Below, one piece after another: positions 1 to 44,531 of a stretch of DNA of 44,531 bases. The translations under genes and the position numbers were made by a program. The notes below the pieces were generated by a model. That model was given only the letters and a program-made list of their open reading frames with translations. It searched no databases and had not been told where the DNA came from. The DNA is taken from IMG/VR virus record IMGVR_UViG_3300017613_001587; one strand, written 5' to 3'. Origin of the DNA: a virus. Its lineage: Duplodnaviria; Heunggongvirae; Uroviricota; Caudoviricetes. The stretch's first letter is position 1; each line of letters opens with the position of its first letter.

Positions 1-2
1 AA

Positions 3-173
3 GATGTATGTTATGACGCCGAAGATCTAACTGAGCGTCTGGCCGAAGTAGTACCAGGCCGGAGCATCGGCGACCGTTTTGTTATTGCGGCCCATCGTGT
101 AGCAACTAACTCTTTCGTTATAGAGATGGATGACGGCTGCCAATTCAAGATGACCTGCGAGAAGCTCAACTGA
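3..173 (+). CDS. hypothetical protein, 5'-truncated (…DVCYDAEDL…CEKLN*)
   Basis: Open frame from the window edge to TGA at 171-173; co-directional with downstream genes. Confidence 0.6.
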   Translation, partial: DVCYDAEDLTERLAEVVPGRSIGDRFVIAAHRVATNSFVIEMDDGCQFKMTCEKLN

Positions 174-177
174 AGCC

Positions 178-201
178 CGGCGGGGGTTGGAGCCCCCGCC
201 G
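178..201 (+). other. GC-rich intergenic hairpin (no U-tract)
   Basis: CGGCGGGGG-ttggag-CCCCCGCCG, perfect 9-bp stem. Confidence 0.6.
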
Positions 202-218
202 CAACTTGAAGGGATGTT

Positions 219-1019
219 ATGAACTTCAAACATATTAAAGGGATGGTATGGGATAGGGACATACTCGTCCTTGGCGACCTTCATCATACTTGGCAGAAGC
301 CTAATATGCTAATTGCCAAGCATACACCTTCCATAGTTCTGCAGTGCGGCGATTTTGGCTGGTGGCCGAAATGGCATAAGACTACCCATGCATCTCATGG
401 TACATATAGAGTAGATCCAATGACTGGGATAAGGCGAGCAGCTCCGTTTAACCAATACGGCTTACGGCCCGGCAAAGCTAAAGTTTATTGGTGTCCTGGT
501 AATCATGAGGATTGGGAAGACCTAAATCGAAGAGCAGATTCTTTCAATCCAATCCACGTAGAAGTTTTTGATAATGTAATTTATATGCCCAGATGTGCAA
601 CTCTGATGTTGCCAGACGGCCGTAATGTGCTTTTCATGGGCGGGGCTTTATCAACAGACAAAGAATGGCGTAAATACCGCTATGATTGGTATCCTGAGGA
701 AGTAATCAACCAAGCGGATATTTACAATTTACCAGATGTTGATGTGGACATTGTTATAAGTCACACATCGCCAAGCTGGTTTAAACAGGAATTATTTGAT
801 AAATCTGATGATTGGCGACAATCTGATTCCTACTGGCTGGAGAAATTCAGAGACTCTTCCTGTTTAGCTCTGGATGTGGTTTGGGAGAAGTATAGACCAG
901 ATTTATGGTTTTTTGGACATTACCATATCTCCAAATTCGGTCAATATAGGAATACAAGGTGGTTTGCTCTGAATAAAGAGGCCAGCACTGGTTGGTGGAT
1001 GTTTCTACCGAAAGGATAA
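219..1019 (+). CDS. calcineurin-like metallophosphoesterase
   Basis: Motifs GDLH, CGDFG, PGNHE, SHT, GHYH in canonical order. Confidence 0.9.
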   Translation: MNFKHIKGMVWDRDILVLGDLHHTWQKPNMLIAKHTPSIVLQCGDFGWWPKWHKTTHASHGTYRVDPMTGIRRAAPFNQYGLRPGKAKVYWCPGNHEDWEDLNRRADSFNPIHVEVFDNVIYMPRCATLMLPDGRNVLFMGGALSTDKEWRKYRYDWYPEEVINQADIYNLPDVDVDIVISHTSPSWFKQELFDKSDDWRQSDSYWLEKFRDSSCLALDVVWEKYRPDLWFFGHYHISKFGQYRNTRWFALNKEASTGWWMFLPKG

Positions 1020-1045
1020 CGATGCTAATGATAATAAGGTTATAG

Positions 1046-1366
1046 ATGGTGATAGAAATGACAAACAAAGAACTATTCGCTCTAATTGAGGAATATGGCA
1101 CTGCTCGGGAAGAAATGGGCCGTTTGTCTGGTGCTGACAGGCATGATATGCTCATAAAGGCCTGTAAGCTTATAGCCAAGATAGAGCGGGAAATTCTACC
1201 AAGGCCTAAACCGGCAGAACACAAAGTATGTGTTAATTGTAGATGTGCTGACCATTCAGTCAGATACAGTGATTGGTGGTATTGCACTAATCCTGACAAT
1301 TTCAGAGATTTTACTGTTATAAGGAATGGCGTTAAAGCACCAGAATGGTGTAAAAACGGGGTGTAG
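1046..1366 (+). CDS. hypothetical protein with C-terminal Cys cluster (CVNC..C..C)
   Basis: ORF in operon context; start may be 1058. Confidence 0.65.
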   Translation: MVIEMTNKELFALIEEYGTAREEMGRLSGADRHDMLIKACKLIAKIEREILPRPKPAEHKVCVNCRCADHSVRYSDWWYCTNPDNFRDFTVIRNGVKAPEWCKNGV

Positions 1367-1433
1367 CGCAGTCTGGCAGCGCACCTGCTTTGGGAGCAGG
1401 GGGTCGGTGGTTCAAATCCACTCACCCCGACCA
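1357..1433 (+). tRNA. tRNA-Pro(TGG), CCA encoded
   Basis: Full cloverleaf; anticodon arm CCTGC-TT TGG GA-GCAGG; T loop TTCAAAT; ends ACCA. Confidence 0.97.
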
Positions 1434-1449
1434 TTAAAGGAGTTGGAAG

Positions 1450-1677
1450 ATGCACAGAGTAAAAGTCGAACCTGACGAGAACAAAGTAGAGCAATATAAA
1501 GAGGAATGTGCTAATCCGAAATGCACGGAGCCTGATAAGGCCACAAAAGGAAGAACTACCTGGCTGTATGGTCCGACATTTACCGGTCCCGTCTGTAAAT
1601 TCTGCCGGAAAAAGTTGGAAGGTAGAACAATGGTAAAATGGGCGTACGACCGGGTTAAGTACCATCTGGAGGCATAA
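1450..1677 (+). CDS. small Zn-ribbon protein (paralog of next ORF)
   Basis: CxxPxC and CxxC pairs; shares GR..V…YHLE C-terminus with 1677..1895. Confidence 0.75.
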   Translation: MHRVKVEPDENKVEQYKEECANPKCTEPDKATKGRTTWLYGPTFTGPVCKFCRKKLEGRTMVKWAYDRVKYHLEA

Positions 1678-1895
1678 TGACCAGAATCAAGATTAATAGG
1701 GGCAGATGGAAGCGAGAGGCTGTTATTCGCAACATTCTGATGGAAGATTGCCCAGATCCCGATTGTGGTAATACAGATCTGTTTTATCCAGAATTTATGC
1801 CTGATGCACACTGCCCTGATTGCAAAACCGACCTATTAGGCAGAGATCTCGTAGAAGGACATGGGAAACGTATTGCCTATCATTTGGAGGTATAA
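1677..1895 (+). CDS. small Zn-ribbon protein (paralog of previous ORF)
   Basis: CPDPDC and CPDC; TAATG coupling with both neighbours. Confidence 0.75.
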   Translation: MTRIKINRGRWKREAVIRNILMEDCPDPDCGNTDLFYPEFMPDAHCPDCKTDLLGRDLVEGHGKRIAYHLEV

Positions 1896-2401
1896 TGGCA
1901 TTAATTAGTGTTGATTTTTATGGCAGTCTCAACGAAGATGCTGATTTCTGGCAAGAATTCTTGGGGTATGTCGTAGAAGAGGGTCATAAAGTCTCCATTA
2001 TAACCGGCCCCTGGCCAAAAGACATTGCCGAGAAATTGGAATTTGCCGGATATGAGCTCGGTAAACACTATCATAACGTACATTCCATATTATGGTTTTT
2101 ATCCGAAATGGGTCTTGATATCTGGTATGACGAAGATCACGATTCTTGGTATTCAGCGGAATCGCCTTGGTGGCGGGCAAAAGCCCGAATATGCAAAAAT
2201 AACGGAATTAGCCTACATTTGGATAGTGACGATCGTTTCGCCGAAGCCTTTAAAACGGTACCAACCCGATTTGTCGATATCGGCAAAGATCCCGGAAAAG
2301 ACTTATTACGGAAATGGTACAATGAGCTTAAACAAGCGAATACGTACGAAGACTTCGAAGACGAGTATATGTACATGATGGGCGGATACGTGCCAATGTA
2401 G
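1895..2401 (+). CDS. HAD-superfamily-like protein with degenerate motif I
   Basis: SD GGAGGT and TAATG overlap favour start 1895 rather than 1820; ISVDFYGSL resembles hhhDxDGT, and LHLDSDD resembles motif IV. Confidence 0.55.
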   Translation: MALISVDFYGSLNEDADFWQEFLGYVVEEGHKVSIITGPWPKDIAEKLEFAGYELGKHYHNVHSILWFLSEMGLDIWYDEDHDSWYSAESPWWRAKARICKNNGISLHLDSDDRFAEAFKTVPTRFVDIGKDPGKDLLRKWYNELKQANTYEDFEDEYMYMMGGYVPM

Positions 2402-2402
2402 C

Positions 2403-2427
2403 ATCGTGGTCGAACATCATGGTCGAA
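2403..2427 (+). promoter_or_regulatory. tandem 12-bp motif ATC(G/A)TGGTCGAA x2, 13-nt period
   Basis: Intergenic; same tandem at 11326-11350 and a single variant at 30335-30346. Confidence 0.6.
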
Positions 2428-2471
2428 AGAAAATCTAAAATCAAGAAAAAAAATAGCATAGGATACGAAAA

Positions 2472-2897
2472 ATGTACAAGCCTCTAAGTGATGAGGTCAT
2501 GCGGCAGCTGGAGGACGTCGGCGACGTGGTGATCACAATCAAGCCTGGATGGGAGACCTCTGGGCAGTGGACAGCTAAGCCTGCCTACATAAATTATTAT
2601 CGTGGTACTATGGGCGAACGTATCTTCAGATGTTATTATGATGAGTCCGGTGATACCTTATCGATAACCCACGTAGAGGCCACTAAGATGATAGGAGACA
2701 AGAAAGCGCTTGTTGATGGCTACTTGTTCGTGGCCCTTAAAGGATTGATAAATCACGCCAGCAGCAATGGTAAGAAAAGATTGATTGTTGAATCGTATAT
2801 TCCGGCCATCGCAGATCATATGTTAGATTTAGGGTTCTCATTACAACCTAAAGGGCTACAGCCCGGCGGCTACGGCTGCAAACTACTTAAGGAATGA
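2472..2897 (+). CDS. hypothetical protein (weak GNAT-like C-terminal pattern)
   Basis: ORF in operon context; fold guess is weak. Confidence 0.6.
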   Translation: MYKPLSDEVMRQLEDVGDVVITIKPGWETSGQWTAKPAYINYYRGTMGERIFRCYYDESGDTLSITHVEATKMIGDKKALVDGYLFVALKGLINHASSNGKKRLIVESYIPAIADHMLDLGFSLQPKGLQPGGYGCKLLKE

Positions 2898-2898
2898 T

Positions 2899-3717
2899 AT
2901 GGAAAAGACTACCCTCGATATTGAGCTAGTACAGAATGATTTCAGTTATATGTTGCAAAGAAGCGACAGTTTTAAAGAGCCACTATTTACTTTTACCACA
3001 CGCCCCAGACTCGGCAAGGTAAAGTGTAAAATGAGCATGGTTTACTGCCGTGAAAGCTTTTGTGAATACTTACGTCAGGATTTGAGGAAGGTTACTCACA
3101 ATAAGATCATCACCACCAGGCTACACATGGGAGTTTATCGCCGGGTTCCGATGACTAAATACTTTGAGAAGCACAAAATAACCTTCAGAAATCAGGTACT
3201 GGCTGCTCAGGCAATGGCTAATGCTGTCGAAAAGCACTACGGCTGGCCATTAACTAAGGTATATCCTGCTGTTCCAACTAAGGAACAGAGTGGAGTACAG
3301 GAGGGTAACCTATTTTACTATGTTAACGCCAGCAAACGGTGGATGAAGTCCCCGGCCATGCTGTCCCTCTTTACCTTGTTCTTCCGTATTGCCAGTCATG
3401 ATGGTAAGTTTAAATTTCATACCCGAATAAAGGATATCGATTCCTTTTATGATGTTCTACGCTCTGCTGCCAGCAAAAGCGACTATTCTGAGATGTATTA
3501 CGTCAGCACACATAGTAGCCTTTGGCCGGTGGTGCTGGACAATTACGATAAACTATTCGGTAAGAGGACTATGAAGAGTTTGTATCAGCCGGATGCTGGC
3601 AATTATTATTTCTCTGAGGGTATCAACAGACTCTGTGACGGCGACTCTAATGACAACAAACTTAGAGTAGCCTTTAATAAGATCCTGAAGAAGGAAAGAA
3701 AGCATTTAATGTCATGA
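2899..3717 (+). CDS. uncharacterised protein, paralog family A (with 6194..7192 and 7155..8090)
   Basis: Shared motifs CR[DE][SFY], W..[SG/T].[AP].M…[LF].RI and [SE]GI..L. Confidence 0.8.
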   Translation: MEKTTLDIELVQNDFSYMLQRSDSFKEPLFTFTTRPRLGKVKCKMSMVYCRESFCEYLRQDLRKVTHNKIITTRLHMGVYRRVPMTKYFEKHKITFRNQVLAAQAMANAVEKHYGWPLTKVYPAVPTKEQSGVQEGNLFYYVNASKRWMKSPAMLSLFTLFFRIASHDGKFKFHTRIKDIDSFYDVLRSAASKSDYSEMYYVSTHSSLWPVVLDNYDKLFGKRTMKSLYQPDAGNYYFSEGINRLCDGDSNDNKLRVAFNKILKKERKHLMS

Positions 3718-4187
3718 TATCAATTTCTGGTGAGAAATGTCCCAGCTGTGGGAAAGAAACCATCCTATACTCTGCTAAGATGGCTCACAAGGCCAGGTGC
3801 TTGTCTTGTCAGCGTAAGTGGCACCCACCATGGATGACGCTGGTGAAGTTCTCTCAGGGCAGCGTCAAGCAGCTCTGGAACCTAGAAATAGGCCAGTATG
3901 AAACCTTCGATAGGGTGGAGGACCTATCGTTATGTGACTGGTCGGTAAAATGCAGACAAGATACATTATATAGCCGAGTACCAAAGATAAGAGCAACTGT
4001 CTACCATTTAAATTATTATGGTGATATTCCTTGCGGACGTTGTTATAAATACCCATACTTTGAGCCGGGCCAAGAGTGCCTGTCGCAAGCGTGCCAACCG
4101 TTTGCTAAAGCACGGCGGCATGAATGTGAAATACAATATCCCCCTGAAAGGAGCAAGTACATACAATGGACGACAAACCTCTATTAA
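3714..4187 (+). CDS. Cys-rich Zn-finger protein
   Basis: CPSC, CLSC, CGRC; ATGA overlap with upstream gene. Confidence 0.65.
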   Translation: MISISGEKCPSCGKETILYSAKMAHKARCLSCQRKWHPPWMTLVKFSQGSVKQLWNLEIGQYETFDRVEDLSLCDWSVKCRQDTLYSRVPKIRATVYHLNYYGDIPCGRCYKYPYFEPGQECLSQACQPFAKARRHECEIQYPPERSKYIQWTTNLY

Positions 4188-4996
4188 AAGACAAAGGCGA
4201 AGTACCGGCACCTCCCGAGAAACGAATCATCAAGGAGGATGTACCGAAACGTAAGATCCTACGCTTCATGGAGCGTGGAGTTTACATCATTGCTATCATG
4301 GGCCTGGCAGTAACGTTGATGTTTGGTTGGGCCGAGCACAAAGACAAACTGAACATTGCCGAACAACGCTGGGAAGAGGTCAGTAAATCCATGCTCAAGG
4401 CCGCGGCCAAGTCCACTGAGTTGGCCAATAAAAACAGCGTACTCGAAGAGAAGTTAGCCACACTCAAGAACAAAGAAGATCTATCCCGCCGGGATCTAGA
4501 GGCATACATCCTCAAGAAATATAGGGTTATACCTCAGGTAGTGGCAAAGGAAGTGTCTGCACAGGTTGTAGCACTAACCAAGGAAGAGGGAGTTCCCTTT
4601 TCACTTATCGTGGGGCTCATTGAAGTCGAGTCTCAGTTCAAGCCATGGGCAATCAGCAAAAAGGATGCCCGTGGTCTCATGCAAGTGATGCCTTTCTGGA
4701 TCAAGAAGAAGAAAGAGATAGGCATGGAACTCAGCAGTAAATACGACCTGCATGATGTCGAAACAAACATCAAGGCTGGTATTCAGGTATTCAAATACCA
4801 CCTGAAGGAGGCCAAGAATGATATTAACCAGGGTTTATACCTGTACGTGGGGAAAGATAGTACCTATGCTAATAAGGTATTCAACGCGATGGGGCGTTTC
4901 GAAGTCTTCCGCTCGACACTTGATACTACTCTCCGAGCTGGCGAGAATCAAGAGGAGCTCAAGAACGCGCAAACGTCTGCGAAGAAAGGCTCGTGA
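4166..4996 (+). CDS. membrane-anchored lytic transglycosylase (SLT domain)
   Basis: N-terminal hydrophobic helix and coiled coil, then IEVESQF, ARGLMQVMP and D.ETNI..G motifs. Confidence 0.9.
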   Translation: MDDKPLLKDKGEVPAPPEKRIIKEDVPKRKILRFMERGVYIIAIMGLAVTLMFGWAEHKDKLNIAEQRWEEVSKSMLKAAAKSTELANKNSVLEEKLATLKNKEDLSRRDLEAYILKKYRVIPQVVAKEVSAQVVALTKEEGVPFSLIVGLIEVESQFKPWAISKKDARGLMQVMPFWIKKKKEIGMELSSKYDLHDVETNIKAGIQVFKYHLKEAKNDINQGLYLYVGKDSTYANKVFNAMGRFEVFRSTLDTTLRAGENQEELKNAQTSAKKGS

Positions 4997-6246
4997 TGCT
5001 TAAGATACAGGAGTTCATCAACTGCTTCGACTCTATGGAGGAAGCTGCCTTATACCTTCACCGAAACCTAAAGGTTGAGTCGTATGCTATAAAGATGCAG
5101 GAAGGGTATTCTGTATGGCATTTCAAAGCTACTCAGAAAGCAGATTTTAATGACCCTATCGTACGAGAAGCACACTGTCTCATATTATATGACGACGGTG
5201 ATATCCTTGCTCGTGCCTGGCCTCGTCCTTATATGGTAAATACTTCCTCGGAACTACCTGATCATTTTAACATGACTGGGGCTATCTGCGAAGAGATACC
5301 TGATGGTAGTATAGTAGTAGTATATAATATAGAAGGTGAGTGGCACATAGGTACTACTGATAGCTTCGATGGTGATGATTACTTTCCAGGGATGGAGTTA
5401 CCTGCTCTTACTTACGAACATGAGATCAAAGCTCTGCTGGCTCGTAGAAATGGCAACAGATGGAGCAGGCCCTTCGATAATACCAATCCATACATGTGCT
5501 TTGTGTTCTCGTATGTATCACCTTATCTTAATAAGGTTATGCCTGTACTAACACCTGACCTGTATCTTATGGCAGTTATCAACAATGAGGCAAACATCGA
5601 GCTGACTAACGGTTTAGTCGAGAGCCTGGCTCAGAAGATGGATGTCTCGAGACCTAACTGGTCTGAGATTAACGGTGCTACCTCTCTTACCACAAGGCTT
5701 TACAATATGCGTGCTCTTGTGCCCGGCCTGATGCTGCGGGACAAGAATGACAATAGAATACAGATAGTTAATCCTATATATAACGCTGTCAAAGCAGCTA
5801 AAGAGGCAGGAGACAGAGTGAGGCCCAGTCATATCGCCAAGATACTACAACAGTGTCGGGATAAGGCGGACGTGGCGGCAGTCTCAGCAACTTATCCAGG
5901 ATTCGGAGATCTTCTGGAGTTGTTATTTAATGTAAGGGAAGAGCTGTACAGTGAGCTGATGATACTCTGGAACACTGCCAAGGATGAGAGACGACCAGCT
6001 GAATTTGCCAAGCTGGTGATGCATCATCCATTAAACTATTTAATGTTCATGTTCAGAGACAATGCTATCACTTCATTCAAAGATGCATTGGCTGAACTCA
6101 AACCCATAAAACTAACCCGCTTGGCGCGTAACAAATGGGAGAAGCAGTTTGACCAAGCAGAACGACTAATTAAATTCTCAGGAGGTAATCCAAATGGCGT
6201 TGAAAAAGAAGACGGCAGCATCCCCTTCTGCCAAGAAGGCGACTAA
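4993..6246 (+). CDS. T4 Rnl1-like RNA ligase homolog, catalytic residues substituted
   Basis: DP..RE..LI..D..ILAR.WP, EEIPDGS (for KxDGS), YN..GEWH.GT, PGLMLRD (for EG.V..D). Confidence 0.65.
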   Translation: MMLKIQEFINCFDSMEEAALYLHRNLKVESYAIKMQEGYSVWHFKATQKADFNDPIVREAHCLILYDDGDILARAWPRPYMVNTSSELPDHFNMTGAICEEIPDGSIVVVYNIEGEWHIGTTDSFDGDDYFPGMELPALTYEHEIKALLARRNGNRWSRPFDNTNPYMCFVFSYVSPYLNKVMPVLTPDLYLMAVINNEANIELTNGLVESLAQKMDVSRPNWSEINGATSLTTRLYNMRALVPGLMLRDKNDNRIQIVNPIYNAVKAAKEAGDRVRPSHIAKILQQCRDKADVAAVSATYPGFGDLLELLFNVREELYSELMILWNTAKDERRPAEFAKLVMHHPLNYLMFMFRDNAITSFKDALAELKPIKLTRLARNKWEKQFDQAERLIKFSGGNPNGVEKEDGSIPFCQEGD

Positions 6247-7192
6247 GAAGAAACCCATTGGCCTTGGGGCCAAGTTCGCAGAGGAAGCAGTGAAGAAAGT
6301 TGCTTCCAAAAAGAAAGCTACCCCGGCCAAGAAGGCTGCCGCGAAGGCACCGGCTAAGGCCGCCCCAGTTAAGAAGGCTGCCAAGGCCGCAGCTGGATCT
6401 GATACCGTAGATTTTTCCTTGTATCCGACCATAAGCTACGCCGAGGAATACCAGGTAACAGGATTCCATTACGCGTTCCTATCACCGGACAATAAGATGT
6501 GTCATCATTGGATCAAATGCAGGGACTTCCTGCAAGATGCCCTTCGGAATCAATTGACGGGCCGCAACGATGCCATCTATAGCTTCGCCTATAGACCAGG
6601 CAAAGATCCTGAAGTACCCACCGATGTCACTCGTATGCTGGTGAAGCGTATTCCGACACCCAGCACCGACGCTGCCAAGAAAGAGTTCGATGAGATGATG
6701 CAGGCAGCTCTGAATCTGGTCAATTACTACGAGGAAGCTCACAATTTGGGGTCTCCCTCCACCATGATGAGGGCAACTCACCCCGGCACCGATCAGTACG
6801 TCTATCTGTTCAGTGGACCAGGTATCTGGTCGCAGGGTGCAATAATGATCGCCATCTATACCTTTCTCATTCGTATCGGGTTCTTCAGACCCAAGTTCAA
6901 GGACGAGAAGACTCTAATGGCCGAGTACGAACGCATCATCAAAGACAAAAGCGCTTCCAACGATACCAGATACCTGAAGACAGTCTATAAGAATCTTCAC
7001 CCGGCGCTGGAACACCTTGATAAACACCTGTTCAAGAAGCCTGGTCATAAGAAAGGCGACAAGGTTCTGTTTCACGACAGTCCGATGAACAGTTTCCATC
7101 ATCACTCCGGGATAGTTTCACTGTCCCAGGGTAATACGCCTGAAAAAGGTCTCAATGAAACGTTTCGCAAGATTTTTTCTGCAGGAAAGTAA
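6194..7192 (+). CDS. uncharacterised protein, paralog family A, with Lys/Ala/Pro-rich N-terminal tail
   Basis: Strong SD GGAGGT; CRDFLQD, IWSQGAIMIAIYTFLIRI, FHHHSGIVSL. Confidence 0.85.
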   Translation: MALKKKTAASPSAKKATKKKPIGLGAKFAEEAVKKVASKKKATPAKKAAAKAPAKAAPVKKAAKAAAGSDTVDFSLYPTISYAEEYQVTGFHYAFLSPDNKMCHHWIKCRDFLQDALRNQLTGRNDAIYSFAYRPGKDPEVPTDVTRMLVKRIPTPSTDAAKKEFDEMMQAALNLVNYYEEAHNLGSPSTMMRATHPGTDQYVYLFSGPGIWSQGAIMIAIYTFLIRIGFFRPKFKDEKTLMAEYERIIKDKSASNDTRYLKTVYKNLHPALEHLDKHLFKKPGHKKGDKVLFHDSPMNSFHHHSGIVSLSQGNTPEKGLNETFRKIFSAGK

Positions 7193-8090
7193 GTTTCTTT
7201 ATGAAACTGATATAAAATCTGTGTTAAGGTTCGTTCACAGAGTATTTGTGAGGAAGGCTGAGGATGACAAACGCCCTCGTGATCCTCGGCCTACACTCAT
7301 ACCACACCCTGGCCAACCGGTGGGGTATGTATACAACCCGATACAGTTTGCTCTATTGAGCAAGGACCGCAGAATTATCAACAATCCCACGCATTGTAGA
7401 GACTACATGAATGACGCTATAAGATATCATGTGTCTGGTATGCACTCTGCTCACTGCAACCACCAATGGCCTGGCGAGCTAGACATGCATAAACTACGCA
7501 TGGTCTTCTTCTATGATGTTAGTGAGTGGGAACACATTAATGTGTTTGATGGGATAAAGAATGGCGTGCGTTTGGCAAACATGTATGGGCGTGTGGCTGG
7601 CTGGTCGCCGTTGCGACTGGTGCGTGCTAAAATACCATACGAAAAGAATGACAAGACTTACGAGAAGGAGTGTTATGTTCTTGTAGGAGACAGGAACTGG
7701 CAAAGGACACCACAATATATGTCTATGCTAATACTATTAATTCGTATTTGTATAGTGCATGAAGTACCAAAATGGATAACGGATGCTTATGCCCTGACTG
7801 GATACTGGTATGAGTTTCTGTATAACACCGACACCAAAGATAGGCCTAGTAACTCCGACATAAATACGTTTCTGGCCAATAGTTATGATCACATGCTAGT
7901 GATGATGACACACGACAGGGAAATCTTCCCTGGTAATATGCTCGGCAACTTCAGTAGCAAGTTGGACAACTTTCACAACAAGAGTGGGATCAACTCACTC
8001 ATTAATAAGTCTGGTTGTCATCCCGAGTCGGCTAAGAAACTATCACATTATTATGCAACGGAGGTACTAAAATATGGCAGATCAGACTAA
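7155..8090 (+). CDS. uncharacterised protein, paralog family A
   Basis: CRDYMND, WQRTPQYMSMLILLIRI, FHNKSGINSL; start uncertain. Confidence 0.75.
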   Translation: MKRFARFFLQESKFLYETDIKSVLRFVHRVFVRKAEDDKRPRDPRPTLIPHPGQPVGYVYNPIQFALLSKDRRIINNPTHCRDYMNDAIRYHVSGMHSAHCNHQWPGELDMHKLRMVFFYDVSEWEHINVFDGIKNGVRLANMYGRVAGWSPLRLVRAKIPYEKNDKTYEKECYVLVGDRNWQRTPQYMSMLILLIRICIVHEVPKWITDAYALTGYWYEFLYNTDTKDRPSNSDINTFLANSYDHMLVMMTHDREIFPGNMLGNFSSKLDNFHNKSGINSLINKSGCHPESAKKLSHYYATEVLKYGRSD

Positions 8091-8994
8091 GATTACGATT
8101 GGTACTGATCCCGAGTTCTTCCTGAAGAAAGGCGACGAATATGTCTCCTCTCAGACCGCTAAGATTGAAGGCACCAAGCACGAGCCTGTTGCCCTGAAGA
8201 ATGGCGGTACGATACAGAGAGACAATGTGGCTGTCGAATTTGCCACTGTCCCCGCCAAGACCAGGGAAGGATTTGTGGAGAAGGTAAGGTCCTGCCTGAG
8301 GGATGCACATGAGATGCTTCCTGAAGGACATGAGATGGTTGTAGAACCATCCGCAACGTTCGGCGAGACTCAACTCACCGACCCGGAAGCCCAGGAGTTT
8401 GGATGTGATCCAGACTTCAATGCCTACACCGTGTCGATGAATGAGAAACCATGGTGTGGCGACTCCACCTTCCGATCTTGCGGTGCTCATATACATGTAG
8501 GTTGTCTTGACGATGATGGTACTCCCATCAAAGGTCTGGAGTTCCTGCTTGAATTTGATGGTAAGATCAGTGCCGTTAAGGCAATGGATCTATTCCACGG
8601 TATTGTTTCTACCGTGCTGGATAATTCCGAGGCTTCTGTTCGAAGACGGGAGCTGTACGGTAAGGCGGGCTGTCATCGGCCTACCGATTACGGTGTCGAG
8701 TACAGGGTGCTGTCCAACTACTGGATGAAGTCCCCTGAACTTGTCATGCTCATGGATGCGCTGACGAGAGACGCCATGGCACTAATTGCATCCGGTAAAC
8801 TCCAGGGAGTTATTGACCTGGTTGGGGAAGATGAGCTGCAAAACACCATCAACGATGGTAATGTACCAGCAGCCCAGAAGATCGTAGACAACTACGTGCT
8901 GCCCAACATCTCCACGGAGACGATGGACTACTACCAGATGTGTACAGAAAACCTGCCCAAATACAAATCCGTTAAGGAAGAGTGGGGCATATAA
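8074..8994 (+). CDS. phiEco32-like COOH.NH2 ligase type 2
   Basis: IGTDPEFF, DNVAVEF, FGCDPD, RSCGAHIHVG, RPTDYGVEYRVLSN. Confidence 0.9.
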   Translation: MADQTKITIGTDPEFFLKKGDEYVSSQTAKIEGTKHEPVALKNGGTIQRDNVAVEFATVPAKTREGFVEKVRSCLRDAHEMLPEGHEMVVEPSATFGETQLTDPEAQEFGCDPDFNAYTVSMNEKPWCGDSTFRSCGAHIHVGCLDDDGTPIKGLEFLLEFDGKISAVKAMDLFHGIVSTVLDNSEASVRRRELYGKAGCHRPTDYGVEYRVLSNYWMKSPELVMLMDALTRDAMALIASGKLQGVIDLVGEDELQNTINDGNVPAAQKIVDNYVLPNISTETMDYYQMCTENLPKYKSVKEEWGI

Positions 8995-9018
8995 TCTACC
9001 TTAGGAGGTACATAAACC

Positions 9019-9834
9019 ATGAAGATAGCTATTCCATTAAGCCCTTCGGACACCACGTTTAAGATCAACCAAGCCTACATTGATTACATCCAACAGGCTG
9101 GCTATGATCCGGTCGCCTGCTTCCCGCAGAACGATGCCTTGGATATAGCCGAGCTATGTGATGGCCTGCTCCTGCCCGGCGGTATTGATATCGACCCCAT
9201 CTATTACAACGAAAGCAACTGGGGTTCATTCTGGACCAACCCGGACAAGGACGACTTCGAACGCAAGCTCATGTGGGCTTTTATTAACCATACCAAACCC
9301 ATCTTCGGTATCTGCCGCGGATTCCAGCTCATTGCCCGTGAATATCTGAAACACCTGGGTGATCAGCCCGTCACTCCAGCATCATCCGAAAGGATTGATG
9401 ACCGAGTAGTGTTCGGGCAGGACATCGGTGGACATGATGTTCCCAGTCGATTCAATGTGTGGAGAAGTAGCCCGCATCACTATGTCCTCGCTCGTGAGGA
9501 CATGCTCTACGGATCGGAAGATAAGGGAGTCTTTAAAGACGCCGTAAACAGCATGCATCATCAGTATCTGCATCTGAATATGGAATCGGACGCTCTTATC
9601 AAATCCAATAAGGTGACGCCACATATGCGGGCCACCGCCTGGACGACACGAGGCATCGATCATGATGAGACCGGTGTAGTATGCGAAGGGTTTGTCTTGA
9701 AAGGCTGGACTGAAAGTAAAATCCATGCCGTTCAATGGCATCCTGAAGAGCTGAAAGACTACGCCCTGCTCCATCACCTGTTCGGTAAGAGTAAGGTATT
9801 CCGCGGCCCGGAGACGGCAGCAATGAAGGCCTAA
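9019..9834 (+). CDS. class I glutamine amidotransferase / peptidase C26-like
   Basis: LLLPGGIDIDP, GICRGFQ, NSMHHQ, VQWHPE (Cys-His-Glu triad intact). Confidence 0.9.
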   Translation: MKIAIPLSPSDTTFKINQAYIDYIQQAGYDPVACFPQNDALDIAELCDGLLLPGGIDIDPIYYNESNWGSFWTNPDKDDFERKLMWAFINHTKPIFGICRGFQLIAREYLKHLGDQPVTPASSERIDDRVVFGQDIGGHDVPSRFNVWRSSPHHYVLAREDMLYGSEDKGVFKDAVNSMHHQYLHLNMESDALIKSNKVTPHMRATAWTTRGIDHDETGVVCEGFVLKGWTESKIHAVQWHPEELKDYALLHHLFGKSKVFRGPETAAMKA

Positions 9835-9837
9835 CTT

Positions 9838-10119
9838 ATGCTACGCGGATGGAAAACACAATTATGCCTATATGGTGGTGAAGATCACCCAGACTCTGAA
9901 GTCACCGTATATAAAACCTACAGATTGAAGGATATAAGGCTTATCCTCAACAAAACTCGCAAAAAAGAGATGGGGGCGGGGCTTCCAAAGCGAAGGCTCT
10001 CCCCTGTCTTTACTTATTTGCTGGCAGAATTAATTGAAGTATACTTCAGGGACTATGCTCCGAAAGGTGTTGTCCTCGAACAGATAATCGTAAAGGATAC
10101 AAAGAACTATGGGCTATGA
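9838..10119 (+). CDS. hypothetical protein
   Basis: ORF filling operon gap, overlapping next start. Confidence 0.6.
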   Translation: MLRGWKTQLCLYGGEDHPDSEVTVYKTYRLKDIRLILNKTRKKEMGAGLPKRRLSPVFTYLLAELIEVYFRDYAPKGVVLEQIIVKDTKNYGL

Positions 10120-11326
10120 TACTGGAGAACGTTACCTGAAAGAGATCAATCACGTCTCGATACTTGAGTCGATAGATGAGGTCTTTGACGGTGCTACTTC
10201 ATTGCTGACCGAGAATGCTGTGATGTACGGAAGCTCTGTGACCTCTGTAATAGCAGGGCTGCCCATCGTGGGTGACCTAGACGTTGCTGTGTCCAACCAG
10301 GAGTACATGAAACTCTGCCAAAGCTTTGCCAGCTCTGTCAAATGGGTACAGATACAAGGCAAGAACATTCCTGAATCAAAACCAAGGCTCAAGCAAAAGT
10401 ATTCTTTCTCAGACAGCCTGCCTTCTGTTTCTGCTGGGCCACCATCGAACAGTAATCCATATGCTGGTGCCAAACACCTACCTATAAATGATGTAGTAGC
10501 TTTCCATACCGTTAACGGTGCTTGTGTGCAGATCGTACAGTCAAGTACTATGACCGGTGATATCCTTGAGGATGCTCTGGAAGTAGTGCGTAAGGTAGAC
10601 TTTGCTTTCTGCGGCATGGCTGTTGATAGATGGGGCAGGATGCTGGAGACCATACCCAATGCATACAGCGACTGTCTTGAGAGACTCATCCGTATTCATA
10701 GCTACCAGCATAGAATCGATCCCAAAAGGCTAAAGCAACGTATCCATAAGTATTTAAAGCGTGGTTGGTCTCTTACATTCTCAATAGATCAAGCCATGAT
10801 AAATCTTGCGCGGGCCAAGACTGAGTATGCTAAACGCCCCAAGAAGAAAACCAACCGCCAGTCCAAGAAAACTATCAGTGGTTTCAGACTTAAAAAGATG
10901 ACTAAGAAAGGCATTGTAATAGAGACTACTGATGCATTTATAAAGAATATTGGACAGGGAACTAACACCAGGGACGTTGTACGTCATTTTGCTTCTGAAA
11001 CTCGCGGCATTAAGATCAATTCCGTCACTAATAAGTTTGGTAGGATGGAGTTCTGGTCGCCCGGCGGGTCTGAGAAGTTCACCATATCTAAAGCCAAGGC
11101 AATTATCAGAGACGTTGATGATTATTATAGACAGCGTTATGCAAAAGCTTACGATAGAATGCGTCAACAGACGAAGGCTGCTAAGTTTGGAAAGATGTAC
11201 GGCGGTAAATCGTCAGGGTACGGCGGATTTGTCAGCACCGGCAGCTTTAAGACTACTAAAGATGGGATGGAAGTCAATGGCAGCAGCTACGGCTGGTCCT
11301 CTGAGGCATCTAACTCCACAAGCTAA
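10109..11326 (+). CDS. Pol-beta superfamily nucleotidyltransferase (CCA/poly(A) polymerase head-like) with basic, low-complexity C-terminus
   Basis: VMYGSSV…GDLDVAV motif A; VDFAFCGMAV resembles RDFTxNAMA. Confidence 0.65.
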   Translation: MGYDTGERYLKEINHVSILESIDEVFDGATSLLTENAVMYGSSVTSVIAGLPIVGDLDVAVSNQEYMKLCQSFASSVKWVQIQGKNIPESKPRLKQKYSFSDSLPSVSAGPPSNSNPYAGAKHLPINDVVAFHTVNGACVQIVQSSTMTGDILEDALEVVRKVDFAFCGMAVDRWGRMLETIPNAYSDCLERLIRIHSYQHRIDPKRLKQRIHKYLKRGWSLTFSIDQAMINLARAKTEYAKRPKKKTNRQSKKTISGFRLKKMTKKGIVIETTDAFIKNIGQGTNTRDVVRHFASETRGIKINSVTNKFGRMEFWSPGGSEKFTISKAKAIIRDVDDYYRQRYAKAYDRMRQQTKAAKFGKMYGGKSSGYGGFVSTGSFKTTKDGMEVNGSSYGWSSEASNSTS

Positions 11327-11350
11327 TCATGGTCGAAGATCATGGTCGAA
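11326..11350 (+). promoter_or_regulatory. tandem motif ATCATGGTCGAA x2, 13-nt period
   Basis: Two exact copies beginning in the stop codon of the upstream gene, followed by an A-rich tract and SD. Confidence 0.6.
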
Positions 11351-11391
11351 ACCATAAATAAAATCCAGAAAAAAAACTAGGAGGCAACATC

Positions 11392-11805
11392 ATGACTGAG
11401 AAAAAGAAAAAACTTTGCAGGTTCTTTTTGTACGGCACATTAAAAGAAGGACGCCCGCTAGACCGCCCGGTGTTCGCCAAGCTGCGTACCAAAGTTGCTC
11501 CCGCCAAGATCAAAGGTTCCATCTTCGATCTGGGCTGGTACCCCACCATTAAGTTGGATGGTAAAGGCATGGTCATAGGTGAGGTTCATACCTTCCCGAA
11601 AGAGCATGTCGATGACGTACGCAGAGCCATGGACGGCATTGAAGGCTACCGTGCCAGTGATCCCGAGAAGGGTTTGTATAACCGGCACATCATCGAGGCC
11701 ACGCTTGACACCGGCGAGACCGTGAAGGCATTCGTCTATGAGTACAACGGTAAGGTCGACGACAAACGGCGCCTTGAAGACGGTGTCTGGGAACCTAAGG
11801 ATTGA
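11392..11805 (+). CDS. gamma-glutamylcyclotransferase (AIG2/GGACT-like)
   Basis: FFLYGTLKEG, G.IFDLG.YP, V.GEV, MDGIEG, LY.R, AFVY. Confidence 0.9.
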   Translation: MTEKKKKLCRFFLYGTLKEGRPLDRPVFAKLRTKVAPAKIKGSIFDLGWYPTIKLDGKGMVIGEVHTFPKEHVDDVRRAMDGIEGYRASDPEKGLYNRHIIEATLDTGETVKAFVYEYNGKVDDKRRLEDGVWEPKD

Positions 11806-11910
11806 ACAGATCTGTTCTATCGCCCTGGAAATTTTCTGAAAAGAAAAGCCAGGTTTTTTCTCTTTGACCGTCTGGTTGGGCGGTCTCAATAAACTAAGGA
11901 GGTATCAAAG

Positions 11911-12210
11911 ATGTCAGGAATCATCGAAATCTGGAGGAAGGCGGGCGCTGCTATGATGCCCGTTCGTTTTACGGTCGGGAATCCACCGGTACTTGCAGAC
12001 GGTCAAGTTATAGCGAATGGTCCGGTCATTAACAAGATTGACTACCGTGAGACCGGTGCGATAGCTGGCAAGCGTTTGAATCAGCCGGTATTCGTCATCG
12101 AGTTCGAGCAGTCCTTTGTACAGCGGTTCATCCCTGCCGAAGAGGTGATTGACGTGGCCTACGAAACAAAGAAGGCTGATGCCATCACGGTTCCGGCACT
12201 GGAGGAGTAA
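11911..12210 (+). CDS. hypothetical protein
   Basis: Perfect SD TAAGGAGGT; ORF. Confidence 0.8.
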   Translation: MSGIIEIWRKAGAAMMPVRFTVGNPPVLADGQVIANGPVINKIDYRETGAIAGKRLNQPVFVIEFEQSFVQRFIPAEEVIDVAYETKKADAITVPALEE

Positions 12211-12211
12211 G

Positions 12212-12973
12212 ATGTTCTCACAGTTCATCAATCGTGCGGCCAAACGAGTGTTCATCGTTAATGACAACAGGGACTGCGGGGCAGAATATGCTCCGCTGTT
12301 CCGTCAATTCGGTGATATTGTTAGTGATCCCAACATTTTTCAACTACAACCTTTAACTTTTAAGTTGGTGGTATTCACCGGCGGAGCTGATGTATCACCG
12401 AGTATGTATGGAGACACCAGTCCCAAAGGAATATGCCACACCAATCCAGACCGCGACAAGCAAGAGCGAAAGATCTTTGGTTATGCTAGACAGCGCGGTG
12501 TTAGGATGGTAGGCATCTGCCGCGGTATGCAATTCTTAAATGTTATGACCGGCGGCAAGATGATGCATGATTTATCCGGGCATGGCGGCGGCAGTCATAA
12601 AGTCATGACCAAAGACAAGACTAATGCCATGGTCGTCAACAGTTTCCATCATCAAATGAGTATACTAGGTAAGGACTCGTCCCTCCTGGCCTGGTCGAAC
12701 GAACGTCTATCCAAATATTATACCGGTGCAGAGGACGAACATGTAGACTACACCGGCCCCGAAGTGGAAGCGTTTTATCATTCCTGGGACAAATGTCTCG
12801 GCGTTCAATGGCATCCTGAAGTTGCCTTGGCAATGAATGATGATGCCTGCAAAGAATCTACCGAGTGGTTCGTTGACCTCGTCAAAGATCACATGGCAGA
12901 CACCCCTGGTATGTTTAAGAAAGCACACCTGGGCAAGAACGCATCGAAGATTAATGTGAGTGAGGTCAAATGA
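12212..12973 (+). CDS. class I glutamine amidotransferase / peptidase C26-like (second copy)
   Basis: SD GGAGGAG favours start 12212; VVFTGGADVSP, GICRGMQ, NSFHHQ, VQWHPE. Confidence 0.9.
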   Translation: MFSQFINRAAKRVFIVNDNRDCGAEYAPLFRQFGDIVSDPNIFQLQPLTFKLVVFTGGADVSPSMYGDTSPKGICHTNPDRDKQERKIFGYARQRGVRMVGICRGMQFLNVMTGGKMMHDLSGHGGGSHKVMTKDKTNAMVVNSFHHQMSILGKDSSLLAWSNERLSKYYTGAEDEHVDYTGPEVEAFYHSWDKCLGVQWHPEVALAMNDDACKESTEWFVDLVKDHMADTPGMFKKAHLGKNASKINVSEVK

Positions 12974-13458
12974 ATAAGTATTTATACGACGAAGTGTATA
13001 TTGTTGGTGTTGACCATGCGATATCGTCTGGTGGAGAACTCAAGGTATGTGGTTCGTTTGAATCGTTGCTTGAGTATCTAAAAACCAAGAGCGTCAGCAT
13101 TAACCCTGGCCTTCGCGTTGTTCACGGTGTCTTGACCTCTGCGAAATCAATTCCAAAAGATTTTAAGACACGTCAGCCTTTCATTATACTCACAGATCCA
13201 ACCGATCCCACCTACGGTATCCTGCTCGACTCAGATACTGAAGACGACTGTACTGAGTTAGCCTCGGAAATTGAGAGGGTACTGGAGAGTGAGGAAGCTG
13301 CAAGTTTCTTCTTCGAGATTGACCATGTCTTTATACTATATGGATATGAACTTGGCCTAACATTGTCAGTGGATGAGGATGATATTGACGAAGAGATCAT
13401 CTCCGACTGTTTAGAAGTCGCAGACACGGCAAGAGAATTAATAGGAGAGGATGATTAG
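12970..13458 (+). CDS. acidic hypothetical protein
   Basis: ATGA coupling; ORF. Confidence 0.7.
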   Translation: MNKYLYDEVYIVGVDHAISSGGELKVCGSFESLLEYLKTKSVSINPGLRVVHGVLTSAKSIPKDFKTRQPFIILTDPTDPTYGILLDSDTEDDCTELASEIERVLESEEAASFFFEIDHVFILYGYELGLTLSVDEDDIDEEIISDCLEVADTARELIGEDD

Positions 13459-13873
13459 AATGAGTAAAGATTTGATCGAATTAACTACTACTGAAAACGG
13501 CAAGGAAAAGAAATACATCGGTCGGTTCCTTGGTTTCATCAAGGACGATGAGTTCAATGCCTTAGTCCAGAATGCTGAATCGGTTGCGACTAGACTGGAA
13601 TCTAAAGCCACGCAGCCCATAATGGAGATCGCCAAGAAGTTTGATGATCTGGCCGGGCATCGTCTCATAATGACAGTAAAGCGGGTTAATGATACCACCT
13701 GTCTCAAGAAGGTACTGTATATATCTGAAGGATTAACCTTAATCGATTCCGTTTCGCCTGCCAAAGATAAGGTGTGGAACGCCACCAAACAAGGGTACGA
13801 TGAAGCAATGCCCGGAAAAGTAACGTTCCAAGCAGGTGTAAACTCTAATTTAGTGGTGCAGGAGACTGAATAA
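13451..13873 (+). CDS. hypothetical protein
   Basis: ORF; start 13451 or 13460 (SD AGGAG/GAGG). Confidence 0.7.
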   Translation: MIRMSKDLIELTTTENGKEKKYIGRFLGFIKDDEFNALVQNAESVATRLESKATQPIMEIAKKFDDLAGHRLIMTVKRVNDTTCLKKVLYISEGLTLIDSVSPAKDKVWNATKQGYDEAMPGKVTFQAGVNSNLVVQETE

Positions 13874-13874
13874 G

Positions 13875-14711
13875 ATGGCCAAAAAGATAACCAAACCTGA
13901 AGATAAGTTGCTTGAGCCTGGTATATTGGTCAGCAATTTACTTGAGCCTGGTGCTATGTTTAAGGTGATTGACAAGGTGAAGGATAATAATTTCCCGCCG
14001 GGCAGTCTGGGATTCATCTCCTTCATTAGATCCATTGATGACTCTTATCAGGATGTAGCCAAGGTACTTGCCATTATGATACGGTGTGGCAAAGGCGGTA
14101 AACCTCGTATCATGAGCACCACATTGAGTATCCCAGTGTTCTATGTGGATCATAAAGGGTTCGATAAGCTATTGCCGGATGATAGTGCTCGTAAAGGCTT
14201 TGTACACATCGAGCGGAACATCCCCATGGCATCAGATATTCTAAAAATGGAACCGTTACATTTCCTGGGCTATTCAGTTGCTTTATCTAAACGGATCAAA
14301 CACATGTCCGATCAGTGTCGCCATAAGAAATGGCCTGAAGCCAAGAGCAACCCCATTAATATACTCAAGCGCATGCCAGACTATTTTAATGAAGATCCCG
14401 GCACAATGCTTGAGAAATATACCAATGACGATTTCAGAAGTAACTTCATCGCCGAAGCGCGGCGGATGATGTCTGCTATGATCCGTGTCCACTTGGAGAT
14501 GGACATGCTTCGCGCTGATACCGAGATCAATGCCGCAGAGTTCCTTTTGTTCACAAATAAAGGAGAGTTCATACCAAAAGATGCCGAAGATAAGAAGAAT
14601 GAGTATGCGTTTACCAAAGACAACGCGATGCTCAAGCGGACTGTCGAGTACTATAAGAACCTGCGGAATGCTGCCCAGAAATTATACAAGGATAAAAAGA
14701 AGAAATCCTAG
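13875..14711 (+). CDS. hypothetical protein (N-terminus similar to 14723..15616)
   Basis: GSLGFIS and IRCGKGGKPR motifs. Confidence 0.75.
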   Translation: MAKKITKPEDKLLEPGILVSNLLEPGAMFKVIDKVKDNNFPPGSLGFISFIRSIDDSYQDVAKVLAIMIRCGKGGKPRIMSTTLSIPVFYVDHKGFDKLLPDDSARKGFVHIERNIPMASDILKMEPLHFLGYSVALSKRIKHMSDQCRHKKWPEAKSNPINILKRMPDYFNEDPGTMLEKYTNDDFRSNFIAEARRMMSAMIRVHLEMDMLRADTEINAAEFLLFTNKGEFIPKDAEDKKNEYAFTKDNAMLKRTVEYYKNLRNAAQKLYKDKKKKS

Positions 14712-14722
14712 GAGGATCGACC

Positions 14723-15616
14723 ATGTTTCAAGCCGGAACCAGGGTGTATGTCCTCGGAAGTTCCGTTGCTGGTAAAAAGCTAGGTCCCAAACGCCACAGT
14801 CTGGGGTACATCAGCAACACCAACATGGCTTACATCATGCAACCAGTCAAAAACTTTCCCATCGACAAGCAGCTGTTCGTTTTGTTTCCACTGAAGGTAG
14901 TGTTCACTCGGTACGGAAAGGAGAACCGAGAGAGATGTGAACACAGAGACTTCCTTCATGTCATGCCTTTATTTTCTGATTCACCTCATAAAGTTAACGC
15001 CGGAAGGATTCAAGAAGTCCTACGTATCCTGAGAGGTGGAGAATTGAGTAAGAACTCCATGTGGTATGATGTTGGTTGTAATTACAGTAATAATCCAAAC
15101 AACCTTGGTACATTACTCCCTATCAGAGACAATATAGTTTCTGAACTCAAAGGTAATGAAGCCTTGGCTTGGGTGGAATCTATTCTCCGTAATGATACCT
15201 TCAAGCATCTGCTTTCTCATAATAAAAACCTACCAACACTTCATGCTATTGCTAACACTGACGTGGTCAATTGGGTATCAAATGCTCTGAGGGGATCGTC
15301 TCCCCGACGTGATTTGCTGCGCTGGGCCGCCGATGAGGCAAGCAACATGCGGCAGTTAGTCAGAACTTTGAGGTGTCTTACCACCGCTTTTGAAAAGAGA
15401 ATCTCAAAGAGCCAGGAGAATATCAAGTCTGTTAGTCTGGAATCCAACTCTTATCTTACATGGCTTATGGATAAGATGTTCCATGATGAAAGGACTCTTG
15501 ATCATAAGATGGTGATAGCTCGAAAGCTCGGGCTTAGTTCCGCCTTACAGCATATGACCAAGAACAATAAGTTAGTCCGTGATACCTATCTTTCCCTCAA
15601 ACCCAAGCACGTCTAA
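14723..15616 (+). CDS. hypothetical protein (N-terminus similar to 13875..14711)
   Basis: SD AGGAGG; HSLGYIS and TRYGKENRER motifs. Confidence 0.75.
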   Translation: MFQAGTRVYVLGSSVAGKKLGPKRHSLGYISNTNMAYIMQPVKNFPIDKQLFVLFPLKVVFTRYGKENRERCEHRDFLHVMPLFSDSPHKVNAGRIQEVLRILRGGELSKNSMWYDVGCNYSNNPNNLGTLLPIRDNIVSELKGNEALAWVESILRNDTFKHLLSHNKNLPTLHAIANTDVVNWVSNALRGSSPRRDLLRWAADEASNMRQLVRTLRCLTTAFEKRISKSQENIKSVSLESNSYLTWLMDKMFHDERTLDHKMVIARKLGLSSALQHMTKNNKLVRDTYLSLKPKHV

Positions 15617-15630
15617 AAAGGAGACACAAC

Positions 15631-18600
15631 ATGAATTGGAGCGAAAAAGCAGGTCTGTTTTGTAGTAGTGTTGCCGGTCAATTCATCGCCAGAACAGAGG
15701 TCGAAGGCAAGAAGAGGGGCCTAGACTTTGGCATAAGCCTTCAGGTAGTGCAGGAGAATGGTTCCTGTTGGTTCACCTTCACAAAGGGTGAGGAGTCTCA
15801 CTCCTTCAATGTTCCGCTGGTATTCGGTGAGAACAACGTACTATTGATAGAGCAGAATGAAGTTCGCCGTGCAGTCTGTCCCTATCTTATGAAAGAAGAG
15901 GATCTAGTCCTTGATTACTACGCAGTGATGCAGAGGATTATCCTTGCTGATCCGCACGGCATTGTAAGTCCTGCCTTGGTGAAGAGATCCCCGTTCATCC
16001 AGCAGGTTGTATGGTCGTTTGCTAATGGCAACACGGCTGTCATCATGTACAATTTACAACGAGCCATTAATGAAGTGGTCAATCGTATGCCGCTTCATGA
16101 GACTTCACTCAACAGCTACGTGATGAACCACAGGTTGATCATAATTGACCCGCAGTTCGCAGCTATCCGCAGCCCAGAGGAACGTCTCGAATACCAGATC
16201 AATAAGAGCAGGGAGTATTTCCAGCGAGGTTGGACTCCTATTGGCCTGGCCGATGGTAACTTGGCTGATAAGAACTACACACTTACATGTGATATCAGAT
16301 ACTTAACTCCGTTCGGGATGAAATACCATAATCCTCAGCGGAATTTGTACTCCACTCTTGGCATGAAGGGAGACGAGTTACCTAACATTCGCTCACAATC
16401 GATGCAAAATCTGATGGACGGAGGCATCACCCGTAAAGGGTGGAATATGTTCACCTTGTTCGCTGATATCCCGGACGTGTTCGAGGATCAAATCATGGTG
16501 GATGTACGACATCAGAACAAGTTCATCACCTACGAGAAGCGCTTCCAGTGTTATGGGTTTCTCAAAGTCAAAGAGGGGCAGAAAGTTACACACGGGCAGA
16601 CCTTATCCATATCTGATAAAGCTACCACCAAGAAGTTCGATGTGGATTGTGATTCGGCACGTGTCTTACGCATCAGTGAATCCCTGGTCAACGTTGGTGG
16701 TGTCAAGACTCCGGTGTTTAACGTAGTAGTAGAGTATCGTAGGTATCTACGTGATGGAGTTAAGTTCACCAACTTGCATGGTAATAAAGGTGTCATCCGT
16801 ATGAAAGACTTGGGTTATGCGGTTGATCCTCGTACTGGTGAGCTTCGTAAGATAGATGTCATCGTGTCTGCAAAGTCTATCCATAAGAGAAAGAACTATG
16901 GACAGATACTCGAGGCTCTGCTGAATAACACAACTCTCCCAGAGAATAAGCCTGTAGTGCTTGATGACTTCTACGAGGTTGAACAGGACGTCGTTAAGAC
17001 AGTGCTAACCGGCAACGGCCTCCCCAGCGACGGCACCTGGCACTGTGAGACTTACCACGGCCCTATAGTTGGCATCTGTGGTGATATATTCTGGGGTGTG
17101 ATTGCCAGTGTGGAGAACTCTCTGTGGAATGAGGAAGCTACCATCCGTAAGAACACCAGAGATTTACGTACAGCTGGTCTTAAATTCTCCCACGTTGAGC
17201 TGAGAGCTTTACAAACTCGGTTCGGTAAAGACAATCCGATACTGGGTGAGGTATTAACCTACGCTCAGGGCAGTGATGATCTGCATGAGATCGTCAAGGT
17301 TCTTCAGTCTAAGAAGGGTTATCTGCCTGTAGGTACACCAGTGCGTCATGTATTTGATACCAACTTTGTCAATCAATCTGCTGGAACAATAGTGGATGAG
17401 GAATACCTGATCGATACTATCGTTGATGAGGAATTTGAGCCTGAGGGCTTCGCTCTCCAACTGCCCGTAGCCTACCAAGTGCTACGTGATTCAAAGGGCG
17501 AGGTGACATATGAGGGCGCTCCTCTTCCTCAATTGCCTGACGGTACTCGGGATGCCTTTACCTATGATAAGATATATATCCCTAAGTCTATCATGCGTCG
17601 CTGTTGGAGACATGATAACGGGAAGTACGGCCTCAATGAGATCGGTGTGTTAGTTAATAATATATTGATCATGGCATACCGGTTTGCAGGTGAGCCTACT
17701 GAGACTAGACATATATCTATGTTATATCGTACCATAGGTACATACTTTGCTCGTATGGCTGACATCATGGGTACCAAGCGTGGTGAGATAGCTCAGTTGG
17801 GTATGGCAGTTCGTTATCCGTTCTCATCCAAAGCAGTAGCTACTCTGTCTAATAGACTGCCTACTAACGTGATAGAGATCCATGAAACCATGGCTGCCCA
17901 ACTCCGTGTTAAGAACGGGGACGTAGTGCTAGTGGAGAGGTTCCCGTGTCTGGGATTCATGTCAGTGCGGCCTCAAAAGGTAAGGATTACCAAGGATGAG
18001 ATGGCCCGTTATACTATCCGTGTTAGCGGTAATTGTCTTTGCTCCTTAGGGCTGGATTTTGATGGTGATGTTATCTATCTGGCTTCTTTCCATACTCCTG
18101 AAGCTCGAGAACTATTGCGCGCCGAGTGGGATTCCCCTAATTCAGAGTGCTATTCAGTTATATGTCAGCTCAATGAGAAAGCTGGTCGGCCAACTACTTC
18201 TAATCTAGGACTCGATGATTATGAAATAGCAACGTTCGAGGCGCTCAATGCTGATACTCATGCGGCTATAGTATCCAACCTGACCGGTGTTAAGAGCCAT
18301 ACTGGTCCTGTCATTGCTCTAGCCTACAACCTAATGAGAATACTGGAGAACTCGTCAGTATGTGATCTTCAGTCCACCAACGTAGCCATTGAGTACTTCC
18401 TGGATCGCGTTGGTAATACAGTGTTCAAGCAGAAGCATGGTGTGAAGTCCTTGCATGCCATAGTAACAGAAGCTATCTGCTGCGGTGATGTTGAGATCCT
18501 AGTGTCGGAAGGATTCGATCGTGAGACTTCACAGATGATCGTGGATATCATTAGAGAGAAAGCTAAGACGCTGGGCGTCAATGATCTGAGGCTGTACTAT

Positions 18601-19053
18601 GAGAAAGCCAAAGAGAATGGATGGAGTAACATCATCAACCGCATAGTGCGAGAGCAAAACAAGATATACTACGCCAGTAGAGCTAATCTCGAAGCGTGTG
18701 AGTTGCTTGATCATTTAGAGGCTCCTGCTGTAGATATACCCAGTAAGATACTAAAGGACATCTTGTCTGGAAAAGTTGGTGCTCTGCGTACTAAGTTGGA
18801 AGAATGCCTCGAAGAGGACGCGTTAGAAACAATCCAGGACGTTGAGCATCGTGATGCGTGCAGATCGCTGATGGATCTGGTGGAAGAACTTCTAACAAAT
18901 AAACCTGTTACCAGTATCAAAGCATGCTTTGATAGAATGACAAGGAGCGAGTTATGCCAGTCAAAATCAACGATAGGTTCTACAACACGGGAGATCACAT
19001 TACCCTCAATAGCATGGCCGAGCGCTGTGTCCCCGGAGGCTACGCCGGTCTAA
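15631..19053 (+). CDS. single-chain two-barrel DNA-directed RNA polymerase (fused minimal beta + beta-prime cores)
   Basis: Beta-like FEDQIMV, GVKFTNLHGNKGV, KRKNYGQILE, GLKFSHVELRAL, followed by beta-prime-like KRGEIAQ…RYPFS, VERFPCL, GLDFDGD. Confidence 0.9.
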   Translation: MNWSEKAGLFCSSVAGQFIARTEVEGKKRGLDFGISLQVVQENGSCWFTFTKGEESHSFNVPLVFGENNVLLIEQNEVRRAVCPYLMKEEDLVLDYYAVMQRIILADPHGIVSPALVKRSPFIQQVVWSFANGNTAVIMYNLQRAINEVVNRMPLHETSLNSYVMNHRLIIIDPQFAAIRSPEERLEYQINKSREYFQRGWTPIGLADGNLADKNYTLTCDIRYLTPFGMKYHNPQRNLYSTLGMKGDELPNIRSQSMQNLMDGGITRKGWNMFTLFADIPDVFEDQIMVDVRHQNKFITYEKRFQCYGFLKVKEGQKVTHGQTLSISDKATTKKFDVDCDSARVLRISESLVNVGGVKTPVFNVVVEYRRYLRDGVKFTNLHGNKGVIRMKDLGYAVDPRTGELRKIDVIVSAKSIHKRKNYGQILEALLNNTTLPENKPVVLDDFYEVEQDVVKTVLTGNGLPSDGTWHCETYHGPIVGICGDIFWGVIASVENSLWNEEATIRKNTRDLRTAGLKFSHVELRALQTRFGKDNPILGEVLTYAQGSDDLHEIVKVLQSKKGYLPVGTPVRHVFDTNFVNQSAGTIVDEEYLIDTIVDEEFEPEGFALQLPVAYQVLRDSKGEVTYEGAPLPQLPDGTRDAFTYDKIYIPKSIMRRCWRHDNGKYGLNEIGVLVNNILIMAYRFAGEPTETRHISMLYRTIGTYFARMADIMGTKRGEIAQLGMAVRYPFSSKAVATLSNRLPTNVIEIHETMAAQLRVKNGDVVLVERFPCLGFMSVRPQKVRITKDEMARYTIRVSGNCLCSLGLDFDGDVIYLASFHTPEARELLRAEWDSPNSECYSVICQLNEKAGRPTTSNLGLDDYEIATFEALNADTHAAIVSNLTGVKSHTGPVIALAYNLMRILENSSVCDLQSTNVAIEYFLDRVGNTVFKQKHGVKSLHAIVTEAICCGDVEILVSEGFDRETSQMIVDIIREKAKTLGVNDLRLYYEKAKENGWSNIINRIVREQNKIYYASRANLEACELLDHLEAPAVDIPSKILKDILSGKVGALRTKLEECLEEDALETIQDVEHRDACRSLMDLVEELLTNKPVTSIKACFDRMTRSELCQSKSTIGSTTREITLPSIAWPSAVSPEATPV

Positions 19054-19436
19054 ACGTACAGATCTACAAGTTGAAAAGCGGTTCGCCCGCAATGGTGGGC
19101 TTATACAGTCCTGGTAAGCGTATCGAAGGATGGGGCGACCTCGACGGCGAAGTTGAATCTTACAAAGGCTGGTGGATCAGTACTGCTGAGCTTGCTCAAT
19201 GTGTTCAGGACGACAACAGGAGATTCGAGGTGTCAAAGGACATCGAACACCGCGGAGTCCAGTTGAAGGGCAAGATATGTAAGATGCTTGCCAATCTTGA
19301 TAATGGTACTGTCTTCGTGGAGTTTGACGAGGATGTCAACGGCTGTAGTGCTGATGGCCTGGGAAAAACTGGTCATTGTGTGGCCTTAAATAGCAATGCT
19401 CTCAAAGCCAGCAAAAAGAAAGTGAAACACGCTTAA
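18954..19436 (+). CDS. hypothetical protein (two short beta-rich, SH3-like repeats)
   Basis: SD AAGGAG; overlaps RNAP 3' end by 100 nt. Confidence 0.7.
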   Translation: MPVKINDRFYNTGDHITLNSMAERCVPGGYAGLNVQIYKLKSGSPAMVGLYSPGKRIEGWGDLDGEVESYKGWWISTAELAQCVQDDNRRFEVSKDIEHRGVQLKGKICKMLANLDNGTVFVEFDEDVNGCSADGLGKTGHCVALNSNALKASKKKVKHA

Positions 19437-19459
19437 TAACCCTTTAATAGGAGTAAACT

Positions 19460-19852
19460 ATGGACAACCAAAGTGGAAATGATCGTGAGTTTCTGGGCAT
19501 CACCCAGAACGAGTGCACCTTTCAAGGGAAGGTAGTTGGTGATCCTGTCATTCAGAATGACAACTACGCATTCCTACACCTCAAGACTACCATCTCTGAG
19601 GTCGGTGCCAACGGACAGTGGGCAGATATTGTCGTCCAGATCCCGATTATTACGATGGACCCGAAGAAAGTTTCGGTCATCCAGAAGTATGTGCAGGACG
19701 GACGTGAGCTTCTGTTGCTCACCTATTACAAACCATGGACAAACCAGGGTCAGGCACAACATGCCTTTATGATCAAGAAGATGACCCTTGGCCGGAAAAA
19801 GTGGGTGCCTAAAGACCAAGTCCCAGGCACTCCTGCACTGCCGGTACAATAG
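19460..19852 (+). CDS. ssb: single-stranded DNA-binding protein (OB fold)
   Basis: NECTFQGKVVGDP…L….W…V pattern resembling SSB N.V.L.G.L..DP; lacks the acidic C-terminal tip. Confidence 0.6.
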   Translation: MDNQSGNDREFLGITQNECTFQGKVVGDPVIQNDNYAFLHLKTTISEVGANGQWADIVVQIPIITMDPKKVSVIQKYVQDGRELLLLTYYKPWTNQGQAQHAFMIKKMTLGRKKWVPKDQVPGTPALPVQ

Positions 19853-19869
19853 GCGCCGGAGGATATCTT

Positions 19870-20292
19870 ATGGACAAGCAAGCAGCAGCCTTGGGGGCAG
19901 CCCCAACAGCAGCTGCTGGTACATGCTTGGCTGTAGATCCAGCGAATCTGAGTCCCGAGGAGAGAATCCTTCTCCTCGAGGAGCAGATGCGGCACATGCA
20001 GCGTGTAATTATTAAGTTGCGGAAAGATCAACACGGATCGCCTAAGCCAGCACTGCCAGCGGCTAACTTTAACAAAGATGGCATCCCGATCGGCACTGTA
20101 TGTTTCGGTGCCACGGAGAAGTCGCCGTTCCTATACTACCTAACCGTGGATGCTGAAGGCTACACGGTGGGTTCAACCCAGTTCGCCTCACTGTCAGCAG
20201 CAGCTGAAGCTGTCAGCTATGTACGTCGTAGTGGCTGGACGTTTTGGAAGCTGTTAGATGGAAGGACTCTAAAGGATGCCTTTAAGGCGTAG
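19870..20292 (+). CDS. coiled-coil + RAMA/DUF4357-like DNA-binding domain protein
   Basis: FASLSAAAEAV…RSGWTFWK matches the S.S.AA…NGW..W pattern. Confidence 0.6.
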   Translation: MDKQAAALGAAPTAAAGTCLAVDPANLSPEERILLLEEQMRHMQRVIIKLRKDQHGSPKPALPAANFNKDGIPIGTVCFGATEKSPFLYYLTVDAEGYTVGSTQFASLSAAAEAVSYVRRSGWTFWKLLDGRTLKDAFKA

Positions 20293-20294
20293 TT

Positions 20295-20984
20295 ATGGCC
20301 AGAAAAGGGAAGAAGAATAAAAAGAATAAGAAGAAACAACGGGCGAAGAAGAATTATAATAAGAAGGAATTTGCAGAGGTATTCTGCCAGACATGTTTAA
20401 TTTGTGATGGTGGAAAGCCTACCTTCTGTTATAGTGGCTTGTATCAACATGAACCCAAGCCCTTTATTAATAAAGTCTTCAATAACCTAGTGGACATCCA
20501 TGCTATCTATCAGAGCATGGGTAGACCCACGAAGTCAATGTCTATTGAGCAGTTCCAGAATGTTGTATGTCGTACCGGTATCTGTTTCAATGGTGATTGT
20601 TACGCCTCGGCCACATGTGAGCAGCTACATATTTGTTATAAGGATTTCCTTAAACAAATGGGTGTGCCTAATCCAGGCATCATACGAGAGATCAAGCTGA
20701 GTGGTCTGATAGAGTTCAAGAATAATAAAAGCAGTAAGCGTTACATCTCATACAGTAAAAAGAAGAAGCGTAAAGGGAAGAATCGATATGTCTGTACTCC
20801 CTATGCTACTTTCTTTTCGAGAGACAACGCTGACTTTCAGGCGGAGATTAAAAGGATACTCTATGGAGATATCGATAGCCAACAAGATAAGGATCAAGAA
20901 CTGTCCCCCACCGATACAGGAGCAGCTGATCGAGATACTGAGGGTGGAGAACCCAAAGTACACGGAAGCGATAGCGAAGGGTAG
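20295..20984 (+). CDS. basic, Cys-rich (metal-binding) hypothetical protein
   Basis: Lys-rich termini; about ten Cys including CQTCLIC. Confidence 0.7.
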   Translation: MARKGKKNKKNKKKQRAKKNYNKKEFAEVFCQTCLICDGGKPTFCYSGLYQHEPKPFINKVFNNLVDIHAIYQSMGRPTKSMSIEQFQNVVCRTGICFNGDCYASATCEQLHICYKDFLKQMGVPNPGIIREIKLSGLIEFKNNKSSKRYISYSKKKKRKGKNRYVCTPYATFFSRDNADFQAEIKRILYGDIDSQQDKDQELSPTDTGAADRDTEGGEPKVHGSDSEG

Positions 20985-22287
20985 ATGGGTAGGCAATCTT
21001 AAACCTTTCTTGATGAACTTTGATATTCTGCCTGATGATAGCATCAGAATACCACGTGGCATGCGTTTGCCTTTGCTTGGTATGATTGATAGTAATACAG
21101 ATTATACTATCGTAGATGGTCGATCAAACCATGGTTATGACGATGTAAACTCTTCTATCATTCAATACAGGCCCTACCAAGAGAAAGCCATGCATGCCAT
21201 GTACCAGGCTGAAGAGGGGCTGCTTGTTGCGCCCGCGGGCAGTGGGAAGACTGTCCTCGGTCTCAGCATGATTCCATTATATGGACAGCCCTGTCTTTGG
21301 CTAACTCATACCCGTGCACTAGCCTACCAGGCTCTAGAAAGGATCAAACAATTTCTACCAAGCATGGGGAAGGACGATGTGGGTTTAATCGGTGACGGTA
21401 AGTGGAAGATCGGGCGGTGGATTACCGTTGGACTGATCCCAACCCTTGTCAGACGCCCAGCGGAGGTGTACGCAATGCGCGACAACTTCGGCTTGGTGGT
21501 GCTTGATGAAGCTCACCATTGTCCTGCAAGCACATTCCTGCAGGTAGTGAGCAGCCTTAACCCTTTCTTTTTGTATGGGTTGACTGCCACCCCATATCGC
21601 AGGGATAAATTAGAAAACTTGATGTTTCAAACAATCGGCCCGGAAATTATCCGTATTCCAGTGTCAGAAGTAGAGGCAGTGGGGGGAGTAATTATGCCCA
21701 AAGTTCTGTATCGTACAGTGCACTCCAAACCAATTCACCACAATAACATCCAGACTATTCTCAAAGAGAACATCGTTCCTAATTCAAAGAGGAATGGCTT
21801 AATCGTCGGGGATGTGTTGCGTGAAGCCACGGACGGAAACTTTTGTGTTGTGATGACAGATCGCAAGGCACATGCTGATATCCTCTACGATCTTATTTCT
21901 GTAGGCTGGGAGAAGACAGGCATCGCTACTGGTAAGTACAGCAAGAAGTATGTAGCTGAACAAGCCGCGCTCTTGAACAGTAAAGAAATCACTGTTCTTG
22001 TTTGCACATTCGCGTTGCTTGGTGAGGGATTTGATGTTCCCTTTCTCAATCGTGCCTTCGTGACCATGCCATTCAGAGCTGAAGGCAAGGTAGAACAACT
22101 CGTCGGTAGGATACAAAGGACTGCCGATGGAAAAACTGATTCAATTGTCTATGACTACGTGGATGCAGACATAGGCGTGGTACAAAACCAGTTCTATACC
22201 AAGAGCAATAACGATTGTAGGTTCAACGCGTACTCTCGGCTGGGACTGGAGATCGAACCTTACGGAAATCTGGAGGGCGAACTATGA
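20863..22287 (+). CDS. superfamily 2 (DEAH/ResIII/UvsW-like) helicase
   Basis: APAGSGKT, LDEAHH, GLTATP, GEGFDVP, QLVGRIQR; start 20863 preferred over 20788. Confidence 0.92.
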   Translation: MEISIANKIRIKNCPPPIQEQLIEILRVENPKYTEAIAKGRWVGNLKPFLMNFDILPDDSIRIPRGMRLPLLGMIDSNTDYTIVDGRSNHGYDDVNSSIIQYRPYQEKAMHAMYQAEEGLLVAPAGSGKTVLGLSMIPLYGQPCLWLTHTRALAYQALERIKQFLPSMGKDDVGLIGDGKWKIGRWITVGLIPTLVRRPAEVYAMRDNFGLVVLDEAHHCPASTFLQVVSSLNPFFLYGLTATPYRRDKLENLMFQTIGPEIIRIPVSEVEAVGGVIMPKVLYRTVHSKPIHHNNIQTILKENIVPNSKRNGLIVGDVLREATDGNFCVVMTDRKAHADILYDLISVGWEKTGIATGKYSKKYVAEQAALLNSKEITVLVCTFALLGEGFDVPFLNRAFVTMPFRAEGKVEQLVGRIQRTADGKTDSIVYDYVDADIGVVQNQFYTKSNNDCRFNAYSRLGLEIEPYGNLEGEL

Positions 22288-22304
22288 TTCTGAAGGAGCG
22301 TTAA

Positions 22305-23534
22305 ATGGACATACCTATTAGAGTTTCGAGCAAGATGGACACAGCTGAAGCTCCTGCCCGCGAGGCCAAGACGATTAGAATGCCTGGAGACCTACGGGAG
22401 ATGGCAGACTACGCCGTCGGTGATTATGTTGCAGTTAGAACCAGTGATGGTAGGTTATTCTCACTAGCAGTAGAGAAAGCCTTTGAGGATGACGCCAAGA
22501 CTGATTCACTGCAAGCATATGTCACCACTGATACATATAATCAGATAGTTCGCGGCTCTACTCAGTGCTGCGATATAGTTGATTTGGTCGACGGAATAAC
22601 CTTGGGATGTGATCCAGAGATGATGGTAATTGATAGAGCCACCGGTCATCTGGTATCCGCTCAATATTTCTTTGGTCTAAAGAAGTGGGGAGCTGTAGGC
22701 TATGATGGCCTACTGTTAGAGTTCCGGCCACTGCCCAGTACAGATGAGGCTGTAGTAGTAGAGAATATGTATAATCTACTATCTGTAGCCAGAGCTGCAC
22801 TGAATACCAGTAAGATGTATCCCAACACAATGATGGCTGGTATATCATCCTTTCATGGTAAGGCGGCAGTAGCAAGGAATGTACAAAGCAACACCGCCAT
22901 GTTTGCACCTAACACCAAGCTCACGGCAGGCTTTCACCTACATTACGGATTACCTAAAGAGATTTTAGGGTATCAAAAGAGGTTCGTAGCTACTCAGGTG
23001 GTGAAGGCACTCGATTATTATGTCGGCATTCCATCCGTAATCCCTGAAGGATACAACGATAGTTATCGTCGCACTGTACAGGGCATAGAGTATGGGAAGC
23101 CAGGCATGTATCGTATTGATCACCGTACATTGGAGTATCGAACTCCTGGTGCTGCTCTTATGAAGCACCCTATCATGGCGCAGGGTCTGCTAGGCCTAGG
23201 CGCGGTGGTGATTGAGGATATCGTCAGCAGAGTGAAAGCTATAACTCATAACTTTACCCAGCTGAATGAGATCGCAACCGATGCGGACATAAGGATTCTA
23301 TATCCACATATCCCACCGGTAATGTCAATTTTTCAATCAATCTGTTCTCCAACTACTGATGTGGCTAAAAGTCATTTGGCTACTATAAGAAAGGATGTGG
23401 AAAACATGGTTGGTTATGCCCGTCGGGCTGGATCGATCAATAACTTTTTCGATAACATTGAGACTCAGTTCTCGATAGATGTAGAAGATAACTGGTGGAG
23501 GTATAAAAACAATGGGGAGAGACAATCGGGATAA
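22305..23534 (+). CDS. phiEco32-like COOH.NH2 ligase type 2 with extra N-terminal domain
   Basis: LGCDPEMM, YDGLLLEFRP, AGFHLHYG, YGKPGMYR, LEYRTP. Confidence 0.88.
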   Translation: MDIPIRVSSKMDTAEAPAREAKTIRMPGDLREMADYAVGDYVAVRTSDGRLFSLAVEKAFEDDAKTDSLQAYVTTDTYNQIVRGSTQCCDIVDLVDGITLGCDPEMMVIDRATGHLVSAQYFFGLKKWGAVGYDGLLLEFRPLPSTDEAVVVENMYNLLSVARAALNTSKMYPNTMMAGISSFHGKAAVARNVQSNTAMFAPNTKLTAGFHLHYGLPKEILGYQKRFVATQVVKALDYYVGIPSVIPEGYNDSYRRTVQGIEYGKPGMYRIDHRTLEYRTPGAALMKHPIMAQGLLGLGAVVIEDIVSRVKAITHNFTQLNEIATDADIRILYPHIPPVMSIFQSICSPTTDVAKSHLATIRKDVENMVGYARRAGSINNFFDNIETQFSIDVEDNWWRYKNNGERQSG

Positions 23535-25128
23535 GTGGACGTTCTACGTTCATCCATCCAAAAAGACCATCGATGCCACAGAAGCCCGGTATTGGAAGTC
23601 GATGCTCCACAAAATCCTGAAGGTAGGGTTAGAGTTCGAGTTCAATCTACCGAACAAAAACGGTACCTGCAAGGGCGATAACAATGCATGTCCCTGCAAA
23701 CACATGGCGGACAAAGCGTGCTGGCAAGATTGTACTCGTGCCAAGGACTGCGAAGCTGCCAAGAAAGATCAATGCTTTGGTCTATTCTGTACCGGCTTCC
23801 TCAGCTATTGTGTAGTCTGCGATAAGTTTGAGGTTGATTGTAAGAGCTGCGAGCATCGTTATGATCCCAACCGCAATCCTGATTCGATCAGGGAGCGCAT
23901 GAACAATGAACTGCACCCAAGCCAGAGCTACGGCAACGTCACCAAACACGGTGTTCACAGTATCACCACGGATGGTTCGCTGCTAGGCAAGAAAGGTGCA
24001 GAGATCATTACAGTTGGTAGAAGGCCAGACTACTGGGAATTTTTCAAGATGTCCAAAGACATCATCGACCTGGCCAACGAGAACAATGCTTATGTGAATG
24101 AGCGTTGCTCCATCCATGCGCATCTATTGGCAAGCTACTACGGTAAGTTGCCCGGCGGTAAAGACGGCGGACCAGGTGTGCCCAATCAAGTCAACGAGAT
24201 GGAGAAAGATATGCCCGAGATCATACTGGCAAACTTTCATCAGCTCTGCAGACGTTATCAGAATGCCATGACCTGGATGACAATGGGACTGGATGATCCC
24301 AAGCAGATGACCCGCTGGGAGAAGTTCCGTGTGTCTGTACTCCATATCTCTGCCATCATGAACAGTATGCAACGAGTGGTGCAGGAAGTGTCCTCGAATG
24401 CCGGTGGAAATAAATACGGGTGGGTTAATTACAACTACTGTCAGTTCAAAGACAGTGGTGCCCTCAGCAGAGTCCATGTCGAGATGCGAGTGATGGACGG
24501 CCTGATGTCCCCAAGTGCGGTAGCTTCTTTGAGCTGCTTGTACTACTCCCTCATGATAAAAGCCGTTGAGATATCCCGATATGGTATCGTGGAAGTCGGG
24601 GATAAAGATTGGCTGCAGCGGGCAGAGAATGTCAAGAGCTGCTTGCTCAATAACATGAAGGGCTACCAGGACGGTGATAGATTTGGTGATACCTCTGCGC
24701 TGTCCCAGCACTACGAGACTCTGATCTCCGAATCGTTTGATCTGATATCCCAGGTGAAACATATCCTGATGAAACTAGGACCTGCCTATGATGTCCTGGA
24801 GAAACTGGCCGAACGTCCTTGCTCCTTACGGCGCTGCGACGGTGAGCCATGGGAAAAGATTGAAGCAGATCTTGCGATCCCTATGACTAAAGATGATCAC
24901 TTCACCCGTAAGCTGGCCGAGATAATTGATCTCCGGTTAGTTGATCAGTGTACTGATATCTCTGAATGGGTGAACGAAGTCAGCAACCTGATGCGTGATG
25001 ATCGTGAACTAAACATCGACCCCGATGACGATACAGTCGAGGATAAGATCGTTGAATACACCAGTCGTAAACAAAACGACGGTGAGATGATCTTTCTTGA
25101 TCGTGTTGGTTCTATGGCCTTGATCTAG
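23512..25128 (+). CDS. putative amidoligase (Amidoligase_2-like) with 12-Cys insertion
   Basis: VGLEFEF, TDGSL..GAEIIT, CSIHAHL, KYGWVN, HVEMR. Confidence 0.85.
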   Translation: MGRDNRDKWTFYVHPSKKTIDATEARYWKSMLHKILKVGLEFEFNLPNKNGTCKGDNNACPCKHMADKACWQDCTRAKDCEAAKKDQCFGLFCTGFLSYCVVCDKFEVDCKSCEHRYDPNRNPDSIRERMNNELHPSQSYGNVTKHGVHSITTDGSLLGKKGAEIITVGRRPDYWEFFKMSKDIIDLANENNAYVNERCSIHAHLLASYYGKLPGGKDGGPGVPNQVNEMEKDMPEIILANFHQLCRRYQNAMTWMTMGLDDPKQMTRWEKFRVSVLHISAIMNSMQRVVQEVSSNAGGNKYGWVNYNYCQFKDSGALSRVHVEMRVMDGLMSPSAVASLSCLYYSLMIKAVEISRYGIVEVGDKDWLQRAENVKSCLLNNMKGYQDGDRFGDTSALSQHYETLISESFDLISQVKHILMKLGPAYDVLEKLAERPCSLRRCDGEPWEKIEADLAIPMTKDDHFTRKLAEIIDLRLVDQCTDISEWVNEVSNLMRDDRELNIDPDDDTVEDKIVEYTSRKQNDGEMIFLDRVGSMALI

Positions 25129-25139
25129 GAGGGAAGTAT

Positions 25140-25955
25140 ATGTGTTGTATCTTTGGTATTGGCCTGTTCAAGGGTCATAGATTGAAGGACAGTGATACCT
25201 TAATAGGTACTGTCAGTCGTCTGTTTAAAGAAGCAGAAATCGGCGGCAGAAGGGCTGCCGGTCTTTCGGTAATGAGAGAGAGGGAAGCCCATGTATTACG
25301 GAGACCTATACCAGGCTCTGCACTAATCTCTTCCACTGAGTACCTTGATTTTATGAATAAACATGTTGATGTGAATGACAGGTACAATCCACTGATGTCC
25401 ATCATAGGACACTGTCGGTTGGACACTCAAGGTTCTCCTGAAAACAATCTCAACAATCATCCACAAGTCGTGGGTGACATCATAGGCGTGCACAACGGTC
25501 ATATCCGTAATAATAATGAACTGTTTACCTCATTCGAAAAGGTAATAACCCGTCAGGCAGAGGTTGATACCGAGATTATTTTCTCTCTGATCAATCACTT
25601 TGCCCATCCAGTGAAAGCCAAGACGGTAGATGCCATACAGAAAACCACACCGTATTTACAAGACGGTTATGCTTGCGGTATGCAGAGCACTAAACATCCG
25701 TTTAATCTATACCTGTTCCGACACGGTAACCCTATAAATATAGTATACTATCCTAAGATGGGGCTGGTATTCTTCGCAACCAGGAGTCATTTTATTACGA
25801 CAGCCTGGGAAGAGTTCGCTGATGTAGATGGCGTAGGTGATCCCATTGATCTTATGACGGATAATGGTATAGTTTTCAACCTCTGGAATAAAACCTCTTG
25901 TAAGTTCCGGTTTCGGGATTACCAAGCGGCCAAGGAGTTAAAAGGTAATGCTTGA
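25140..25955 (+). CDS. class II (Ntn) glutamine amidotransferase
   Basis: N-terminal MCCIFG, GHCR, NNHP, HNGHI.N, VDTE. Confidence 0.9.
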   Translation: MCCIFGIGLFKGHRLKDSDTLIGTVSRLFKEAEIGGRRAAGLSVMREREAHVLRRPIPGSALISSTEYLDFMNKHVDVNDRYNPLMSIIGHCRLDTQGSPENNLNNHPQVVGDIIGVHNGHIRNNNELFTSFEKVITRQAEVDTEIIFSLINHFAHPVKAKTVDAIQKTTPYLQDGYACGMQSTKHPFNLYLFRHGNPINIVYYPKMGLVFFATRSHFITTAWEEFADVDGVGDPIDLMTDNGIVFNLWNKTSCKFRFRDYQAAKELKGNA

Positions 25956-27126
25956 AAGTGATATCATCTTAGGCATCAGCGCCAATTTAGAAGGGTGCAG
26001 CCAATACGCACATGGCATTCTCACCCAGGAATGGGAAGGATGGCCGGTAGGTACTCCGTTGGTGTTCCCAGACTCTGGTCTTGAGAACTCTCACGGCTCA
26101 GTCAGGACACTATCATTGATGACCCCTGCCCAGCACTCGGCTGGTCGAGAGTCGTCTAATGTACCGACGTCTCTGATCTGTCCTGTTGATCTTAGACCCT
26201 TGTGTGGTAATCACAAAGTGATAAACGTTAGTGAGTTTGACCTTGGCAAATTTGATAGGTTAACTGAGTTCATTCGGGACGTCGGCGGCATATCCCTGGT
26301 GATTGAATATCCGGCGGGCCGAAAAGCTATCCCTAAACAGATGCGGAAGATTGAGAAGCTGTTCGAATACTCATCCATGTTCTATTATAATGGATGGGGA
26401 AGCAAGCATCTGTTAGGTGAGGACGATAAGTTTATAGGCGTAATGACCTTCCTTGATCTTCCTTACTGCATACCTATCTTTAACATGCGCCGCGTTCACG
26501 GTCTGGGCTTATCTTTTTCCGGTGCTACCTTGAAGGCGTCTAAGTCTTATGGGCAGCTCCATAGGATATTCAGGACTGATTTCATCTATTCTAACTATAT
26601 CGATAACGCGTTTGTTATAGATGGTATAGATGTTAATACTGTCAGACCGATGTCTACCGATGTCTATAAAGAATTGGTTAAAATGATCAGCCAAGAGCTG
26701 TCAGTGGTGCCAGAAGGAGAGGCTAAAAAGAAAGGTTCCCGCATACATGAAATAAAGCGTGAGATGCGGGAGCAATCTTCGCACAGGGAGGAAATGAAGT
26801 ACGGCTACGGTGGGGCCGACGCTTACAATAATTACAAGATGAAGAGTGCCAAGGCCAACGAGGTTGTGGAGGTCGACGACAGCACAATAGAATGGCACGG
26901 GCCGAATGATACTGTAGAGCTTGATACAAATGAAAGTCTTCTGGTAACTGACTTCCCTTCGTTGGAGGCAGAAGTAGAGCCTTCTGATGAACCAGTGGAG
27001 CATGGCACGGTGGAAATGTCCACTATCACCACTCACAGCGATATGACAGGACAGATATATTATACAACAGGTAATGGACCAGGTTGGGTAACTTCTGAAC
27101 AACCCAGCTCAAATGATGACGATTAG
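25948..27126 (+). CDS. hypothetical protein with acidic low-complexity C-terminus
   Basis: Long ORF inside the ligase cluster; no motif recognised. Confidence 0.75.
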   Translation: MLESDIILGISANLEGCSQYAHGILTQEWEGWPVGTPLVFPDSGLENSHGSVRTLSLMTPAQHSAGRESSNVPTSLICPVDLRPLCGNHKVINVSEFDLGKFDRLTEFIRDVGGISLVIEYPAGRKAIPKQMRKIEKLFEYSSMFYYNGWGSKHLLGEDDKFIGVMTFLDLPYCIPIFNMRRVHGLGLSFSGATLKASKSYGQLHRIFRTDFIYSNYIDNAFVIDGIDVNTVRPMSTDVYKELVKMISQELSVVPEGEAKKKGSRIHEIKREMREQSSHREEMKYGYGGADAYNNYKMKSAKANEVVEVDDSTIEWHGPNDTVELDTNESLLVTDFPSLEAEVEPSDEPVEHGTVEMSTITTHSDMTGQIYYTTGNGPGWVTSEQPSSNDDD

Positions 27127-27138
27127 GAGGTATTAAAC

Positions 27139-28995
27139 ATGTGTGGAATCGTAAGCGCGTTAACCTTCGATGCTTTCGAGAAGAAATCTGAGGAGCGGAT
27201 AAGGAATGAGGCTAACATCTTTGTCACTACTCAGCTACTTCAGGCTACGGTAGAACGTGGAAAAGATGCTACGGGCGTCTCTCTGTTGTGGGCCGATGGA
27301 AACTACACCGGTCTCAAGATGGGGATTCCAGCGCCAGATTTTATTTCCAGGTTCGGAGAAACAGAGAAAGACTTTGCCGGATTCCTGAAGCTCTGGAGAG
27401 AGTATCCCAAGCTGGCCAAGATATTCCTGGGCCATTGTCGTAAGTCCTCCGTGGGCAATAGCTACGACAACAAAAACAATCATCCCATCCAGATTGGTCA
27501 TATGATCCTGGCGCACAATGGTACGCTGACGAATCATGAAAAGATCTTTGACAAACTGGAAGCCAAAAGAATCGGCGACGTTGATAGTGAAGCCATCGGA
27601 CATCTGCTCAACCACTACACCAATGGTGGGAAGAATCCGTTTACCATGGAAGTTATCGAAGAGACTACCCGTCGTCTTCATGGTACCTACCACGTCGTAG
27701 CCATGTCCGGCAATAATCCCTACCAAGTTGCGCAGTTCCGCGACGGCCGGGATGCTGAGATGGTACTGATTCGTCCACTCAAGATGGTCTACATTGCCTC
27801 CGAGAAGAAATTCTTAGAGAACATCCTCTTTGAATACAACAAGCAGGCGAAACTGTTCGCGTCCAGCGTGAAGTTTCCCTATCTGAAACAGGCCGACGTT
27901 GAATTCAAGACTCTGCCTGATGATTCTTTGGCGGTATGGGATCTGACAATTCCGATCACTGATAAAACAGAGATCGCTGATCTGTACGACTGGAAGAAGA
28001 CCCCTTTAAGAGTTGATAAGATCTGGGGGGCTACTACCACCACCAATACTACCTACCAGAATAACCGCAACCTCAACCAGGGCGGGAAAAAAACCAACAC
28101 TGGAACGGAGGTCTCGGCCAAGGGCTCAACCGGGAAGACTGGCAAGAGTTCTGCTGGTGACAAAGACGACCCCGACGGTCTCGTGTGGAGCAAATCCCTG
28201 AGTAAATACAAGACTCAGGATGGAATTGAAGACACAAAGGATTACGGGGCCGTGACAGTAGACGTTGACCAAGCAACCGTTACCCCTGTCGATGAGATCG
28301 ATGACATCAATATTAAAGAAGTAGATAAAGACGCCGTCGAGAATCTACTCGTCAGTGGTGCAGCTGTAGATGAAGTGTCAATGAAACGTGTGTCTGATGC
28401 GGCTACTGAATTATCTGATGATAAAAAAAACTCTCCTGTGGAATCTAGTGACAAGGGAGAGGGAGGGGACGAAGACCCTGGCGCGGCCACTGTAGAGATA
28501 GACATGACTTCGGACCCAGAGGCACTCAAAGAAGCTGAAAAGTTTGTTGAGGATGGCCTCCCCAAATACGAAAAGGACGAGGAAGTATGTGACGATCTTG
28601 AAGTGTCCGATCCCTCGGTCCTACGACCACTGCCGATGTATGCACTGGCTAATCGGATCAAGAAATTCATATTCAAGCAGGGCTTCGTTGTGGGATTCAT
28701 GGCTGGCAAGGTTGTAGCTAAACCAGTGGAGAAGTCTGACGAGAAGATGAAGAGTGCGAATAAGAAGATCCGGTTGATGAAGATGGTAATCAAAGTCATG
28801 GCGGAGTGTCTGGAGATGCGCTGCCGTGGCAATTCGACCGATGCTGTTAAACAAATGATCGAAACAGCCTTACAGGAAGTTTTTAGCAAGCCGGAAGGTG
28901 TTAAGGCGGATGTGAGCCTTGCCTTTTCTGTCGGTGATCTGAAAAAGATCCCGATGCTTAAGGAGATAAAGGAGCACATGAACGAAGAATCTTAG
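27139..28995 (+). CDS. class II (Ntn) glutamine amidotransferase with ~330-aa C-terminal extension
   Basis: MCGIV, GHCRK, NNHP, HNGTLTN, VDSE; SD AGGAGGT. Confidence 0.9.
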   Translation: MCGIVSALTFDAFEKKSEERIRNEANIFVTTQLLQATVERGKDATGVSLLWADGNYTGLKMGIPAPDFISRFGETEKDFAGFLKLWREYPKLAKIFLGHCRKSSVGNSYDNKNNHPIQIGHMILAHNGTLTNHEKIFDKLEAKRIGDVDSEAIGHLLNHYTNGGKNPFTMEVIEETTRRLHGTYHVVAMSGNNPYQVAQFRDGRDAEMVLIRPLKMVYIASEKKFLENILFEYNKQAKLFASSVKFPYLKQADVEFKTLPDDSLAVWDLTIPITDKTEIADLYDWKKTPLRVDKIWGATTTTNTTYQNNRNLNQGGKKTNTGTEVSAKGSTGKTGKSSAGDKDDPDGLVWSKSLSKYKTQDGIEDTKDYGAVTVDVDQATVTPVDEIDDINIKEVDKDAVENLLVSGAAVDEVSMKRVSDAATELSDDKKNSPVESSDKGEGGDEDPGAATVEIDMTSDPEALKEAEKFVEDGLPKYEKDEEVCDDLEVSDPSVLRPLPMYALANRIKKFIFKQGFVVGFMAGKVVAKPVEKSDEKMKSANKKIRLMKMVIKVMAECLEMRCRGNSTDAVKQMIETALQEVFSKPEGVKADVSLAFSVGDLKKIPMLKEIKEHMNEES

Positions 28996-29006
28996 GGGGA
29001 AAGACC

Positions 29007-30335
29007 ATGAGTACTGCTGGTAAGAAGAAGTTGATACTCATCCCTTCCAGATCAATGGACAACAATCGCAAGGAAGATCGCAACGAGAGTGGTCTGATAC
29101 GGATGGGATCGAAGGCTCGTAATTTTATGAGCTTCGACGATGACAAGGTAGAGATTTGGACAGTAGCAGGCCAAGAGAGGCAGACTTCTGTCCTACTAGA
29201 CATATTTCAGGCTTATACAAAGGATATAAAAAAGGTCAAGAGCCTCGTCCAGACGGGCGAGCTTAAGCCCGGCGATTTAAATCGCATAGGCTTTGTTACA
29301 ACCAAGATGTATAACCGTGTCACCGGTGGCGATACCGACTCCAATATATGGGTATCTACCGGTGTACATGACACAGTGTTTGGCGCTGACCCTGAGTTTC
29401 TTTTGTTCAATGATGAAGGGGAAGTCGTCCACGCCAATGGTGTTATGAATAAAGCGGGCAAGATTGGTTGCGACGGAGCCATGGCCGAGGTTCGACCTAG
29501 TCCTGCTACTTCGCCTGAAGGCCTGGTCAAAAACATCCGCAGTTGTTTTGCAGACAAGTCACTTACTTCAGCTATATCTCCATACGAATGGAGAGCTGGT
29601 TGCTATCATAAGAATAATAAACGAGACTATCCTATGGGTGGTCATATTCATATCGGAAATCCCGCTAAAGTTGCCCGCATGCCGATGCCGAAGCGTGAAA
29701 TGTTCTTCAACGTGATGAACAAAATCATGGATGAGTTCCTTTCTATACCATGTATTCGTTTGGATGGTGAGCTGGGAAGAAAACGCCGTACTGATTGTCA
29801 AATGTGTCTCGGCAACAACGGTGGTTGGGGGTACTTCGGTGAATGGCGTACCTGTAATGGAAGACTCGAACATAGAAGCCTAAGTGGAATGTGGTTAATG
29901 CATCCTACGGTTGCTATGTGTGTCCTTGGAACCTCAAAGGCCATAACTGATGAGGTATTTAAAAGATGGGCACAAAACAAATTCAATTATAACTACGTTG
30001 TGCCCATGAAACATCAAGGGCTCAACTACCAGGACATGAATCATGATTCCTTCGGTGAGTGGAAGAATTTCCCTGTCTGTAAAGACATGGGCGCCATGAT
30101 GGGATCTAAGGAACTTCGAAGAGTCATGAATAACTCCAAGGGTGCTGACGTATCAAAAGCCTGGTTGGATAAATGGCATGCTAAGATGAAACGCCTGTCT
30201 ACTTACGGCAAATATTCTAAGTATATCGATGGCCTGCGTGAGATACTGACAGTGTCCATGACTGAGCTGGGCAAGTTTGATAAGAAGCTTCAGAATAACT
30301 GGTTAAAATCTAAGAAGTTTATTGTCAGTATTTAA
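29007..30335 (+). CDS. phiEco32-like COOH.NH2 ligase type 2 with extra N-terminal domain
   Basis: FGADPEFLL, CDGAMAEVRP, PMGGHIHIG, YFGEWR, LEHRSL. Confidence 0.88.
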   Translation: MSTAGKKKLILIPSRSMDNNRKEDRNESGLIRMGSKARNFMSFDDDKVEIWTVAGQERQTSVLLDIFQAYTKDIKKVKSLVQTGELKPGDLNRIGFVTTKMYNRVTGGDTDSNIWVSTGVHDTVFGADPEFLLFNDEGEVVHANGVMNKAGKIGCDGAMAEVRPSPATSPEGLVKNIRSCFADKSLTSAISPYEWRAGCYHKNNKRDYPMGGHIHIGNPAKVARMPMPKREMFFNVMNKIMDEFLSIPCIRLDGELGRKRRTDCQMCLGNNGGWGYFGEWRTCNGRLEHRSLSGMWLMHPTVAMCVLGTSKAITDEVFKRWAQNKFNYNYVVPMKHQGLNYQDMNHDSFGEWKNFPVCKDMGAMMGSKELRRVMNNSKGADVSKAWLDKWHAKMKRLSTYGKYSKYIDGLREILTVSMTELGKFDKKLQNNWLKSKKFIVSI

Positions 30336-30346
30336 TCATGGTCTAA
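30335..30346 (+). promoter_or_regulatory. single variant of the intergenic motif (ATCATGGTCTAA)
   Basis: 11/12 match to ATCATGGTCGAA, starting in the upstream stop codon; followed by AAAATCTAGAAA. Confidence 0.5.
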
Positions 30347-30391
30347 CTTTACAACGACGTCCGAAAAAAATCTAGAAAGGGGACTTGACAA

Positions 30392-31510
30392 ATGCCTAAA
30401 GGTGTTTATATTTATTTCAGTGGAGCCACTGACAAAACAGGTGGCTTACTAGCGGAAGCTCTTGATGTTCAGGGCGGGCGCAACAAGCCCAAGGGAGCAC
30501 AGCAGATCGTTATTGGTTGGGGAGCCAAGACGAAAGAGGCATGCAACCTCGGTAAAGCAACGGTGATCAATCACCCCGACGCCATCCGCGTCAATCGAAA
30601 CAAGTTCACCGCGTTGCAGCTCATGCAAAAGGCGAAAGTTAATGTCGCCCCGTTTGCCGATGCTGCTGCTACCGTAGCAGAGCTTGCAAAGAAAGGCAGT
30701 GCCCTCGGTCTGCCATTGGTCGGCCGTACCAATTACCATCAAGGTGGCGGCAACTTCTTCACCTGCTTAACGCAGACTCATGTTAAGGAGACCATCGGAA
30801 TTCTTAATGATAAACTGAAGAAGAAGGGGTACTTCCAGAACTACATCGACATCGAGTCGGAGTTCCGGCTGCATATCGTCAATGGGGAAGTGATCTATGC
30901 CCAGCGCAAGGTGCCCCGTGATAATTTGAAACAAGCACACGTCACTGATCAAACGGATAAGATCAAACGTATGGCCGAGAAGAAGGGCGCCAAGATCGAT
31001 GATGAAACCCTGAAATTCGCCATGGAGTACCAGGGCGGAAAGATCGCCGGTCAGGACCTGATCATCAAGTCCAACACCCGTGGTTATAAGTTCGCTAACG
31101 TTAAACTGACGAATGTGAATAAAAGTCTGAATAATCTGGCGGCAGAAGCCGTCAAAGCTGTCGAGGCTCTCGGACTTCAATTCGGTGCTGTTGACTGCGC
31201 TCTAGACACTAATAAGAAAGCCTGGATCATTGAGGTTAACACCGGGCCTGGCCTGGAAGGCACGGCGTTTAAGAACTACGTCGCAGCTTTCAATACGATG
31301 ATCAATGACATCCTGAATCCTGCCCCGGCCGCCAAAACAGCTGCGGGAGCAAAGGCCTTGAAGAAAACAACTGCTCCGGTGAAAAAGACCGGCAAGGGAT
31401 CAAAAGTTGATCCTGAAAAGTTGAGGATGTTGGCCGATATGTTGGATGAGGCCGATGAAAACGAAGCGGCTGCAGTTAATGCAGTAGCAGCAAGGATGTT
31501 CAATGGCTAA
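30392..31510 (+). CDS. ATP-grasp ligase (RimK-like)
   Basis: INHPDAI..NRNK, QNYI…EFRLHIV, FGAVD, IIEVNTGPG. Confidence 0.9.
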   Translation: MPKGVYIYFSGATDKTGGLLAEALDVQGGRNKPKGAQQIVIGWGAKTKEACNLGKATVINHPDAIRVNRNKFTALQLMQKAKVNVAPFADAAATVAELAKKGSALGLPLVGRTNYHQGGGNFFTCLTQTHVKETIGILNDKLKKKGYFQNYIDIESEFRLHIVNGEVIYAQRKVPRDNLKQAHVTDQTDKIKRMAEKKGAKIDDETLKFAMEYQGGKIAGQDLIIKSNTRGYKFANVKLTNVNKSLNNLAAEAVKAVEALGLQFGAVDCALDTNKKAWIIEVNTGPGLEGTAFKNYVAAFNTMINDILNPAPAAKTAAGAKALKKTTAPVKKTGKGSKVDPEKLRMLADMLDEADENEAAAVNAVAARMFNG

Positions 31511-32015
31511 TTTTTTCACTACTCTTCCTGCTGAGGAGATCGCCCGGCAGGTTGCGGAGCTATTAAATGCTCATAACCAATTAAGGAAACGGCACACAGG
31601 TTTCTCATTACAAGCCCTCAGGGGAGCATACTTCGTAGATGTAGTCGGCGGTCAAGTGATTGGCTGTCAGGCTATTCTTCGGGAGAATAATCAACTGACT
31701 CGGCTCTTTCACTTGTGTGTCCATCCTGATTGGCGGAGACGGGGACTGGCGCGAAAGCTTAAGCTTGCTGCTCTTGCCAATGTCGGTACCCCGTATGCGT
31801 ATGTAACGATTCGTGAAGATAATGCTGCTAGCATAAATCTAAATCAGTCGTTAGGCTTCGTCTTGGTAAAGAGAGAGTCGGTAGGTGATCACAACGTACT
31901 AACCCTGGGAAGGATGATGACCAATGATAGACAAGAGGCAGGTGCAGTGGCTGTTAGCCAACAACAAGCTAAAGTTAGCGCCCCAAATCTTTTCTACACA
32001 GGGTATAATACTTAA
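31503..32015 (+). CDS. GNAT-family acetyltransferase
   Basis: LCVHPDWRRRGLA (acetyl-CoA motif A), N.ASI.L…GF. Confidence 0.9.
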   Translation: MANFFTTLPAEEIARQVAELLNAHNQLRKRHTGFSLQALRGAYFVDVVGGQVIGCQAILRENNQLTRLFHLCVHPDWRRRGLARKLKLAALANVGTPYAYVTIREDNAASINLNQSLGFVLVKRESVGDHNVLTLGRMMTNDRQEAGAVAVSQQQAKVSAPNLFYTGYNT

Positions 32016-32031
32016 GGAGGGAAATAAAACA

Positions 32032-32766
32032 ATGGGTAACCGGACGCAGAAATTAAAGTACTTAGGCGTGGAGATGCTGAAGAAAGACGCCACCAAGAAC
32101 AGCACGCCTGAGGTTGGACTGTTTCGTGGCATCAGAGAACGCTCCGCGGGCGAAGGCACCGCCGCACAGACTCTTAAGATGATACTCATCGGTGCAAAGG
32201 ACAAAGAGAACGACGTTAGAGCTCTCAATCTGGAGATCTTTAATGTGCTGTCTCTTAAGATGTTATACGGTGACACCAAGGAGTTGGTGGTTTTCAAGGC
32301 CAGCGATGCCGATCAAAAGGAAGCGATGGACTTGCTTGAGGCTGCTCTCAAAGGCTTCCAGGAAGAGAAAAGGATGGTAGATAATGATCCTGAGATCGTA
32401 GACATCGCCACTTTCGAGGATGTTCCTCAGGAATTCTTCAGTCCCCAGGAAACGAAGAAGGCCAACACTGGCACCCAGAGCAACAACTACGGCTATGGTG
32501 TAGGCGGCATGGGAGCATGTGGCTACCAGGACACTGACTGGAAAGCTAAACAGGCAGAGCGAGAAGAGAAGAAAAAGAAAGAAGATGAGATGCGTTGGAC
32601 GCCCACTCTCATCAAGAGAAAGGGTGCCCTTCCAGCATTGAAGACCATGAACGCTCTGAAAAAGAAGATCGCTGCCATCGCGGCCGGTGAATATGACGTG
32701 CCCCTGGTTGATCCTGATCCCGAAGATACAGTGGATGAGGATGGTAAAAAAACGGCAACAGCCTAA
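32032..32766 (+). CDS. hypothetical protein
   Basis: SD AAGGAGG favours start 32032 (alternative 31924). Confidence 0.75.
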   Translation: MGNRTQKLKYLGVEMLKKDATKNSTPEVGLFRGIRERSAGEGTAAQTLKMILIGAKDKENDVRALNLEIFNVLSLKMLYGDTKELVVFKASDADQKEAMDLLEAALKGFQEEKRMVDNDPEIVDIATFEDVPQEFFSPQETKKANTGTQSNNYGYGVGGMGACGYQDTDWKAKQAEREEKKKKEDEMRWTPTLIKRKGALPALKTMNALKKKIAAIAAGEYDVPLVDPDPEDTVDEDGKKTATA

Positions 32767-32783
32767 AACCAGAGCAGGAGTCG

Positions 32784-32960
32784 ATCGATCCGGTTTCGTT
32801 TAAACTAAACATCACAGACCCGTATCAGTGTTTGGGATGTATAAACGAGGTGGAAGATTCTTTGGGCGGGCCTGATGAGGACAATGTTGTCTGCATAAAT
32901 TGCAATGATGGGGATAAGTTCAACGTCCCTGGTTATAGTGGGGGAAATATAGCAGGATGA
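32784..32960 (+). CDS. putative 58-aa Zn-finger protein with non-canonical start (not in ORF track)
   Basis: Open frame IDPVSF…CLGC…CINC…NIAG*; AGGAG upstream; ATGA coupling to ruvB. Confidence 0.5.
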   Translation: MDPVSFKLNITDPYQCLGCINEVEDSLGGPDEDNVVCINCNDGDKFNVPGYSGGNIAG

Positions 32961-33949
32961 TTAATAACATTATCGGTCATAATAATACCAAGAAGCAGCT
33001 AGTGATAGCTGTTGAGTCAGCTAAGAAAAGGAATGAGAACATCCCTCATATTCTATTCTCAGGTGCTGCTGGCTGTGGTAAAACCACCATGGGTATGGAG
33101 ATGGCGAGAGCGGCTGACGTTGACTTTCTGCCTGTGTCTCCAGATGATTTCAGTGACCGAGAGCCTGTGCTGCGTATCCTCGACAAGCTAGACCATTCTA
33201 ACTACGATGAACGCGGCAATCGTAAAGGCGGCCTGCGTCCTACCATGGTATTCGTGGATGAGATCCATCGTATGCCTAAGAAGGGTCAAGAGATCCTTGG
33301 CATAGCTATGGAGAAGTTCATGCTGGAAACCGGTAAAGCTAATAAGTTCTTCTGGATTCCATACTTTACTCTGATCGGAGCCACCACTGATGACGGTGAG
33401 CTTACCAAACCATTCAGAGAGAAATTTAAACTGCGCTTCCTCTTCGATACGTATAACGATGAGGAGATCAGAGATATTATACTACTGCATTCTCAGAAGC
33501 AGAAGCTTTTGATAAGTCATAAGGCTGCCAGAACCATAGCAACAAGGAGTAGAGGTATTCCTCGTACAGCTGTTGGTTATCTGGAGCGTAGTCGTGACTA
33601 TGCACAGTTTATTAAAGCCAAAGTCATCACAAGTCAAGCTGTACTGGATAATTTTAAGACGATGGGCATTGATTCCAAGGGCCTGACCGGTGCTGAGATC
33701 AAGATACTTAAGACTCTCTACACCAGTAAAGATCCCATTGGTCTGGATAACTTGGCCATTGTGTCTAATGAACCGAAGAAGAATCTTTCTCAAACCATAG
33801 AGCCTTTCCTTATCCGCAAGGGGCTAATGCTCCGCAGCGGTAAGGGTAGAGTCATAACTGACAATGGCAGGAAACACCTGGAAGGAGATGGATATCTGGG
33901 CGGGCCGAAGCGGAAGACAGAAATCAGCCCAGACTATGTAAGGAGTTAA
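32957..33949 (+). CDS. ruvB: RuvB-like Holliday junction branch-migration AAA+ ATPase
   Basis: HILFSGAAGCGKTT, FVDEIHR, AME, FTLIGATT, SRG.PR, C-terminal winged helix EP.L…G…R…GR. Confidence 0.92.
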   Translation: MINNIIGHNNTKKQLVIAVESAKKRNENIPHILFSGAAGCGKTTMGMEMARAADVDFLPVSPDDFSDREPVLRILDKLDHSNYDERGNRKGGLRPTMVFVDEIHRMPKKGQEILGIAMEKFMLETGKANKFFWIPYFTLIGATTDDGELTKPFREKFKLRFLFDTYNDEEIRDIILLHSQKQKLLISHKAARTIATRSRGIPRTAVGYLERSRDYAQFIKAKVITSQAVLDNFKTMGIDSKGLTGAEIKILKTLYTSKDPIGLDNLAIVSNEPKKNLSQTIEPFLIRKGLMLRSGKGRVITDNGRKHLEGDGYLGGPKRKTEISPDYVRS

Positions 33950-33951
33950 CC

Positions 33952-34779
33952 ATGCCCAAGATAGACATAGTATCATCAGAATCTGTTGAGAAGCAGGAAA
34001 GTTTTCTACCGTACTATCTTGGTAATACTCCCGAGGAAGCAGAGGAGACTTACGAACTCTTCTCGTGGCTACTTGGTGTGATGGCTGGCGCCTATGCTAA
34101 AAGCACAGACGTGGCCATGGAAGACTACTTCGGTGAAGCTATTACCGGCTTAGCCAGAGCCAAAAGAGACTGGGACCCCACAAGGGGTGGGTGTCAATTC
34201 AGAACCTTCGCCATCATGAAGGTAAAGAACGCCCTGAACGAATACTGTCGTAAAAATAGTAGTATAGTAAAGATACCTCACTATGTAAGGACTGCCCATA
34301 CCTATATTACTAATATTAAAACTCTTATGGAAGGTCATGGCATCCGTCGTGAGAACATAGAGTTTGTTCTTGAGGGTGGTAAGATGTTCAACGTCTCAAC
34401 GGTACCTGATGCTGACGTAGATAGGATACGTGCAGAACAAGATAAGTTAAACAAGCTGGCAGTGAACAGTGGTGTTAGCTTGAAAAACCTGGTAGAACGT
34501 GCTGAGTTCGTACCATCAGACATGTCCTATGATGAAAGCATGTCCCAAGAGGAGATGCACAAGCGTGAACAAAGGCGACTAGCTGCTGCCTTAATGGTAA
34601 GCAAGCTAGAAGATCACATGACAGAAGAGGAACTTCATGTGGCACAAGGTATTATGGCTGGTCATTCTTATGCAGAGATCGGTCGTACTCATAAGCCAAA
34701 AAGATCTATAGCGTGGGTCCAGATAATTGTGAATGATATGAGGGAGAAATTTCAACGAAAGGATAACCATGCTAAGTGA
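33952..34779 (+). CDS. sigma70-family RNA polymerase sigma factor
   Basis: Region 2 (EA..GL.RA..DWDP.RG..F.TFA…KNAL.EY.R…V.IP); C-terminal HTH (SYAEIG). Confidence 0.85.
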   Translation: MPKIDIVSSESVEKQESFLPYYLGNTPEEAEETYELFSWLLGVMAGAYAKSTDVAMEDYFGEAITGLARAKRDWDPTRGGCQFRTFAIMKVKNALNEYCRKNSSIVKIPHYVRTAHTYITNIKTLMEGHGIRRENIEFVLEGGKMFNVSTVPDADVDRIRAEQDKLNKLAVNSGVSLKNLVERAEFVPSDMSYDESMSQEEMHKREQRRLAAALMVSKLEDHMTEEELHVAQGIMAGHSYAEIGRTHKPKRSIAWVQIIVNDMREKFQRKDNHAK

Positions 34780-34966
34780 TAATAAGCAGGCAATTGCCTA
34801 TGCTTCTGTAGTTGAGGCCCATGAGAATTTTGTTAACTTTTTAGTCGGGATAGGAGATATTGATCTCGAGGATGAAGAGCTCGGCAATGCTGCCAGCGAG
34901 ATTGGTCGCCTCTTGAACCAAGCAAAGGGCGTACTCGACGTGGAGAAGTTTGATGAAGCAGAATAA
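34769..34966 (+). CDS. small hypothetical protein
   Basis: ORF coupled to neighbours. Confidence 0.6.
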   Translation: MLSDNKQAIAYASVVEAHENFVNFLVGIGDIDLEDEELGNAASEIGRLLNQAKGVLDVEKFDEAE

Positions 34967-35198
34967 GAACACGTTCATATTTGATAACTTTGCTGAGACT
35001 CAGGGGGCAGGTCCCCTTGATAAACTCACAGCGCTCCTCAATGCGGCTGGTGTGACCTACTGCGTAGAGCCGTGGGGGGATGGGCTTAACCGTGTGTATG
35101 TCCGCAAGGATGTAGCACATATTCTAAGCACGTTGGAGGAGGAGGCCAATGGCGCTAACAACGGAACAACTAGCATTGGGGTGCCCGAACAGAGTTAA
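34950..35198 (+). CDS. small hypothetical protein
   Basis: ORF coupled to neighbours. Confidence 0.55.
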   Translation: MMKQNKNTFIFDNFAETQGAGPLDKLTALLNAAGVTYCVEPWGDGLNRVYVRKDVAHILSTLEEEANGANNGTTSIGVPEQS

Positions 35199-35394
35199 AC
35201 AACGGCACAGATTCCACTGCAAAGCTCTTATAGGACAACCTAACGGTACACTCTGCAGTCCTGATAATTGTGCAGCCATACACATGGCAGACCTGATGGT
35301 AAATGAGTTAAGAGCAGAGATTTATGATATGTTAGGAGGCGGAAATGAAAACGCTGGAGGCACTGAGGCTGTTGCAGGACAACACAAAGGCTGA
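35149..35394 (+). CDS. small Cys/His-containing protein
   Basis: Strong SD GGAGGAGG; C…C…C…C pattern. Confidence 0.65.
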   Translation: MALTTEQLALGCPNRVKQRHRFHCKALIGQPNGTLCSPDNCAAIHMADLMVNELRAEIYDMLGGGNENAGGTEAVAGQHKG

Positions 35395-36727
35395 AGTGTT
35401 CCTAGTTGGTGGATTTGTCAGGGATTACCTGCGCAACAAAAAGAACGATGACTTGGACATAGTTGTTCGGAAGGTGTCATCAAAAGCAATTATTGCTTAC
35501 TTAAAGAAGCACGGTTCGTGTAAGAGAATCACACTTGCCGTCAACAGCGACTCTTTTGAGACCGAGCTGATCTTATTCAGAGGTAGTGATGATACTACCA
35601 TAGCTCAGTTGGTCTTACCGCGCAGAGGCAAACGACAAATTGCCGATAGGAACAACACACTTAGGCAAGACGCTAAGTACAGGGATTTTAAAATAAACGC
35701 AATGTATCTGCCGATTAATTTTCGTTCTAAGGCAGATGTGATTGATGTGATTGGTGGTCTAGCTGACATCAAGAGTCGCACCATAGCATGTGTGTCCGGT
35801 GCTGACGATTGTTTATCCATGTCCCCTATCAGGGTACTACGAGCAGTATCACTGTCTGCTCGCACTGGATACAAGCTAGACGCTGATCTCTTCGCTGGGA
35901 TGAGAAAATACAGCGATAGTATAAAGGATGTTATCCCTGAGGGTATTCGCAGGGAGTTAAATAAGATCCTTTTGAGCAAGAAACCATCGAAATCCCTTAA
36001 ACTTATGCAGAAGCTAGGGCTATTGAAACATACCATGCCTGAGCTCAATGACTGCGTAGGGGTAACCCAAGACACAAGATATCATAAGTACGATGTCTTT
36101 GTACATTGCATCTATACTTGTGATAACACTGAGGAGAATCTTGTACTCCGTCTTGCTGGATTACTTCATGATATAGGAAAAGCTGGCACAAGAAAGAGGG
36201 TCGGTAAGAGAGTGACGTTCCACAAGCACGAGATGCTGAGCGTCAAGCTTGCGCGGGACTTCTTGAACCGGTTGAGATACGATAGTAAAACCAAGACCGA
36301 GGTGCTGGGCCTGATCAGAATGCATATGTACCACTACACCCGTGAGTACGGAGACGGGGCGGTTAGGCGGTTCATACGTAAACAGCACATCACCGAAGAT
36401 ATGGTTGGTACCATCGGTGATCTACCCCTCTTTAAACTGAGGATAGCTGAAAGATTAGGTAATGGGTTAAAAACTGATCCGGTGACCCAAAGACAGTTGG
36501 ACTTCGAAGACCGGATAAGAAAGGTAGTCAGTAAGGGTGGCGGGTTGAGGTTAAAAGACCTTGATATTGATGGCCACATCATCAAGGAAGCTTTCTCTCT
36601 TAAAAACGGAGAGATGATTGGTGAAATCCTGAACTATCTGTTGGACAGAGTCCAGCGCGATAAGCAACTAAACGATCGGATGCAATTGATCGAGTTAACA
36701 TTACAGTATCTCCGAAGCAAAAGCTAA
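35345..36727 (+). CDS. cca: class II tRNA nucleotidyltransferase (CCA-adding enzyme-like) with HD domain
   Basis: LVGGFVRD…DDLDIVV, RDFKINAM, PIRVLRA, GIRRELNKIL, LHDIGK. Confidence 0.92.
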   Translation: MKTLEALRLLQDNTKAEVFLVGGFVRDYLRNKKNDDLDIVVRKVSSKAIIAYLKKHGSCKRITLAVNSDSFETELILFRGSDDTTIAQLVLPRRGKRQIADRNNTLRQDAKYRDFKINAMYLPINFRSKADVIDVIGGLADIKSRTIACVSGADDCLSMSPIRVLRAVSLSARTGYKLDADLFAGMRKYSDSIKDVIPEGIRRELNKILLSKKPSKSLKLMQKLGLLKHTMPELNDCVGVTQDTRYHKYDVFVHCIYTCDNTEENLVLRLAGLLHDIGKAGTRKRVGKRVTFHKHEMLSVKLARDFLNRLRYDSKTKTEVLGLIRMHMYHYTREYGDGAVRRFIRKQHITEDMVGTIGDLPLFKLRIAERLGNGLKTDPVTQRQLDFEDRIRKVVSKGGGLRLKDLDIDGHIIKEAFSLKNGEMIGEILNYLLDRVQRDKQLNDRMQLIELTLQYLRSKS

Positions 36728-36739
36728 CCGAGATACGAA

Positions 36740-37430
36740 AAGTCGGTAGACAAACATAGCTCTACCGACAAAAGGGACGCAGTGATTGTGAGCCTGCGCA
36801 CCGAGCGGAAGCTCTCGTGACCTCAGCGATAACGTTGGGTAATTGCGGTATGAGGATCTACATACGCTACCTTAAATGCGGTACCGTTCCTGGGTCAATC
36901 GTACCTATAAAGCCAAATCAAACAACCGGTTCGGTCAGGGTTACCATCTTCGGCTAAATAAACCAAGTGTATTTTTCTTATAAGTTCGATCAGTTCTGAA
37001 AGCAGTCTTTGTATACACACAATGCTAAGGAACGTTAAATTTCGCTTAGGAAAATATGGTTGGTACTGAACCGCGTACCTAACGCGGTGTTCTCTTCGCC
37101 CTTTGTGATCAGTCAAGAGGAAAGGTATGACAAAGGAAGCACCAAAGTCCTGAGAGACTACTCCAGGCAGCTTCTGGGCGCCAAAGTACTGCAGCTGATA
37201 CAAAGGTAACAATACGTCGTGGGATGTCGTTCCTGTTGCCAGCAAGCTAGGTAATTACAAAGTAATGTCCTGAGGAGGATACTGAAATGATTTACCTAGG
37301 GACTCCAAATCCCAATAGGAAGACTTAGTTCAATACATAGGCGAGCCTCTGTCAGAGGACGCAAGTTCAACTATGATGTCTTGCTCATAGCGCGTTCTAC
37401 ACACTTGCCAACGACAAGCAAGAGTATTGA
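36740..37430 (+). ncRNA. ORF-poor, hairpin-dense region; putative large structured RNA of unknown class
   Basis: Stems such as 36742-50/36761-69, 37071-76/37082-87, 37100-06/37130-36, 37205-11/37234-40, 37247-54/37292-99, 37379-85/37417-23; strand assumed. Confidence 0.5.
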
Positions 37431-37445
37431 GATGTTAATTTATTA

Positions 37446-37789
37446 AGTGATATAGCATAGGCCAGGTTACTAATGCGCCTGCTACCCAAAAAGCGCTCGG
37501 TCCCAAGAGCGTCAGCTGTTTATATGAGACCCTACCAGGGTACACCCTGGATACTATTCTCTAAGTTCGGCTGTCATAACAAACTTCTATAACTTATGGC
37601 GACGATATAGCCATCGAGGGTTTTTGCAAGTGGCATCATCAGCTGATACTTTAGCCCTCATGAATCTAAAGTAAAACTTGCCGAGCTACTGCACGTAGTC
37701 AGCTATATGTCGTAGTGCTCGTAGTGCAAAGCTGACATTGGGAAATAGCGGGAGAAGGTTCTTCGCAGTTCGAATCTGCCCTATCACTG
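37446..37789 (+). ncRNA. tRNA-shaped RNA with ~250-nt pseudoknotted insert in the anticodon loop (tmRNA-like architecture or intron-containing tRNA)
   Basis: Acceptor AGTGATA/TATCACT, D stem GCAT/ATGC, anticodon stem CCTGCTA/TAGCGGG, variable hairpin, T arm GCAG-TTCGAAT-CTGC. Confidence 0.75.
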
Positions 37790-37799
37790 AGTAAATAAA

Positions 37800-38400
37800 G
37801 CATGAGTCGTGATGTTCCACGCACAAAAGCGTGAGCTTAAAGTTTCGTGTAATCCATGCACGGAAGTTGTACCCGATGACCAGTGGTCATCAATTAACAC
37901 CTCCTTAACGGCCTACCCTGTGGTGGGGGTAGGCCACAACGCTTGTAGTACTGGATAGTTTTTAGACTGAAACGTGAGCTGATAAAGACGTTTCCTTAAT
38001 TTGCATAGGCCGGTTCCGCAGACTGTGAGCCTACGCTGGAAAGGTAGTTTTGATGCCATGACACATAAAACTAAGAACTGTCTGTTCTATCCTTAAGTTA
38101 GATAAAGTTCTGAGCGTACCGGACCAGCTTATAGTACCCCGAAACAAAGTACCCTATCGCAGGGGAAACGGAATAGGGGGAAGGAAGCATACTCCTACGT
38201 GGCTCAACCAACCTTATCTAATGGGTAGACACAGGTATCGCGTGGGATGAGGGTGGGTAAATTTGAATATATTCTTCTTGAAGGAAGAATTGATGATATA
38301 AAGGTGGGTTCCTAGACCTACGGAGGAAGTGGCAAACGTCTAGCGGTCCAACATAGCCGCTAGTGCGCCTCCTAATTTTATGTTACCTCCTTATCAAGCT
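37800..38400 (+). ncRNA. structured non-coding region with group II intron domain II/III-like segment
   Basis: Stems 37910-18/37927-35, 37969-75/37988-94, 38340-46/38357-63; GGA linker + GCTT-ATAGTA…GAAGG-AAGC at 38121-38188. Confidence 0.4.
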
Positions 38401-38640
38401 GGTTGAACTGGTCATTCAGCCAGCACAAGCTTAATTGCTACCAATCGTGGGTTCCCACTGAGCGGCAGACTATGGGAACATCTGGCCCAGCATTCGTGGA
38501 GTCCTCCCAGCTGGGGAATAACTGAGGACCTAGGTCGCTCACAACGTGCTCGATAGTTCAAGAAAAATACCTGCTCCGGGAGATGGCCACCCGTACCGCA
38601 GGAGTTGTAGCACGGTGTTCTAACCACCGTAGCTGCTCGA

Positions 38641-38687
38641 GCACACAAGCTTGGTCCAGTGGGCCAAGTGAGTTGGTGTTTTTTTTT
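38641..38687 (+). terminator. intrinsic terminator
   Basis: Hairpin core CTTGGTCC-agt-GGGCCAAG, extendable to 38678, followed by a T9 tract. Confidence 0.65.
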
Positions 38688-38892
38688 ATTTTTTATTCTC
38701 CTTTCATTTATTTGTTTCTGGTTCACGGCTAGCTGGTCAAGTTTCCTCCTTTTTTCTTGGCCAGCACAAGGGTGTACTCACCCCCTATCGCACTAGCGAA
38801 ACTCCGGTCTTTCAGGACATGAGCCTGAACGGTCTTGGGGGTGGCCGACAAGGGGTGCACCTGAAAATTTTTTATATACGGGATGGTCTGCT

Positions 38893-39108
38893 ATGGCATT
38901 AGTTGTATGTAATAAAGCAAGTCACTGTATTGAACGTGGCTGTCCGTGGCATGAACCTAGACAGGAGGTAGAGCTAGGTAGTGCTCATTGTAATAAGTGG
39001 GAGCACCAGACTGGACTAAGTGGCCACAACATTACGATCGTAGCCGCGTCGACACTCGATAACTCCGACCCTAACTTAATATTTGCAAGGAAGAAACATG
39101 GATTTTGA
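38893..39108 (+). CDS. small Cys/His-containing protein
   Basis: ORF; C..C..C.WH..C. Confidence 0.6.
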   Translation: MALVVCNKASHCIERGCPWHEPRQEVELGSAHCNKWEHQTGLSGHNITIVAASTLDNSDPNLIFARKKHGF

Positions 39109-39493
39109 TCCAGGAATGTTTACAGACGATGATATGCAAGACTCATATGAGGAGGGTTATGAAGATGCAGAAGCCACACACTCCGATCTGGTGGAAACCG
39201 ATGAGTTGGGTAATCCTGTACTGCTTGCTGCTGCCGCTGGGTTTGGTTATCACATGGCTCAAGACGGTCTCGAGGAACGTGAGATCGCTGAGGAAATCTT
39301 AAAGAAACGTGAAGGTAAACCTGAAAAGATACCACTGGCTAAGCGGCATGAAACTAAAGGATACATGACGCCGTTTGCCAGATGGGCTACTAAGGTTAAC
39401 ATCAATCCTGCTAAGTCGGGGGATGCGATTGAGTATACCAAAGAGGAGCAGCTTCAAATCATAAAAGAACAGGGAGAGGGGCATGAAGAGTAG
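39098..39493 (+). CDS. acidic hypothetical protein
   Basis: ORF; start 39098 preferred (AAGGA upstream). Confidence 0.7.
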   Translation: MDFDPGMFTDDDMQDSYEEGYEDAEATHSDLVETDELGNPVLLAAAAGFGYHMAQDGLEEREIAEEILKKREGKPEKIPLAKRHETKGYMTPFARWATKVNINPAKSGDAIEYTKEEQLQIIKEQGEGHEE

Positions 39494-40262
39494 CAAGGTA
39501 AGACTGGTAGGAAAGAAAGGATCTAAGTCCTGTAAAGAGATCAGAGAAGGTGCCGAGATACTAGGCTACTTCAAAAAGCCTGCCGTTCTGCCGGAAGTGA
39601 TTGTCAACTACGGACTAGCCGGTGCCAAGCTTGATAGTTTCTTCAAGAAGTTCCCGTCTGCTCGTAGGGTACCCATGCTTAATAGAAGTATAGGTTACTC
39701 TAAGTTAACCGTCTGTCACAGAGCAGAAAAGAAAGATATTCCTGTACCTGAATCAAGACAGAGGTTAGAGCACGGTAGTAAGAGAGATGAGTGGATAGAG
39801 AAGAGAACCAACTCTATAGGTGGAAAGGGTATATGCATAGCCCGCGGTACTGGTTCAATCGGTGGTAAATACTACCAAAAGTTCATAAAGAACAGACGTT
39901 ATGAGTTAAGAGTCCACGCCTTTGCTTGGATTCCTAAGTCAGAATGGCGTGTCCAAAAACGATTGGGCAGTGCGGATGAAATCGCGTGGAATTATAAGAA
40001 CGGAGGTCATTTCGTCACTGTAAAGAATCCAGGGGCATCAAAAACATTCGTCCAGTCCCAAGAGATTTCTGAGAAGGTTTTGGATATGCTCGGTATGTCC
40101 TTCGGGGCAGTTGATTTCTTAGTAGATACTAACTACAACCTATATTTTATAGAGATCAATTCAGCGCCTGGGTTTAGCGAGTTAAGCAAACCCATTTACG
40201 TTGACGCCTTTACACGGCTAAAACAACTGCCTAAGAAGGAACTACTAAAGTTAGCATCGTAA
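39483..40262 (+). CDS. ATP-grasp ligase (second copy)
   Basis: YQKFI…ELRVH, FGAVDFLVD, FIEINSAPG. Confidence 0.88.
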   Translation: MKSSKVRLVGKKGSKSCKEIREGAEILGYFKKPAVLPEVIVNYGLAGAKLDSFFKKFPSARRVPMLNRSIGYSKLTVCHRAEKKDIPVPESRQRLEHGSKRDEWIEKRTNSIGGKGICIARGTGSIGGKYYQKFIKNRRYELRVHAFAWIPKSEWRVQKRLGSADEIAWNYKNGGHFVTVKNPGASKTFVQSQEISEKVLDMLGMSFGAVDFLVDTNYNLYFIEINSAPGFSELSKPIYVDAFTRLKQLPKKELLKLAS

Positions 40263-40288
40263 CACAGGAGCACGTACTATATCACAAT

Positions 40289-40361
40289 GATCCTGTAGCT
40301 CAGTGGTTAGAGTGCCCGCCTATAAGGCGGGAGGTCCCTCGTTCGAGTCGAGGCAGGCCCT
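40289..40361 (+). tRNA. atypical/pseudo tRNA, Ile-like body, nominal anticodon ATA
   Basis: D arm GCTC/GAGT, anticodon arm CCCGC-CT ATA AG-GCGGG, T arm CCTCG-TTCGAGT-CGAGG; two acceptor mismatches; no CCA. Confidence 0.7.
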
Positions 40362-40396
40362 CAGTGATAAACGATCCCTGTGTATTCAAAGTCCTT

Positions 40397-40601
40397 TCGG
40401 CCTAACCCTAGAGGATGTTTACCATAGGGGTAGTGGTCAGACTCAGGTAAAGCCAAGTTTCCTGGTGGGTCTGACGGAAAACATTGCCCCTTCAAATATC
40501 TTGTAGGGTTAAGCCGAGAGGCAGACATCGTGGAGGAAATCAGATACTGCGTAAGGCGACTAATAGATAGTCGGTGTAGATTCTGTCCGATGAAGCGATG
40601 T
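40397..40601 (+). ncRNA. putative structured RNA: 121-nt rod plus a second branched hairpin
   Basis: 40397-410/40504-17, 40412-20/40494-502, 40427-35/40482-90, 40436-42/40469-75; 40525-30/40596-601, 40557-62/40568-73. Confidence 0.55.
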
Positions 40602-40741
40602 TTAATGCGCGCCTATAATCAATGGAGAGTTTGGACGACCTCTGGGTAATTATAGGTACAGGTTGCGCGTGGGTAGGGGTGGGCACTTATAAAAGTTGCC
40701 GTGGAGGCATCGCCAGAAGCGGCAAAAGAGAGGAAGGCAGT

Positions 40742-41065
40742 ATGGATCAAGTAGAACAACTAATGCAGACTCTAATCGAGAAGAACAACGAGATTACTGA
40801 CCTTAAGTCCCAAATGGGCAAGAAGGAAGCCACCAATGGTGAGATGTCTCCGCTCGAGAAGAGTATGTGGGCCATGCTGTTCGTCCTATGTGAAAAACAT
40901 GTTAAGTGTGAGAAATGTGGTTCGTCTACAAAGCCTGCCACAAACAAACACAACTATGTGCTTGTCAGGTGTACAAAGTGTAGACACTGGCAGAATGTAA
41001 AGCGTAGCAAGAGCGCTACGTTTAACGCTTACTACAAAGATTTTAAGAAGGCTACAAATGGGTGA
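40742..41065 (+). CDS. coiled-coil + Zn-ribbon protein
   Basis: Start 40742 (GAGGAAGG upstream); CEKC…CTKC. Confidence 0.7.
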   Translation: MDQVEQLMQTLIEKNNEITDLKSQMGKKEATNGEMSPLEKSMWAMLFVLCEKHVKCEKCGSSTKPATNKHNYVLVRCTKCRHWQNVKRSKSATFNAYYKDFKKATNG

Positions 41066-41363
41066 TTGGAAAGACATAGGTAGTAACATAATAAAATTAG
41101 AGGGTTTCGGTCTTTATGTAACCTATATAGACAGTGACCTCTACTCATGCCCTATGCTGGGGCCATCAGGACATCCCAGACTTGACCAAGACAGATGTAT
41201 AGACTGGGAGAAGCTGGAAGAAGCTCCCAACCAGGAGTTCCTGAACCTATGTAACAGAAGGTTCAAGACCTGCTATACTATGCCTGATTTCGGCGGTGTC
41301 ATGTCTATCTCTGATATAAAGAACCACTCTAAGATACAAAAGGAAATAAAGAAGGATGGATGA
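41058..41363 (+). CDS. hypothetical protein
   Basis: ORF coupled to neighbours. Confidence 0.65.
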   Translation: MGDWKDIGSNIIKLEGFGLYVTYIDSDLYSCPMLGPSGHPRLDQDRCIDWEKLEEAPNQEFLNLCNRRFKTCYTMPDFGGVMSISDIKNHSKIQKEIKKDG

Positions 41364-41538
41364 TTCTCTTATATACCTGGAAACTTTAGCTGATGCGAGC
41401 AGACTACTCCACGAAGCACGCAAACGAGACAGACACTATGGTAATGGTGAGTTGGGGAGGGTTGAGGAAGACTTCGAGACCGAGCTTGTAAGAGCTGAAG
41501 ATTACCTTGAGGAGGTAAAAAGGAATGCCGATATATGA
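41356..41538 (+). CDS. small hypothetical protein
   Basis: ORF coupled to neighbours; SD AAGGA. Confidence 0.6.
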   Translation: MDDSLIYLETLADASRLLHEARKRDRHYGNGELGRVEEDFETELVRAEDYLEEVKRNADI

Positions 41539-41761
41539 ATTTGAGTGTGGCTCATGTGGTCATACAAAAGAGATCCTAATCATGGGTAAGTCAGACCTAA
41601 AGGGATCACATAAGCTAGGGTGTGATAAATGTAAGGGGATGTATCGTAAGATTATCTCTGCGCCGTCAGATCCTGTCGTGAGGGGATTCAATGAAAAGAA
41701 TGGGTACTCTAATGCCCCAGTGAAAGGAAAAAAGGATGGAAAAAAGCCACGTAATAGATAA
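41525..41761 (+). CDS. FmdB-family Zn-ribbon protein
   Basis: MPIYEFECGSCGH…CDKC…RKIISAP signature. Confidence 0.85.
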   Translation: MPIYEFECGSCGHTKEILIMGKSDLKGSHKLGCDKCKGMYRKIISAPSDPVVRGFNEKNGYSNAPVKGKKDGKKPRNR

Positions 41762-41972
41762 GTGCGACGTGTGCGGGTTCGTATCCTACAGTGTCATTAC
41801 CCGTTGCCCGTGTTGTGGTAATATGATTCTAACATCGGAGAAACTAGATGAAAAAACGTGGACAGATCAAAAAGAGGCCGGGCGTAAAGAAGGGGTTAAG
41901 AAACTCCTTAGCTCCCCGCTCTGGCAAGCCAGGTACAAAGATAGAAAAGCTGCTGAAGGAGTACGGGACTGA
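41736..41972 (+). CDS. small Zn-ribbon protein
   Basis: CDVC…CPCC. Confidence 0.65.
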   Translation: MEKSHVIDKCDVCGFVSYSVITRCPCCGNMILTSEKLDEKTWTDQKEAGRKEGVKKLLSSPLWQARYKDRKAAEGVRD

Positions 41973-42168
41973 TAAGATCTACAACGGTAGGGACAAGAAA
42001 GGACGTCTCGTAGAGAACGGTAAGATCGTCCGTTGTCCTGTATGTGGTAGCTCTAAGATCAAACGCGAGATGATGTTCGATTACATCAAGACATGCATGA
42101 ACAATAAATGTAGCGTCTATAAGAAGGAAGGCTGGCGTAACAATTTCAATACGGGAGTGCATAACTAA
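41848..42168 (+). CDS. Zn-ribbon protein (start uncertain)
   Basis: CPVC…CMNNKC; TAATG coupling to next ORF. Confidence 0.55.
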   Translation: MKKRGQIKKRPGVKKGLRNSLAPRSGKPGTKIEKLLKEYGTDKIYNGRDKKGRLVENGKIVRCPVCGSSKIKREMMFDYIKTCMNNKCSVYKKEGWRNNFNTGVHN

Positions 42169-42356
42169 TGGTCAGATTAATAAACAAGGCTTGTCGGTTC
42201 CCATTTGCTCTATTTATCGGCGCTGTCTTCGGCATCATCGCATACGTAGCCACAATATTTGCCATGCTTTTCTTTGACTGGGATACAGAACTCGAGTCAA
42301 TAAAAACTGTACACAATGACATCGGTAATTTGTTCATGTCTATACTAACTGGATAA
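42168..42356 (+). CDS. small membrane protein
   Basis: One long hydrophobic segment. Confidence 0.65.
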   Translation: MVRLINKACRFPFALFIGAVFGIIAYVATIFAMLFFDWDTELESIKTVHNDIGNLFMSILTG

Positions 42357-42369
42357 CGACGTCTAATCT

Positions 42370-42444
42370 TGGGGCGTAGCTCAGTCTGGCCAGAGCGGCG
42401 GGCCGTTAACCCGCGAGTCGGAGGTTCGAATCCTCCCGCCTCAG
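42370..42444 (+). tRNA. tRNA-Asn(GTT) with C at position 33; CCA not encoded
   Basis: Acceptor TGGGGCG/CGCCTCA, G73; anticodon arm GCGGG-CC GTT AA-CCCGC; T loop TTCGAAT. Confidence 0.92.
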
Positions 42445-42457
42445 CAAGGAGTATATT

Positions 42458-43075
42458 ATGAGAATTATATTTGCATTATTAATTATCGCCCTGATCGTCC
42501 CGCTTGCGGGTTGTGATTATCTAAGCCTGGATGATCCTAAAGTTGCCAAGCTTGAGCAGCAGATGGCCAAGCTCAACGAACGAGTTGAAGCACTGGAAGC
42601 AGCTAATACCAGACTCCAAGAAGAAAAGGAGAAGCTACAAGCTGCCAATGAAAATCTCCAGGTTAACAATAAGGAGATTATTAAAGATCTTAACGAGACA
42701 CTGGCTGTAGCAGACTCCTACCGGGAAACCATAAGGAAACTGGTGCCGGAACGCGTTCAGTCTATCTATCAAGTTGACTTCGAGCATAACAAACTCTACA
42801 ACCAATCAGTCACTGCCGACCTTTCCAAAGATACACTAGCCCTGGTCAAGAGACTCCAGGCTGCTGGTCATAAAGTTAAGGTTAAGGTCGAGGGCTATTC
42901 CAGTAAGGCAGGCCCGGCCAAGCTTAACAAATGGTTCTCCAAGGAGAGAGCCGAAGGCGTTGCTCATAAAATGTTCAGCCTGGGTATGGACTCTGATATA
43001 GTGGAGATCATAGCTCACGGTGAAACAGATGACAATGAGAGAAAGGTCATCGTAACAGTGGAGATTGTGCCCTAA
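42458..43075 (+). CDS. lipoprotein with coiled coil and C-terminal OmpA-like peptidoglycan-binding domain
   Basis: Signal peptide with lipobox LAGC; VKVEGYSS..G….N..FS.ERAE.V…IIAHGE. Confidence 0.85.
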   Translation: MRIIFALLIIALIVPLAGCDYLSLDDPKVAKLEQQMAKLNERVEALEAANTRLQEEKEKLQAANENLQVNNKEIIKDLNETLAVADSYRETIRKLVPERVQSIYQVDFEHNKLYNQSVTADLSKDTLALVKRLQAAGHKVKVKVEGYSSKAGPAKLNKWFSKERAEGVAHKMFSLGMDSDIVEIIAHGETDDNERKVIVTVEIVP

Positions 43076-43578
43076 TGCCATTTCAATGTGAATGTGGGAG
43101 TACTGAGTTTTGGACCCACGGAGTAGAGACAATCGTATGGTATGTCGATAACAATGGGGATGTGCTTGACTCGGGCGACTATATAGAGAGTGATAGGAAA
43201 GACAACTTCCCCTACTATTGCGCCAACTGCGAGAAAGAATACGCCAACATACCACCCAAACCTGCCGAGGATGAGTGGATAGATCTCAGAAGAAGACACT
43301 ATTTAAATGGTAACACTAATGGTTGTCCCATCTGTGATTCCCCAAACATAGAAGGCGGTTCACTAGAAGCTGACGGTAATAACGTCTGGCAAGTTATAAC
43401 ATGCGGAGACTGTTACGCGGAATGGACTGATGTATTTACCCTCAGTGATATAGAAGTAACTTCCTATCCTACCAACGCTGTTCCAGAAGGCATGCTGACA
43501 CCTGATGGAGATGAAGAGGTGGAAGTACCCGACCCTAACGAAGCCTTTAACAAATCAAACAAGGACTTCCCATTCTAA
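43075..43578 (+). CDS. double Zn-ribbon acidic protein
   Basis: CECG…CANC; CPIC…CGDC. Confidence 0.75.
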   Translation: MPFQCECGSTEFWTHGVETIVWYVDNNGDVLDSGDYIESDRKDNFPYYCANCEKEYANIPPKPAEDEWIDLRRRHYLNGNTNGCPICDSPNIEGGSLEADGNNVWQVITCGDCYAEWTDVFTLSDIEVTSYPTNAVPEGMLTPDGDEEVEVPDPNEAFNKSNKDFPF

Positions 43579-43895
43579 TGACTAAGAAATCTAAAGTATA
43601 CCTAGAGTTATATTATGGTAGACTGTCTATGGACAGTGAGCCTATGGAAACAGACGGCTCAATATTAATTGGCCCATTTGACTGTTTCATAACTACATAT
43701 GTGTTCACCATACGTATGTTGTATAAAAATAATAGTTATACCATACCTATGCAAGAGGACATGATAGTAGTAGATAATATATACTATAGTGATTGGGCTA
43801 TCTGTGCAGGGCTGCCTGACTGGTATGCCAAGAGCCCTATACCAACCTATAACTTCCCAGAAGCTATTAAGAAGGGATTCATACAGGAGTTCTAA
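43578..43895 (+). CDS. hypothetical protein
   Basis: TAATG coupling. Confidence 0.65.
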   Translation: MTKKSKVYLELYYGRLSMDSEPMETDGSILIGPFDCFITTYVFTIRMLYKNNSYTIPMQEDMIVVDNIYYSDWAICAGLPDWYAKSPIPTYNFPEAIKKGFIQEF

Positions 43896-44321
43896 ATGGA
43901 AATAGGACCTCACAAATTAATATGGCAAAGATGGCCTGCCATTATAACACTGTTCGCTATAGGCTGCTTCGGAGCCTGGTTACTCTATGCTATCAACAGA
44001 CCAGATTGGGTTAAAATGGAGAACGCTGATACATATCTATCCTTTTGGATATGGGGCTTGTGTATTCTATTCACTGGCTTTGGATTTATAGGCAGTACTG
44101 TACATTATTGTACTGGCCTAACGTTTCAGCGCATAATTAAGGTTCCTTTGGAGGACGTGGAGATTCTACCTCTAGATAATGGTATGGTGGTTGGCTACAG
44201 GGACGATGCTAAAATTATAAGATACCATGCAGCTAGAGTTAAGGAGCGTGGTTATATTAAAATAAAAGAAGAATTCAACCGTCATAAAGTACGACAAAAC
44301 TGGAGTTTCATGGATTTATAA
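43896..44321 (+). CDS. membrane protein (two TM helices)
   Basis: Two hydrophobic segments. Confidence 0.7.
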   Translation: MEIGPHKLIWQRWPAIITLFAIGCFGAWLLYAINRPDWVKMENADTYLSFWIWGLCILFTGFGFIGSTVHYCTGLTFQRIIKVPLEDVEILPLDNGMVVGYRDDAKIIRYHAARVKERGYIKIKEEFNRHKVRQNWSFMDL

Positions 44322-44322
44322 T

Positions 44323-44531
44323 ATGCCAAGCCCAATCATACATACTGCTGTTGGATCTCTGGTCTTTCTCATGGCTGGTGATCTTAATATAAATAGATTA
44401 TATATGGTAGCAGGTGTAACAGCCTTATCTATCCTACCTGATTTTGACTTACTTACACCACTTGGTCATAGATCATTCACTCATAGTCTAGTCTTCTGTA
44501 TAGGAGCTGGTCTATTAATAGGTAGGTTTAC
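44323..44531 (+). CDS. YdjM-like membrane metal-dependent hydrolase, 3'-truncated (not in ORF track)
   Basis: MPSPIIHTAVG…LPDFD…GHRSFTHSL signature. Confidence 0.8.
   Translation, partial: MPSPIIHTAVGSLVFLMAGDLNINRLYMVAGVTALSILPDFDLLTPLGHRSFTHSLVFCIGAGLLIGRF

Follow-up and report, generated by a model that had tools for sequence, protein, structure and literature searches.

Gene organization of the locus

The window analyzed here is a 44,531-nucleotide stretch of DNA from an uncultured marine large (jumbo) phage (IMG/VR record IMGVR_UViG_3300017613_001587). It forms the end of a 102-kb contig, itself a genome fragment, and its DNA is seen in metagenomes of seawater and of marine sediment that all belong to one study; among public runs, no RNA dataset is listed as carrying the sequence. 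The window harbors an open reading frame (ORF) of 1140 aa that encodes a predicted single-chain beta/beta-prime RNA polymerase (RNAP), followed by two small genes, a gene for an XPB/Rad25-like helicase and, further downstream, a gene for a divergent sigma-70-family protein (Table 1). The C-terminal tail of the polymerase, which is unconserved and predicted to be disordered, overlaps the next gene, whose start is called at 19014. For comparison we use five large relatives of 228-298 kb, three of which are rated complete, each with one full-length copy of the polymerase, and 13 related loci, in which the ORF is likewise undivided.

Table 1. Features of the polymerase locus, numbered on the window; aa positions refer to the polymerase.
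Feature	Position (nt)	Strand	Basis
Whole gene, predicted 1140-aa single-chain beta/beta-prime RNA polymerase (P0001)	15631..19053	+	ATG start, ORF translation, Pfam, AF2 model
Beta-like half, aa 1-546, predicted miniature of the entire beta/Rpb2 chain	15631..17268	+	VIA-align, family profile
HNPQRNLYSTLGMK (aa 233) and FEDQIMV (aa 284)	16327..16500	+	Motif positions, hhalign
Putative beta barrel catalytic strand GVKFTNLHGNKGV (aa 376; K378, K386), then KRKNYGQILE (aa 419)	16756..16914	+	Alignment
GLKFSHVELRAL (aa 516), matching E. coli beta 1267 GQRFGEMEVWAL	17176..17211	+	Local alignment, aa 516-528 against RpoB 1267-1279
Beta-prime-like half, aa ~559-1044, predicted miniature of the entire beta-prime/Rpb1 chain	17305..18762	+	Model, Foldseek, VIA-align
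Helical hairpin aa 670-713, then KRGEIAQ (aa 716)..RYPFS (aa 728)	17638..17826	+	DSSP helices 670-687, 692-713
Beta-prime barrel: VERFPCL (aa 768), putative Mg-binding GLDFDGD (aa 807; D809, D811, D813)	17932..18069	+	Pfam Rpb1_2
33-residue helix aa 874-906, candidate bridge helix	18250..18348	+	DSSP
C-terminal tail, aa 1091-1140	18901..19050	+	pLDDT <50, column conservation 0.09-0.18
Small neighbor, 130 aa	19460-19852		
Small neighbor, 140 aa	19870-20292		
XPB/Rad25-like SF2 helicase	20944..22287	+	NCBIfam XPB 2e-18, rad25 5e-12; Pfam ResIII, DEAD
Divergent sigma-70-family protein, 275 aa	33952..34779	+	phrog_351 3.4e-10; TIGR02937 6.9e-9 (below cutoff); Sigma70_r2 1.2e-3

A reduced beta followed by a reduced beta-prime

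An earlier note, made from the letters of this DNA alone, had proposed that one ORF carries beta blocks followed by beta-prime blocks. All nine motifs that it quoted occur in the ORF product, in an order collinear with E. coli RpoB and RpoC, and the bacterial counterparts it gave are real, lying in E. coli K-12 in the order RpoB 673, 812, 1063, 1105, 1267 and RpoC 334, 346, 423, 458. GVKFTNLHGNKGV, given at ~16777, occupies nt 16756-16794; GLDFDGD spans nt 18049-18069, with DFDGD at 18055-18069, the range given in the note. Pfam recognizes Rpb2_6 at aa 356-468 (E 2e-6, gathering score exceeded) and Rpb1_2 at aa 748-826 (E 2.7e-5; 24.9 bits against a cutoff of 25.3, which the polymerase copies of four of the five large relatives exceed), and the NCBIfam beta and beta-prime models match as well. 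In PDB searches, a profile of the family picked up bacterial beta at E 1e-9 and, at about 1e-4 to 1e-3, Rpb1, AR9 beta-prime and the tape-measure polymerase of P23-45. The full-length AF2 model has a pLDDT of 89.2 and a pTM of 0.84, and a separate model of aa 548-1095 a pLDDT of 87.6; the viral structure closest to the full-length model is that of a ‘minor tail protein’. Together, the Pfam scores, the profile matches and the agreeing fold predictions argue that the resemblance of the motifs to those of beta and beta-prime is more than chance. They support a collinear fusion of a reduced beta with a reduced beta-prime, each in a version that looks complete, and thereby uphold the earlier description of a highly reduced, cellular-like phage RNAP: E. 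coli beta and beta-prime comprise 1342 + 1407 aa in two chains, the phage protein a single ORF of 1140 aa.

The beta-like half aligns structurally over its whole length (model 1..546) to Rpb2 residues 41..1112, with a VIA-align Z of 21-22, ~500 residues aligned and an rmsd of ~5. Its first two motifs, HNPQRNLYSTLGMK and FEDQIMV, correspond in E. coli beta to HDDANRALMGANMQ at 673 and FEDSILV at 812, and hhalign pairs the same region with two stretches of another fused polymerase, EHDDPNRTLMGANM and FEDG; R237, N238 and D286 are invariant among 40 sequences. The segment GVKFTNLHGNKGV...KRKNYGQILE aligns to GDKLANRHGNKGV...SRMNLGQILE of T. thermophilus beta and to E. coli beta 1047-1126, with K378 and K386 lining up with GDKxAxRHGNKGV of bacterial beta. 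Around this putative catalytic strand K378, N381, N385, K386, G387, R420, N422, Q425 and E428 are invariant in the 40 sequences, as are G516, K518 and E523 in the GLKFSHVELRAL region. The flap region (aa ~298-372) is entirely beta-strand in the model and shows no obvious flap-tip helix, the element that contacts sigma region 4.

For the beta-prime-like half, the top Foldseek match is the N-terminal beta-prime subunit of the AR9 non-virion RNAP (7s01_d, 6e-10), with bacterial beta-prime next, and VIA-align superposes residues 12..497 of the model of aa 548-1095 on Rpb1 21..1432 (Z 14.8, ~400 residues aligned). The beta-prime barrel aligns to Rpb1 and to the DFDGD of P23-45 gp96, and in the 40 sequences R770, P772, D809, D811, G812 and D813 are invariant. 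With a beta barrel that bears two putatively catalytic basic residues and a beta-prime barrel that bears DxDxD, the protein has both barrels of the two-barrel (double-psi beta-barrel) superfamily. Upstream of the barrel, the family profile aligns aa ~708-759 to RpoC 324-375 and Rpb1 328-381, and the helical hairpin that precedes KRGEIAQ is a candidate for the clamp helices, which in bacterial beta-prime are the docking site of sigma region 2. Downstream, the helix at aa 874-906, with invariant K888, T891, G892, Y899, R903 and E906 (40 sequences), lies in a region spanned by the structural alignment to Rpb1 and may be the bridge helix. Because pairwise alignment to E. coli RpoC gave nothing convincing for the bridge helix and trigger loop, these two are placed by the model alone; as with the putative clamp helices, the model and residue patterns, and no significant sequence alignment, are the basis of the assignment.

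A deep family in metagenomic phages

The family numbers at least 334 matches of conserved length (~1100-1200 aa), all found on metagenomic phage contigs that reach 330 kb, and forms 113 clusters at 50% identity. Tblastn and megablast searches of 50,697 deposited phage records gave no family match at E<=1e-5; at E<=1 they gave only marginal barrel matches, in Vibrio phages D181, D148 and D69 and in the RpoC of Bacillus phage BpSp. Across 40 homologues, whose identity to the query is 34-81%, there is no variation at either catalytic lysine, at the aspartates of DFDGD or at ~60 further positions.

This conservation bears on whether the protein is a transcriptase at all. RNA-dependent polymerases and the DNA polymerase PolD are two-barrel enzymes too (PMC7281927), and the protein could in principle make RNA for priming, copy RNA templates as QDE-1 does or persist as an inactive structural relic. 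We regard this as highly improbable: the catalytic residues are all invariant in a deep family, over their full length both halves look like DNA-dependent multisubunit polymerases rather than like QDE-1 or PolD, and the gene is syntenic with those for a sigma-like factor and an XPB-like helicase. It is instead likely, in our judgment, that the gene encodes a functional DNA-dependent two-barrel RNA polymerase, with a predicted role as a self-contained, non-virion and possibly sigma-dependent enzyme.

Absence of alpha and a probable second polymerase

The canonical bacterial RNAP (RpoB, RpoC, two RpoA and RpoZ) has two chains of >1000 aa each and an alpha-dimer platform, neither of which is seen in the phage enzyme. 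The claim that no alpha subunit lies nearby holds in the relatives as well: PF01000 is matched in none of the five large relatives, whereas the same search was positive in 14 of 14 control genomes, and in none of the scanned ORFs of the window, whose own genome is incomplete. A separate piece with the beta-prime C-terminal region (PF04998, Rpb1_5) is also absent from the five large relatives.

All five carry, in addition to the free polymerase, a giant ORF of 3325-7674 aa with a weaker match to the polymerase family. The three giant ORFs examined (4651 aa in relative G001, 4562 aa in G002 and 7674 aa in G003) all contain DFDGD and a PhageMin_Tail tape-measure domain, and hhalign aligns the G001 giant ORF to the polymerase family over 329 columns with a probability of 96% and E 3e-9. 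When the PDB was searched by sequence with the tape-measure-fused polymerase region (P0234:550-1500), nothing was returned at E<=1. The tape-measure-fused and free polymerases of the relatives look like paralogues. The window contains no tape-measure-fused polymerase ORF; since its contig is a fragment, the fused partner is demonstrated only in relatives that are 37-48% identical. By analogy with these related phages, the present phage probably carries a second, tape-measure-fused polymerase too, so that the single-chain enzyme is probably one of a pair and not the phage’s sole polymerase.

Comparison with known polymerases

The earlier note knew single-chain two-barrel RNAPs only as enzymes far diverged from the cellular motifs, which calls for a correction: fusion of beta and beta-prime in an enzyme of still cellular appearance has a precedent in K2ORF6p of pGKL2, a cytoplasmic linear (killer) plasmid of yeast and a virus-like element (PMC6211774). 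Like the phage protein, K2ORF6p is of cellular type, joins beta-type and then beta-prime-type regions with shortened spacers in one chain (~1000 aa in the yeast enzyme) and is associated with an SF2 helicase. It retains nearly all beta regions but has lost most of the beta-prime clamp a1-a10, whereas the phage beta-prime half aligns to Rpb1 21..1432; furthermore, its last beta-prime regions reside on a separate small subunit, K2ORF7p, and no such piece occurs in the phage relatives. The hosts differ as well, K2ORF6p being described as a yeast plasmid protein with a proposed poxvirus-like origin (PMC6211774).

The Thermus phage P23-45 possesses both a tape-measure-fused virion RNAP, gp96, and a free non-virion RNAP, gp64 (PMC10770324; PDB 8H2M, 8H2N), the same pair of polymerase types that is seen in the relatives described here, and gp96 is the top PDB sequence match of the beta-prime half profile (E 8e-5, over the barrel). 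The P23-45 enzymes have nearly no sequence similarity to cellular ones beyond DxDxD and use no sigma, whereas the present family retains many motifs of beta and of beta-prime and is accompanied by a sigma-like gene. Gp64 appeared neither in the PDB sequence searches nor among the structural matches listed; as both were filled by cellular polymerases, its absence proves nothing. The P23-45 genome is ~84 kb, as compared with about 230-300 kb in the present relatives.

The non-virion RNAPs of phiKZ and AR9 (PDB 7OGP, 7S00, 7S01; PMC7598289, PMC7824862) are likewise phage-encoded, alpha-less two-barrel enzymes of cellular type, and both groups have a Rad25/XPB-like helicase in linkage with their polymerase genes. 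Their beta and beta-prime are each split into at least two polypeptides, however, giving four or five chains of larger total size with no sigma homologue. Against the family profile, the split phage beta-like proteins (~550 aa) score far above E. coli RpoB. YonO of SPbeta, gp66 of crAss-like phages and QDE-1 share with the phage protein two barrels per polypeptide, and the phage-encoded members its origin, but apart from the metal-binding motif no similarity of these enzymes to cellular beta/beta-prime is detectable, and their barrels have no flap insert (PMC5467207, PMC7824862). By contrast, the phage protein matches Pfam Rpb2_6 and Rpb1_2, aligns to the whole of Rpb2 and Rpb1 and keeps nine collinear motifs, in agreement with the earlier statement that it is more cellular-like than the YonO and crAss-type enzymes, which lost such motifs.

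Two further groups of phages were considered and set aside. The mReC phages (Weinheimer and Aylward, 2020; PMC7481178), which are also uncultured large Caudovirales with cellular-type polymerase genes, were chosen by a screen that demanded COG0085 and COG0086 on two proteins, both 800 aa or longer, together with NADxDGD; a single 1140-aa protein with GLDFDGD is not of this kind, and the screen would therefore have left the present family out. The moraphages (PMC12619734) encode no polymerase and are thus a different lineage. The earlier note had asked whether a characterized family of the same architecture exists, and none was found in the phage genomes or the literature searched, the latter including reviews and comparative papers on jumbo phages. 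One of the 23 families of ‘derivatives with fused DPBB domains’ in a published dendrogram may be identical with the present family (PMC10770324).

Candidate partners and promoter recognition

The helicase gene is syntenic with the polymerase in 13/13 related loci and may be linked to transcription. In four of the five large relatives the sigma-like gene follows the polymerase at a distance of 14-17 kb, a position that is kept in the window, and its product has 59 homologues, some on contigs shared with polymerase homologues. As the sigma-like factor and the helicase travel with the polymerase, ‘single-chain’ may not mean ‘single-component’. A stronger version of this idea holds that the chain is merely the catalytic core of a multi-component enzyme, inactive alone and in need of small phage subunits, much as K2ORF7p is required by K2ORF6p and gp68 by the non-virion enzyme of phiKZ. 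The 130- and 140-aa neighbors, conserved in 9/13 and 10/13 loci and of no known function, could be such subunits in unrecognized form, and the yeast plasmid enzyme does have a separate 132-aa piece with the beta-prime C-terminal regions (PMC6211774). We nevertheless consider this unlikely, as neither neighbor has a polymerase-related Pfam or PHROG match, the complete relatives have no Rpb1_5 or alpha matches, and the beta-prime half spans Rpb1 from 21 to 1432, so that no subunit end is obviously missing.

The sigma-like protein is a candidate specificity factor, for the phage polymerase or for the host enzyme. Should it serve the host enzyme, the phage polymerase would recognize promoters by itself, as P23-45 gp64 and YonO do, and the sigma-like factor would redirect the host polymerase; we hold this possible though doubtful. 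Known single-chain two-barrel phage polymerases work without sigma (PMC5467207, PMC10770324), sigma factors that act with the host polymerase also occur in Group 2 jumbo phages that lack a polymerase of their own (PMC7824862), and the lack of an evident flap-tip helix in the model points the same way. On the other hand, the kept position of the sigma-like gene and the helical hairpin, which sits where the beta-prime clamp helices bind sigma region 2, favor a sigma that serves the phage enzyme. A complex prediction of polymerase aa 270-830 with the sigma-like protein scored 0.00 in a run that had no controls and counts neither way. Matches to the sigma-70 consensus are no commoner in the window than in shuffled sequence, and the one tandem intergenic motif found is not common to the relatives.

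Proposed mechanism

In the reading that we prefer, that of a functional RNA polymerase, the active site would form within the single chain: the beta barrel would provide K378 and K386, the beta-prime barrel D809, D811 and D813 for the catalytic Mg2+, and the long helix beyond the barrel would act as bridge helix. The alpha dimer would be dispensable because the covalent link takes over its role as assembly platform. During infection, the paralogous polymerase fused into the tape-measure protein would be injected and start transcription; the free enzyme, made after infection, would then act as the non-virion polymerase and transcribe most of the phage genome without relying on the host enzyme. 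Its promoter choice would possibly be set by the phage’s own sigma-70-like factor, and the neighboring XPB-like helicase may assist. Going further, we tentatively suggest, while thinking it doubtful, that this is the smallest sigma-using RNA polymerase of cellular type: a ~125 kDa chain that, with the phage sigma-like factor only, would be promoter-specific and take the second leg of a relay of two polymerases, after the injected tape-measure paralogue, freeing widespread marine and groundwater jumbo phages from the host polymerase.

Significance

Besides alpha and omega, cellular RNA polymerase needs beta and beta-prime chains that total ~2,700 residues. The 1,140-residue chain seems to preserve the full set of core elements of both large subunits while still being alignable to the cellular enzyme. 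If active, it would show what the two-barrel machine can do without, supply structural studies and engineering with a polymerase that is compact and genetically simple, and add the fused form as a third architecture of cellular-type phage polymerases beside the split (phiKZ, AR9) and the separate (mReC) ones. Its pairing in the relatives with a tape-measure-fused paralogue suggests that the strategy of P23-45 is a common plan in uncultured large phages and no oddity of a single phage. The family bears on the debate whether the single-chain and split polymerases of viruses were derived from cellular ones or are older than them.

Both large polymerase subunits in a single short chain

P0001, encoded in a one-strand phage fragment with a GC content near 46%, is, as modelled, both large subunits of a multisubunit RNA polymerase placed end to end, each at about 40% of its usual size. 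An earlier note had read the protein as a beta/beta-prime fusion from a list of motifs, all of which are present in the translation, the beta-like ones at aa 233, 284, 376, 419 and 516 and the beta-prime-like ones at aa 716, 728, 768 and 807. The bacterial motifs quoted alongside them are real, as checked in E. coli K-12 rpoB and rpoC, and follow the same order there (RpoB 673, 812, 1063, 1105, 1267; RpoC 334, 346, 423, 458). Their spacing is compressed in P0001: the first and last beta motifs lie 283 aa apart versus 594 aa in E. coli, and the beta-prime motifs span 91 aa versus 124 aa. In Pfam, Rpb2_6 matches aa 356-468 over its cutoff (E 2e-6) and Rpb1_2 matches aa 748-826 at 0.4 bits below its cutoff (E 2.7e-5); weak beta and beta-prime matches in PHROGs and NCBIfam are consistent with these.

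The structural model, computed from a 40-sequence alignment, reached a pLDDT of 89.2 and a pTM of 0.84 for the whole chain, with disorder confined to the last ~50 residues. The structural counterpart of residues 1-546 is the complete second-largest subunit (Rpb2 41..1112; Z 21-22, about 500 residues); ASFV, archaeal, plastid and bacterial beta align to them as well. When the second half (aa 548-1095) was modelled on its own (pLDDT 87.6), Foldseek ranked the AR9 beta-prime N-terminal subunit (non-virion polymerase) first, then bacterial beta-prime; this half aligns to Rpb1 21 to 1432 (Z 14.8, about 400 residues). The model therefore represents both large subunits end to end, unlike a protein made by joining just the two barrels. 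By position and conservation, a helical hairpin (aa 670-713) directly preceding the KRGEIAQ..RYPFS block is a candidate for the beta-prime clamp helices, a 33-residue helix with invariant residues after the barrel (aa 874-906) is a candidate bridge helix, and the trigger loop may correspond to the conserved FKQKHG loop (aa 932-937); none of the three was confirmed by aligning the sequences pairwise.

Among viral structures, the one nearest to the whole-chain model (E 4e-16, TMq 0.49) comes from an uncultured siphovirus and is labelled "minor tail protein", a tail connection seen again in the tape-measure-fused polymerases described below. Also among its best structural matches (E 1e-13 to 3e-10) are three uncharacterised BFVD proteins of cultured phages, A0A172Q0S6 and A0A172Q021_2 (Acinetobacter phage vB_AbaM_ME3) and A0A075BUT7_2 (Microcystis phage MaMV-DC), which, judged by fold, may be unannotated single-chain two-barrel polymerases.

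A large and conserved family

A word-indexed search returned at least 334 homologues of P0001, on contigs reaching 330 kb; the best 120 of these are near full-length save three shorter fragments, mostly 1100-1244 aa long and 49-86% identical to P0001. An exhaustive search gave 113 clusters at 50% identity. Across 40 family sequences (34-81% identical to P0001) about 60 columns are invariant, including K378, K386, R420, N422, Q425, E428, R770, P772, D809, D811, G812 and D813, and variation is tolerated only in the C-terminal ~60 residues. No family member carries a functional name, and a few have been wrongly binned with archaeal or bacterial MAGs. DNA near-identical to the P0001 gene is present in a single study's metagenomes, from seawater and marine sediment. 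Among 50,697 deposited phage genomes there was no match to P0001 at E<=1e-5, and at E<=1 only five marginal barrel matches.

P0210 (506 aa), a divergent relative that matches the family profile at E 1e-39, has an ORF that stops near family position 494, and an overlapping ORF downstream weakly continues the family match; its contig is 2 kb long, and the arrangement reflects either a split version of the protein or a frameshift.

Relation to known RNA polymerases

The nearest architectural precedent is K2ORF6p of the yeast linear plasmid pGKL2, in which beta and beta-prime are likewise fused, within about 1000 aa and with cellular features still recognisable, and whose authors termed the fusion unique; unlike the P0001 family, it is without most of the clamp and depends on a separate small subunit (PMC6211774). 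The YonO, crAss gp66, QDE-1 and P23-45 enzymes share the single chain but reportedly cannot be aligned to cellular subunits past the metal motif. The phiKZ and AR9 enzymes are cellular-like but consist of four or five chains and lack sigma. The mReC phages differ from P0001 in that their subunits are separate and full-size, with an NADxDGD motif; membership of P0001 in that group was considered and rejected, and the mReC screen would have left out such a protein.

By profile score (Z = 1e6), the family beta half matches split phage beta-like proteins of ~550 aa at E 1e-17 to 1e-21, versus 3e-5 for E. coli RpoB. These better scores hint, at the level of sequence, that the family is kin to the multisubunit enzymes of phages and was not recently captured from bacteria.

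Metagenomic contigs of 10-67 kb encode another, unnamed set of proteins in which beta and beta-prime are fused in one chain (P0221, P0222, P0223, P0226 and P0231, 1002-1042 aa; P0225, 1345 aa). Its Pfam matches (Rpb2_6 1e-31 to 1e-37, Rpb1_2 1e-11 to 1e-19, and Rpb2_3) are much stronger than those of P0001, and it seems to form a fused-polymerase lineage of its own; given this second set, the fusion therefore probably arose more than once.

Gene neighbourhood

The P0001 gene lies within a tightly packed operon-like block, followed by two small conserved genes and an XPB/Rad25-like SF2 helicase, beyond which come COOH-NH2 ligases, glutamine amidotransferases and a 538-aa protein. All 13 related IMG/VR loci share the gene order polymerase, helicase, ligase, 538-aa protein, amidotransferase. 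This helicase synteny parallels both phiKZ-type polymerase genes, to which a Rad25-like helicase is linked (Iyer et al.), and the yeast plasmid polymerase, with which a helicase co-purifies (PMC6211774).

Around the polymerase gene, in the window as in loci L003-L015, is a dense cluster of COOH-NH2 ligases, GAT-I and GAT-II amidotransferases, GGACT/gamma-glutamyl cyclotransferase, ATP-grasp ligases and GNAT. Its 538-aa protein, flanked in every case by a COOH-NH2 ligase on one side and an amidotransferase on the other, is 32-54% identical across the 13 loci and has no match in Pfam, PHROG or NCBIfam.

Elsewhere in the window, the intergenic motif TCATGGTCGAA occurs in two tandem copies 13 nt apart, immediately past a stop codon and 45-65 nt ahead of the next start, with an A-rich tract and then a ribosome-binding site on its 3' side. 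At <=1 mismatch it has 6 matches against 0.67 expected; it was not found in related phages and may be an operator or promoter element. Genes are tightly packed elsewhere, but about 2.1 kb is free of called genes and drew no Rfam match at the gathering threshold. ARAGORN called a tRNA-Tyr whose anticodon, ATA, is unusual; Rfam confirmed it as a tRNA (50 bits).

Positions of the polymerase gene, its neighbours and further features (window coordinates unless another stretch is named)
Feature	Position	Strand	Remark
Polymerase gene P0001	15631-19053	+	1140-aa ORF
XPB/Rad25-like SF2 helicase	20944-22287		downstream of P0001
Ligase	22305 (start)		syntenic in 13/13 loci
538-aa protein	23512-25128		syntenic in 13/13 loci
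GATase	25140 (start)		syntenic in 13/13 loci
GATase	27139 (start)		syntenic in 13/13 loci
Ligase	29007 (start)		syntenic in 13/13 loci
Divergent sigma-70-family gene	33952-34779		15 kb downstream of P0001
Ligase/amidotransferase cluster	8074-32015		
TCATGGTCGAA	2404-2427, 11327-11350, 30336-30346		
Stretch with no called gene	36728-38892		
tRNA-Tyr	40289-40362		
P0210	L076 281-2169		
Tape-measure protein, 4651 aa	G001:C1:250757-264712 (L069 757-14712)	minus	
Tape-measure protein, 4562 aa	L070 368-14053		
Tape-measure protein, 7674 aa	L071/L072 (G003 148949-171970)		

A second, tape-measure-fused polymerase in large relatives

The window ends with its 102-kb source contig, so part of the phage genome is missing. 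Five IMG/VR genomes (228-298 kb) with a P0001 homologue were searched; three have a completeness rating of 100%, and one of the three has terminal repeats. Each of the five holds exactly one full-length homologue; neither an alpha subunit (PF01000) nor a separate beta-prime C-terminal piece (PF04998) was detected in any of the five, by searches that were positive in 14 of 14 control genomes.

All five also carry a giant ORF (3325-7674 aa) with a weaker match to the family profile or Rpb1_2. The three giant ORFs examined all contain DFDGD and, downstream of the polymerase module, a PhageMin_Tail tape-measure domain (Pfam; E 4e-25, 5e-25 and 1.5e-29). Two of them, in G001 and G003, have FEDQ and GxKGV motifs as well. 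Aligned to the P0001 family with hhalign, the polymerase part from G001 matched over 329 columns (96% probability, E 3e-9), taking in the family-typical IPxxFEDQ block. In the Thermus phage P23-45, a tape-measure-fused virion polymerase has been shown experimentally to transcribe the pre-early genes, which include the gene of a free non-virion polymerase (PMC10770324). The genes of the three large relatives examined show the same pairing of a tape-measure-fused polymerase with a free one.

Proposed mechanism and promoter recognition

We propose that P0001 would be the free, non-virion member of such a two-polymerase pair and a self-contained single-chain transcriptase, in which the covalent beta to beta-prime link would take the place of the alpha-dimer platform. 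A sigma-like gene lies on the same strand as the polymerase, 14-17 kb downstream, in four of the five large relatives, and this conserved factor may give P0001 promoter recognition, with the candidate clamp-helix hairpin as its putative docking site. The reduced flap of the P0001 model shows no evident flap-tip helix, which counts against sigma use by P0001, and the factor could instead serve the host polymerase, for which jumbo phages without a polymerase of their own provide a precedent (PMC7824862).

Place among phage polymerases

No description of the P0001 family was found in the literature searched, although one of the 23 families in the dendrogram of PMC10770324, a paper that mentions "derivatives with fused DPBB domains", may prove to be the same. 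P0001 belongs to an already known kind, the single-chain two-barrel phage polymerase. What makes its family of specialist interest is the combination of miniaturised subunits placed end to end, the kept cellular motifs, the linked sigma-like factor and the tape-measure-fused paralogue.

Follow-up and report, generated by a model that had tools for sequence, protein, structure and literature searches.

The 344 nucleotides at positions 37446-37789 (+ strand) of the window, by which we mean the entire 44,531-nt stretch of phage DNA that was analyzed, raise the question of what an RNA might be for that has the body of a tRNA and carries an insert of ~250 nt at the site of the anticodon. A preliminary description of the locus had recognized the tRNA shape and considered either a ribosome-rescue/re-tagging RNA or a tRNA mimic. 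The window is phage-like, encoding RuvB-like, ATP-grasp and OmpA-domain proteins, and the presence of an OmpA-domain protein together with a class II CCA-adding enzyme suggests a bacterial host. The gene for the latter enzyme, which had already been noted upstream of the RNA, is confirmed by its Pfam domains and occupies 35345-36727. It is followed by a region of 2.1 kb (36727-38893) that is devoid of ORFs, and it is within this region that the RNA is found. All three stop codons are abundant there in all six frames, and a reassignment of stop codons can be dismissed as the origin of the gap, as no frame is open under any reassignment. Ordinary tRNAs number three in the window, at 1357, 40289 and 42370 (default ARAGORN and Rfam). 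When the + strand of the whole window is searched for T-arm hairpins, i.e. stems closing a TTCRANN loop, there are four, which correspond to these three tRNAs and the 37446-37789 RNA.

The RNA is a member of a family. By profile search, we identified 11 homologues in related phage contigs (L003/L004, L005, L006, L007, L008, L010, L011/L012, L013, L156 and L157, as well as the more distant L158), which belong to an uncultured lineage of marine-sediment phages. For their retrieval, an invariant core word led to five metagenome contigs, and homologues of the CCA-adding enzyme, about 900 of which scored E<=1e-30, led to more. In every fetched locus that holds the enzyme gene, the RNA is located 0.2-0.9 kb downstream of it, with 48-83% identity among the proteins; in the loci found with the profile, the spacing is 0.37-0.87 kb. 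The locus L001, where the enzyme is 48% identical, encodes a member of only 175 nt (7550-7724) situated 206 nt past the gene, with the same tRNA shell and an insert of just ~95 nt. Other searches were negative. A blastn comparison with 50,697 phage records gave zero matches, the exact core word is absent from IMG/VR, and no look-alike sequence was encountered in the other scanned genomes and windows. Loose patterns of the shell matched 21 stretches in IMG/VR and upwards of 120 in GTDB genomes, none of which fits the family profile above chance. At gathering thresholds, Rfam reports only the three tRNAs in the whole window, and at E<=10 it offers no family for the 37446-37789 RNA in either 37200-38000 or 36650-39000. 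No description of this RNA was found in the papers searched or in Rfam, in line with its earlier characterization as possibly undescribed.

One of the key features of the family is the fidelity of its tRNA-like shell. The tRNA shape had been proposed from the window alone, and it is now supported by the shell helices, the core nucleotides and the covariation of the helices. The acceptor (AGTGATA/TATCACT, 7/7, next base G), U8-A9, the D stem (GCAT/ATGC), the GG of the D loop, the stem at the anticodon position (CCTGCTA/TAGCGGG) with its CCC/GGG extension and AAA bulge, and the T arm of 4 bp with two unpaired C behind it can all be read in the sequence as originally described (Table 1). Among 11-12 homologues, covariation supports each of the acceptor, D, anticodon-position and T helices. 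The acceptor is paired at 6-7 of its 7 positions across the 11 homologues, with changes on both sides at 4:69 and 7:66, and the D stem is fully paired (4/4) in 11/11, where it occurs as GCAU/AUGC, GUAU/AUAC, ACAU/AUGU and GCAC/GUGC. The D loop comprises 14 nt with A14, R15, GG and A21, while U8 is found at 37453 and is followed by A9; the nucleotides U8, A14, R15, GG and A21 are retained across the family together with the TTCGAAT loop. The anticodon-position stem, which has 7 bp in the window and 8 bp in its relatives, is paired 7/7 in 10 of the 11 homologues despite nine distinct sequences, and all 8 pairs covary, with up to four sequences per pair and changes on both sides. The adjoining CCC/GGG is retained in 11/12 members with a 3' bulge of 3-5 nt (AAA at 37743-45 in the window); in L158, a continuous helix takes the place of both. 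The T loop is constant except for a single G>A and the T stem covaries. The latter consists of 4 bp in the window and 6 bp in 10/12 members, where the acceptor and T stems would consequently form a stack of 13 layers (7+6), in contrast to the 12 layers (7+5) of canonical tRNA. All members also possess an extra nucleotide ahead of the 3' acceptor strand. Only the variable arm proved to be specific to a lineage. The hairpin described for the window is present, but a long arm is limited to the window and L157 (2/12 members), the other 10 having 3-6 nt at the same site, and the serine identity that had been suggested is thus no trait of the family. Judging from these substitutions, the tRNA shell is under selection.

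Table 1. Coordinates of the 37446-37789 RNA, its structural elements and neighboring features in the window.
Feature	Position	Strand	Remarks
Class II CCA-adding enzyme gene	35345..36727	+	Pfam: PolyA_pol head, RNA-binding and HD domains
Leader ~37424-37445 / trailer ~37790-37811	37424..37811	+	Pairing would extend the acceptor helix; weak finding
Acceptor, 5' strand	37446..37452	+	Pairs with 37782-37788; AGTGATA/TATCACT, 7/7 in window
D arm	37455..37476	+	Stem 37455-58/37473-76 (GCAT/ATGC)
Anticodon-position stem, 5' strand	37478..37484	+	Pairs with 37746-37752; CCTGCTA/TAGCGGG
Junction strand	37485..37492	+	CCC pairs with GGG 37740-42, then A-rich strand
Hairpin A	37493..37512	+	C-rich loop; 6/6 paired in 9/11 homologues; 8 distinct stem sequences
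Domain 1	37513..37586	+	Helices F and C, hairpin B; helix D crosses F (pseudoknot)
Domain 1, helix F	37513-17/37569-73	+	Encloses helix C and hairpin B
Domain 1, helix C	37526-29/37558-61	+	
Domain 1, hairpin B	37535-50	+	
Domain 1, helix D	37563-67/37582-86	+	Crosses helix F
Hairpin E	37598..37612	+	GGC/GCC, 9-nt loop; dispensable
Domain 2	37616..37681	+	Near-invariant core; helix G crosses both I and H
Domain 2, helix G	37616-20/37655-59	+	GAGGG/CCCUC, GAUGG/CCAUC, GCUGG/CCAGC
Domain 2, helix I	37626-31/37676-81	+	Enclosing helix
Domain 2, helix H	37649-54/37666-71	+	CTTTAG/CTAAAG, in domain 2 as is GAGGG/CCCTC
Domain 3	37682..37736	+	Helices L and K; helix J crosses K (pseudoknot)
Domain 3, helix L	37682-86/37717-21	+	
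Domain 3, helix K	37688-92/37712-16	+	5/5 in 11/12; sequence differs in nearly every member
Domain 3, helix J	37698-702/37732-36	+	5/5 in 12/12; 5 versions
Variable arm	37753..37764	+	GAAG-GTT-CTTC; lineage-specific
T arm	37765..37779	+	GCAG-TTCGAAT-CTGC, canonical loop, then two unpaired C
Acceptor, 3' strand, and discriminator G	37782..37789	+	CCA not encoded

The ~250-nt insert is composed of three pseudoknotted domains rather than the tmRNA-like succession of elements that had been envisioned for it, and the region proposed to be read by ribosomes is itself paired. In the order of the sequence, the first hairpin of the earlier model (37493-37512) stands, with eight sequences among the homologues; the pairing of GGTC in its loop with GACC does not, being unconserved and in conflict with a covarying helix. 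The hairpin at 37535-50 had been placed correctly. Behind it, the supposedly open AU-rich stretch contains strands of the helices 37526-29/37558-61, 37513-17/37569-73 and 37563-67/37582-86, all of which are now part of domain 1. In the alignment of the homologues, 94.3% of the cells of this domain are paired and 10 of its 18 pairs exhibit changes on both sides; none of 500 shuffles matches its pairing, and slid controls reach 26-60%. From the ATGGC/GCCAT hairpin, only GGC/GCC is kept. It is invariant where present, and L156 and L010 have lost the hairpin through a deletion of 20 nt. Domain 2 is the best-conserved part of the insert. Here, the pseudoknot of GAGGG/CCCTC with CTTTAG/CTAAAG was predicted accurately, and an additional helix (37626-31/37676-81) encloses it. 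Paired cells amount to 94%, both-side changes are seen in 4/17 pairs, and 0-1 of 500 shuffles are as good. Compensatory versions are contributed by L010, L157, L158 and L008; further versions of pairs in this domain are GCAAGU/ACUUGC, ACAAGU/ACUUGU and GCAGGU/ACCUGU, and GAGGG/CCCUC crosses both GCAAGU/ACUUGC and CUUUAG/CUAAAG. In L011, 29 nt of the domain are absent. For domain 3, the pseudoknot topology was anticipated correctly but its register was not, the corrected helices being 37688-92/37712-16 crossing 37698-702/37732-36. Both of these (K and J) stay paired despite the divergence of their sequences among members.

Viewed across the family, covariation extends to all helices of the shell and to most of those in the insert, and G:U pairs assign the RNA to the + strand. 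A helix-fitting control with displaced windows as decoys found 129 of 151 real helices fully paired versus 156 of 849 decoys, a comparison that is noisy for helices of 4-5 bp. On this alignment, the insert is selected as an RNA structure. Since parts of the core have been deleted in L010, L156 and L011, no single sub-element of the insert appears to be indispensable. We also compared the insert by eye with the topologies of RNase P RNA, group II domain V, hammerhead and HDV-like ribozymes; none fit, and Rfam agrees.

With respect to decoding, the RNA has the acceptor, D and T arms of a canonical tRNA as well as the core tertiary nucleotides, and it has neither a 5-bp anticodon stem with a 7-nt U33 loop and an anticodon nor a 7+5 stack of the acceptor and T stems. 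A stack of 13 layers, identity elements that vary and a missing anticodon all speak against a role as a translation substrate, and the RNA would not read codons.

Two systems with which this RNA shares obvious parallels, tmRNA and intron-bearing tRNA genes, have to be weighed as explanations. tmRNA (ssrA) is of similar size (~350 nt) and likewise has serial pseudoknots and a long helix connected to a tRNA-like domain; a non-alanyl RNA for ribosome rescue or re-tagging would also be compatible with a 3' end that does not encode CCA next to the gene of a CCA-adding enzyme. The hallmarks of tmRNA are the pair G3:U70, which confers alanine identity, the lack of a D stem, and a tag frame that is single-stranded after pseudoknot 1. 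In the 37446-37789 RNA, however, pair 3:70 is U:A in 10/11 members, U:G in L158 and never G:U, and a full, covarying D stem of 4 bp is present in all members; both distinctions had been drawn previously for the window and extend to the homologue alignment. The frame SKFGCHNKLL* exists in the window but is unconserved, with a stop in L005, read-through in L006 and indels that are not multiples of three, and the stretch that would encode it is paired. Another frame, AUG GCG ACG AUA UAG after domain 1, falls within the hairpin that L156 and L010 lack. Furthermore, the variable arm differs between members, the insert exits at the anticodon site, where it would presumably clash with entry into the A site, and neither ARAGORN in tmRNA mode, even at a relaxed threshold, nor the tmRNA models of Rfam report a tmRNA. 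The D stem, the 3:70 pair, the unconserved frame and the silent detectors exclude the identity of a tmRNA, and a role in ribosome rescue or re-tagging, as it was first proposed, is highly improbable. A genuine tRNA gene with a large intron of some unrecognized kind, which would yield a functional tRNA through self-splicing or through an endonuclease and RtcB ligation, seems quite improbable as well, even though the insertion is at the usual intron site of tRNAs, GGG precedes the 3' junction in 11/12 members, and L001 contains Rfam-detected group I introns at two sites beside tRNA halves. One of these interrupts an apparent tRNA-Leu(UAA) gene (read by eye), and structured RNAs of 200-330 nt in the anticodon region are known from the same phage clade. 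Domain 1 even has a P3/P7-like topology, albeit without P6 and P8. No group I core was found, however: the same Rfam model (RF00028) gives 50-51 bits for the two L001 introns and has no match to this RNA at E<=10, and the P7-like helix (37563-67/37582-86) does not have the invariant G-C pair, its central pair being GC in eight members, GU in two and UA in one, with both-side changes in three other pairs. Ahead of the 5' junction, nine members have U whereas the window and L157 have A, in covariation with the 3' strand. Nor is there a consistent mature anticodon loop. The stem at this position is a covarying helix of 8 bp, no cut would give every member a stem of 5 bp and a U33 loop of 7 nt, and CCCNARAA taken as the loop would place C at position 33 and produce the anticodons CAA, CCA or CGA among members with the same shell. 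The 3-4-3 geometry of a bulge-helix-bulge is not found either, given a helix of 3-5 bp and a bulge of 3-5 nt, both of which are missing in L158. When introns are permitted, ARAGORN returns exactly 37446-37789 only at a threshold of 90%, with an implausible fold and with 9/11 homologues missed, whereas at the default and 95% thresholds the window copy is unreported and all 11 homologues fail. Among the RNA-library contigs discussed below, none was seen to skip the insert, which is weak evidence; the uncovered parts are uninformative. The search for a standard tmRNA or intron family that had been recommended thus returned no match, and the 37446-37789 RNA, as far as its sequence can be read, is not a recognizable intron.

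A different kind of alternative concerns the boundaries of the RNA. According to contigs of public runs, several sediment metagenomes and metatranscriptomes contain 37511-37731 in nearly identical form with diverging flanks, and the insert is present in contigs from two metatranscriptome studies (three runs). These RNA-library contigs (Logan), which neither prove transcription nor show ends, cover 37511-37731. In run X8, they reach 37790 and have the insert joined to the 3' half of the tRNA, and one contig (X16 record 15) extends from upstream sequence across the 5' boundary into the insert, which means that an unprocessed form, or DNA, is present. The RNA could accordingly be viewed as the internal four-way-junction domain of a far larger structured RNA (blocks ~37066 to 38800) from which it would never be released, the "acceptor" being one of its helices extended by leader-trailer pairing. 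In addition to the contig crossing the 5' boundary, such a reading is favored by the entirely ORF-free 2.1-kb region, which is conserved in blocks (37066-37140, 37186-37325, 37426-37945, 38086-38260, 38326-38545 and 38706-38800), and by covarying hairpins in the flanks, the flanking blocks being both conserved and structured. It is also favored by the complementarity of leader and trailer, for which RNAduplex predicts duplexes of differing sequence in most homologues, scoring no higher than the 7th percentile of shuffled sequences in 6/12 and with 15 bp and -16.7 kcal/mol in L157. This pairing is a weak finding. It would hinder RNase P, and an internal domain of a larger RNA accounts for it no less well than a processing stem. 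Leader-trailer stems are also typical of excised precursors and are common, for example, in those of rRNA and scRNA. Furthermore, the 7-bp acceptor, the unpaired discriminator and the full tRNA core are what tRNA processing needs and are kept in all members, and the distant L001 keeps the shell even though its flanks have no detectable similarity to those of the window. We consider an unreleased domain of this sort fairly unlikely.

On balance, the 37446-37789 RNA is probably a non-decoding, tRNA-scaffolded stable RNA, with a shell that would see to its maturation, stability and CCA addition and a knot that would do the actual work. One of the original suggestions, namely a tRNA mimic rather than a decoding tRNA, is thereby supported, and the decoy role suggested with it is conceivable. 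Presumably, the RNA would be transcribed within the ~2-kb ORF-free RNA region past the CCA-adding enzyme gene and excised from a precursor, perhaps first in a leader-trailer duplex. It would then mature in the manner of a tRNA, with RNase P cleaving at A37446, 3' trimming to G37789 and the phage enzyme adding CCA. The L-shaped shell would shield the RNA from nucleases, as is the case for artificial tRNA scaffolds, and the near-invariant knot, especially 37587-37681, might bind some protein, RNA or small ligand. It is also conceivable, if distinctly unlikely, that the phage maintains a "translation-apparatus mimic" locus or, alternatively, that the knot itself acts as a ribozyme or ligand sensor of a new kind, with the tRNA body as its natural scaffold. 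In a mimic locus, a CCA-tailed tRNA body displaying the knot beside copies of the 16S rRNA 3' end (CACCUCCUU) would act together with CCA-adding and RNA-ligase enzymes to counter host defenses that cut or modify the ends of tRNA and rRNA, or it could capture a host translation factor.

A non-decoding RNA on a tRNA scaffold would have few precedents, as the only non-decoding tRNA look-alikes of which we are aware are tmRNA, the Y RNAs and the T4 species 1/2 RNAs. The last of these (rnaC and rnaD of the T4 tRNA cluster), which along with YrlA are its nearest published counterparts, are likewise small stable phage RNAs beside tRNA genes, and rnaC terminates with a canonical T arm (CCGGG-TTCGAAT-CCCGG) and an acceptor-like strand after it. 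However, they are only 119-139 nt in length compared to the 344 nt here, with a different chassis and genomic context, and the family profile does not match the rnaC/rnaD region. We know of no triple-pseudoknot insert in the T4 RNAs and of no function assigned to them; the T4 record annotates them merely as small stable RNAs. In the tRNA scaffold of Ponchon and Dardel, a cargo RNA reportedly replaces the anticodon arm and the cell is said to process and stabilize the chimera. The architecture is the same, except that it is artificial there and would have a natural counterpart here. The motifs skipping-rope, DUF2693-FD and salivarius-1 are contained in Rfam, which is silent for the 37446-37789 RNA. 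They are the three bacterial tRNA-mimic families described in a 2026 preprint. A 2023 catalogue of 10,006 viral RNA candidates includes tRNA-like ones only as overlaps with ARAGORN tRNAs, and the word "anticodon" is absent from its main text. Another parallel is YrlA, a non-decoding RNA in which a tRNA-like D arm, T arm and acceptor are joined to a second functional module; that of M. smegmatis is cleaved by RNase P and receives CCA, while that of Salmonella is encoded together with RtcB (PMC4201824). YrlA differs in being ~100 nt long and circularly permuted, such that its termini are in the Ro60-binding stem while a loop caps the acceptor (PMC4201824). In the 37446-37789 RNA, for which Rfam is silent, the acceptor consists of both termini of the unit, and the insert closes off the site that the Ro-binding stem would occupy. 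Y RNAs of this kind are encoded next to a Ro60 (TROVE) gene; the neighboring genes scanned here encode an ATP-grasp protein, a RuvB-like protein and the CCA-adding enzyme. From these comparisons, the RNA is classed as one of the non-decoding tRNA mimics, with a cargo that is unusually large and ornate.

Based upon these features, a phage lineage would appear to use a faithful tRNA body as the carrier of a very large, pseudoknotted and conserved RNA module, and to maintain genetic linkage between this RNA and the enzyme by which its 3' end would be completed. Should its ends and a CCA tail be borne out, the RNA would represent a natural version of the tRNA-scaffold trick of biotechnology, as well as a structure target of ~345 nt for which a secondary-structure map backed by covariation is already available. 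These phages also contain a conserved, ORF-free RNA locus of ~2 kb that gene callers leave blank. In the portion downstream of the RNA, a small ORF on the minus strand behind AAGGAGGT at 37899 was considered and rejected, given indels of 8 and 13 nt among the homologues and the G:U pairs of a + strand hairpin. The copies of the 16S rRNA 3' end, CACCUCCUU, are found at 37897-37906 and 38383-38392, where they are conserved and single-stranded.

Downstream of the CCA-adding enzyme gene, the 2.1 kb spanning window positions 36727-38893 contain no ORFs and exhibit a block-wise pattern of conservation among the relatives, with numerous covarying hairpins. An Rfam search returned no match in this region, which looks like a locus encoding several structured RNAs not described before. 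Among its constituents are two copies of (C)ACCUCCUU, the anti-Shine-Dalgarno sequence found at the 16S rRNA 3' end. Both are nearly invariant across the 8 homologues aligned and are flanked by covarying hairpins, while ACCTCCTT is confined to these two sites on the window + strand. A small minus-strand ORF was considered as the source of the first copy and rejected, since indels break its frame. The G-run motif GYGTGGGWAGGNGGNGGGAAA is retained in the most distant relatives too (48-56% CCA-enzyme identity), and its spacing would be compatible with a possible G-quadruplex.

Features of the window and of related contigs
Feature	Contig	Position	Basis or remark
Conserved blocks of the ORF-free region	window	37066-37140, 37186-37325, 37426-37945, 38086-38260, 38326-38545, 38706-38800	
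(C)ACCUCCUU, copy 1	window	37897-37906 (+)	
(C)ACCUCCUU, copy 2	window	38383-38392 (+)	
GYGTGGGWAGGNGGNGGGAAA	window	38240-38262	
GYGTGGGWAGGNGGNGGGAAA	L014 (a relative)	about 6748-6770	
GYGTGGGWAGGNGGNGGGAAA	L001	about 7908-7928	
tRNA-Tyr, unusual anticodon AUA	window	40289-40362	ARAGORN; Rfam tRNA score 50.3 bits
'tRNA-Pyl(CUA)'	window	38587-38676	ARAGORN, relaxed threshold only
Group I intron 1	L001	11976-12281	Rfam; interrupts tRNA-Leu(UAA) gene as read by eye
tRNA-Leu(UAA) halves	L001	about 11951-11986, about 12313-12363	by eye
Group I intron 2	L001	12907-13086	Rfam; directly upstream of T-arm hairpin 13121-13137

The 'tRNA-Pyl(CUA)' call is probably spurious, because it occupies the least conserved stretch of the ORF-free region (identity 0.01-0.14). 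The tRNA-Tyr(AUA) has mismatches at the base of its acceptor.

In 10 of the 12 members of the tRNA-shaped RNA family, at the positions corresponding to window 37763-37781, the acceptor and T stems form a 7+6 stack of 13 layers. This is the length of the acceptor/T stack in tRNA-Sec. Neither a UCA anticodon nor a Sec-type D arm was found. The RNA's leader (37424-37445) and trailer (37790-37811) could form a duplex of 12-15 bp in most homologues despite differing sequences, most strongly in L157, and this duplex may be a processing stem.

Two group I introns were detected in the distantly related phage contig L001 (IMGVR_UViG_3300035037_000204). Within the P8 region of the intron in its tRNA-Leu gene lies a 22-nt segment (12220-12241) identical at 21 of 22 positions to window 37763-37784, which comprises the T arm and the start of the acceptor strand. 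The match may be coincidental, represent a T-loop module or be left over from recombination.

With regard to the host, the class II CCA-adding enzyme and an OmpA-domain protein both point to a bacterium. The NCBI entry of one CCA-enzyme homologue (P0078, 55% identity) is filed under a Candidatus Asgardarchaeum MAG, an assignment that, given this bacterial indication, looks like a binning artefact.
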